From: a virus
Taxonomy: Duplodnaviria > Caudoviricetes
IMG/VR virus record: IMGVR_UViG_3300031949_001709
Span: 1-41,648 of that record
Length of the DNA: 41,648 bases
Reading direction: 5' to 3' (one strand)
Shown here: positions 1-41,648 of the stretch, in pieces
How positions within the stretch are numbered: position 1 is the first letter of the stretch
Layout: every line of letters starts with the position of its first letter
Translations under genes and position numbers: made by a program
Notes under the pieces: model-generated
The model's database searches: none
What the model saw: the letters and a program-made list of their open reading frames with translations, nothing else
Told to the model about the DNA's origin: nothing

Positions 1-372
1 ATGACCCTCACCCACCATCACCGGAAGCTCCTGCTGCACGCCGCGCGCAACGGCGGGTCCGTTACCGACTACTGGCTGCTCCTCTACGGCACCAGCAAGG
101 AAACGAAGGAATTGCGAGACGCAGAGCTGATCGTGCGGCGGCATACCTGCGAGGGGGAGGCGCTCCGGGAGGCGTGGGAACGCACGGGAAACGCCCTCCT
201 TGAGGAATCTCGCGAGGCGATCGACGGGGCGAATTGGGCCGATGCGGTCGAGCCGCTACAGCGGGCGGAGCAGATCGATCAGGGGCTGCGTGACGGTGCG
301 TGGCACCTGACGGAGAAGGGGTGGGATGAAGCCGAGGCAATGCGGCTTCGAGCGACGGGGCTGGAAATCTGA
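1..372 (+). CDS. Hypothetical phage protein
   Basis: 123-aa ORF co-oriented with the early genes; ends with a winged-helix-like WHLTEKG motif. Confidence 0.55.
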   Translation: MTLTHHHRKLLLHAARNGGSVTDYWLLLYGTSKETKELRDAELIVRRHTCEGEALREAWERTGNALLEESREAIDGANWADAVEPLQRAEQIDQGLRDGAWHLTEKGWDEAEAMRLRATGLEI

Positions 373-488
373 GGGAGGGAGCGATGAGCACGCATACGCC
401 GGGGTTGATATTTACTTGTTACCTGCTTGCTCCAGGCCCTGTAGATACGAGGGGCTTCGCGCCGCCATCACCAAAACGGAGGCCCACG

Positions 489-908
489 ATGCTCACTAGA
501 TACCGCCTCACCAACTCGGACATAGACGCCATGCCCGATCCAACGTGGAAGGTGATCGACGAAGAGCGGGGGGCGGCGCGTAGGGCGATTCGGTCGAGGG
601 AGAACGAGTCGTCCACAGGGTTGCGCGTCGTCCTCCGTAACGTCGTCTCGCCTTGGGTCGCGGGCTTTGGGCTCGCGGCGCTGATCGGCCTGCTCGCGTT
701 CATGGCGGTGGGGTGCGGGCCAGAGCCACTGGAACCGGATTACGGCTGTGCCACACTTTCAACTAATGGCCTTGATCACGGACCTTTCATCATACATTTT
801 GGCCCGCTCGTGAATGGCGGTGGTCTGCTGACTCGCTGCGTTTGTATGGACGGACGGCTACTCCCGACGGACGCGAAGTGGCGTGTAACGCTGGAGAAAG
901 AGCCATGA
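489..908 (+). CDS. Membrane protein with an internal lipobox-like motif
   Basis: GGAGG RBS before ATG 489; hydrophobic stretch WVAGFGLAALIGLLAFMAVG followed by Cys. Confidence 0.6.
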   Translation: MLTRYRLTNSDIDAMPDPTWKVIDEERGAARRAIRSRENESSTGLRVVLRNVVSPWVAGFGLAALIGLLAFMAVGCGPEPLEPDYGCATLSTNGLDHGPFIIHFGPLVNGGGLLTRCVCMDGRLLPTDAKWRVTLEKEP

Positions 909-1144
909 CCCGCTGCTCCGCCTCTCACTTCCTCGCCGCCCCCGAGGCGCGATGGCTCGCGGTGTGGCCGTGCTCGAGTCCGGTCGCTCTCTGCTCGGAT
1001 TGCAGTTTCGTGGTTTTTTTGGCGGGCGGCCACGTCGTGCCGCTGCCGAGGGAATGGAAGTCGGTGCCTCGTCCCGGGGCAGGCACCGAAGTAACGGCGG
1101 TCCCCAGCACGGACCGCCGGGCCGGTGAAGGAGTAGTAACATGA
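905..1144 (+). CDS. Small Cys-containing hypothetical protein
   Basis: ATGA overlaps with both neighbours; CxxC motif. Confidence 0.5.
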   Translation: MTRCSASHFLAAPEARWLAVWPCSSPVALCSDCSFVVFLAGGHVVPLPREWKSVPRPGAGTEVTAVPSTDRRAGEGVVT

Positions 1145-1338
1145 TAGCGTATCAAGACCCAGATCATCGCGGCAATTCGGCTAAGTATCACACCGGAAAG
1201 TCATGTATCGAATCAGGGTGTGAACGGCCCGCTGGAACTGCATGGAGTAAGTATTACTGCTTTCCATGCAATGTTGCACGGATAGACCGTATTACTAGAC
1301 AGCTTGAAACAATCACAGGTAAGCCGATCGGAGGCTGA
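1141..1338 (+). CDS. Small putative zinc-binding protein
   Basis: AAGGAG RBS; CxxxxC and CxxC motifs; lower GC than neighbours. Confidence 0.65.
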   Translation: MIAYQDPDHRGNSAKYHTGKSCIESGCERPAGTAWSKYYCFPCNVARIDRITRQLETITGKPIGG

Positions 1339-1351
1339 TCGGGCCGTGCTT

Positions 1352-1421
1352 CACTGGCATCGGCTAATACGGCGAACGTTACCGGCATAGCCGCTAATCT
1401 CAGCCGGAGTCGGTGCCAGTG
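1352..1421 (+). ncRNA. 14-bp RNA stem with structured interior, directly upstream of tRNA-like element 1
   Basis: CACTGGCATCGGCT (1352-1365) pairs with AGTCGGTGCCAGTG (1408-1421), including two G-U pairs; intergenic. Confidence 0.55.
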
Positions 1422-1423
1422 CA

Positions 1424-1541
1424 GGACGGTGCGGCGGCGTGGCGAGAGATGCCCGGTTGAGCCGACAGAACCCGGCAGACGATACGGGGAGCGGTGTGTG
1501 CCGATCCCAAGCCGGTTGAATTCCGGCCCGCACCGTCTCTA
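1424..1541 (+). ncRNA. tRNA-like element 1 (degenerate cloverleaf with extended acceptor stem)
   Basis: GGACGGTGCGG pairs with CCGCACCGTCT (11 bp); D-like arm GCGT-GGCGAGAG-ATGC; T-like arm GCCGG-TTGAATT-CCGGC (1511-1527); no canonical 7-nt anticodon loop. Confidence 0.65.
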
Positions 1542-1551
1542 AAGGAGCAGC

Positions 1552-1818
1552 ATGAGTTGTTCGACGTGCCTGGAAACGTCGGGCCACCGCGACGGATGCC
1601 CGGAAGCTCCCCAGCAGGAGCCGGTGGAGTGTGACGGGACCTGCAACTGTAGCGGTGATGGGCCGTGCAGGTGGTATGAGTCCGAGCAGCGGTGCGGGTA
1701 CGTCGTCGGCAGGGGGTACGTCAGCGGCATTGGTGAGAACGAGGATATCGAGCCATGCCGCCGCTGCGAAGGCGAGGGCTCGTACATACCGGAGTGGGCG
1801 GAGTATGACCCGACGTAG
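1552..1818 (+). CDS. Small Cys-rich zinc-finger protein
   Basis: AAGGAG RBS; several CxxC motifs including DnaJ-like CRRCEGEG. Confidence 0.65.
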   Translation: MSCSTCLETSGHRDGCPEAPQQEPVECDGTCNCSGDGPCRWYESEQRCGYVVGRGYVSGIGENEDIEPCRRCEGEGSYIPEWAEYDPT

Positions 1819-1842
1819 GTGGGTGCGGAATAGGGGGCGGGG

Positions 1843-2091
1843 GTGATCAGATCACCGATGGACACGCTGCTCGACAAGATCGACTGGTTCGAGATATACT
1901 TCGAGAACCCGCCGCCGGCCGATGGTTTGCCGGTAGCGACCCACAAAGGAATGTTACGATTCGGTGCGATCGAACTCCGGTGCTACCAGCTTTCGGACGG
2001 TAGGCGCGTGTTCAACGCCGACGATATCCACCGGGTCTTCGGTATCACAATTAAGCAGGCCGTCCACGCAGTAACGGGAACGGCCCGGTGA
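1843..2091 (+). CDS. Small protein resembling the N-terminal region of P63C-domain phage proteins
   Basis: Motif GMLRFGAIELRCYQLSDGRRV; start may be ATG 1858. Confidence 0.55.
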   Translation: MIRSPMDTLLDKIDWFEIYFENPPPADGLPVATHKGMLRFGAIELRCYQLSDGRRVFNADDIHRVFGITIKQAVHAVTGTAR

Positions 2092-2114
2092 AATCAACCC
2101 AATAGGGGGTACAA

Positions 2115-2462
2115 ATGAAAGTGAGTGAAGCGTTTCCAAGCAGGTACTTGGCAGGGGACGATCTCGGTGGAAGAAGGATTGAAGTTATCATCAGGGAAGT
2201 AATCCTTGAAGAGGTGGGTGATGAAAAAGAGAACAAACCTATCCTCTACTTTGAGGGTAAGCGCAAGGGCATGGTGCTCAACAAGACGAATGCCACTGTT
2301 CTTGCAGAAACATTCGGGGATGATATGGAGGATTGGACCGGGCGCAAAATTGAACTCAGGACCGAGAAGGTGTCGTTTCAGGGAAAGATTCACAACGCTC
2401 TTCGTGTCCAGCCTGTCGAGCCACCTGCGGAAGATCGAAGTGGGGATGAACCGCCTTTTTAG
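2115..2462 (+). CDS. Probable phage single-stranded DNA-binding protein
   Basis: AFPSRYL...KPILYF...MVLNKTN pattern, acidic C-terminal tail DEPPF, adjacent to an exonuclease. Confidence 0.65.
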   Translation: MKVSEAFPSRYLAGDDLGGRRIEVIIREVILEEVGDEKENKPILYFEGKRKGMVLNKTNATVLAETFGDDMEDWTGRKIELRTEKVSFQGKIHNALRVQPVEPPAEDRSGDEPPF

Positions 2463-2470
2463 GAGAATGT

Positions 2471-2908
2471 ATGGCACATCCCATTGAGCGTTTCATAGAT
2501 GCAGTAGAATATGATCTTACGTCTACATGCTGGCTATGGTCAAGATCCACTACACCTAAAGGATATGGTGAATTTCATGCCGACGGGAAAGTTAGGCGTG
2601 CTCATCGCTGGGCCTATGAACACTATATTGGTGCGATTCCTGAAGGCATGGTTGTTGACCACCTTTGTTGCAACACTTTATGTGTCAATCCAGAGCATCT
2701 TGAAGTAGTCACCCAACGCGAAAATATCATCCGTGGAAACGCCCCGGCAGCCAAGCAATTCCGCCAAACCGAATGTATCCACGGCCATCCTTTTGATGAG
2801 CAGAATACCTACATTAACCCTGAGGGCCGCCGACAATGCAAAAGTTGCCGCCGTGCCATAGACAGGAGACGATATGGCGCGTCCAAAAACCGGGTATATA
2901 CTTGCTGA
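2471..2908 (+). CDS. HNH endonuclease (possible homing endonuclease)
   Basis: CWLW...GYG...AHR...DHLC.N..CVNPEHL...EN; C-terminal CIHGH and CKSC; low GC, sits between SSB and exonuclease. Confidence 0.9.
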   Translation: MAHPIERFIDAVEYDLTSTCWLWSRSTTPKGYGEFHADGKVRRAHRWAYEHYIGAIPEGMVVDHLCCNTLCVNPEHLEVVTQRENIIRGNAPAAKQFRQTECIHGHPFDEQNTYINPEGRRQCKSCRRAIDRRRYGASKNRVYTC

Positions 2909-3524
2909 CGGAACACGAGTACCTGGAGTAACAACCATCATTTCTAGGTTTAAGGAATCAGGCGGCTTGATTGCGTGGGCCTGGGACCTTGGAATGCAAG
3001 GGCTTGACTACCGCGAGGTGCGAGACGCAGCCGCATCCTCCGGTACGCTGGCGCACGAGATGATTGAGGCGTTCTTGCACAAGAAGGACCCGCAAGAATC
3101 TCTCAAGGACGTCTCGGCGGAACTCGCATCCAAAGCGCGAAAAGGGTTCGAGGCGTTCGAGGAATGGGCGAAGCGCAGCAAGATGGAGGTCGTGGCGACA
3201 GAGGAGCCGCTGGTTTCAGAGAAGTACCGCTTCGGCGGAACGCCAGATGCGATTATCCTCGTGGACGGGAAGTTGTCGGTTGGGGACTGGAAGACCGCCA
3301 ACCGGCTCTACCCTGACAACTTGCTTCAACTTGCCGCCTACAAGGTTCTCTGGGAGGAGAATCATCCGAAGGACACCATCGAGAGCTTCGATATCATGCG
3401 CTTTTCCAAGGAAGAAGCAGACTTCGTTCACGCGCACTTCGGGCAATTGGATGATGCATGGCGAATGTTCGTGCTTTACCGAGAGGCTTACGAACTGGAC
3501 AAGGTACTTAAAAAGAGGGTGTGA
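2874..3524 (+). CDS. PD-(D/E)XK exonuclease (RecB/Cas4-like phage nuclease)
   Basis: PGVTTII, GTLAHEMIE, GGTPD...DWKT, QLAAY motifs. Confidence 0.88.
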   Translation: MARPKTGYILADGTRVPGVTTIISRFKESGGLIAWAWDLGMQGLDYREVRDAAASSGTLAHEMIEAFLHKKDPQESLKDVSAELASKARKGFEAFEEWAKRSKMEVVATEEPLVSEKYRFGGTPDAIILVDGKLSVGDWKTANRLYPDNLLQLAAYKVLWEENHPKDTIESFDIMRFSKEEADFVHAHFGQLDDAWRMFVLYREAYELDKVLKKRV

Positions 3525-3643
3525 TGGAGAACGAGCCGACAGTTACCTCCCAAGCCGCCGCCGAACGCGATCGGAAGATCGACGCCGCCTATCAGCGGTA
3601 CAAGGATCGGCGGAAGTGGGATCACATGATGAGGGAGACATGA
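3524..3643 (+). CDS. 39-aa hypothetical protein (not in ORF track)
   Basis: TGATG overlap upstream and ATGA overlap downstream; MENEPTVTSQ...DHMMRET. Confidence 0.5.
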   Translation: MENEPTVTSQAAAERDRKIDAAYQRYKDRRKWDHMMRET

Positions 3644-3906
3644 GTGAACCGTGGCGGGTAGCTTGCATTCTGAGCAGTGAAGGATACAAGCCTGGCGATC
3701 CGCATCCAGAAGGCTACTTAGCTGAAGTGGAATGGGCCGATGTTCAGTTAAAAGCCGGGCTCCGACAACGCGTTTGCGGGCGATGTGGTAAGTGGAAGTT
3801 CCCTCAAGAACTTAGTGACTTAATTGATATATCGAAACTGCGTTCCGTGATTGGTACGATTACAGTTCGTCATGCTGTGTGCAACAAATGTGTGAGCAAA
3901 CCATGA
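3640..3906 (+). CDS. Small zinc-ribbon protein
   Basis: GGGAG RBS, ATG 3640; CGRC and CNKC motifs. Confidence 0.65.
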   Translation: MSEPWRVACILSSEGYKPGDPHPEGYLAEVEWADVQLKAGLRQRVCGRCGKWKFPQELSDLIDISKLRSVIGTITVRHAVCNKCVSKP

Positions 3907-4124
3907 CCTACCCCCGCCGCTCCTCGCCCGATGCGGACCGGAAGATGACCCGCGCTGAGAAGTGGGAGGTTCTTCTAGAGGAGTTCGATGCGTGGAAGGT
4001 GGAGCAGGACGCGCTCCCGCCGTGGGTTCCGTGCTCAGAGTGTGAGCAGATGTTTCGGGAGGGAGCGGAGCACGAATGCGCGGGTGAGGAAGAACCGGGT
4101 CCCGCGAACGCGAGCCCGGGTTAG
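3903..4124 (+). CDS. Small hypothetical protein with CxxC...HxC
   Basis: ATGA coupling; CSEC...HEC. Confidence 0.55.
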   Translation: MTYPRRSSPDADRKMTRAEKWEVLLEEFDAWKVEQDALPPWVPCSECEQMFREGAEHECAGEEEPGPANASPG

Positions 4125-4244
4125 CCTGGAGAGTCCAGGCGGCGCGTCCCGAGTTACGAAGTTCTCGGGCCGTGCTCGATCCGTATCGGTGAAGTGGGTC
4201 GCCTGGAAGTGGATGGAACGTGGCATCCCATCGGTGCGGATCAA

Positions 4245-4397
4245 GGACGGTTGCGGTGGCCCGGCGAACCGGGATCATAGACCTTAGAAGCCGCTGTGTC
4301 TGAAGGTCCGCGATGATGCGGATGACGCGGGTACACCTTGTGGGCCAGCCTACGCGCAGCCCGATAGGTTATGGATGCGGTTCGCAACCGTCCACCA
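4245..4397 (+). ncRNA. tRNA-terminus-like element 2 (12-bp terminal helix plus ACCA)
   Basis: GGACGGTTGCGG (4245-4256) pairs with TCGCAACCGTCC (4382-4393), followed by ACCA; several internal hairpins. Confidence 0.65.
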
Positions 4398-4542
4398 ACG
4401 AGTTGTAGACGGCGCTCCTTCGGAGCATGTAAACGTGCCGTTGACTAACGTACAGTCAACCTTCGACAGCAAGTAGCTATCGAATGCAGTAAGTGTCTCT
4501 TCCCATCCCGCACCGTTGCACGTTGAGCGCGGGGCCGTCCAA

Positions 4543-4721
4543 GGACGGTTGCGGCGGCGTGACGGAATACCGGAATACTGCTGAGGCGGTCATCCGTGAT
4601 CCGTATGCCACGCAAGGGCGGTTTCGGAAGTGCCAAGCACAGGCAGGGGCGCTCGGATACTGAGAGACATGCGGCGCGCCGGTGTCCACAGTTCAAACGT
4701 CGAGCCCGCAACCGCCCACCT
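4543..4721 (+). ncRNA. tRNA-terminus-like element 3
   Basis: GGACGGTTGCGG (4543-4554) pairs with CCGCAACCGCCC (4706-4717, one mismatch), followed by ACCT; starts CGGCGTG like element 1. Confidence 0.6.
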
Positions 4722-4841
4722 ATACGACGGTGCCGAAAGGCATGGTAACGTGCCGGGGTCTGCCCGACCTCGTTAGACTCTACCCCATCCCATGCAAGGC
4801 GCACGACCTAGCGTGGGGCCGTCGTGAGAGAGGCGGTGACC

Positions 4842-5006
4842 GTGGCATACGGAATGACGGAACGCGGCGAGAGCCATCAGACTAAGCATGGCCGCAGTTA
4901 TCACAAATGGCTCAAGAAGGCAAAGGCCCGAGTTGAGCGACGACGGGCCAAGAAAGACCCGGAATGTCCACCGGCCTATCGGCGTTTTCATGGATGGGAA
5001 ACTTGA
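4842..5006 (+). CDS. Small basic hypothetical protein
   Basis: GTG start after GAGG; Lys/Arg-rich helix WLKKAKARVERRRAKK. Confidence 0.55.
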   Translation: MAYGMTERGESHQTKHGRSYHKWLKKAKARVERRRAKKDPECPPAYRRFHGWET

Positions 5007-5047
5007 ATGCCGCCCCCGATGAAAGCGGGGGCGTGAGGGGAGGAGCG

Positions 5048-5116
5048 ATGGAAGAGGGACCAACTCTGGTATGCCCCATTTGCGGTCGGCCGTGGGGCAC
5101 ATGTCCGCATACGTGA
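5048..5116 (+). CDS. 22-aa Cys-rich micro-protein (not in ORF track)
   Basis: GGAGGAG RBS; MEEGPTLVCPICGRPWGTCPHT. Confidence 0.45.
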   Translation: MEEGPTLVCPICGRPWGTCPHT

Positions 5117-5321
5117 CAGCGGGGGCGTGAGAGAGAGTCACCGGACAGGATGGGAGTTTCCGCCTGCTTCGATCCTCGCCGAGCCCGTCCCCGACGTGCC
5201 GGAGGACGTGGCGCGGTAAAGGCGTGTCGCCTCGTTCTGACGCCGGTTCCGTGGACTCCACGACAGGCGACTAACATACGCGCATTAGCTAGAACAGTCG
5301 TGGATCGCATGAAGGAGCGCC

Positions 5322-5513
5322 ATGGGTGAATCTTCGTATCCAATAAATGTCACCATCCCGGTAGGGCGCAAAAACATCTTTGAACTGCGCTTAAAGAAAC
5401 CTGTGCGCTCCGATGAGTGGCACATTATAGCCAGTCTTTTTCGGCTGATACAGCCAGGAGTAACTTGCCATAAACGACGACGTAAAACAAATCCAGGTCA
5501 ACTTGCCGTTTGA
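5322..5513 (+). CDS. Small hypothetical protein
   Basis: AAGGAG RBS; lower GC. Confidence 0.5.
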   Translation: MGESSYPINVTIPVGRKNIFELRLKKPVRSDEWHIIASLFRLIQPGVTCHKRRRKTNPGQLAV

Positions 5514-5527
5514 GAGAGTGCCGCTAG

Positions 5528-5758
5528 ATGCAACTGATAGAGGACTACTGCCGAGAGCGGCTGACGGCTGTGGCTGCACAATTCGGCGCCCCCTCCACGC
5601 CCGCGCGCCGTCTTCGAGGAGTAGATATGTGGAAGCAATGCTTGTGCGACCCTACGTGGCGACAGTATCACCCAGATCGCCGTGACTGCAAACTGCCGTG
5701 GTGGCGATACCATACCCGGATACTTCGTAGGTTTTTCTATGATAGGTTCGGCGTTTAG
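5528..5758 (+). CDS. Small hypothetical protein
   Basis: 76-aa ORF filling a gap in the early operon; start uncertain. Confidence 0.35.
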   Translation: MQLIEDYCRERLTAVAAQFGAPSTPARRLRGVDMWKQCLCDPTWRQYHPDRRDCKLPWWRYHTRILRRFFYDRFGV

Positions 5759-5769
5759 TAGGAGGACCG

Positions 5770-5874
5770 ATGCTGATCACCTGTCCACGCTGTGAGGAAC
5801 TGGCCTTCGTGGATTGTGACACCTGCCCGCGCTGTTACGGTGCTGGGGAAATCGAGGTCGATGAAAATGGGTAG
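5770..5874 (+). CDS. 34-aa DnaJ-type zinc-finger micro-protein (not in ORF track)
   Basis: AGGAGG RBS; MLITCPRCEELAFVDCDTCPRCYGAGEIEVDENG. Confidence 0.6.
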   Translation: MLITCPRCEELAFVDCDTCPRCYGAGEIEVDENG

Positions 5875-5953
5875 CAGAAGTAGAAGTGATGGGTGAGGAG
5901 GCGCAATCAGTTCAAAAGCTTGCCCACTCCGTCGTGGAGCGCATGGAGAAGCG

Positions 5954-6250
5954 ATGAGTGAAAAGTGCTGGTGTGTCACCGATAGACGCTTACATACTGA
6001 ATTCTGCCCACTCTACTTGCGGGTAGAGCGTATGAAGCGCGAGCGAGATGCGCTGCTGGAGGCAGCGCAGATAATTCACACGGCCTACATGGGGTCTGGC
6101 GAGCCTGACGATTTGAGTGATGCTGATTGGCAATCGTTTGAGCGCGCCATTGCCGCGTGCGAGAAGAAGGAGCGTGATTGTCCACACGTCGGATGCCCAA
6201 GCATAGGCCAGCACAAGCATGAGAGTGGTACACAGGCAAAGGAGGGCTGA
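5954..6250 (+). CDS. Hypothetical phage protein
   Basis: GGAG RBS; TGATG coupling to the next gene. Confidence 0.6.
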   Translation: MSEKCWCVTDRRLHTEFCPLYLRVERMKRERDALLEAAQIIHTAYMGSGEPDDLSDADWQSFERAIAACEKKERDCPHVGCPSIGQHKHESGTQAKEG

Positions 6251-6507
6251 TGTCAAAACCGGCGATAGAGGCGGTGAGCAACCTTCTCGGAAGCAGTGTC
6301 GTCGAGTGCCCGTGGGACGAGGTAGCGCAGTCTTACGCAGAAGGGCTGATCGACGCCGCCTTCGCCAAGCGCACCGAGACGGCGCGAAGGTTGAGGGATG
6401 AAGTGTTGCGCTTCCACAAACACGAGGAACGCACTTGCATTTATGCAGATGACTGCTCGCTATACAAGAGCATCGACGCCTTCGATACCGAGTGGGGGAC
6501 AGAATGA
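6250..6507 (+). CDS. Hypothetical phage protein
   Basis: GGAGG RBS; coupled on both sides. Confidence 0.6.
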   Translation: MSKPAIEAVSNLLGSSVVECPWDEVAQSYAEGLIDAAFAKRTETARRLRDEVLRFHKHEERTCIYADDCSLYKSIDAFDTEWGTE

Positions 6508-6731
6508 GTGACTGGATCAAAGTGGCCGCTGCCAACCTCATGATCGAGATGCGCCCAACAGACAAGTTAGATGATGTTGCAAGCATCATCCGCGCCGCCT
6601 ACGCCCCCCACGCCGCGAAGGTCCGGACTCTGGTGGAGGTGGTGGAGACGCACAAGGAATGGTGCGCGATTGCGACGCAAGATGAGCTTGAAGATGCGCT
6701 TCGCGCCGTGAAGGAGGACTTGGACCTATGA
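6504..6731 (+). CDS. Hypothetical phage protein sharing a 19-codon block with the next gene
   Basis: ATGA overlap; contains AKVRTLVEVVETHKEWCAI. Confidence 0.6.
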   Translation: MSDWIKVAAANLMIEMRPTDKLDDVASIIRAAYAPHAAKVRTLVEVVETHKEWCAIATQDELEDALRAVKEDLDL

Positions 6732-7080
6732 CCGAACCTAACTGGCAGGCCATCGCGGAGCAGGCGGTGGAGGTATGTTGGCGCGTAGCGCGCGGAGATT
6801 TAGGGAGCAAAGCTGAGGACGATGCGCGCAAGGTTATAGTTATCTACGAAGCCGCCACGCACAAGCCGGACGCGGCGAAGATGGCGGCGGTGCGAATTGA
6901 GACGTTGATCCATCCTCCTGGTGAGCATGGCAGCACGTCAGCATATCCCGCTTACTGTCCTGGGATATCCGTGCTCACCAACATCATCCGCGAGGAAATC
7001 GCCCGCGACAACGCCGAGCGGGACGCGAAGGTCCGGACTCTGGTGGAGGTGGTGGAGACGCACAAGGAATGGTGCGCGAT
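6614..7080 (+). repeat. Exact 57-bp direct repeat (6614-6670 and 7024-7080)
   Basis: CGCGAAGGTCCGGACTCTGGTGGAGGTGGTGGAGACGCACAAGGAATGGTGCGCGAT occurs twice, 410 bp apart. Confidence 0.95.
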
Positions 7081-7129
7081 AGGGAACATCACCGGGAGTT
7101 TTCTCCAAGCACTTTCGAGTCGTGGTTAA
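6728..7129 (+). CDS. Hypothetical phage protein
   Basis: ATGA overlap; carries the second repeat copy in the same reading phase. Confidence 0.6.
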   Translation: MTEPNWQAIAEQAVEVCWRVARGDLGSKAEDDARKVIVIYEAATHKPDAAKMAAVRIETLIHPPGEHGSTSAYPAYCPGISVLTNIIREEIARDNAERDAKVRTLVEVVETHKEWCAIGNITGSFLQALSSRG

Positions 7130-7406
7130 AACTACGCGAACAACGATTGAAAAGATCGTGAAGAAGGAAGAGCACGAGGCGCGGGTAAGGGCGGCCCTGG
7201 ACAGATTCGCCTGGACTTTGAATTTTGGACCGCCGACAGACGAGGAACTTGAGGCCGCCTACGGCCCCGGCAGGTTGGAGGCGGCTCCTCCGCGTGATTT
7301 TGTGCGTCTGCTTATTTGGCAAGAACTAGCCCGCAACGGCGTTGTCACCCTGTTCACGGCGAACTGGATGCAAGTGGTTGGGATATATACGGAGGAGCAG
7401 GAGTGA
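7122..7406 (+). CDS. Hypothetical phage protein
   Basis: 94-aa ORF overlapping the upstream stop. Confidence 0.5.
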   Translation: MVKTTRTTIEKIVKKEEHEARVRAALDRFAWTLNFGPPTDEELEAAYGPGRLEAAPPRDFVRLLIWQELARNGVVTLFTANWMQVVGIYTEEQE

Positions 7407-7446
7407 AGGGGATAATTCCCACTTGACAATCCGGGGGGGTTCTGTT

Positions 7447-8232
7447 TTGGCTCGGCAGCGGATCATCCATCCGAACTTCTTCACGAACCCGGAACTCGCC
7501 GAGTTACCGATGGCTGCCAGGCTTCTATTCATCGCGCTGTGGACGCTGGCGGACAATGAGGGGCGCCTTGAAGACTCTCCGGCTCGGATTCGGCTCGCGT
7601 CACTCCCCTATGACCAAGAGGACATCGACGCTCTTCTGGTCACTCTCGCCACGGCCGGCTTCATCGTTCGATACGCCGTCGATGGCAGAAAGTTCCTCGA
7701 AGTGACGAACTTCAAGCGATTCCAGCACCCACATCCGAATGAGGCTAAAAGCGTAATCCCTGCAAGCACTTCTGACAATGTAATTGCAAGCAATGTAATT
7801 CTGCCGGATCTCAAGCCTTCGGTAGTCATGCCTTCGGATCTCAAGCCTTCGGTAAAAACTCCTTTGTCCGTTTCGCCTTCGGCGAAGCCGGACGTGGGCT
7901 GGTGGGTTTCACTTCACAACGAGTTCGCCACGAAGAACGGGTGGCCCACGATGCGCCCACCGAAGGGGGCTCGGTTGGTGAAGCTTCGGGCACGGCTGCG
8001 CGAGACGCCCGACCCGGGGACGTGGCGGGAGGTATACGGCCGGGTTGAGAACTGGACATGGCTCCGGGATACGAAGTGCAACGGCTGGCGGCCGAATGCG
8101 GCCTTCATGCTCAGGCCGGACACGGTGGACCGAGCTTTGGAGGGAGACTTCGGGGGTGGCAAGAGCCAAGCTCTGACCGAGGTGGATGCAATCTTCAAGC
8201 GGGTGGATAAACTCGCCGCGAGAGAATCGTGA
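7447..8232 (+). CDS. Phage replication initiator / replisome organizer
   Basis: TTG start, ARQRIIHPNFFTN...ARLLFIALWTLADNEGR...NFKRFQHP N-terminal domain; C-terminal GWRPNAAFMLRP...LEGDF; internal iterons. Confidence 0.85.
   Translation: MARQRIIHPNFFTNPELAELPMAARLLFIALWTLADNEGRLEDSPARIRLASLPYDQEDIDALLVTLATAGFIVRYAVDGRKFLEVTNFKRFQHPHPNEAKSVIPASTSDNVIASNVILPDLKPSVVMPSDLKPSVKTPLSVSPSAKPDVGWWVSLHNEFATKNGWPTMRPPKGARLVKLRARLRETPDPGTWREVYGRVENWTWLRDTKCNGWRPNAAFMLRPDTVDRALEGDFGGGKSQALTEVDAIFKRVDKLAARES
7761..7882. repeat. Probable replication origin iterons inside the initiator gene
   Basis: CAATGTAATT at 7776 and 7791; CGGATCTCAAGCCTTCGGTA at 7805 and 7835; GCCTTCGG at 7815, 7830, 7845, 7875. Confidence 0.75.
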
Positions 8233-8705
8233 AGCAAATCGACCCGAGACCATATTGCGCGGAACTACCAATGCCGGAGGATCTGCACAACATCGCGTCC
8301 GCCGCGATGGCGGGGAGCCTGTCGCTCGAAGAGACGCGAGCGGCGACCTACCGAGCCGTCTTCGCAGATACGAAAGGCTATGGGCCGAGTCTGTGCCCAA
8401 CGAAACCGCATCAGGCACCGCGTCCGATTCAGGATTACGACGAGGCCGATGAAATGTTCACTGAGCGCGTGAAGGACTGGGAGGCACAATACAAGCGGCA
8501 GGTGAAGGCGTGGGAAGGGTTTTGCCAGGACATCAAGGTGAACAACCGATCGCGCTTGGACTTCGCCCTGGAAGCATACGCCTGGGCCGTCTCGTGCCGG
8601 GAGTGGGAACTTGCTCACCAGATAGGCGGGCTGCTCGTCACGTCCTACGGGCAGCGCTTGCCGGATGAGGACCGCCGCCTCGCCAGCGCCTACGGAGGTT
8701 TCTGA
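8229..8705 (+). CDS. Hypothetical protein in the helicase-loader position
   Basis: GTGA coupling to the initiator; no recognisable motif. Confidence 0.6.
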   Translation: MKQIDPRPYCAELPMPEDLHNIASAAMAGSLSLEETRAATYRAVFADTKGYGPSLCPTKPHQAPRPIQDYDEADEMFTERVKDWEAQYKRQVKAWEGFCQDIKVNNRSRLDFALEAYAWAVSCREWELAHQIGGLLVTSYGQRLPDEDRRLASAYGGF

Positions 8706-9061
8706 TGCCGATTGGCGTGCCGCTCACCGAAGCGGAGAAGCGTGAGATCGCCCGGCTGATCGGCACGGGGCTGACGCGCGCGGAAGTAGTCCGGCGCACG
8801 GGCCGCTCGTTTACGGTGGTCAAGCGAGCACTCGCGTACCCGGGGCCGCCGAAGGCGTGTGGAGTGAAACGTGGCACCGTGGGGCGCCCGAAGGAGGCCG
8901 AAGCGGCGTCATCGGCTGATCTCCGCGCCGCCGGCCTGCGCGAGGAGCCGCACCTCGTTGCGTGCCCGGCCACGGTTGTGACGAAGCGAGGGCGGGAGGT
9001 GTGCCCGGCCTGCGGCGGCAGGGCGTACCTGCGGCCTGAGCGGGCGAGGAGGCGGGCGTGA
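8705..9061 (+). CDS. Helix-turn-helix protein with C-terminal CxxC
   Basis: LTEAEKREIARLIGTGLTRAEVVRRTGRSFTVVKR; CPAC. Confidence 0.7.
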   Translation: MPIGVPLTEAEKREIARLIGTGLTRAEVVRRTGRSFTVVKRALAYPGPPKACGVKRGTVGRPKEAEAASSADLRAAGLREEPHLVACPATVVTKRGREVCPACGGRAYLRPERARRRA

Positions 9062-9567
9062 ACGTCCAGACCGTCGTGGCCTTCACCGTCCTGGGTCGCC
9101 CCGTGCCGCTGGACCGCCCGCGGATCTGGCAGGGCCGGAACGTCACGACGCAGCGGTGCCGGGATGCGAAGCGAGCCGTCGGCACGGCCGCCCTTGCCGT
9201 CGCGTTGCGCGGGAGACAGGGCCTTTGGTCCGGCCCTGTTCGCCTCGAATGCACGTTCGTCTTCGCCGCCCCGAAGTCCTGGCCGGCGTGGAGACGGGCG
9301 CTTGTCGCCGGTGGTGTGCTGGTCCCGCACACGGCGCGCCCAGACACTTCGAACCTGGTGAAACTCGTCGAGGACGCGCTGTCCGGCGTGCTCTACCGGG
9401 ACGACGCCCAGGTCTGTGACTACGGGGTGACGCTCAAGGTCTACGGCCCGAGAGACGAGACGCGGGTTCGGGTGACGCTGCTCCCACGGACAACGGACTC
9501 GGGAAGCCTCCGAGAGTGCCCCTGTGGAAGCGTAGGGAGCCGCTGGCTGCGTTTTACCGGCTCGTGA
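9058..9567 (+). CDS. rusA: RusA-family Holliday junction resolvase
   Basis: GRPVP..RPR, RPDTSNLVKLVEDALSGVLYRDDAQV. Confidence 0.9.
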   Translation: MNVQTVVAFTVLGRPVPLDRPRIWQGRNVTTQRCRDAKRAVGTAALAVALRGRQGLWSGPVRLECTFVFAAPKSWPAWRRALVAGGVLVPHTARPDTSNLVKLVEDALSGVLYRDDAQVCDYGVTLKVYGPRDETRVRVTLLPRTTDSGSLRECPCGSVGSRWLRFTGS

Positions 9568-9639
9568 ATACTCAGGGACGCTGAAACGAGCCAGTGAGCA
9601 GCCAGGGCCATCAGAAGCGATTTTCGAGGAGAGTGGACC

Positions 9640-9918
9640 ATGAGCCAGGAGAAGAAGCCCCTGGCCGGGGCGATGAGGGCGGCTGAAGTTCTTGCTCAGT
9701 ACGAAGCCGATCATAGCTGGCCGGAAGCGCCGAGGCCAAAAAACTCTAAGCGTGCCAGAATCATCGAACGCGAGAGCGGGCTACGGGAACTCATAGAGAC
9801 GGCGGAGGCTTATCTACGCGCCGATAGAATGCAACGAATGGGAACTTTTAGCATAACGCTTCTTGATGCCGCCGATGCAAAGTTTCAAGCCGCACTCAAG
9901 CGTGTGAGGGAGCCATGA
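9640..9918 (+). CDS. Hypothetical phage protein
   Basis: GGAG RBS; 92 aa, helical. Confidence 0.6.
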   Translation: MSQEKKPLAGAMRAAEVLAQYEADHSWPEAPRPKNSKRARIIERESGLRELIETAEAYLRADRMQRMGTFSITLLDAADAKFQAALKRVREP

Positions 9919-10064
9919 AGAAGGAAAAGGAAGATGTTGTTTTCAAGCCCCTGGAGAAAACCCCCTACGAGGAAGCAACCGAAACTGCGTCAAAGTGCGA
10001 GGTCGGCTGGCACCCGATCCACGCCCATATGCACGCTGGGGAAAGTGGGTACTTCAAAAAGTGA
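9915..10064 (+). CDS. 49-aa hypothetical protein (not in ORF track)
   Basis: ATGA coupling; MKKEKEDVVF...HAHMHAGESGYFKK. Confidence 0.45.
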   Translation: MKKEKEDVVFKPLEKTPYEEATETASKCEVGWHPIHAHMHAGESGYFKK

Positions 10065-10071
10065 GGGAACC

Positions 10072-10233
10072 GTGAAGAGGAAAGTGTGTCCTCATGGGCT
10101 TCGGAAGTGGAGACGTCCTCCAAGCATGGCGTTCGCTGGGGCCGTTGAAAAATGCACATGCTGCGGGCGATACTTTGGGCATTTTGGAGACGGCTACAAG
10201 GAGCCATGTCCTGAGTGCCGGAGACTGCCGTGA
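10072..10233 (+). CDS. Small zinc-finger protein
   Basis: GTG start after GAGGG; CPH, CTCC, CPEC. Confidence 0.5.
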   Translation: MKRKVCPHGLRKWRRPPSMAFAGAVEKCTCCGRYFGHFGDGYKEPCPECRRLP

Positions 10234-10259
10234 AGATCATCCTGCTGCTCGTCTTGCTT

Positions 10260-10763
10260 CTACCTCCACTTCTCCCGAAACTCCTCGATGACCTCTTCCG
10301 GGCTCAGGTTGAGGTAGTGCTGAGTCGTGGCGATGCTCTGGTGGCCGAGCAGGAGTTGGAGGGTGCGCAGGCCGATGCCTCGCTTCAGGCATTTGACGGC
10401 GAACGTGTGGCGTAGCCTGTGGGGGAAAACGCCGGCAATCCCCGCCCGCTCTGCCGCGACCGCGACGGCCCGGTTGACGGCAATCATCGGGGCTCTGAGG
10501 CGGGGCAGGGAGAGCCAGAGCCGGAGGGCCTGCTCGGCGGCCGGCGACAGCGGAATGACCCGGCGCTTGTCGCCCTTGCCGACCACGCGCAGGCGGTTTT
10601 CGGCCCAATCGACTTGCTCCTCGGTGATGGAGCAGAGCTCGGCACGCCTGAGGCCCGTTTCGAGCAGGACGCCGATAGCGGCGCGCTCGAAGTCCGTGGC
10701 GCACGCGGCCAGGAGGCGCTCGGGCTCGCCGTTGCGAAGGGGTTCGCGGCGGAATTCTCTCAA
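10260..10763 (-). CDS. Minimal tyrosine recombinase (catalytic domain only)
   Basis: TGLRRAEL (R), GKGDKRR (K), HRLRHTFA (HxxR), LLGH (H), TTQHY (Y) all present in 167 aa; TTG start overlaps the upstream stop. Confidence 0.9.
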   Translation of the reverse strand: MREFRREPLRNGEPERLLAACATDFERAAIGVLLETGLRRAELCSITEEQVDWAENRLRVVGKGDKRRVIPLSPAAEQALRLWLSLPRLRAPMIAVNRAVAVAAERAGIAGVFPHRLRHTFAVKCLKRGIGLRTLQLLLGHQSIATTQHYLNLSPEEVIEEFREKWR

Positions 10764-11029
10764 GTGGCCTCCGGTTCGTACTTTGCTTTCAGCCGAGCCA
10801 GTTCTTCCAATTCCTTTTTGCGTTCCCTCTTCTCTCTGTCTTCACGATCCAATTCGTAAATCTGTGCTTTATAGCGGGCTAGAGCATCATCCCATGCCCC
10901 ACTAAAGAACTCTTTAATTCGGTTATCCACACCATCATTATCCGGCCAGTAATTAATCCACATCTCGTGTTCGTAAATCTTTCCGTGAATACTCATGTAT
11001 AACTTGATGGTTGCGCGATGATCACCCAT
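10760..11029 (-). CDS. Hypothetical protein with C-terminal coiled coil, coupled to the recombinase
   Basis: GGAG RBS 6 nt before ATG 11029; low GC; EKRERKKELEELARLKAKYE. Confidence 0.7.
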   Translation of the reverse strand: MGDHRATIKLYMSIHGKIYEHEMWINYWPDNDGVDNRIKEFFSGAWDDALARYKAQIYELDREDREKRERKKELEELARLKAKYEPEAT

Positions 11030-11160
11030 TAGCATCTCCAACGCGCGCGCCGCCGCGGAGTGGCTCGCGCTTATATTCTTTTATCCAAGCACCTTCCCTT
11101 CAGGGGCGTGGGTTGAGCACTCACGGATCGGCCCGCATCACCTGTTGTAGCTTTAGGTGG

Positions 11161-11189
11161 AGTATCGGACATTTTGGAATGTTAGTCAA
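11161..11189 (-). promoter_or_regulatory. Sigma70-type promoter for the recombinase operon, with an operator-like palindrome in the spacer
   Basis: TTGACT-N17-GATACT on the minus strand; ACATT-TTGG-AATGT in the spacer. Confidence 0.7.
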
Positions 11190-11243
11190 TGGAAAAAATA
11201 GTACGCAGGCGAAGTGTCACGCAACATTCGCCAAAATTTCGCA

Positions 11244-11259
11244 TGTTCCACGTGGAACT
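11244..11259. promoter_or_regulatory. parS: parS-like centromere palindrome
   Basis: TGTTCCACGTGGAACT, 15/16 to the chromosomal parS palindrome TGTTCCACGTGGAACA; intergenic. Confidence 0.75.
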
Positions 11260-11371
11260 GGGGGTGCTGGGATATGGGCCGCTAGAAGATCGGCCAACAG
11301 GGGCGAACCTCGAGGGCCTGGACCAGGCGATTTTGGTTGACAACGGATTATGGGGCTGGTAGAGCGATGAA

Positions 11372-11989
11372 ATGGCTTGCCCGCAGTGTGATAAGGCCAC
11401 GATAAGGCAGTCCTACTGCTCCGCTTTCTGCAAAAGCAGACACAAGAGCTACCCGTGGAAATCCTCGAAAAGATGGAGTCATGCGGAACGCATGCCTCAC
11501 CAGGACCCGCTCCCGCGGTCCTACAGACCGTGCGGGTCGTGGGGCCGCGGAACTCAGCCGATTGTGAAGGGCCTGGTAGCCAAGAGAAAATTCGCCGAGA
11601 GGCTGGTCTCGAACATGAACCCGGCGCAACTGGCGCTGTGGACCTGGTTATCGGCCAAGCAGCTCGGAGTGAGGTTCAAGCCGGAAGTTGTGATGCGTGG
11701 CTGGATCCTGGATTTCTACTGCCCTGAGAGAAAACTGGCGGTAGAAGTTGACGGCGGATACCACCGCGAAAAGGACCAGCGTAGCAAGGACCGGCTGAGA
11801 GACAAGGTTCTTGAGGAAAAGTGCGGCATTTTGACGCTTAGAGTGACGGCAGATGAAGTGCAGCAAAATCCGCAGGAAGTAGTGAAGCAGATACGGCAAG
11901 CCCTACTGGGCAGGACTCGGAGCGCCGGCCTCCCCAGTAAGCGCAGAGAAGAAAGAGCGCCTCGCCAAGAGGCGCACTCAACTCTGTAA
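11372..11989 (+). CDS. DUF559/Vsr-like endonuclease with N-terminal zinc finger
   Basis: LWTWL...F..E...GWILDFYC....LAVEVDGGYH......D..RD; N-terminal CPQC...YCSAFC. Confidence 0.8.
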   Translation: MACPQCDKATIRQSYCSAFCKSRHKSYPWKSSKRWSHAERMPHQDPLPRSYRPCGSWGRGTQPIVKGLVAKRKFAERLVSNMNPAQLALWTWLSAKQLGVRFKPEVVMRGWILDFYCPERKLAVEVDGGYHREKDQRSKDRLRDKVLEEKCGILTLRVTADEVQQNPQEVVKQIRQALLGRTRSAGLPSKRREERAPRQEAHSTL

Positions 11990-12690
11990 GCGGGCCATCT
12001 CTCCAATCGCCTTCGTGGGGGAAGGGAAAACCTACGGAAAGGGTTGGGGCGAACTGCGCCTCGAACTAGCCTCGCAATCACCACCGTCAACTCCTCGATA
12101 CAACCAGGTTGACAATGGGCCGAAGGCTGATGTAGAGCCTCAAGCGCTGGATATCGGCTCGTCAACCTGACGCTGAAATAAAAGTTGACAATCTCCTTGA
12201 CTTGCTCCATGACACCATGCTGAAATCAGCATGCTTAAAACAGCACTATCTTCACCAGACCGGAGTCTGGCTGAAGGTGGAGTGTCAAAAAATTGACTGA
12301 ACCAGTGAGTGGATGACAACTCATCACCGTGCCCAATTCACTTTTGCAGGTCTCATCGGTTTCTGGGCGCTCCGAGGCTCAGCGCATCCGACGCCGGTTG
12401 GGCTGAACGTAGCGTCACAGAAGAAGCCTTCTGTAACACGCATGCTCAAGTGAGCGCAAGCATTGAGGATATCATGCTCGTATGTCAGTCAAGACATAGT
12501 GTGGCGGCTCGAAACGAGGTACGGAGGCATGGAGGGACCACCCCCCTCCATCGTCATCCGGGTCCCCTCCCACCCACCCACACGCGACCAAAGTCCCCCC
12601 CCTCTCGAATCCCTTCCGGTTCATGGACGGGATCTAGCGGGGTTGCGGTACGCCCGAGCGAGGAGTTGATGGGCGGTTAGGAGGTTTTGG
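11990..12690. other. Non-coding early/late switch region, candidate late promoter and packaging-initiation region
   Basis: No convincing ORF; several TTGACA/TTGACT hexamers, palindromes and hairpins; C-rich tract 12540-12615 followed by G-rich sequence; lies upstream of the terminase operon. Confidence 0.5.
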
Positions 12691-12987
12691 ATGGTCCCGG
12701 TCAAGAAGTCGCGAAAATCGTGTCCGAAGCGGCTTGTGATGGTGACGTGGGACGACGCGCATGGGTTCACGTCTCGCTGGCAGGATGTGAACTCGGTAAA
12801 GGTCGAGAGGTGCCGGATTCGCACGGTTGGGTGGCTGGTTAATCAGACGCAGCGGAGCGTGACGGTTGCGGCGGCAGTTGGAGGATTGTCCACACAGGAT
12901 ACTGATGCCAGTGGGTGTATGACCATTCCTCGCGGCTGTATCGTTCGGATCAAGCGGCTCGGAGAGAAGTGTGTGCACAACCGGTAG
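12691..12987 (+). CDS. Conserved phage hypothetical protein
   Basis: AGGAGG RBS; V.VTWDDA...C...TVGWL...IPRGCI pattern common in phage small beta proteins. Confidence 0.7.
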   Translation: MVPVKKSRKSCPKRLVMVTWDDAHGFTSRWQDVNSVKVERCRIRTVGWLVNQTQRSVTVAAAVGGLSTQDTDASGCMTIPRGCIVRIKRLGEKCVHNR

Positions 12988-12993
12988 GAGATT

Positions 12994-13278
12994 TTGATGC
13001 CGCTCGAGTTTGACGAGGAAGAAGTCCTGAGGGGTGGGCCGGACGGTGAGGCTGCGGATCCGTTCGGGTATCAGACGCTTGGAGTGAAGGTGTACCTGCG
13101 CGGGCGCGACTTCGGGGAGTACGCGTATGTGGAGTGGTCCTCCATGACGCCGAAGGAGGAAGCAGCGGCTGTGGAGGAGTTGAGGGAGAAGGCACGAGCG
13201 CAGGCGGTGGAGATGATCCGCTGGGCTCGGCAGGACTTCGGAGAGGAGAACGAGGCGGTGATTCGGGGGGGTGGGTGA
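12994..13278 (+). CDS. Hypothetical acidic protein
   Basis: AGGAG RBS; TGATG coupling to the next ORF. Confidence 0.6.
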   Translation: MMPLEFDEEEVLRGGPDGEAADPFGYQTLGVKVYLRGRDFGEYAYVEWSSMTPKEEAAAVEELREKARAQAVEMIRWARQDFGEENEAVIRGGG

Positions 13279-14036
13279 TGATGACGAATGCTCTTCATGA
13301 GTGTGTGTTCCCGGATCATCCGGAATGTTCCCACAAGCATCATTACGGACCACTCGACTTGTTTACGGTCCCAGGTTTGTTCGAGCGGTGCACACACAAA
13401 CTGGAGGTAACGATGGACAGAGCAGAAGTGGCGGTGACGATTCCCCTTCCGAAGCCGGTTCAGGCCTTCAGGAAGTCTTCCATCAACGAAGCGGCGCTCG
13501 TAAACTACGTAGCGCTGGCGGAGGAGCTTGGGCTCAAGAACAGGGCGCTCGATGAGGTAAGGATCAAACAGATCCTCGCGGCCGAGGACATCCTGATCTA
13601 CCCGGAACCGCAGGTGGCCGATTTTCTCCGCGCCCACGCGAAGAAGGAACTCGGCCCGAACGGAACGTGGGTTTGGAAGCCGCTGTTCGAGGAGAAGCGC
13701 GACGCCGAGGTCAACCGATCTCGAAACGTTCTGATGCAGCAGCAGGCGGGGTTCACGCCGACGGTGTGGTTAGTGTCTGGTGGCCCGCCTACCTCCGCCA
13801 TGTACGAGGGCGAGCGGAAGCTGAGCGTGTACGAGAAGCCCGTTCCGATGTCGGCCCTGCTGCTGGTGAAGAAGATCCGCGCGCTCATTCCGACGGCGGA
13901 TTTCTACGTCTCAGACTACGCCGTACTGAACCCGGACCCGTTCCTGATGTTCACCGTGAACGGCGGCCCCGTGTACATCGTTGCTCACTGGGACGAGCCG
14001 GAGTTCGACCTGACGGCGAGTCTGCTCAAGAGGTGA
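13278..14036 (+). CDS. Hypothetical phage protein (alternative in-frame start at 13413)
   Basis: ATG 13278 coupled to the upstream stop; GGAGGT RBS before ATG 13413; C-terminal DPFL...HWDEP.F motif. Confidence 0.7.
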   Translation: MMTNALHECVFPDHPECSHKHHYGPLDLFTVPGLFERCTHKLEVTMDRAEVAVTIPLPKPVQAFRKSSINEAALVNYVALAEELGLKNRALDEVRIKQILAAEDILIYPEPQVADFLRAHAKKELGPNGTWVWKPLFEEKRDAEVNRSRNVLMQQQAGFTPTVWLVSGGPPTSAMYEGERKLSVYEKPVPMSALLLVKKIRALIPTADFYVSDYAVLNPDPFLMFTVNGGPVYIVAHWDEPEFDLTASLLKR

Positions 14037-14039
14037 GCG

Positions 14040-14609
14040 GTGGGGAGACTTCGCGGGATGAAGGCGGGGCGGCTTCCTGCGCGGCTGCGTGACGGCAGTA
14101 TCACGCCCGATCGCTACGAGTATTTCAACACGTCGCTGAAGTCGATGGAGCCGGCCGAGCGGCTGAAGATGTTCATGGATGCGGTGGGATTGAAGTCGCT
14201 TGAGCTGATTGCGGAGGTCATTCACCGAGGCACGATCGGCGGGAAGTCCATAGCGACGCGCAACCGTCTCGCCACGGCTCAGTGGGTGGCGGACTTCCAC
14301 TTCTCGGAGAGGGCGGCGCCGGAATCGAGTCGGGTGAAGGAGCGGACGTTTGACGATTATCACCGAAAAAAGCAGAGCGGCTTTGCAGCGGAGCTACGAG
14401 AAACGCTGGATCGGGGCGCGCCGGTTGTGGGTGGAGAGGTGCGAGAGCAGCCAGGATGCCCGGGTGGCGGTTCGGGAGATTTGCCGGACGAGCCTGGAAG
14501 CGTTCGTGAATCTGATGGTCTGGACGCTGGACCCGAGGCCGAAAGCGAAATCGGGGAGGGGACCGATGATCCTGTGGCCCTTCCAGGTGGACCTGCTCCG
14601 GCGGATTGA
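14040..14609 (+). CDS. terS: Probable terminase small subunit
   Basis: Position before TerL; helical core with RLATAQWVAD; last 260 nt overlap TerL in another frame. Confidence 0.55.
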   Translation: MGRLRGMKAGRLPARLRDGSITPDRYEYFNTSLKSMEPAERLKMFMDAVGLKSLELIAEVIHRGTIGGKSIATRNRLATAQWVADFHFSERAAPESSRVKERTFDDYHRKKQSGFAAELRETLDRGAPVVGGEVREQPGCPGGGSGDLPDEPGSVRESDGLDAGPEAESEIGEGTDDPVALPGGPAPAD

Positions 14610-15993
14610 CGAGCACTGGCGGGCCGGCCGTGATCTGCTGGTCGAGAAGTCGCGGGACATGGGCGCGACGTGGCTATTCGCGGCCTGGGACGTTCACCAC
14701 TGGCTCTACGAGGACTCTTTTCACACGCTCTGGGGCTCGCGCAGGGAGGCGGCGGTGGATGACAAGACCCCGGCCTCGATCTTCGGCAAGCTCGATCTGA
14801 TCCTCCGGGACATGCCGCCGTGGATGCTGCCCGGGCACTTTGCGCAGGACACCCGGGCGAACCGGATGGGCCGGTGGGGCCGGAACTCACGGCAGAAGCT
14901 CTTGATCAAGAACGTGGAGAACGGGAACGTGATCCAGGGGGAGTCAACAAACCAGCACTTCTCCCGCTCGGGCCGCTTCTCGGCCGTGATCCTGGATGAG
15001 TTCGCTTTTTGGGACACCGACCGGCTCGCGTGGAAGGGGACGGCCGACTCGACTCCCGTCAGGTTCGTCATCTCGACCCCCAACGGGCGCGGCAACATGT
15101 TTGCCGATCTTCGGTGGGGCAAGGCCGGGGAGCGGCAGATCGATGTCGAGACGCTTCACTGGCGTCTTCACCCGCACAAGGATGAGAAGTGGTACGCGAA
15201 GGAGAAGAAGCGTCGGACGGATGAGGACCTGGCGCAGGAAGTGGATATTTCGTACGAGCGGAGCGTCAGGAGCCGCATCTACTTCGATTTCGACCGGAAC
15301 CGTCAGGCCACGCAGGTGGTGGACTACGACCCGAACCTCTCTGTTGAGTTTGGCTGGGACTTCGGCATCGCCACCACGGCGGTTGTGTGGATGCAGCCGG
15401 GGCCGGACTGGGATCTTCGGATCATCGACGAACTGGAGTTTAACCGCGCCGACATCGACGCCGTGGCGACCGAGATCATGCGCCGGGCCGAGGAGCGGGG
15501 GATGCCGGACCCACGGGAGTGCCGACACGTGGGCGACCCGGCGGGCAACAACGTGACGCAGCTCATGGGCGGGCTGTCGGTGGTGCAGCGCCTCTGGAAC
15601 ATCGGAATCCGAGTGGACACGCCCCCGCGGCCGCTTTGCACCTACGAGAATCGGATCAGGAAGACGACGGCCATACTCAAGCTCACGCGCATAAACTCGG
15701 AGTGCAAGCGGACGATCGAGTGCTTCGAGAACTACCGTTACCCGGATGACGTGAACCCGAACTCCGTGCAGCGGGCCAAACCGCTGATCAATCAATACTC
15801 GCATTTGGTGACCGCTTTCGAGTATTGGTGTCTCATACAGCCCGAGCCCAACCTTGGGGACATGACAATAGGCGAGGCGTCGGCGACGCAGACTGAGGAA
15901 GCGCAGCGGTGGGCGCAATGGGCGCTGGCGCGCGGACGGTTCAAGGTGCAGAAGAGCCATATGCTTGATCCGAACAAGGAAGTCTGGGTGTAG
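14350..15993 (+). CDS. terL: Terminase large subunit
   Basis: AAGGAG RBS and TTG; WPFQ, Walker A KSRDMGAT, Walker B VILDEFAF, ISTP coupling motif, nuclease GWDFG and GDPAG. Confidence 0.95.
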   Translation: MTIITEKSRAALQRSYEKRWIGARRLWVERCESSQDARVAVREICRTSLEAFVNLMVWTLDPRPKAKSGRGPMILWPFQVDLLRRIDEHWRAGRDLLVEKSRDMGATWLFAAWDVHHWLYEDSFHTLWGSRREAAVDDKTPASIFGKLDLILRDMPPWMLPGHFAQDTRANRMGRWGRNSRQKLLIKNVENGNVIQGESTNQHFSRSGRFSAVILDEFAFWDTDRLAWKGTADSTPVRFVISTPNGRGNMFADLRWGKAGERQIDVETLHWRLHPHKDEKWYAKEKKRRTDEDLAQEVDISYERSVRSRIYFDFDRNRQATQVVDYDPNLSVEFGWDFGIATTAVVWMQPGPDWDLRIIDELEFNRADIDAVATEIMRRAEERGMPDPRECRHVGDPAGNNVTQLMGGLSVVQRLWNIGIRVDTPPRPLCTYENRIRKTTAILKLTRINSECKRTIECFENYRYPDDVNPNSVQRAKPLINQYSHLVTAFEYWCLIQPEPNLGDMTIGEASATQTEEAQRWAQWALARGRFKVQKSHMLDPNKEVWV

Positions 15994-16002
15994 GGGGATC
16001 CG

Positions 16003-16605
16003 ATGTTTCAGTTTCTACTGCCGTTGCTTGCGAAAGTAGGACCCGCCCTGCTCAAGGTCGGCGGTGCTGCGGCGAAGGCGAAGGGCGCTCAGATGCTCGG
16101 GGAGCAGTTCGGACAGGCCGCCGCGTCGTCTTCGATGCCACAGTTCGGCGATGCGCTCAAGTCGAGTCTCCCGGCGGGGATGCCTTCCGTGTCCGGTGTG
16201 GGCGCAGAGCCCGGCGGCATGATCGGCAACTCGATGGCCGAGCAGGGCCGCGGCCTCTTGGAGAAGGTGCTCGGGCAGCAGGGCTCGGAACGGCGCGCGA
16301 TCGTCAAGGACATTCTCACGGCCTATCAGGGAAGCCAGAGTCAGGGATCGGGAGGCGCGGGCGGCGGAGCGCCCGGTGGCGTCGGGGGGCTCACCTCCTT
16401 GCCCTCGGCCGTGTCCGTGCCTCCCTCCACCTACGCGCCAGTGCCCGGCGGCGCGGCCGAGGGCTTCGGCGGCGCGGGCCAGTTGCTCTCCCCGCTGCTT
16501 CCGAAGGCGGGTCTTTCGGGTGATCCGTCCGAGGAGGAGCGGCGCATCCTCGCGCTCCAGATGGCGATGAGGTCGCTCGGTGGCGGCGGGCAGGGGATGT
16601 TCTGA
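16003..16605 (+). CDS. Gly/Ala/Ser-rich protein, possible pilot/ejection or minor virion protein
   Basis: Amphipathic N-terminus MFQFLLPLLAKVGPALLKVGG; low-complexity body; TGATG coupling to portal. Confidence 0.6.
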   Translation: MFQFLLPLLAKVGPALLKVGGAAAKAKGAQMLGEQFGQAAASSSMPQFGDALKSSLPAGMPSVSGVGAEPGGMIGNSMAEQGRGLLEKVLGQQGSERRAIVKDILTAYQGSQSQGSGGAGGGAPGGVGGLTSLPSAVSVPPSTYAPVPGGAAEGFGGAGQLLSPLLPKAGLSGDPSEEERRILALQMAMRSLGGGGQGMF

Positions 16606-18512
16606 TGGCGAACCGCCTTGCGCCGGGAACCGCGTTTCACGACCGAACGCTCAAATTCTTCGAGAGCGTGTTCACGCGCGGGTCCGACCAGCGGGCGAAA
16701 CTCGAGCCGCTGTGGACCGAGCTTCACGACGCCTTCGTGGGCTACGAGCGGCAGGCGCGCATGGTCGGTGACGAGCAACGCACGGACATCGTGTACCTCG
16801 TCTATCACTTCATCGAAACCATCGCCGCCTACATCGTGGACAATATGCTGCCCGAGGAGGACTTTGGGAGCATGCGGGGCCGTGGATCCGAGGACCGGGA
16901 GCCCGGAGAACTCCTGACGACAGTGCTCCAGTGGCGATTTCAGAAGGCGAAGGTGCGGCAGAAGCTGATCAAGATAATCTTCCAGTCCCTCATCTTCGGC
17001 GTCTCGTGGGGGAAGGTGTCGTGGTTGCGCGAGTTTAGGTTCCTCTCTACGCTCACTGGAGCCGTGGACCCTGAGACCGGGCTTGATAAGCAGGACTACG
17101 AGATAAGCCAGATCCTCGCCTACTCAGGTCCCGACCTCGTTCCTAAGAGCATCTGGGACGTCTGGTGGGACCGCTACATGACTTCCATCGACGGCGGGTG
17201 GATCATCGACCGCGACTGGATGACCCTAGGACAGATCCGGAGCATGGCCGAGTCGGCCGGGTGGGTGAACGTCTCGGCCTTCGAGAAGAAGCTGGTGGGT
17301 ATCACCGACTCATCCGACAACGTTTCGCGCCTCCCGGACGAGCACGATAAGATGGCCTACGACGTGACCGACTCCATGCCCGGCCAGCCCTCCGACTGGG
17401 GCGACCGCGTGCGCGTCACCGGGAAGTCAGAGCACCCGATCCTCGAATACTGCGGGCCGTTCGATTACCACGACGACGGCAATTACATCCCCTGCATCAT
17501 CGACGCATCCATCGACCAGCGCATCGTCTTTCGCGTCGAGCCCGCGCCGAACCTCCACGGGCAGTCCCCGTGGATTGCGGCCGTGCCAATGCCGTGGCTG
17601 AACCAGTTCCACGGGATGAGTGTCGCTGGTGTCAACCTCACGAAGCAGAACTACATCAACGACATCCTGAAGCTGACCATGACGAACTTCGAGAAGGCCG
17701 TGAACACGGTCATCTTGAAGGACTCCGACGCCCGCATCAACTCCAAGCAGTTCCGCTTCAAGTCCTTCAACGTCTACGACGTGCAGACGCGTCCCGGCCT
17801 GCCCATCACGCAGATGCTCCACTTCCTCCAGGCCCCGGACATCAAGCCCTCGGCCCTTGGGATCATGAACGAGATCCTGGCGCTTGCGAAGGTCGAGTCG
17901 AGTGTCGAGGACTTCTTCGCCACCGGGCAGACGCGCGGCGTGACCAAAACGGCCTCCGGCATCGCGCAGATAACAGACCGCGCCTCCTCGCGGCACAAGC
18001 TCAAGATCAGCGTGGTCGAAGAGGACACGGTGAAACGGCTGGGCTATCAGTTCTTCGCGCTCGACCAGCAGTATGCGACGGACGAGGACGTGGCCCCGGT
18101 GCTGGGCACGGACGAGCAGGGCGAGCCCGTTCCGTTCCCGCGGCTTTCGGTCGAGGACATCGTGCGGTGGTGGGACTTCTACCCAGTTGGGTCCGCGACG
18201 ATCCTGAATAAGCAGAGCGACCAGGAGAACCTGACGTTCCTGATGCAGACGCTGATGAACAATTTGGAAGGCTTCATGGCCGCCGGCTTCGTCGTGAACC
18301 TGAAGAAGGTCTGGGATGGGCTGGCGAAGAAAGTCAAGTTCCCGGAGCTGGCCGATGCGGTGCAGGTGGCTCCTCCGGTGCAGCCTCCGACAGCGCCTGC
18401 CGGTGAGCCCGGCAAGACGGAACCTGACATGTCTGGTGCGGCCGGCATGATGCCAGAGGGTGAGATGATGGGCCAGGGCGGTAATGGGGGCATGATGGGC
18501 GGAGGCATGTGA
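16605..18512 (+). CDS. Portal protein (P22-like)
   Basis: 635 aa after TerL; IFGVSWGKVSW, QFHGMS, KTASGI motifs; low-complexity C-terminal tail. Confidence 0.9.
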   Translation: MANRLAPGTAFHDRTLKFFESVFTRGSDQRAKLEPLWTELHDAFVGYERQARMVGDEQRTDIVYLVYHFIETIAAYIVDNMLPEEDFGSMRGRGSEDREPGELLTTVLQWRFQKAKVRQKLIKIIFQSLIFGVSWGKVSWLREFRFLSTLTGAVDPETGLDKQDYEISQILAYSGPDLVPKSIWDVWWDRYMTSIDGGWIIDRDWMTLGQIRSMAESAGWVNVSAFEKKLVGITDSSDNVSRLPDEHDKMAYDVTDSMPGQPSDWGDRVRVTGKSEHPILEYCGPFDYHDDGNYIPCIIDASIDQRIVFRVEPAPNLHGQSPWIAAVPMPWLNQFHGMSVAGVNLTKQNYINDILKLTMTNFEKAVNTVILKDSDARINSKQFRFKSFNVYDVQTRPGLPITQMLHFLQAPDIKPSALGIMNEILALAKVESSVEDFFATGQTRGVTKTASGIAQITDRASSRHKLKISVVEEDTVKRLGYQFFALDQQYATDEDVAPVLGTDEQGEPVPFPRLSVEDIVRWWDFYPVGSATILNKQSDQENLTFLMQTLMNNLEGFMAAGFVVNLKKVWDGLAKKVKFPELADAVQVAPPVQPPTAPAGEPGKTEPDMSGAAGMMPEGEMMGQGGNGGMMGGGM

Positions 18513-18516
18513 GAAC

Positions 18517-18840
18517 ATGGCCATGACCCACCAGGAAAAACTCTTCGTCGCCGCCGCCCGCCGCCTTGAGGAGATAGCCGGGCATCCCGGGCTGCAAGTC
18601 TTCATCGACGCGATCAAGGATTTCTTCGACCCGGAAGACCTGTTCACGGTGGTCGAAGTAAAACAAGGCTGGACTCTCGGGGAGGAATTCGCCTATAAGA
18701 AGGGACAGCGGGACGCAATCGCCTTCGTCGTGGGCGAGCCCTCGCGCGGCTTCTACGGAATCCGCGAGAAGGTTCTGAAGAAGGCGCAGGACTTGATCGA
18801 CCAAGAGAGAGAGGAGCAAACGCAGCACAGCGAAGTCTGA
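18517..18840 (+). CDS. Small helical protein between portal and scaffold
   Basis: HPGLQVF...AYKKGQRDAI; typical podovirus position. Confidence 0.7.
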   Translation: MAMTHQEKLFVAAARRLEEIAGHPGLQVFIDAIKDFFDPEDLFTVVEVKQGWTLGEEFAYKKGQRDAIAFVVGEPSRGFYGIREKVLKKAQDLIDQEREEQTQHSEV

Positions 18841-18844
18841 GCCG

Positions 18845-18940
18845 TCCGGGGTAGCTCCCCGGCCGGTGGGCCAGCGATGGCTTAGAAGCCGACCCCGTGC
18901 ACGGCGGGAATCGGCTTTTCTGTTATCTGGCCCAACCACC
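18845..18940 (+). promoter_or_regulatory. Structured leader upstream of the scaffold gene
   Basis: CCGGGG/CCCCGG hairpin, then nested GGGCCAG/CTGGCCC and AGAAGCCGA/TCGGCTTTT stems. Confidence 0.45.
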
Positions 18941-18965
18941 TCAAACGCAGCAAAGGAGAGGACTC

Positions 18966-19703
18966 ATGCAGGACGACCAGGACACCTCGACAGCCGGACC
19001 CGACAAGGACACTCCGGCGAGCGAGCCCGAGGGAGCCGAGCCTGAGACAGACGGGGGGACCGCCGCATCGGATGATTCTGACTCCCCGGATCTCGTCAAT
19101 TACGAGAAACGGATCACGGATCTTCAGGCGCGGGCAACACGGGCGGAAATGAGGAACGCCGAATTGGAGCGTTCACATGGACAACCCCAGCAGCCGCAAC
19201 AGCCGCAGGTAGAGGCGTGGACGCAGGAGCAGAAGGCAGCCTACGTCGAGAACCTCATCAAGACCAAGGGTCCGGGAGCCATCGTGGACCTGATGGGGGA
19301 GATCGCGCAGGAGGCCACGAAGCCCCTGTACTCGCAACTGCTCAAGATGAAGACCGCCATGTCGGACCCCGACTACACGCGACTCGAGGACCGGATCAAC
19401 CGCATCTACGGAGATGTGGCAGCCGGCAAGACGAACGTGGAGGAGATGGTCCTGCGGGTGGCCAAGGCGGAGGAAGCGATGGAGAAGGCTGCGGAGAAGG
19501 GTCAGCCCCGGAAACCAGACAACGCGGCGCGAGGGACCACCACCGGTTCACACCGGACGGGAGCACCCGAAGCGCCAACTCCTAACCTGAACGACGCGGA
19601 CATGACCACCGTTGCAAGAGCGGCTCTCAAGGACCCGACGATCACTCAGGCCCATCGGGATCTGATCTTGCAGCGGCACCCGCAGCTCAGGCCGAAGGAA
19701 TAA
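18966..19703 (+). CDS. Capsid scaffolding protein
   Basis: AAGGAG RBS; acidic N-terminus and coiled coil (YEKRITDLQARATR); directly before the capsid gene. Confidence 0.8.
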   Translation: MQDDQDTSTAGPDKDTPASEPEGAEPETDGGTAASDDSDSPDLVNYEKRITDLQARATRAEMRNAELERSHGQPQQPQQPQVEAWTQEQKAAYVENLIKTKGPGAIVDLMGEIAQEATKPLYSQLLKMKTAMSDPDYTRLEDRINRIYGDVAAGKTNVEEMVLRVAKAEEAMEKAAEKGQPRKPDNAARGTTTGSHRTGAPEAPTPNLNDADMTTVARAALKDPTITQAHRDLILQRHPQLRPKE

Positions 19704-19707
19704 GCAC

Positions 19708-20727
19708 ATGGCCGATACCACCACGGTCCCCCAGGGAGCACGGGCGGGGACGGCGGGACTCTCGCCGACTCTCGCCATCTACCACAAGCGCGCCCTGCTG
19801 GACTACATCAAGTTCAACTCGCGGTACGAAAACTTTGGTCTTGAGGACACGGTGCCCCTGCGAAATGGCGACCAGTGCGTGTTCACGCGCCTGGACGGCT
19901 ACGCCGCAGGCACGGCTCCGACGGCCCTCACCGAAGGCAACACGCCAGCATCGACGGCGATGTCCTCGCTCTCGGTCACGGCGCAGATCAAGGAATACGG
20001 CACCTGGACGGAGAAGTCCGATTTCCTTCGGAAGGTCTCCTTCGTGGACTGGATTCCTACGGCGTCGGAATGGCTCAACTACCGGGCCATGATCGACATC
20101 GACATGCTCTGCCGCGATGAACTCACCTCGAACGCCGTCTCGGGTTCGACGGGGAACATCATGGTGGCGGGCGCGCTCACGGCGACGGCTCTTTCCAGCG
20201 TCACGTCGGCGAGCTACATCGTGGCCTCCGACTTCCTCGGCTCCAACATCAAGATGAGGAAGCTCGGCATCATGCCGTTCGCCGGTCAGGACTTCGGCAG
20301 CGTCGTGGCGACGGCGTGTCTGTACGACCTCCAGTCGGATGCTTCGGCGGGAGGCTGGATCGACATCCTGAAGTACACCGGCGCGATGAGTCAGATCATC
20401 AACGGCGAGGCCGGAAAGGTCCAAGGGGTGCGCATCACCGACTCCCCGCTGGCCGTCTCCACCTCGACCGGGACCAGCGCGTCCGCTACCGCCTGGTACA
20501 ACTTCGTCTTCGGGAAGGGTTCCTTCGGGAAGGTGAAGTTGAGCGGGAGCGATATCGACCTCGTGGTCCGGCTTGCCAAGGACAACGGGATCGAGGACCC
20601 GCTCGGGCAGCGCAACTCGGTGGGCGTGATCTACCCGTTTGTGGCGAAGTACCTGAAGACCACGATGGCCACGGACAAGCATCGGATGGTGGTGCTGCTC
20701 GCGGCGTCGCGGGCTTCGACGCTGTAA
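19708..20727 (+). CDS. Major capsid protein (N4-gp56-like family)
   Basis: ALTEG.TP, QIKEYG, GEAGKVQGVRI, DPLGQR.SVG motifs. Confidence 0.92.
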   Translation: MADTTTVPQGARAGTAGLSPTLAIYHKRALLDYIKFNSRYENFGLEDTVPLRNGDQCVFTRLDGYAAGTAPTALTEGNTPASTAMSSLSVTAQIKEYGTWTEKSDFLRKVSFVDWIPTASEWLNYRAMIDIDMLCRDELTSNAVSGSTGNIMVAGALTATALSSVTSASYIVASDFLGSNIKMRKLGIMPFAGQDFGSVVATACLYDLQSDASAGGWIDILKYTGAMSQIINGEAGKVQGVRITDSPLAVSTSTGTSASATAWYNFVFGKGSFGKVKLSGSDIDLVVRLAKDNGIEDPLGQRNSVGVIYPFVAKYLKTTMATDKHRMVVLLAASRASTL

Positions 20728-20734
20728 CCCACGC

Positions 20735-20765
20735 GGGGGCCGGTCCTTCGGGATCGGCCCCTTCA
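20735..20765 (+). terminator. Hairpin after the capsid gene, probably a leaky intrinsic terminator
   Basis: GGGGGCCGGTCC-TTCG-GGATCGGCCCCT with only a weak U tract (TCAT). Confidence 0.65.
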
Positions 20766-20775
20766 TGGAGGTTTC

Positions 20776-20943
20776 ATGGAATCGAAAAAGCGATCAGTGA
20801 AAGTAGATGTGCCTTATTACGATTCCGCAGGAGTGAAATACAAGAGCGTTGCCGAAAGAGACAGGGCCGTTGCTTCCAGAGAAATAATGGAAGCAGAGGC
20901 CAAAAGACAGTTTGAAGAACAACAGAAACGCAAGGCCAAGTAA
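20776..20943 (+). CDS. 55-aa basic hypothetical protein (not in ORF track)
   Basis: GGAGGT RBS; MESKKRSVKVDVPYYDSAG...QKRKAK; stop abuts the next ATG. Confidence 0.6.
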   Translation: MESKKRSVKVDVPYYDSAGVKYKSVAERDRAVASREIMEAEAKRQFEEQQKRKAK

Positions 20944-21273
20944 ATGCTCTGGGACTCCTTCCGGCGTCTGCTGCTGCGGTTGAACCCGGGCCTGACGTTC
21001 GAGTGGAACGCGAACAACGCTTACCGGACGGTGGGCGTGTATCTGAAGGAGGACGACCCGAAGTACCGCGAGGAGGGAATCCGACGAGCCACGTTCCTCT
21101 TCGGCGTGCCCAGGGATTGGGTGCCGGACGACACGGAGACGGACCCGGCAACCGGGGCCATCATCCGGCGCGGCTGGCGCGAGGCGGTGGTGAAACTCTG
21201 GGAGCTGGGGGCGGTGGTGGACCGGGACTACTACCGGAAGGTGACGCGAGGATGGAGGAAGCATGCCGCCTGA
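20944..21273 (+). CDS. Hypothetical phage protein
   Basis: 109 aa, coupled on both sides; IIRRGWREAV..L motif. Confidence 0.65.
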   Translation: MLWDSFRRLLLRLNPGLTFEWNANNAYRTVGVYLKEDDPKYREEGIRRATFLFGVPRDWVPDDTETDPATGAIIRRGWREAVVKLWELGAVVDRDYYRKVTRGWRKHAA

Positions 21274-22450
21274 CGTGACGGTCATCATCCCCACGCTCAA
21301 CCGACTCGACTTGCTCAAGGCCGCGGTGGAGTCCTTCCGGGAGCATCACGAGGGCGACTCCTACGAGATCGTCGTGGTGGAGAACGGGAACGACTCAACC
21401 GAGGTCTGGTGCAAGGACAACAAGGTCCGTTGCCTGAAGCCGGACAACCCGCTCCCCTTCGGGCACTCGAACAACCTCGCGGCGCGGGAGACGAAGTCGC
21501 GTTTCCTGCTCCTGCTCAATAACGACACGATCTGCACGCAGAACATCCTCCTGCCCATGATCGCCACGATGGAGGCGAACCCGAAGTGCGTCATGGTCGG
21601 CGCGAAGCTCGTCCACGAGGACGGCACGCTCCAGCACGGTGGGATCGAGTTCGCCCCGAACGGCATCCCATTCCATCCCCTCTACGGCGGCCCGGCCGAC
21701 CTCGACTGCCTGAACTTCGACCGGCCCGTGAACGGGGTGACGGCGGCCTGCGCGCTCGTGCGGCGGGACGCATGGGAGAAGGTCCACGGTTTCGATGAGC
21801 GGTACGAGTCGAACTACGAGGACGTGGATCTCGGGCTCAAGTTCCTCGAGCGCGGCTGGCAACTCTGGTTCTGCCACTCGGCGGTGATGACCCACCTTGA
21901 GAACCGCACCCGCGGCGACTCGGTGGACATCAAGCCCATGCTCAAGGTGTTCGCCCGGAAGTGGATCGAGACGAAGAACCTCCACTACCTGCGCGACTTC
22001 GGGAAGCTCGATCACCCGGCCACGGAGCGGCGCGTCAAGGTCGGCACCCGGCGTGGGTGCTGGCCCGGGTACGTCAACCTGGACGACCGGCAGGCGCAGG
22101 GCGTGGACATGGCGCGGGACATCCGGCGCGGCCTGCCATTCGATACCGGAACGGTGAAGCACTTGCTCTACGATCTCGTGCTCCAGACCCTCTCCGGGAC
22201 AGAGGTGGTGGACGCGCTTGATGAGGCCTACCGGGTGCTGGCCTCGGATGGACTGCTGTCCGTCGTGGTACCCATCGGCATCGGCGACCCGCTGGCTCGC
22301 TCCTTCTGGAATGAGCGGAGCCTGGCCGTTCCGAGCCCGCCGTGGAAGGTGGAGCGCATCCTGGAGGACGGGGAGCGGGTGCGCTTCGACATGAGGCTTT
22401 GCCGGGAGGCGGTCCTGCCTGCGGAGCCGGAGAAGGTGGAGGCCGTTTGA
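21263..22450 (+). CDS. GT2 glycosyltransferase fused to a C-terminal SAM-methyltransferase-like domain
   Basis: VIIPTLN, LLLLNND, GAKL, VTAAC, GFDE..YEDVD; C-terminal GYVNLD..D...D...GLPF...EAYRVL..DG with a degenerate GxG motif. Confidence 0.88.
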   Translation: MPPDVTVIIPTLNRLDLLKAAVESFREHHEGDSYEIVVVENGNDSTEVWCKDNKVRCLKPDNPLPFGHSNNLAARETKSRFLLLLNNDTICTQNILLPMIATMEANPKCVMVGAKLVHEDGTLQHGGIEFAPNGIPFHPLYGGPADLDCLNFDRPVNGVTAACALVRRDAWEKVHGFDERYESNYEDVDLGLKFLERGWQLWFCHSAVMTHLENRTRGDSVDIKPMLKVFARKWIETKNLHYLRDFGKLDHPATERRVKVGTRRGCWPGYVNLDDRQAQGVDMARDIRRGLPFDTGTVKHLLYDLVLQTLSGTEVVDALDEAYRVLASDGLLSVVVPIGIGDPLARSFWNERSLAVPSPPWKVERILEDGERVRFDMRLCREAVLPAEPEKVEAV

Positions 22451-23076
22451 GCGAGATCGACGATGCGTTTCACAAGCGGCTCTATGAGGAATACGGCTTC
22501 CTGCGCGGACAGGGGATCACCTGGATGGGCGTCGGCGCCCTCAAGTACCCGTGCGACCTGTGGCTCTACCAGGAGATTATGTTCGAGTTGAAACCGGATC
22601 TCGTCATCGAGACCGGCACGCACATGGGAGGCTCGGCCCTCTTCATGGCGCACATGATGGACCTCATCGGGAACGGGCGAATAGTGAGCATCGACCTGAC
22701 GCACAAGATGCTCAAGGCCGAGCACCCGCGTGTGACGTTCCTCGAAGGTTCATCGACCGACCCGGAGATCGTCGGGCGGGTCAGGGAGCTGGCCGCCGTG
22801 TCGCCGCGGGTCATGGTGGTGCTGGACAGCGATCACACGATGCCCAACGTGCTAGCTGAACTTGATACTTACGGGCCGATGGTGACGCCGGGCTCATACA
22901 TGATCGTCGAGGACACAAACCTGAACGGGCATCCGGTTCCCTGGCACTTCGGTCTGGGCGCTTGGGAGGCAGTTGAGGAATGGTTGCCGAAGCATCCCGA
23001 GTTCGAGGCGGACAAGACGATGGAGCGGTTTCGCATGACCTTCAACCCGGGCGGCTACCTCAAGAGGATCGCGTGA
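22447..23076 (+). CDS. CmcI/cephalosporin-hydroxylase-family (rhamnosyl O-methyltransferase-like) methyltransferase
   Basis: TWMG....KYPCDLWLYQEI....KPDLVIETGT..GGS, VVLDSDH, GSYMIVEDT, TFNPGGYLKR. Confidence 0.92.
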   Translation: MSEIDDAFHKRLYEEYGFLRGQGITWMGVGALKYPCDLWLYQEIMFELKPDLVIETGTHMGGSALFMAHMMDLIGNGRIVSIDLTHKMLKAEHPRVTFLEGSSTDPEIVGRVRELAAVSPRVMVVLDSDHTMPNVLAELDTYGPMVTPGSYMIVEDTNLNGHPVPWHFGLGAWEAVEEWLPKHPEFEADKTMERFRMTFNPGGYLKRIA

Positions 23077-23675
23077 AGGTCTCGATCATCACCCCGACCT
23101 GGAAGCGCCCGAAGGGGCTGGCCCGCGCCGTCGCGTGCGTTGAGGCGCAGACGCATAAGGACATCGAGCACCTGATCGTTCACGACGGCCGGGAGCCCAT
23201 GCACTACGGCAAGGCCGGTGTCTCCTTCAAGAATGACCGTGTTCATGAGTGGTGCCTGGACCGAAACCACGACGATGTGGGCGTGACGCCGCTCAACCAC
23301 GCCCGCAAGGAGGCCACCGGGGACCTCATCATGGTCCTCGGGGACGACAACGAGATTTCCCCGGATCACGTCGAAAGCCTCGCGGCGCTGTTCGAGAAGG
23401 AGGAGAACCTGGGCTTCGCCTTCTCCTTCGGCGTCATCAAGGACGCGGCTAAGGATGAAATAATCTGCAACCTATCTGCGCAGCGCCCGGCCTACGAACA
23501 GATCGACCTCGGGCAACTGATAATTCGGCGGGAAGTGGACGCGCGGTTCGGGCCGTGGGTCTATACCAGGTATTCGTACGATTGGGACCGGGTAGACCTT
23601 ATGCTCCGCGCCGGGGTGCCGTACAAGACGACCATGAAATACACGTTCTGCTTCACGAAGGGATGGAAGGAGTGA
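23073..23675 (+). CDS. GT2 glycosyltransferase
   Basis: VSIITPTW, QT....EHLIVHDG, ATGD...LGDDN, DW motif; GTG start coupled. Confidence 0.85.
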   Translation: MKVSIITPTWKRPKGLARAVACVEAQTHKDIEHLIVHDGREPMHYGKAGVSFKNDRVHEWCLDRNHDDVGVTPLNHARKEATGDLIMVLGDDNEISPDHVESLAALFEKEENLGFAFSFGVIKDAAKDEIICNLSAQRPAYEQIDLGQLIIRREVDARFGPWVYTRYSYDWDRVDLMLRAGVPYKTTMKYTFCFTKGWKE

Positions 23676-24826
23676 AGATCGCCTTCCTGCACACGAACAA
23701 TAATGGAGTTGGGTATTACCGATCCTGGATGGTAGAGCGGTGGATCAAAAAGCTCGGGCTGGCCGAGACGTTCCGAATGCCGGACGAACTCAAGGGTGTC
23801 TGCTGGACGAAGGAGCACAACACGACGGACTTCCCGGCGATGGAGGAAATGTTCGAGTGGGCCGACGTGCTGCTCATTCAACGGTTCGAGACGCTTGAGC
23901 ACATCGCTTACTGCGAGGCTATGCGTGACATGTTCAAGACGAAGATGGTGATGGATATCGACGACAACGTGGTGGACATGAGCCCCGATAACCCGGCCTT
24001 CGATATGTTCCAGCGCAACGTCGAGGACACCATCCACATGAGCCCGGTCCCGCTCGTGGAAGGGTCAACGCCCATCAAGGTCGATACCGAGAAGGGGCCG
24101 ATGTACATGAACGTGGTCAGGCCGAGCATCCGCGTGGTGGCGCTCATGCAGATGAAGCGCTCCGACGCGATTATCACGTCCACCCCGGGCCTCAAGCGTG
24201 CCTACGCGGACTACTCGCCGGACATCCGCGTGGTGATGAACGCCATCGACGCGGAGGACTACGCGCCGGCTCCGAAGCGGCGGGACGGCACGGTGCGGAT
24301 CGGCTGGGCGGGCGGCGCCGCGCACTACCAGGACTTGTCAACCGTCGCCAAGGCGCTGTCGAAGGTGGCCGGGAAGTACCCGCAGGCGCGGTTCGTGTTC
24401 GTGAACTCGCCCTACGACTGGCGGGACGTGCTGCCGGCGGCTCAGGTCGAGGAGCATCCGTTCGTGCCGATCCGGGCGTGGCCCGAGCTCCTGCGCTCGC
24501 TCCAGTTCGACATCGGCATCGCCCCCCTCACGGCCTCTCCGTTCAACGCGGGAAAATCGAATATAAAATTCATGGAAGCGGCCTCCCAGCGCACGCCAAC
24601 CGTGTGCAGCGCCGTGGAGCCCTTCCTGACCAGCGTGGTGGACGGCGAGACGGGATACATCGCCCACTCGGAACAGGAGTGGGTGGAGCGGATCTCCCGG
24701 CTCGTCGAGGAGGAGGAGGAGCGCAGGAGAGTCGGGGAGAACGCCTACGACGAGGTGATGCGCTCATGGACGATGGAGCAGCGGGCGCATGACTGGATGC
24801 GGCACTTCAAGGAGATCGTCGGATGA
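23672..24826 (+). CDS. GT-B fold (GT4-like) glycosyltransferase
   Basis: GVGYYR, DIDD, IGWAG...H..DL, DIGIAPL..SPFN.GKSNIKFMEA, DGETG. Confidence 0.9.
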   Translation: MKIAFLHTNNNGVGYYRSWMVERWIKKLGLAETFRMPDELKGVCWTKEHNTTDFPAMEEMFEWADVLLIQRFETLEHIAYCEAMRDMFKTKMVMDIDDNVVDMSPDNPAFDMFQRNVEDTIHMSPVPLVEGSTPIKVDTEKGPMYMNVVRPSIRVVALMQMKRSDAIITSTPGLKRAYADYSPDIRVVMNAIDAEDYAPAPKRRDGTVRIGWAGGAAHYQDLSTVAKALSKVAGKYPQARFVFVNSPYDWRDVLPAAQVEEHPFVPIRAWPELLRSLQFDIGIAPLTASPFNAGKSNIKFMEAASQRTPTVCSAVEPFLTSVVDGETGYIAHSEQEWVERISRLVEEEEERRRVGENAYDEVMRSWTMEQRAHDWMRHFKEIVG

Positions 24827-25740
24827 CTGGCGCGGACATCGTAGCCCTTGCCGAGACGTTCACTGGGCGCACGACGGAGAGCGCGAAGATGCTCACGCGC
24901 GCCAACGTGTGCCTCCGCGAAATCTACGCTTCCCACGAGTTTGACTTCAACATTGGGTTAGGCTCGATGGTCTTGGAGGCCATCCAGACCGGGTTGTCTC
25001 TCACGTTCTCTAACACCATCGCCACGTTCGGCGGGGCGGCCACATTGCAGACTTCCGCATACGCGACGGGTGGATGGCTAAACCTCGCATCGCGTAGTGA
25101 GCGGTACATGGTTTATGCAAGCCCTAACGGTGGGCTGCTAATAAGACCAGCGGCGAAGTTCACGGGCACGGCGGATGCCACATGGTTCAAGACGGACTGG
25201 AGCCTCCAGCAAGCTGGGACAAGCCCAGATGCCAACTCATCCGTGGACTTCGGGCGACTAATTGAAATCACATGCGATAAGTCAGGTCTTGAGCTTGAGG
25301 TTATAACCGAAGGAGAATATACGCGCAGGTATGGGACCGTTGATGTTGGGACTACGGGCGAGCCGCGTGTGTGCTGCATGACAACGGTGTTGCGGTCACT
25401 TAATGCTCTCACGGTAGTGCGCGAGCTTGGGGTGAGGCTGTGGCCAATACCTGACGCACGATACACACTCAACTACAAGTATCGCCGCGTGCCTACAGAC
25501 ATCACCCTCACGTCGTCGCCCGAACTAGGGAGCGCGCAGTTTCATGACACGCTGGCCTGGGGTGCGGCCTACCTGACGAGACTCGACGATGCTGACACGA
25601 CCTGGCAGTGGTTCTATCAGCAGTACCAGAAGCGCATCGCGGACCTGAAGTGGTTTCACGCAACGCCTCCGAATGCCAACCAGCGGGCGCTCGGGCCGCG
25701 TGACGGCAACCGGAGTATCGATCCGAAGGGCTGGTTCTGA
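24823..25740 (+). CDS. Head-to-tail adaptor protein
   Basis: N-terminal helix ANVCLREI...FDF and C-terminal GEPR...LWPIPD..YTL.Y.Y...FHDTL..GA pattern. Confidence 0.75.
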   Translation: MTGADIVALAETFTGRTTESAKMLTRANVCLREIYASHEFDFNIGLGSMVLEAIQTGLSLTFSNTIATFGGAATLQTSAYATGGWLNLASRSERYMVYASPNGGLLIRPAAKFTGTADATWFKTDWSLQQAGTSPDANSSVDFGRLIEITCDKSGLELEVITEGEYTRRYGTVDVGTTGEPRVCCMTTVLRSLNALTVVRELGVRLWPIPDARYTLNYKYRRVPTDITLTSSPELGSAQFHDTLAWGAAYLTRLDDADTTWQWFYQQYQKRIADLKWFHATPPNANQRALGPRDGNRSIDPKGWF

Positions 25741-27689
25741 TGAGGCTCAACGAAGTGACACGCACATGGCCGGCACCCATTCAGGGGCTCAACACGGACA
25801 ACCCGGTTGAGTTGATCCCTGATTCTCAGTGTCCGGACATGCTGAACGTCTACCACGAGGAGGGCTCACTTCGGAAGTCACTCGGGTTCTCGAAGTCCTC
25901 CTCCGTCGCGCTGGTGCTGAACACGGTCACGATCACCATCGGGCGAATCTACAACTTCATCAAGGCGGACGGGACTCAGGCTTACGTTGCGGAGGCCATT
26001 CAGACCGGAGGCACCGGGGGCAGCCAGCGGCACGTCGTCAAGTTCGCATCTGGTTCGTGGTCCACGACTCCAATCCTGTCGGGGCTTAACGCCGACGCCG
26101 AGATCAACTTCGCCACCTTCGGCAACTACCTGATCATCTGCAACGGCGTGGACAACAACTTCATGTCCGACGGGACGGCCGCCGGCACCTTCCGCCTAGG
26201 TATCTCGCCGCCCACGAACGCGCTGGGCGCGCCAGCGCAGGCCGCCGGGGCCATAACGAACGCGACGTACCGCTACAAGTATACCTACACGAACAACACG
26301 ACCGGCATCGAGAGCAACCCGACCACGGCTTCTATCTCGGTCGCCTACGCCGATGGCTCCGGGGCGTCTCAGGGGACGTTCACCGCTCCCGCGAACTCAA
26401 GCGCCGCGGCTGAGGGCGTAAGCCACTGGACGCTCTATCGCACTGTGGCCGGCGGCGCGGCGGCAGGTCCGTATTTCAAGGTGACCACCGGGACCATCGC
26501 GGCGAACATCGTGGACAACCTCGCCGACTCCTCTCTCGGCGTGCAGATGGAGATGGATCATGACGTGGCGCCGAAGTGCCAGGTGCCGCACGTCTGGTAC
26601 AACAGGTTGTGGCTCACGAAGGAGACGGCGAATCCCTCGACGGCCTACTGGAGCCGGGTGAACAAGCTGGCCTACTTCCCGCAGCAGATCGGTGATCCGC
26701 TCGGGGCCAACAACGTAGAGAACATGGATCTGTCCGACGGCGACCGGGTGACGGGCATCGGCGACATCGGAAACATGATCTGCTTCTACAAGAACAGATC
26801 GGTCCATCCCTACGTGAACTCCGGGGGAGACGCTTTCTATAGGGTGGAGACGAAGCGCACCTTCGGCGCCGCCAACCACCGGAGCATCATTCAGCGGCAG
26901 GGGGGGCTCTGGAGCGCCGACTTCAACGGCATCTGGTACTTCGACGGGCAGGCTGGAATTCGCACCACGCTTCGCATCGACACGACGTTCTCGGCCATGA
27001 GCGACGCCGGGAAGGCCAAGTTCCACGCGGCTTGGTACGAGATGCTGAACGTCTACATCCTGTTCTACCAGCGTACCGGGTCCACCTCCACCGACGCGGC
27101 GATCATGGTGGATACATTCGGCCTGCGTCCCAGGGCCGATCGTGTGGGATTGTTCAAGCTGGAACCGCTAAAGGCTTACGGCTCGGGGATGCTCACTGAT
27201 TCCAACGGCAAGCCGATCGTGTGGATCGGCGGAACCGTCGGGCACTCCTACGAGATGTTCAAGACGGGCGTGTTCACCTATGACGACGCGGCCTACACGG
27301 CCTACTTCAAGACTAAGCACTACCAGATCGACCCGCACATGATCTACCGCTTCCGGGAGTTCATCGGCACGTTCAAGAGCGCCACAGGTTCGGCGCTGAC
27401 GCTGACGTGGAGCGTGGATTTCGACCGGGAGACGCGCGGCACCACCATCGCCCTGACGCAGACCGGGGCGGTTGCAACGTGGACCTTCGGTGGCAGCGCC
27501 GCTACATGGACCTTCGGGGGAAGCCCGGCCGTCTGGACCATCGCCTCGCGGACTATCAACGATCTTGAGGCGGAGATCGAGGGCGAGGGCAAGGCTATCC
27601 AGTTCTCTGTTGCCAACAGCGTGTCTGCGCAGGACATGGCCACGTCCAAGCTCGGGTTCCGGGCGCAGCGCAAGCGAAGGGCCGCGTGA
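25740..27689 (+). CDS. Tail stabilisation/nozzle protein (P22 gp10-like beta-propeller)
   Basis: GLNTD....IPD.Q...MLN start, NRLW..., YWS, DGDRVTG, GIWYFDG, YFKTK; C-terminal Trp repeats. Confidence 0.8.
   Translation: MRLNEVTRTWPAPIQGLNTDNPVELIPDSQCPDMLNVYHEEGSLRKSLGFSKSSSVALVLNTVTITIGRIYNFIKADGTQAYVAEAIQTGGTGGSQRHVVKFASGSWSTTPILSGLNADAEINFATFGNYLIICNGVDNNFMSDGTAAGTFRLGISPPTNALGAPAQAAGAITNATYRYKYTYTNNTTGIESNPTTASISVAYADGSGASQGTFTAPANSSAAAEGVSHWTLYRTVAGGAAAGPYFKVTTGTIAANIVDNLADSSLGVQMEMDHDVAPKCQVPHVWYNRLWLTKETANPSTAYWSRVNKLAYFPQQIGDPLGANNVENMDLSDGDRVTGIGDIGNMICFYKNRSVHPYVNSGGDAFYRVETKRTFGAANHRSIIQRQGGLWSADFNGIWYFDGQAGIRTTLRIDTTFSAMSDAGKAKFHAAWYEMLNVYILFYQRTGSTSTDAAIMVDTFGLRPRADRVGLFKLEPLKAYGSGMLTDSNGKPIVWIGGTVGHSYEMFKTGVFTYDDAAYTAYFKTKHYQIDPHMIYRFREFIGTFKSATGSALTLTWSVDFDRETRGTTIALTQTGAVATWTFGGSAATWTFGGSPAVWTIASRTINDLEAEIEGEGKAIQFSVANSVSAQDMATSKLGFRAQRKRRAA
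27474..27539 (+). repeat. 27-bp-period repeat encoding ATWTFGGSA/ATWTFGGSP/AVWT
   Basis: TGGACC recurs three times at 27-nt spacing. Confidence 0.75.
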
Positions 27690-28009
27690 TGGCCAAGGTC
27701 AGGTTCCCGGATGTTCCGATTGCCGACACGGTTGACCCGGCCGTGGCGAGTGCGCTCAGGCAGATAGTCGGGAACACGAAGGCGCTCATCACGCAGATCG
27801 AGTCTGACGAGGTGACGTTCGCTTCCGTGGCCGGGCGGGTGACGATGGCCCATCACCTCGGGAAGTTGCCGACGAAGTGGACGGTGGTGGACACGGACGG
27901 GGCCGCGACGATCCTGGTGTCCGCGGCCGACCGGGCGCTGTGGACGAAGACGGCGGTGGCGTTCACGACGAGCGGCCCCGGAACGACCTTCAGGGTGGAG
28001 CTTAAGTAA
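27689..28009 (+). CDS. Small tail-associated protein
   Basis: TGATG coupling; HHLGKLP..W.VVD motif typical of small tail beta domains. Confidence 0.65.
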   Translation: MAKVRFPDVPIADTVDPAVASALRQIVGNTKALITQIESDEVTFASVAGRVTMAHHLGKLPTKWTVVDTDGAATILVSAADRALWTKTAVAFTTSGPGTTFRVELK

Positions 28010-28696
28010 ATGTCCAAGCCGACCATGATCGCCTTCGATGCGTCAAACCCCATCGAAGACATGAACACGAACCTAGACGTACTGGCCTCCAAGTTTGACG
28101 GGGCGATAGTTGACTCCGATATATCAAGCGTCAGCTACGCGAAGCTGGTTCTTGGCGGCAACATCGTAAACGCCGACATCAACGCATCGGCCGGTATCGT
28201 CGGAACGAAGCTGGCGGCAAATACCATAGCCGGGGGGGCGAGCAATCAGCTCGCGCTCTCCACCGTGGACCTCGTGAACATGGTGATCGGGGCGGTCATG
28301 AAGGTGAGCGGCCCGACGGTCAATACCGGGGCCATATCCGCCTATTCCTCGGCCTCCGAGACCGACATTACGGGTGCCAGCGTGTCCTACACGCCCGCCG
28401 AGAGCGGCAGTAAGATCCTGGCCTTCGGGCAGGCTACGGCCACGCGGCAGAACAACGCCCCGATCTGGCAGCTTGGTGTGAACATCGCCGGGGTCACGCA
28501 GACCTACAAGCCGAAGGGGAAGACCGGGAGCAGCGCCGGTGACCCTAACACACTCACGGCCTTCTATTTCTATACCTTCGCCAGCGGATCGGCGCAGACG
28601 GTAAAGCTCGTGTGCAACGGGGACGGGTCCAATCAGTTCAACATCGCCATCGGCGACTCGAATCTGTGGATCATCGAATTCAAGAGGAGCGCCTGA
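28010..28696 (+). CDS. Tail fibre/needle-like structural protein
   Basis: IVDSDI/IVNADINASAGI..TKLA repeats followed by a beta-sandwich-like C-terminus. Confidence 0.65.
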   Translation: MSKPTMIAFDASNPIEDMNTNLDVLASKFDGAIVDSDISSVSYAKLVLGGNIVNADINASAGIVGTKLAANTIAGGASNQLALSTVDLVNMVIGAVMKVSGPTVNTGAISAYSSASETDITGASVSYTPAESGSKILAFGQATATRQNNAPIWQLGVNIAGVTQTYKPKGKTGSSAGDPNTLTAFYFYTFASGSAQTVKLVCNGDGSNQFNIAIGDSNLWIIEFKRSA

Positions 28697-28697
28697 G

Positions 28698-29339
28698 ATG
28701 CCTAAGACCGAGAACGCGGTCGCGCAGACGGGGTTCACCGGGTCCTTCAAGGGTGTGCCGGGTGGCATCGGGAGCACCGGAAAACTCCTGACCCGCATCC
28801 AGCGTGTCGGCCTCCAGAAGTTCTACGACTCCCCCGAGCACGCGCTTCAACTTCAACTCCTTCGGCGCATGAGCACCGGCCAGGACTTTGGGCTCTCGCC
28901 GGAGGAAGCGGGACGTATTCAGGAGCGCGGGCGTCTCGCACAAGAAGCGGCCTTCCGGCAGGCGACGGATCAGGTTGGCAACCTCTGGGCCGCCGGTTTC
29001 CTCACCTCCGGCCAGCAGCAGCAGATGGGGCAAAATGCGCTGTTCGCCCGCTCCACCGGCTTGGCCGACTTCCAGCGGCAGGAGTTCCTGCGGCAGCTTG
29101 AGGAAGCCCGCCAGCGGCCCCTGTTCCAGCTTCAGAGCGTGGAGGGGCTGGCGAACGCGCTCACCGGAATCCCGAACTTCTCGCAGATCAACGAACTGCT
29201 CAGGACTCGGATCATGGCGCAGCAGGCGGCTGGTGGCGGGGCGGTTCCGCAGCCCGGTGGAGGCGGCGGTGGCGGCGGCGGGTTCCCGTGGGGACAGATC
29301 GGCGGGCAAGTGCTCGGGTCGATTGCGGGTCGGATATAG
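28698..29339 (+). CDS. Probable DNA ejection (pilot) protein
   Basis: Gln/Ala/Gly-rich helical protein with Gly-rich hydrophobic C-terminus; first of three ejection-type genes. Confidence 0.65.
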   Translation: MPKTENAVAQTGFTGSFKGVPGGIGSTGKLLTRIQRVGLQKFYDSPEHALQLQLLRRMSTGQDFGLSPEEAGRIQERGRLAQEAAFRQATDQVGNLWAAGFLTSGQQQQMGQNALFARSTGLADFQRQEFLRQLEEARQRPLFQLQSVEGLANALTGIPNFSQINELLRTRIMAQQAAGGGAVPQPGGGGGGGGGFPWGQIGGQVLGSIAGRI

Positions 29340-29348
29340 GGGTACTCG

Positions 29349-30734
29349 ATGGGCGAAAGGAACCAGGGCCTCGCGCAGTTCATCGGCGGGTTCACGCAAG
29401 CCTACGATTCCGAGCAGGATCGCCAGCGGCGCATCCTTCAGCAGCAGCTTGAGCAGTCGGCGCGTGAACGTGAGATTGCCCTTGTGCTGGCGAAGTCGGG
29501 AGTTACGGACCCGGCGGTGTTCGAGTCGATGCGGCCCGCGCCCATCTCAGCCCCCGGTCCCACAACGGCCGGCGGCGCCATAACGGACATCCTCGGCCGC
29601 CTCGGGAAGCAACTGCCCGGGAAGGCCGGGGAGGTGGCGGGAAGGTTCCAAGCCCCGGGTAGCAACATGCGGCCGGAGATCACGGGCGATGAGTACGGGG
29701 CGCTGGCGCAGGCAATCGGGCAGGCGCAGACGGCCGAGAGCGAAGCGAAGGTGCGGCAGGTGGTGGCCGAGACGATAGCGCGGGAGCAGGCGAAGACAGC
29801 CGCCGACCCGGTGAAGTCCTACATCGCAAACCTTCTCGGCGGGGCGGCTCCTGGGGGCGCGGCTCCGGCCGGAGAGCCAAAGCTTCCTACCGGCGTGGCC
29901 GGGGACATAGTGCGCCACCAGCTCGGGCTCCCGAGCCAGCTTTCGGAGCAGACGGCGAAGGACACGGCGACCTCGAAGGCCGAGAAGAAGGCACAGGACG
30001 CCCGCTTGAAGGAACTGATCGCCGCCGACGAGTCCGGCGCGTCAACGCCCGAGCAGGAGGCCGAGCTGCGCGGGCTTCTCGCGGTGGCCGGGCGCTCCTA
30101 CCGGCTGCGCTCCGACCGGCAGGTGGACGACGCGAAGGCTCAGGCGACCCTTGACAACACGCTCCAGGGGCGGCGGCAGCAGCTTCTAACCTCGCTTCGC
30201 TCTCCGGCCATGAAGAAGGTCAAGTCCACGCGCTACGCGACGCTGCGCGAACTCATGCGACTCAACAACATGGCCGGCATTCCTACCCTAGAGGAGGTGG
30301 AAGATACATGGGGTCCTGGCGGCTCAACTACGAGTGATCCCGAAGGGATTGGCACTCTTCTAAGCATCGACTTCTCGAAGGAAGATGCCGGAACCGCGAT
30401 GGTGAAACTCGCCCCGTTCATCAAGGCCGGGGTGATTGCCAAGCCTCAGTTCGACGCCATCTTCGTCGCCCCGAAGGACGACGGCGGGATCGGCGCGGAT
30501 CAGCAGACGGCCGAACTAGCGTGGCATCAGGCGGTGACGTTGGCACAGGGCGGCGGGGCTCCTGCGGCGGCTCCGGCGATCGGGGAAGGCTCGGGGTTGC
30601 CGGGGGCTCCGCCGCCCGCCACCGCCGCAGCGAGGCCGTCGTTTCAGGAGCGCATCGGACAACTCAAGGCGCAGGGAGTGAGCAAGGCCGAAGGGCGGAA
30701 GATACTCAAGCAGGAAGGGTATCCGGTTGACTGA
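29349..30734 (+). CDS. Probable DNA ejection protein
   Basis: GLAQFIGGFTQAY N-terminus, Ala-rich coiled coil, no Cys. Confidence 0.65.
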   Translation: MGERNQGLAQFIGGFTQAYDSEQDRQRRILQQQLEQSAREREIALVLAKSGVTDPAVFESMRPAPISAPGPTTAGGAITDILGRLGKQLPGKAGEVAGRFQAPGSNMRPEITGDEYGALAQAIGQAQTAESEAKVRQVVAETIAREQAKTAADPVKSYIANLLGGAAPGGAAPAGEPKLPTGVAGDIVRHQLGLPSQLSEQTAKDTATSKAEKKAQDARLKELIAADESGASTPEQEAELRGLLAVAGRSYRLRSDRQVDDAKAQATLDNTLQGRRQQLLTSLRSPAMKKVKSTRYATLRELMRLNNMAGIPTLEEVEDTWGPGGSTTSDPEGIGTLLSIDFSKEDAGTAMVKLAPFIKAGVIAKPQFDAIFVAPKDDGGIGADQQTAELAWHQAVTLAQGGGAPAAAPAIGEGSGLPGAPPPATAAARPSFQERIGQLKAQGVSKAEGRKILKQEGYPVD

Positions 30735-33700
30735 CACCTTCTCACAGACATGGGACAGCGTTCGCCCATCGCTCGATTACGAGCGGGTCGTTGACGCCCT
30801 CAAGGCGGCGGAGCGGTCTGCCTACGATGCCGTCTCGCCTGCCGGGGCGCGCTCGCCTTATCAGATCATCCAGCCGACGTTTCACGGCATCCGCCGCCTG
30901 CGGCCCGACCTGCCGGAGATCCAGTTCTCGGATCTCTCGAAGAAGGAGAACGAGCCCGTGGCCCGGCAGTACGCGAAGGCCATCGTGGAGGACATCGCTT
31001 CGAGGAGCCCGGACCCGAAGGACATCGCGGCCGTCTACAACTCAGGCAAGACCGCCCGCAACGCCCCCGCCAGCATTCAGACCGACTACATCCCACGCTT
31101 CCTATCCGCACTCCGGGCGGCCGTGAGTCCTTCGGAGGCGCAAGCGGCCGATCCGGGCAGTTTCGATGCTGCGTGGGATGCCGCTCCTTCAAAGGCTTCC
31201 GACTTTGACGCGGCGTGGGGCACGGCCCCAGGAGCCGACCCTGTGTCCCTCGTCAACGCCGCGCAGCGGAAGGCCGACGTTGAGCGCACGGCCGGAATCC
31301 TCGCCGAACTCAGGAAGCGCAACGTTATTGCGCCGCACGAGCAGGTATCGGACGAGGAGCAGCGGGCCATTGCGGAAAGTTTCCAGCGCGGGATGCAGAG
31401 CCCAATGCTCGGAGCCATCTTCGAGAGCGGGGCCGGGCGGCTGGCGACGAAGGCGACAACCAGCGTTGCCGGGCTGTTTGGTCCAGAGAAAGCCGCCGAG
31501 TGGCAACTGACTGAGGCATCCCGCGAAGCCTACAACCTCGGCCGGGAGATGGCAGCGAGTGAAGGCGGCGTTGGAACGGCACTTGGAGCCGGAGCCTTCC
31601 GCATCGGCCCTGATATCGGGCTCCTTCGCGCCGTCCCCGGCGTCTCGTCTTTTTTGAGTCTCCCCACTCTCGGAGCCGGGACGGCCGCCCTCACCCCCGG
31701 AGCCACGCCAGAAAGCGTCGGTATGGGGGCGCTTGAGGGCCTTGAGGCGGCTGCGGCCTTTGGGCTGGCGGGGAAGGCCGGGCAAGTACTGGCCCCGTCT
31801 GGACTCATCGGTCGCGCAACACAGGTGGGGCTTCAGGGACTTGCCGGTGAGGAGTTGGCCCGCATTCACGGTGCGGAACCAGAGGAAAGAGTTGCACAAG
31901 GGCTGCTCGGTGGCTTCTTCGGCCTCCAGTCGCCCGTGGTGCCCGAACTCGGGGCCATCCCGATGCGTCAGCGGCCCGCGGCGCTCCTTCGCGGAACCTC
32001 TCCGGCGAGCATGGAGGGGGCGCAGAGTATCGAGATCGGCCAGCGCATTCTTGGACAGGGTGCAGATGTCCGCGCGGCTCAAGCCCGAACATCTAATATC
32101 TCTGCCCTCCCTACAGCCGTCACTCAGGCATCGGAAGGTCTACGGGCCATCTTCGGACAGCCGCCGGAGGAGCAGCCGCGCGTGGAGTACCCGAGTCAGA
32201 ACCCGCGATGGCTTCGGGCATCTCCCTCGCCGGAACCTGCCGCCGAGCGTGCGGCAAGCCAGTCTCAGGTGGAGACGTTCCTGAAGGGTGGGAAGAAGGC
32301 AGCGCCTACCGAGCCGCCTTCCATGGCCGACATTCACCTCTCCATGCAGATGGCCGCGAACGCGAAGGCCGTGAAGGGTGAGCCAAATCACGCTTATATG
32401 GACCCCATCATCTCGAAGGACCTCATCATACGGAGGCTGACCCCAGAAGCCCGCGCCGCGATGAACGCCGGGCTCCTGCCCGACGGGACCGCGAAGCAGA
32501 TCATCGCCTCCGCCGCCTCCCCGAAGTCGTCCGGCCGGCAAACCATCGAGACGATGATGCTGATCGACGGGCGCACCGTCGTCCCGAGCGGCTACGAGGG
32601 GGCCATCCTCCCGGCGGCCGGGGAACTCTACGTGGATCGGCTAGGCCCTGCGGACGTGGCGGCCGTGTGGGACCTCTCCCCGCAGACCATCCGGGACTTG
32701 AGCGTGGGCAGGCGCGAAATCGGCTCCCCCGAGCGCGCCTTCAAGCAGCACCCGTTGACCCGCGCCCTGTTCGACGTGCTGGACCGACGCATCGACCCGG
32801 CGGCGCGCTATCTAGCGGAAAAGTGGCTTGGCGCTGAGGCCGCAGCTTGGGGAAATAAAGAACCAGCAGAGGCAGATGTTCAGGTTGTTAATAGAGTGTT
32901 AGATGGAAAATCAGATGCAAAGGTATTCATCCAAGGCCGTCCCGATCTCATGGAAGTAGTTGGTAAACTTCGTTCTATTTATAACGAAGTGGCGACGGTA
33001 TTTCCAGAAGCGATTACTCCTGAAAGGAACATTGGCGAGTATTTCCCTCACATGACGCTTGCACCAAATGCTGATGGGAACCTCGTTCCAGTCCACAACA
33101 TCGCGGACTTGCCGGTGGATGTTAAAGCGATGATCCCGAAGAAGAAGTTTCTCGGGTCGATCGACAAGGATCGGACTGTCCTAGACCCGACATTTCTTGA
33201 TTATGGAAGAGAGACAACACGTATTTATCTACGCATGGCGGCCCGCAAGGCGGCCTGGGACCAGATGGGCGGCACGGAAGTGGCTCAGACCGTGGATCTG
33301 CTCCGCTCAAAGCTAGGCGCGGATCACAGCGTCTACAAGTACACCCGCGATTTCGTGGTGAACTACCTCGGGCGCAACCGGGAGATGCAGAACAGGATTG
33401 CCGAGCGGGCGCTGGAACGCCTCCGCACCAATACTATCGCACTGGCCGATGCTGATCCTAAGACACTGAGTCTGCTCAAGCGTGGCGTCAGGATGGTGGC
33501 GAAGGGGGCGGTCCGCAGCGGAGCGATGGAGAACACGGTGTTCGCACCGTTACCGGTGACGCGGTTCGGGGAGCTGGCGCGGACAATCGAGTACAACTCG
33601 AAGATCGGAGGGAACTTCAACATCTCGATGATCAACTCCGTTCAGCCGTGGACTCACGCGCTGCCGAAGCTCTCAACCTCCCGCGCCGGGAAGTACCTGG

Positions 33701-34575
33701 GGCCGCAGTACGGGACGCAGTGGCTCGTCAAGGCGTCCCTCTGGCGCTACCTCCCGCAGTTCCGGGCCGTGCGCGAGTTCATGCAGATGGACGGCATTCT
33801 GACCGACGTGCCTAAGTTCGAGGTGGAGCCGCAGTTCTTCCGCGACCTGTACCCGAGGGTGCAAACGGCCCTCGGGTGGACATTCGCGCGGTCAGAGCAG
33901 AACAACCGGGGGAAGGTTTACACGGCGGGCTTCCTAAAGACGCTCCACGAGACGGCCGGTGACGTGAAGGCCGGGCGGCTCACCCCCGAGAAGCAGATCA
34001 TCGAGGCCCGCCGCAGCGCCCGCGACCTCGTGAACCAGACGCAGTTCCGGGGCGGCAGGCTTCACACGCCCATGTTCGGGCAGCTCCCTCTCGCAGGGCT
34101 CGCCTTCCAGTTCAAACAGTTCGGGACGAAGACGGCCGAACTTTTCTGGGGCGACATGACGAAGCCCGAGAAGGTCCAGTTCATCGGCACGCTCGTCATG
34201 CTGGCCGGCCCCGCCGCCATTCCCATCCTCGGAGCCTTCGACCCCGAGAACGACGAATGGCCGAGTCTGGCGAAGGTGGCGGGGGTGAACCTCTCGGACC
34301 AGTACGGCCTTTCAATCATGGGCGTCCCGCGCGACCTAAACACGCTCGGGGACTTCATGATCGGCCCATTCTACGGAGACGTAGCGCACGGAGGTGAGAA
34401 CATCGGGAAGGCTGCGAAGGCCGGTATCGCAGGTGAGTATGACGAGGAACAGACGCGGCGGCTTATCCGCTCAGGCACGCGGTTCCTTCCGGCTGGGGCG
34501 CAGATCAACCGGCTCATGAACCCGGACGCTTCCGGGATGGAGCGGCTATTCGGAACGCAGTTCACGCAGAAGTAG
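30727..34575 (+). CDS. Large ejection protein with N-terminal lytic-transglycosylase-like domain
   Basis: 1282 aa; AERS...AVSPAGARSPYQI...TF...AAVYNSG; C-terminal LVNQTQF...FQFKQF motif of large internal virion proteins. Confidence 0.8.
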   Translation: MTDTFSQTWDSVRPSLDYERVVDALKAAERSAYDAVSPAGARSPYQIIQPTFHGIRRLRPDLPEIQFSDLSKKENEPVARQYAKAIVEDIASRSPDPKDIAAVYNSGKTARNAPASIQTDYIPRFLSALRAAVSPSEAQAADPGSFDAAWDAAPSKASDFDAAWGTAPGADPVSLVNAAQRKADVERTAGILAELRKRNVIAPHEQVSDEEQRAIAESFQRGMQSPMLGAIFESGAGRLATKATTSVAGLFGPEKAAEWQLTEASREAYNLGREMAASEGGVGTALGAGAFRIGPDIGLLRAVPGVSSFLSLPTLGAGTAALTPGATPESVGMGALEGLEAAAAFGLAGKAGQVLAPSGLIGRATQVGLQGLAGEELARIHGAEPEERVAQGLLGGFFGLQSPVVPELGAIPMRQRPAALLRGTSPASMEGAQSIEIGQRILGQGADVRAAQARTSNISALPTAVTQASEGLRAIFGQPPEEQPRVEYPSQNPRWLRASPSPEPAAERAASQSQVETFLKGGKKAAPTEPPSMADIHLSMQMAANAKAVKGEPNHAYMDPIISKDLIIRRLTPEARAAMNAGLLPDGTAKQIIASAASPKSSGRQTIETMMLIDGRTVVPSGYEGAILPAAGELYVDRLGPADVAAVWDLSPQTIRDLSVGRREIGSPERAFKQHPLTRALFDVLDRRIDPAARYLAEKWLGAEAAAWGNKEPAEADVQVVNRVLDGKSDAKVFIQGRPDLMEVVGKLRSIYNEVATVFPEAITPERNIGEYFPHMTLAPNADGNLVPVHNIADLPVDVKAMIPKKKFLGSIDKDRTVLDPTFLDYGRETTRIYLRMAARKAAWDQMGGTEVAQTVDLLRSKLGADHSVYKYTRDFVVNYLGRNREMQNRIAERALERLRTNTIALADADPKTLSLLKRGVRMVAKGAVRSGAMENTVFAPLPVTRFGELARTIEYNSKIGGNFNISMINSVQPWTHALPKLSTSRAGKYLGPQYGTQWLVKASLWRYLPQFRAVREFMQMDGILTDVPKFEVEPQFFRDLYPRVQTALGWTFARSEQNNRGKVYTAGFLKTLHETAGDVKAGRLTPEKQIIEARRSARDLVNQTQFRGGRLHTPMFGQLPLAGLAFQFKQFGTKTAELFWGDMTKPEKVQFIGTLVMLAGPAAIPILGAFDPENDEWPSLAKVAGVNLSDQYGLSIMGVPRDLNTLGDFMIGPFYGDVAHGGENIGKAAKAGIAGEYDEEQTRRLIRSGTRFLPAGAQINRLMNPDASGMERLFGTQFTQK

Positions 34576-34584
34576 GAGAGAGAT

Positions 34585-34905
34585 ATGAGAAAGCGCGGCT
34601 TGGCATTCTGGATCACGTTCACGCTCGTCATGGGCTACTGGCTCGGCGTCTCGTTTGCGGGCACTCCGAGTGCGGTCCTTTCCTGCACGAGTAGCGACTC
34701 ATTCATCCCGTGGCCTGTCAAGGGCTTTGCGGCGTGCGTCTCGACGGGAACGGCGTATTTCAACTGTGGCGCGGCGGCCACGACAAGCATGGCCCCCCTG
34801 CCGACCTGCCCTGCGGGTATTTCATGGGAAACATCTACGCCTTGCGATACGGCTCACTGTATAAGCGACAGCACGGCAACTGTTTATCTCTACGGAGGAA
34901 ACTGA
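34585..34905 (+). CDS. Small Cys-rich protein with a Sec-type signal peptide
   Basis: MRKRGLAFWITFTLVMGYWLGVSFA then a ~80-aa mature region with six Cys. Confidence 0.7.
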   Translation: MRKRGLAFWITFTLVMGYWLGVSFAGTPSAVLSCTSSDSFIPWPVKGFAACVSTGTAYFNCGAAATTSMAPLPTCPAGISWETSTPCDTAHCISDSTATVYLYGGN

Positions 34906-34906
34906 A

Positions 34907-36946
34907 ATGAAGAAACTCCTTTCAGCGCTGCTCGTCGCGGCGCTTCCATTCGTGACTGGAGCAGGTGCCTCACTGACTGGAGGCTCCTCCTCCGTTCCGA
35001 ACATACTCAAGGTGTGTTCGTCAGGAACGCCTTATCAGACACTTCAACAAGCCATTGGTTCACTTCCAATTCCAATCGGTGAGCCTATAGAGGCGGGGTA
35101 TCAAAGTGATGCCACTATAACACTACACAAGATTACTACAGACGGAATAGGAGACGCACTTTTCTTCTCAAGTTCAAGTATTCTTGGTCACCCAGCGACT
35201 GCACCTGCTGATACAGTAAACTTTACTGCAAAGAAGACTGGTAGCCCTGTAGGAAACCTTCGAGTTCGTATATGTAAAATTGATGGAAGCGGTGTCCTTC
35301 TTATATGTGCATCAACGTCGGGTCTTCCAGGTGGCGGTATTTTGGCTAGTTCAACTGTAGCTGCGTCTTCAATAGGAACTGCTGGACTTGAGCTTGTCTC
35401 AAAGGTACTTGATGCTACTGTGTATGGTAAGGCAGCAACTCCGCAGGATTGGGGCATTGTAATAGACGGAGATGATATATACGATACAAACGACTTTACA
35501 GAGGGCACAGGCGACTACATTGAAGTTGGTATATACTCTGGAGGTACATCAGAGAGAACAGCCGCGAGCGGCACTACGGGTAGTGACGACGGGGAACCGT
35601 ACTATGACCCCGCAGGTACTCTTGCAGGTCCGATGATCGCTAATGTAACATCGTCTACGTTTAGTGAAACTACTGCTAATGTTATAAGTCTGTGCCCAGG
35701 AACATACGAAATTTTTGATGACCTTATCCCTCCACACACTGCTATAGTCTCAGAAGGGCGTTCTGGTATACTACATTCAGCAAACAACGACGCTGGTTCT
35801 TTTGCGTTTAATTACATGGGAGACAGCAGGCTGGACTCTATCGTTGTAACAAACGCACCAAGAAGCACGGCACGGTATACTTGGCGTGGTGAACAGCGTG
35901 TGTTTAGACTGAACGCAGCTACGTCTACGGCGTCCACTTCTATAGTAACAAAAAGTATAAACTCTGAGGGGGATGACCTCGTAATAGGTAGTGTTGTTAT
36001 GCTTTCTGAAAGTGGGAAACCAACTACTTTTTATAGGGTTGTTACCCTTGCACATACTCAAGGTATTCCAGGAACTACTACCATAACAGCAGATCGTAAC
36101 ATACAAGCTGTTTATACAACAGCGGGTGCTTCTGTGACTACTTGGCTTCCTGCGGTGTTTAACATAAACAACAGCTTGATAGACATTGAGTTTAGAAATG
36201 TTAATTTGTCGTATGTAGGAAGTATACTTAAAATTACCAACTCAGACGTACGTGTTCCAAAGTCAGACTTTTTTACAGAGCTGCCCGCAAAAGCAACTGC
36301 CATTACTATAGGAAATAGGTTCTCTATGCGTGCAGCTATGGGTGGGTCAGCAGATGCAGAAAACGTTGTTTTAGTTAGCGGTGGCGTGTACGAAAGCCAC
36401 AATGACATACTGGAGTATAGTGGTACTGCTCCGGCATCTGTTGCAGAGTTTGTTCGAGTATCTAGTGGCTCTGCTCTAATCAGGAATATAAGTATAGCCA
36501 ACAAGGTAACGGGAGCGAACAATACTCTTGAATTTTACCACTCAGAAAATGGAGGAACAATAACAATCGACACATGCTACCTAAATCCTGTGTCTGGAGC
36601 TATTACGCCTGAGATAAACAATGTGAATGGCACTGTTGTACTCAAGAATTGCAACATGACATCCCCAACGCTTAACGGAGGAGCAACGCTCGCGCAGTTG
36701 ACCGCGAGTCCGGCATTTAGCACGCCTGTTGCCGTAGATGGTACTTCGCCTGATACTATCGCAGTTCCTGGCGCCCAAACTACAAGTGTTTGCTCCTGCG
36801 GAAGTCCAACAGCAGCATGCGCGGCTCCGGTGACCGGCATCGTCAGTGTGACCCCGGCAGCAGGGAGCGTGAGTGTGGCTTACGATACTGGTTGTACGAG
36901 CGGTGGTAACAAGACAGTTCAGTGTAAATGCGAAAAGAGTCTCTAA
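34907..36946 (+). CDS. Tailspike/pectin-lyase-like beta-helix protein with a Sec-type signal peptide
   Basis: MKKLLSALLVAALPFVTGAGA; YQTLQQAI...ISLCPGTYE beta-helix cap motifs; Ser/Thr/Asn-rich strands; six Cys in the C-terminal domain; low-GC interior. Confidence 0.7.
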   Translation: MKKLLSALLVAALPFVTGAGASLTGGSSSVPNILKVCSSGTPYQTLQQAIGSLPIPIGEPIEAGYQSDATITLHKITTDGIGDALFFSSSSILGHPATAPADTVNFTAKKTGSPVGNLRVRICKIDGSGVLLICASTSGLPGGGILASSTVAASSIGTAGLELVSKVLDATVYGKAATPQDWGIVIDGDDIYDTNDFTEGTGDYIEVGIYSGGTSERTAASGTTGSDDGEPYYDPAGTLAGPMIANVTSSTFSETTANVISLCPGTYEIFDDLIPPHTAIVSEGRSGILHSANNDAGSFAFNYMGDSRLDSIVVTNAPRSTARYTWRGEQRVFRLNAATSTASTSIVTKSINSEGDDLVIGSVVMLSESGKPTTFYRVVTLAHTQGIPGTTTITADRNIQAVYTTAGASVTTWLPAVFNINNSLIDIEFRNVNLSYVGSILKITNSDVRVPKSDFFTELPAKATAITIGNRFSMRAAMGGSADAENVVLVSGGVYESHNDILEYSGTAPASVAEFVRVSSGSALIRNISIANKVTGANNTLEFYHSENGGTITIDTCYLNPVSGAITPEINNVNGTVVLKNCNMTSPTLNGGATLAQLTASPAFSTPVAVDGTSPDTIAVPGAQTTSVCSCGSPTAACAAPVTGIVSVTPAAGSVSVAYDTGCTSGGNKTVQCKCEKSL

Positions 36947-37932
36947 TGCGCATTCACGGCTACGTCCACACACCCCAGCGCCAGGACGACGCCTGGCTTA
37001 GGGCCGTTGGCCCGATGCTGGACATGCTTGAAGTCCAGGAGGCGGCGCTGCCGCGCCTGGAACTGTTCGACCGCAAACCGAACTCCAAGCTGATCTGCTA
37101 CAAGGTCATCACATTCGGCTGGCAGGGCGCCATGGATCAACCGGCGCGGAACGCCATCTACGGCATGCCTGTGCCCGACGTGGCGTGCCTCCACCACCTG
37201 GACGGCCGGGTATGGGAGGTGCCGCACATTCCTGGACTGGCCGACTACTACGGCCCTCCGCGGCGCGCTCCAGGCACGCACCCGCTCATCGACCCGCGTC
37301 GTGACGACGTGTGGGCGATGGTTGAGGCTGAGGTGGCACGGCTGCGAGACCTCGGCTACGACGGCTGGCGCTACGACGAGATCGAGGTCGGTGGGTTCGC
37401 CCCCAGGAGCATCGACTTCGCGGACTGCCGCGAGTACGCCACGCGCGAGTCGTACCTCAACGTTCTTGAGCACCTGTGCAGGCGGATCAAAGCGCTCGGG
37501 TGGATGCAGCTTCCCTCTCTCCACAACTTCTGGGAGCCAACGCAGCGGCAGATTTGCACGGCGTGTAGTGGCATATCGGCTGAGGATTTTCCCTCCGGGG
37601 ACGGGTTGTACCAGAACTACGCAGGTTTCCCAGACGTTGAGAGGGCGCGCGCGCTGACGGGGAACCAGCGCATTTACTGGGTCAGCCCGAACAAGAAAGT
37701 CTACGCGGTAGGTACGACGTATGAGAGCCTGGAGCGGACAATCCGTGGGGTCGCGGCGCTCGGCGATTGGATGCGCCGTTCATCTCTCAAGTACGACGTG
37801 ATGTTCTTTACACGCACCGCTAAGGGTCTAGGGGCCATCACCGACTTGATCGAGAACGACGGTGGGCGGGTCTACTGGAACGTGGATGCGCTGCGGCGAT
37901 CGGACGGAACGGTAGAGGGATTGATTTCATGA
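36946..37932 (+). CDS. Putative glycoside-hydrolase-like TIM-barrel protein
   Basis: IDPR...W........LGYDGWRYDEIE, GISAEDF motifs; TAATG coupling. Confidence 0.55.
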   Translation: MRIHGYVHTPQRQDDAWLRAVGPMLDMLEVQEAALPRLELFDRKPNSKLICYKVITFGWQGAMDQPARNAIYGMPVPDVACLHHLDGRVWEVPHIPGLADYYGPPRRAPGTHPLIDPRRDDVWAMVEAEVARLRDLGYDGWRYDEIEVGGFAPRSIDFADCREYATRESYLNVLEHLCRRIKALGWMQLPSLHNFWEPTQRQICTACSGISAEDFPSGDGLYQNYAGFPDVERARALTGNQRIYWVSPNKKVYAVGTTYESLERTIRGVAALGDWMRRSSLKYDVMFFTRTAKGLGAITDLIENDGGRVYWNVDALRRSDGTVEGLIS

Positions 37933-38228
37933 ATGGCAAGGGAATATGGGTAGTCATAAGTCTATTGACTACATTAGTTTTTGCTAGCTTTGGTTTTACT
38001 CTTATGATGTATTTTTCTTCCCAAGATGCTTTGGCTGAGGCTGTAAATGATCGGAACGCTCGTATACAGGCGCTTGGGAGTGTACAAGACTCAAGGTGGA
38101 GTGCAATAGGGACAAAACTGGATCGCATTGATGAAAGGCTTGCGGAGTTTAGTGAGCGCCTGCGTAGCATCGAATGTGCACAGGGATTGCCATCTTGCAC
38201 GCCTGTTAAGTATAGACGAGAACGGTGA
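37929..38228 (+). CDS. Single-pass membrane protein with coiled coil (lysis-module accessory)
   Basis: IWVVISLLTTLVFASFGFTLMMYF then KLDRIDERLAEFSERLRSIE; low GC. Confidence 0.65.
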   Translation: MNGKGIWVVISLLTTLVFASFGFTLMMYFSSQDALAEAVNDRNARIQALGSVQDSRWSAIGTKLDRIDERLAEFSERLRSIECAQGLPSCTPVKYRRER

Positions 38229-38253
38229 AACCTGACACAAGGAGGTAGTTAGC

Positions 38254-38487
38254 ATGAGACTCAGAGGCAGAGTGGACAGTGTTACCAAGACAGGAACGCA
38301 CACGGTCGTCAACACTACGGCCGACGCGAAGGAGAAGGGTGGGTCTGGACACTTGGAGACGTTCAGCTTCCCCGGTACTTTGAGCATCTGGGTGAACGAG
38401 GGGGACAGGTCGATCGCAGAGGTCTTCCGTGATGGCATCATCATCAACTTGGACCCGAGCATCGCGGACGATCGCAACCCAAGGTGA
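38254..38487 (+). CDS. Small hypothetical protein
   Basis: AAGGAGGT RBS; GTGA coupling to endolysin. Confidence 0.65.
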   Translation: MRLRGRVDSVTKTGTHTVVNTTADAKEKGGSGHLETFSFPGTLSIWVNEGDRSIAEVFRDGIIINLDPSIADDRNPR

Positions 38488-39032
38488 AGCCTGTCGAGTG
38501 GTACGAACTTCACGGCCCCCTCGTTCGTCATGCCGCAAAGACGCACGGCCTGGACCATCGGCTCCTTTGCGCGCTCGTCCAGCATGAGTCCAAGGGGCAC
38601 TGGGATGCGCACAACCCGGAGCCGCGCTTTCACTGGCTCGTGGACGTGCGGACGTGGGAGCCGTTCCGCGTGAAAGACGGACATGGAACCCGCCTTCTCA
38701 CGCCGGCCGAAGTTCTGAGCCCCATCCCGCCCAAGGGCTGGCGCGCTCCGGCGGACTGGATTGATCCGGACGCGGAGTGGTGGGCGCAGAAGCAGTCTTG
38801 GGGGCTCTGTCAGGTGATGGGGGCCGTGGCGCGCGAGAATGGATACCACGGGCTCTTCATCCCGGGCATCCTGGACCCGGCGACGAACTTGGACCTGGGG
38901 GCGCGCATCCTGGCCGGGAAGATCGAACGGCACGGCGGGAACGTCCGGCTCGGACTGCTCGCTTTCAACGGCGGCGGGGACCTGGATTACCCGGACAAGG
39001 TGTTGAAGCACGTAGATGAGTTTCCGATTTGA
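38484..39032 (+). CDS. Endolysin, SLT lytic transglycosylase
   Basis: ALVQHES (catalytic Glu), SWGLCQVMG, NLDLGARIL, LAFNGG, YPDKV. Confidence 0.92.
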   Translation: MKPVEWYELHGPLVRHAAKTHGLDHRLLCALVQHESKGHWDAHNPEPRFHWLVDVRTWEPFRVKDGHGTRLLTPAEVLSPIPPKGWRAPADWIDPDAEWWAQKQSWGLCQVMGAVARENGYHGLFIPGILDPATNLDLGARILAGKIERHGGNVRLGLLAFNGGGDLDYPDKVLKHVDEFPI

Positions 39033-39039
39033 GGGTGAC

Positions 39040-39261
39040 ATGAAACTATGGGCCTCGCTCGTCACAACACTCGTTCTTGGAGCATGGGGCTTCTCGTACA
39101 CGGTATCCGAGCAAGAGCAGAAGCACTACGAGCAGACGCAGCAGCAAATGCAGCAAAACGCTGAGACGATCCGCATGATCGTTATCAACGAGTGTCTAAA
39201 AACGCACCCACAAGAGGAATGCTTGAAACTTGTACCACCCGCCCCGAAACCGGGGGAATGA
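39040..39261 (+). CDS. Small single-pass membrane protein
   Basis: GAGGGTG RBS; MKLWASLVTTLVLGAWGFSY; C-terminal Cys pair. Confidence 0.6.
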   Translation: MKLWASLVTTLVLGAWGFSYTVSEQEQKHYEQTQQQMQQNAETIRMIVINECLKTHPQEECLKLVPPAPKPGE

Positions 39262-39301
39262 AGGAGCGATCGTGAAAACCGTGAAGGAGTAGGGGGAGGC
39301 G

Positions 39302-39454
39302 ATGAGCATGGAGCGTGAGCGCGCTCTCGCAGAAGCCGTCGTGTCGGAGTGGGACAACCGCCGAGACCTCGATCCCAAGTGGGAGCCGGAGTCGGTGACG
39401 CTGGCGCGTGAAATCATGGTAGAATCTGCCAAGAATGAGGAGGAATCATGCTGA
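39302..39454 (+). CDS. 50-aa acidic hypothetical protein (not in ORF track)
   Basis: GGGAGG RBS; MSMERERALAEAVV...NEEESC. Confidence 0.45.
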   Translation: MSMERERALAEAVVSEWDNRRDLDPKWEPESVTLAREIMVESAKNEEESC

Positions 39455-39609
39455 GCGGATACAAGACCTACATCGCGGCGTTTGGGCTTCTGGCTACCGG
39501 CGTGGCCCGCTACCTCGGTCATGAGATCGACCTGTCCGGGCTGTTCCAGGTCATCTTCCAAGCTGCGGCGCTGGCCGGGCTCAGGGCCGGGGTGGCGTCG
39601 AAGCCGTGA
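39448..39609 (+). CDS. Probable holin, 53 aa (not in ORF track)
   Basis: GAGGAGG RBS; MLSGYKTYIAAFGLLATGVARYLGHEIDLSGLFQVIFQAAALAGLRAGVASKP with two hydrophobic segments. Confidence 0.7.
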   Translation: MLSGYKTYIAAFGLLATGVARYLGHEIDLSGLFQVIFQAAALAGLRAGVASKP

Positions 39610-39616
39610 GGCATTG

Positions 39617-39865
39617 ATGGGCTTCTGGGGAAGCGTACTTGAGTTCGGGCGAGCCTTGGCCGACGCATACACCGCTCGGAAGAAGGCGAAGGGGCCGGAG
39701 GCGGCAGAGGAGTTCGAGGATGAAGCTCAGAGGGCTCAGAAGGCTCAGACCGCCCGCGCTGTGCGCTATCTTGAGCGTGCTCTTAAGCGCCGTCGGGTGC
39801 TTGGGGCCAGTGACCGTGGTGCAGACGAGCCGCCTGGAGGCCCTGCAAAGCCGCCCAAGCGTTGA
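39617..39865 (+). CDS. Possible inner-membrane spanin (Rz-like)
   Basis: GAGG RBS; amphipathic N-terminus and helical body; overlaps a lipoprotein gene in the +1 frame. Confidence 0.45.
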   Translation: MGFWGSVLEFGRALADAYTARKKAKGPEAAEEFEDEAQRAQKAQTARAVRYLERALKRRRVLGASDRGADEPPGGPAKPPKR

Positions 39866-39962
39866 CGACTGGGACGCCTGTGAGGCGGACCGGGCCGTTT
39901 GCGAGGCGGACCTGCGGGCCTGCCACATGCTCGGGAGGAGGCTCGCGCCGTTCGTCCAGTGA
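39720..39962 (+). CDS. Lipoprotein, probable outer-membrane spanin (Rz1-like)
   Basis: MKLRGLRRLRPPALCAILSVLLSAVG-C lipobox; at the end of the lysis cassette. Confidence 0.6.
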   Translation: MKLRGLRRLRPPALCAILSVLLSAVGCLGPVTVVQTSRLEALQSRPSVDDWDACEADRAVCEADLRACHMLGRRLAPFVQ

Positions 39963-39996
39963 ACAGCCACAGGACGGACGCTGGCGGAGGAGTACA

Positions 39997-40461
39997 ATGA
40001 ACCGACGGAACGAACGGCACGGCATGGCCGGAAGCAGAATATACCGAATATGGGCCGGCATCCTTACCCGGTGCTTAAACCCAGACTCGACGATGTACTA
40101 CCTGTACGGCGCAATGGGGGTAACGGTCGCACCAGAGTGGCAGCGGTCCTTTCTGGCCTTCTACCGAGATGTTGGGGATGCCCCGTCAACGGCTCATTCG
40201 ATTGACCGAATAGACAGTTCAAGGGGCTACTTTCCTGGCAATGTGCGTTGGGCTACGCCGCGCCAGCAATCACGGAATAGTGCTAGGAACACCATGATCA
40301 ACTTCGGCGGAAAACTGGTCTGCCTAGCAGAAGCTCAGGACATCACTGGAATCCCATGGTCCACGATACGAGGTAGGCTTCGCCGTGGGTGGACCGAAGA
40401 ACTGGCTGCTACGGTCCCGCCCCATCGCACACGAACAGCCACACCAGCAGCCACAGGCTAA
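39997..40461 (+). CDS. HNH-type endonuclease (possible homing endonuclease)
   Basis: HGM...IYRIW.....RC.NP....Y..YG..GV.V..EW..SF..FY.D...SIDRID...GY.PGNVRWAT..QQ.RN; GGAGGAG RBS. Confidence 0.85.
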   Translation: MNRRNERHGMAGSRIYRIWAGILTRCLNPDSTMYYLYGAMGVTVAPEWQRSFLAFYRDVGDAPSTAHSIDRIDSSRGYFPGNVRWATPRQQSRNSARNTMINFGGKLVCLAEAQDITGIPWSTIRGRLRRGWTEELAATVPPHRTRTATPAATG

Positions 40462-40472
40462 GAAAAAGACAG

Positions 40473-40545
<73 letters not shown>

Positions 40546-40600
40546 ATAAGCGGTTCCGGCGGAAAGGCTCAAGACGCGAGGCCGTCCGCCGGAGGGGTAG

Positions 40601-40629
40601 CGAGTACCACGCAGGGCGGAGGGTGTCAA
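40601..40629 (-). promoter_or_regulatory. Probable promoter of the tRNA gene
   Basis: TTGACA-N17-TACTCG on the minus strand, about 55 nt before the tRNA. Confidence 0.5.
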
Positions 40630-40637
40630 GACAGGCT

Positions 40638-40713
40638 CGGCAGGAGCCTCGCCCTCCCATCGCAAGCACAATCCTGCCGGGTTCATGCAAAACGGCAGGA
40701 GCCTCGCCCTCCC
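40638..40713. repeat. 21-bp direct repeat in host intergenic DNA (REP-like)
   Basis: CGGCAGGAGCCTCGCCCTCCC at 40638-40658 and 40693-40713. Confidence 0.75.
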
Positions 40714-40739
40714 GGGCAGACGCGGCGCCAGCCGGAACG

Positions 40740-41648
40740 TCACCCCACCCCCGCCCTTAGAATATCGTGAATGTGGATGATGCCGAGCGGCTTGCGGCCC
40801 CCCTTCCCCGCGTCTTTCATCACGACGAGGACGGTGATCGCGTGTTCCTCCATCACGGCGAGCGCGCGGGCGGCGAGTGCGTCCGGGGCGATCCACTTGG
40901 GGTGGCGCGTCATCACCTCGCGGGCGCGGCGCTCGAAGAGATCGGGGTAGCGCTCGATCGCGCGCCGCAGATCGCCGTCGGTGATCACCCCGACGAGCGC
41001 CCCGCGGGCGTCCACGACGCAGGTTACGCCGAGCCGCTTGGAGGAGATCTCGAGCACGGCGTCCTTCATCGGTGTGTTCTCGCCGACGCTCGGGAGCCGC
41101 TCGCCGCGATGCATCAGGTCCTCCACGCGAAGGAGGAGCTTCTTGCCGAGCGCCCCGGCCGGATGAAGCAGCGCGAAATCCTCGGGCTTGAACCCCCGCT
41201 TCTCCATGAGAGCCACGGCGAGCGCGTCCCCCAGGGCGAGCGTGGCCGTCGTGCTCGCCGTCGGCGCGAGCGAGAGAGGGCAGGCCTCCTCCTTGACCGA
41301 CACATCGAGCGCCACGTCCGCCGCGCGCCCGAGCGTTGAGCGCGGGTTCCCCGTCATCGCGATGATCCGCACGCTCATGCGCCGGATGACCGGCAGGATC
41401 CGGAGGATCTCTTCCGTCTCGCCCGAGTTCGAGATGGCGATCACCACGTCGTTCGGCGTCAGTGCGCCGAGATCGCCGTGCACCCCTTCGGCGGGATGGA
41501 GAAAGAAGGCGGGGGTTCCGGTCGAGGCGAGGGTGGAGGCGATCTTCTGGCAGACGAGGCCCGACTTCCCCATCCCGGTGACGATCACCTTGCCCGCGCA
41601 GGCGTGGATCAGATCCACCGCCCTGGCGAAGGGCTCCCCCACGCGGTC
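40740..41648 (-). CDS. kdsD: Arabinose-5-phosphate isomerase (KpsF/GutQ family), N-terminus cut by the window edge; host gene
   Basis: SIS domain GMGKSG...STGTPAFFLHPAEGVHGDLG, EACPLSLAPTASTT, HPAGALGK; two CBS domains. Confidence 0.95.
   Translation of the reverse strand, partial: DRVGEPFARAVDLIHACAGKVIVTGMGKSGLVCQKIASTLASTGTPAFFLHPAEGVHGDLGALTPNDVVIAISNSGETEEILRILPVIRRMSVRIIAMTGNPRSTLGRAADVALDVSVKEEACPLSLAPTASTTATLALGDALAVALMEKRGFKPEDFALLHPAGALGKKLLLRVEDLMHRGERLPSVGENTPMKDAVLEISSKRLGVTCVVDARGALVGVITDGDLRRAIERYPDLFERRAREVMTRHPKWIAPDALAARALAVMEEHAITVLVVMKDAGKGGRKPLGIIHIHDILRAGVG

Follow-up and report, generated by a model that had tools for sequence, protein, structure and literature searches.

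A family of structured RNA modules that share a frame and differ in their interiors in the early genes of a soil prophage: possible gated RNase P-type processing sites

C4 RNA of phages P1 and P7 (RF01695) and the CI RNA of phage P4 are described, in parts of PMC5320573, PMC10731613 and PMC4825925, as cut out of a longer transcript and as having a G-started extended helix with an RCC end; C4 RNA is given as about 77 nt with three stem-loops (PMC5320573, in part). These known RNase P-matured phage RNAs have been described as one RNA kind per system. According to part of PMC10731613, the substrate RCC pairs with L15 of RNase P, C4 and pre-SRP RNA have an extended stem in place of the T-loop, the optimal base at -2 is A, and cleavage is about 10 times slower when a stable stem-loop lies 2 nt into the leader. 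The locus described here lies in the early genes of a soil prophage, whose rightward early region is interrupted by folded RNA modules (Table 1). It was analysed within a stretch of viral DNA of 41,648 nt, referred to throughout as the window; reads of one DNA run, possibly the source, spanned 700-5400 with no differences and no joints.

The evidence supports the view, already taken in the preliminary description, that these intervals are a family of structured plus-strand RNAs in which the frame is constant and the interior varies. They had no Rfam match, and none of the 17 ORFs overlapping them had a real PHROG match (one reached E 0.014 over 10 residues). Among seven overlapping ORFs looked up in a protein collection only ORF 905-1144 was present, an ORF with no PHROG family and a one-member cluster, within which U0 sits (folding z -2.2, mononucleotide shuffles). 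The composite unit occurred three times in the window and never in 200 Markov-simulated windows, and was absent from 80 related phage loci; the 16-mer alone, with three mismatches allowed, was not significant (5 observed vs 2.3 expected; 9/100 shuffles). Closing helices of the family type, a pattern defined only after the data were seen, numbered five within 880-4900 (~4 kb) vs 13 in 1.90 Mb of control loci (0.03 expected). Their 5' strand has in all five modules the common form SGRCGGU preceded by A, and positions 1 and 3 of the helix covary across the five, which are paralogues of one genome. The element starts given earlier (1424, 4245 and 4543) have the sequence reported for them and the repeat family is real, but it had been drawn too small, leaving out E0, E4 and the degenerate U0, and one of its three members had been drawn wrongly. 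The ATG at 1141 follows E0 after 21 nt, and no strong sigma-70 promoter or terminator was found at the units.

Table 1. Features of the RNA array and its surroundings (positions in the window)
Feature	Position	Strand	Description
U0, degenerate unit	958..1040	+	a strand GGCCGTGCT (966), short inner stem, b-like strand 1022-1031
E0, minimal hairpin	1095..1119	+	family closing helix of 9 bp, 7-nt loop; z -3.14
P0 hairpin, unit 1	1324..1342	+	P 0.96
Unit 1 gate	1342..1431	+	a strand 1342-1350, 14-bp P1 (1352:1421) carrying apical stems, a:b helix containing a G.G mismatch; z -5.25
E1	1424..1542	+	cloverleaf-like module, 11-bp closing helix, four arms; z -3.08
P0 hairpin, unit 2	4148..4169	+	P 0.96
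Unit 2 gate	4168..4252	+	a strand, 14-bp P1 (4178:4242), a:b helix with G.G mismatch; z -3.4
E2	4245..4397	+	12-bp closing helix (4245:4393), then ACCA; z -3.3
Spacer	4398..4532	+	several hairpins; 4398-4500 alone z -0.46
Unit 3 gate without P1	4533..4615	+	a3:b3 hairpin 4533-4550, long arm 1 4549-4615; z -2.69
Anti-start strand	4600..4612	+	13 nt perfectly complementary to 4841-4853; alternative pairing inside arm 1
E3b, real third module	4616..4721	+	8-bp helix, one mismatch, 3 further pairs; ends ACCU; z -1.81
E4, diverged module	4723..4826	+	9-bp closing helix; z -3.19
54-aa basic protein	4842..5006	+	GTG start, N-terminus MAYG; unnamed family, one arginine/lysine-rich helix
Replication initiator RBS and TTG start	7433..7456	+	weak candidate antisense target of E1 loop 1464-1473

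Units 1 and 2, of ~220-250 nt each, consist of a hairpin, a conserved a strand, a 14-bp stem (P1) and then a multi-arm module. The terminal helices of 11-12 bp reported earlier for E1 and E2 were recovered, with 11 pairs (1424:1538, the first G.U, followed by CUAA) and 12 pairs (4245:4393), as were the extra T/A pair of E2 relative to E1 and the position of both 14-bp stems exactly 2 nt before the modules. E1 also contains a T-arm-like 5-bp hairpin at 1511-1527 (loop of 7 nt), and its end adjoins the RBS of ORF 1552-1818. A feature missed earlier is that the 14-bp stem runs on into the a:b helix, whose GGACGG strand is also needed by the terminal helix. In a comparison of P1 and a:b between the two units, which are paralogues of one genome (n = 2 for P1), 20 of 20 pairs were kept, six being changed on both sides and one on one side, against 0-1 in slid controls; P1 alone had six compensatory changes and no broken pair. 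The two G.U pairs kept in P1 of both units would be A.C on the minus strand.

Since both use the GGACGG strand, a:b and the terminal helix are mutually exclusive. Folding gave a:b a probability of 0.91-1.0 in most prefixes ending before the 3' strand, and b:c one of 0.79-0.99 once the 3' strand is made, the energy gaps between the competing states being 3.0 and 2.6 kcal; during transcription the a strand is thus predicted to hold the GGACGG strand until displaced by the 3' strand. Against the processing-site reading set out below, the unit 1 switch left access to the 1552 start unchanged (10.0-10.3 kcal in all states), a long-range alternative was favoured by 1.8 kcal over P1 together with the E2 helix in the fold of 4124-4560, and in that of 4124-4860 neither was among the helices with P of at least 0.4. 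The stretch 4495-4532 is an alternative complement of the unit 2 5' strand (4170-4214), with a duplex of -43.3 vs -43.6 for the strand's own partner.

The member that had to be redrawn was the third. Its helix as proposed earlier (4543:4717) contains an A.C mismatch, has a pairing probability of 0.00-0.09 and costs 7-10 kcal/mol, whereas the 3' strand pairs instead with GGGCGGTT at 4616 (P 0.71-0.98), which is preceded by AA, as are 4245 and 4543. Because of this pairing the former element 3 is two modules, 4543-4615 and 4616-4721, and the closing helix of the real third module shows a compensatory A-U to G-C change. The idea of three equal tRNA mimics was not supported, as E1 has no RCC and the helix drawn for element 3 is not predicted to form. 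In E4 the 3' strand has an alternative partner, the SD at 4831-4839.

Compatibility with RNase P differed among the modules. The G+1, extended helix and RCC of RNase P-type ends were present in E2 and E3b, whereas E0, E1 and E4 have no RCC; of the three ends described earlier only that of E2 (ACCA) is NCCA. The plus strand of the window has just three 8-bp Watson-Crick helices that begin with G and run into NCC(A/T), E2 and E3b among them. E1 and E2 start with GGA and E3b with GGG; C4 RNAs are cut by RNase P at GGW. An A stands at -1 in all five modules, where the preferred base is U, and also at -2 in E0, E2 and E3b; in the a:b state the leader is predicted to be paired. A tentative reading, to which we give somewhat less than an even chance, is that the modules are gated RNase P-type processing sites that would free small RNAs and switch downstream translation. 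The intervals would have to be transcribed, and cleavage by host RNase P would fall at the G that opens the closing helix, freeing a small RNA and altering what the downstream message does. The putative sites are 4245 and 4616, E1 being less likely, and the stem 2 nt upstream would slow the cut.

The proposed switch concerns the 54-aa basic protein encoded behind the array. The 13-bp helix formed by the anti-start strand is perfect and covers its GTG start; complementarity of 13 nt or more was reached at a single start in each set (183 own, 4149 controls). The opening energy at 4842 was 20.2, the highest of 22 early starts (others 5.6-15.8). The full-length RNA is predicted to hide this GTG (14-20 kcal/mol), and an RNA beginning at 4616 to open it at 9.9 kcal/mol, a value typical for the operon; a cut at 4616 could thus remove the anti-start strand and turn on the protein. 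With arm 1 imposed on the fold, at a cost of 4.3 kcal, the opening energy falls to 10.3. The anti-start helix is not conserved, as none of 53 other family loci reached 13 nt (best 11). The start itself is backed by homologues, of which eight were viewed, chosen because they could be aligned from the N-terminus, and six begin MAYG or MSYG. A further point against the switch is that a brief co-transcriptional window would allow translation from 4842 even without any cut.

Extensive searches returned no relative of the RNA. The earlier statement that it is not a named family agreed with cmscan against Rfam, whose best scores (13.6-17.9 bits) were far under the cut-offs and fell in unrelated families. 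No Rfam ribozyme, riboswitch, SRP, tmRNA, ROOL or GOLLD model was at or near its gathering threshold, and RF01695 (C4) and RF02944 (c4-2) gave no match at E<=10, with none past the cut-off in control genomes either. Resemblances to HDV-like and twister ribozymes, group II introns, SRP Alu and tracrRNA were dropped, as cmscan did not support them. Among viral contigs, the 16-mer was found at 71 loci, none with a full closing helix, the a...b pattern at 118 loci, with at most 9 of the 12 stem pairs (all 12 in the window), and two closing-helix patterns at none; a metagenome pattern search gave 34 loci, with the window's own contig (L203/L204) as sole match. No real match came from blastn against phages and plasmids, from 80 loci around relatives of the 115-aa protein (2115-2462) or from seven distant loci around integrase relatives in genomes, and searches through exonuclease and capsid relatives gave none. 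A two-sequence model, R1, matched none of the 50 records, out of 138, that were searched whole, a weak result because R1 is nearly sequence-specific. One locus, L313, which shares GGGCCGTGCTTC, was rejected as a homologue, with a folding z of -1.06; GGCCGTGCT occurred 27 times in the 4.1 Mb scanned, pointing to chance. No prior description was found in Rfam 15, open-licence PubMed Central or bioRxiv; supplements, such as those of PMC5737381 and PMC5389517, may contain related motifs.

The preliminary description had placed its emphasis on cargo RNAs acting in trans. On such a reading, which we consider unlikely, the frame would only free stable small RNAs whose interiors act elsewhere, E1 repressing the replication initiator at its RBS and TTG in a manner resembling secondary immunity. 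The constant frame with varying interiors would suit it, and the E1 loop has a 9-nt perfect seed at 7437-7445, extending over the start (-32.6 kcal), the best match among 264 own candidate starts. This is, however, the only antisense candidate, and chance alone is expected to give 0.11 (9-nt seed) to 1.4 (7-nt seed) such matches per start set; its net gain is just -5.8 kcal (rank 4 of 196), the site was outside E1's top five in a whole-prophage scan, and the E2 and E3 loops matched the early region no better than a late-gene control. Trans action as the main point was therefore not sustained; the strongest additional signal is in cis, in the competing helices and the 13-bp anti-start helix. 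Nothing bearing on the decoy or sponge roles also suggested earlier was found.

Somewhat less likely again is that the repeated helix and the G.U-rich P1 bind a protein, possibly the 54-aa one, for translational autoregulation or N-like antitermination without cleavage. The invariant P1 core with its two G.U pairs and the conserved G.G mismatch resemble a recognition site, and the protein encoded directly behind the array has a single basic helix (residues 16-37). Fifty-eight further viral loci carry its family, and in 5 of 57 a tRNA precedes the family gene by no more than 600 nt (0 of 31 control loci). Against this, the RNA model gave no significant match, and no real homologue, in the 58 loci (best E 0.13), and 33 of the 50 whole records without a match came from that protein family; the protein itself had no structural match in a fold search (model pLDDT 69), no Pfam match and a sole PDB sequence match at E 0.39.

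Descent from tRNA-Val is rated slightly lower still. On this view the modules would derive from a tRNA-Val gene by expansion and decay, and would act, if at all, as tRNA mimics addressing ValRS, the CCA-adding enzyme or tRNA-targeting defence. The termini of E3b (first 8 nt and helix-ACC end) are identical to a common tRNA-Val acceptor stem, the 5' motif of which turned up in 43 of the 121 genomes sampled, all 12 loci checked being tRNA-Val; the last 24 nt of E3b match tRNA-Val at 19 positions (best non-Val 16), in a tRNA reference set picked with E3b's own motif; E3b is the best non-tRNA match of a tRNA-Val HMM in the window; and E1 folds as a cloverleaf, T-arm-like hairpin included. That HMM match has an E of only 0.97, and the tRNA-Val covariance model gave E 5.9 (rank 19 of 34). 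The likeness of the interiors was not significant (p 0.087 for E3b, 0.16 for E2 and 0.62 for E1), and the GGACGG variant of E1 and E2 was absent among the 50 matches listed. ARAGORN, RF00005 and RF01852 found only the tRNA-Phe at the att site of the window and called no module as a tRNA or tRNA-Sec; lowered ARAGORN thresholds gave noise (17 calls vs 15-23 in control stretches). No T-arm is predicted for E2 or E3b.

The least likely reading, that the structures are single-stranded DNA hairpins or functionless local duplications in a GC-rich prophage, is consistent with the lack of homologues and with negative DNA-parameter z-scores (-2.1 to -3.9, plus strand). Neutral duplication, however, is not expected to leave a 14-bp stem with every pair intact and six of them changed by compensation. 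As RNA, all six units fold better from the plus strand, E3b and E4 clearly so; no target-site duplications were seen at the units, and the order GTT...AAC is the reverse of that in attC sites.

If the reading as gated processing sites holds, paralogues that share one processing frame and come with a gate and a cut-dependent start switch would be a new regulatory layout of temperate phages, here with uncultured, deltaproteobacteria-like hosts; the array would offer a compact, testable natural case in which RNase P is gated by a stem in the leader, and hint at a function for an unnamed family of ~55-aa basic phage proteins. A wider version, which we regard as speculative and quite improbable, is a tRNA-punctuated control in which a chain of interchangeable modules built on the tRNA-Val acceptor stem would use host tRNA processing as a timer, locked by the gates and unlocked by strand exchange. 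The modules would be cut out as stable cargo RNAs, with E1 shutting off the replication initiator, and with the final cut the basic protein, taken to bind RNA and belonging to a widespread unnamed family, would be turned on.

Among known systems, ROOL and GOLLD (PMC5737381, in part) resemble the locus as long structured non-coding stretches in prophages, here of ~720 nt (4124-4841), but the locus differs from them as described there in having no Rfam match, no tRNA gene near and repeated small modules with exchangeable strands. Allo-tRNAs and irregular tRNA polycistrons (PMC5389517, in part) share a soil or sediment origin, arrays of tRNA-shaped RNAs and a five-stem junction, seen here in E1; their 12-bp acceptor branch (8/4 or 9/3) and anticodon arm contrast with E1, which has 11+5 bp with an 8-nt T-like loop, no 12-13-bp acceptor plus T branch with a T-loop being present, and with the T-arm-less E2 and E3b. 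The IsrK-orf45-anrP transcript of the Gifsy-1 prophage (PMC4825925, in part) likewise has two near-isoenergetic folds, one translationally silent, and an upstream RNA segment that pairs with a downstream ORF; it is described as switched in trans by a short isoform, whereas here the anti-start strand is predicted to be cut off or captured in arm 1, and the likeness seen is one of layout. C4 and CI RNA share with the locus the early region of a temperate phage and, as far as described in the parts cited, the end structure of E2 and E3b. The C4 loops a' and b' pair with targets of their own operon, one of them at an RBS; at this locus no such loop-target pair stands clearly beyond chance. The modules, of 100-153 nt with up to four arms in differing numbers, are five paralogues whose interiors differ, and a covarying gate stem lies upstream.

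The window takes up the greater part of a prophage, bounded at one end by a tRNA-Phe gene; the window's own contig (L203) bears the duplicated tRNA end and an integrase, and our reading of the ORFs upstream of position 1 suggests genes resembling an excisionase, Cro and a divergently oriented HTH repressor. Plus-strand early genes (HNH nuclease, exonuclease, replication initiator and RusA) surround the RNA elements, and the best named relative of the flanking host gene KpsF was from Deltaproteobacteria (75% identity). Positions 700-5400 were covered by one DNA run, possibly from the source sample, with no differences. A second gene for a tyrosine recombinase, on the opposite strand between the early and late genes, encodes just 167 aa, apparently no more than the catalytic part. 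A cluster of glycosyltransferase-like and related genes, possibly for modification of the virion or cell surface, separates the capsid from the tail-associated genes. Two adjacent small ORFs share an 80-nt direct repeat near their ends (88% identity overall, with 57 nt exact), which encodes one and the same peptide in both.

Positions of the RNA modules and neighboring features in the window
Feature	Position
79-aa ORF	905-1144
Degenerate unit U0	958-1040
Hairpin E0	1095-1119
Stem P1, unit 1	1352:1421
Module E1	1424-1542
Stem P1, unit 2	4178:4242
Module E2	4245-4397
Arm 1	4549-4615
Module E3b	4616-4721
Module E4	4723-4826
54-aa basic protein (GTG start)	4842-5006
18-nt repeat, two copies	5010-5037 / 5114-5131
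80-nt direct repeat	6596-6675 / 7006-7085
TTGACA	7423-7428
Short tyrosine recombinase	10260-10763 (-)
Glycosyltransferase-like cluster	21263-24826
tRNA-Phe	40472-40545

The element starts, terminal complementarity, matched T/A insertion and two 14-bp stems reported in the preliminary description were all present in the sequence. The repeated unit that it had recognized, a stem followed by an element, proved real but too small in extent: units 1 and 2 aligned in register from a hairpin (P0) through an a strand (GGCCGTGCT) and the 14-bp stem P1 to a b strand (GGACGG). On the plus strand of a 45-kb stretch of the contig, GGCCGTGCT occurred three times (966, 1342 and 4168), and the composite unit had three copies in the window versus none in 200 simulated windows and none in 80 related loci; the count of the 16-mer alone, with 3 mismatches, was not significant. 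Compared with dinucleotide shuffles, the upstream stems had folding z-scores of -5.25 and -3.4, E1 of -2.67, E2 of -3.3 and the third element as first drawn of -1.9. Between the two units, every one of the 20 pairs in a:b and P1 was kept (13 were invariant, 6 differed on both strands and 1 on a single strand), compared with 0-1 double changes in slid controls; since n = 2 sequences, this conservation is strong anatomy rather than a formal covariation test. The b strand is contested by the a strand and by the 3' (c) strand: a:b prevailed in most predicted prefixes until c was made, and b:c afterwards, with modeled gaps between the two folds of 3.0 and 2.6 kcal/mol. In a longer context, a predicted pairing of 4170-4214 with 4495-4532 equaled P1 in stability; this may be either an additional switch or an artefact of the folding. 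The 79-aa ORF, coupled at both ends by ATGA overlaps, also holds U0 and E0, and its strand 912-919 shows complementarity to the RBS regions of both ORF 1141 and ORF 1552.

The third element, originally placed at 4543-4721, had to be redrawn: its 4543:4717 helix carries an A.C mismatch, with a probability of 0.00-0.09 and a cost of 7-10 kcal. The partner of its 3' strand is instead GGGCGGTT at 4616, likewise preceded by AA, and position 3 of the resulting helix is G-C, not A-U. A family pattern chosen after the fact (A|SGRCGGU, closed by at least 8 pairs within 200 nt) matched five plus-strand sites in the window (1095, 1424, 4245, 4616 and 4725) and no others on that strand, as against 13 in 1.90 Mb of GC-matched control loci. 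The closing helix showed covariation at positions 1 and 3 across the family.

According to one source, RNase P pairs with the RCC that follows a closing helix, prefers A(-2)U(-1) and accepts the extended stem of C4 and pre-SRP RNA in place of a T-loop; a stable stem-loop located 2 nt into the leader reduces its rate of cleavage about 10-fold (PMC10731613). Among the tRNA-like 3' ends proposed earlier, RCC was found in E2 (ACCA) and E3b (ACCU) only, the remaining modules being without it. Apart from having A at -1, E2 and E3b match the RNase P preferences; P1 lies 2 nt from the starts of E1 and E2. We tentatively favor gated RNase P processing, at somewhat less than an even chance, all steps beyond sequence anatomy being predicted or inferred: the a strand would hold b for as long as the module is unfinished; on completion, the helix-RCC end would form and an RNase P cut would release the module. 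At 4616, such a cut would take away an anti-start strand.

The strongest helix in 4100-4900 was a perfect 13-bp match of this strand (4600-4612) with 4841-4853, spanning the GTG at 4842 that starts the 54-aa basic protein. A complement of at least 13 nt within 420 nt upstream was present for 1/183 own starts and 1/4149 control starts; this one predicted cis switch is statistically unusual. The modeled opening energy at 4842 was 20.2 kcal, the highest among 22 early starts, compared with 10.3 when 4600-4612 was kept in arm 1 (a fold 4.3 kcal less stable) and 9.9 for an RNA starting at 4616; in the predicted order of folding, arm 1 comes first and is displaced after the start region is transcribed. 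Against a general switch, the start at 1552 was predicted to be unaffected by the unit 1 switch, and a 13-nt anti-start was found in 0/53 other loci of the basic-protein family. The protein had 102 relatives at E<=0.001 and no Pfam family, and 6/8 selected relatives began with MAYG or MSYG. The family (loci L311-L368) comprises unnamed basic phage proteins of ~55 aa with the motif ERRxAKxxPxxxPxYxxYxGW and no Pfam or PDB match. Directly behind the gene is an 18-nt repeat with an RBS-like end, the first copy within a GC hairpin.

An unlikely alternative to gated processing is a trans-acting cargo, in which an E1 loop would pair across the replication initiator's RBS and start; this pairing was the best of 264 candidate starts, but chance expectation was 0.11-1.4 and the net gain was small. 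A perfect TTGACA lies directly 5' of that RBS, without a matching -10 box. Protein-binding sites are rather less probable. In their favor, the basic protein is predicted to be a single helix and a tRNA gene preceded its gene by 600 nt or less in 5/57 loci versus 0/31 controls, but the RNA was not found beside the gene at the other family loci searched. Descent from tRNA-Val is more doubtful still: the E3b termini are the exact acceptor of a tRNA-Val motif present in 43/121 genomes, with 19/24 terminal nucleotides matching, yet interiors and profile scores were not significant. Neither the tRNA nor the tRNA-Sec model matched the modules. DNA hairpins or neutral repeats are the least probable reading; the internal evidence for selected base pairing is good.

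The structured RNA module family is real, is known from one prophage and is apparently new to description: the Rfam search upheld its lack of a family name, with nothing at or near gathering score, and searches of open-licence PubMed Central and bioRxiv papers turned up no description. In another phage (L313), an ORF within a structured early region is flanked by a 37-nt inverted repeat (689-725 / 1277-1313) that is 84% complementary and has an internal loop at its center; the repeat looks like a processing stalk and had no Rfam match. The C4 and c4-2 models did not match the modules, and C4 membership was rejected on both model match and size. In working, judging from the accessible portions of the sources, the closest systems are the RNase P-matured C4/CI RNAs of phages P1 and P4, which resemble the modules in their processing frame (PMC5320573, PMC4825925), and IsrK-orf45 of Gifsy-1, in which two folds likewise govern a start (PMC4825925).
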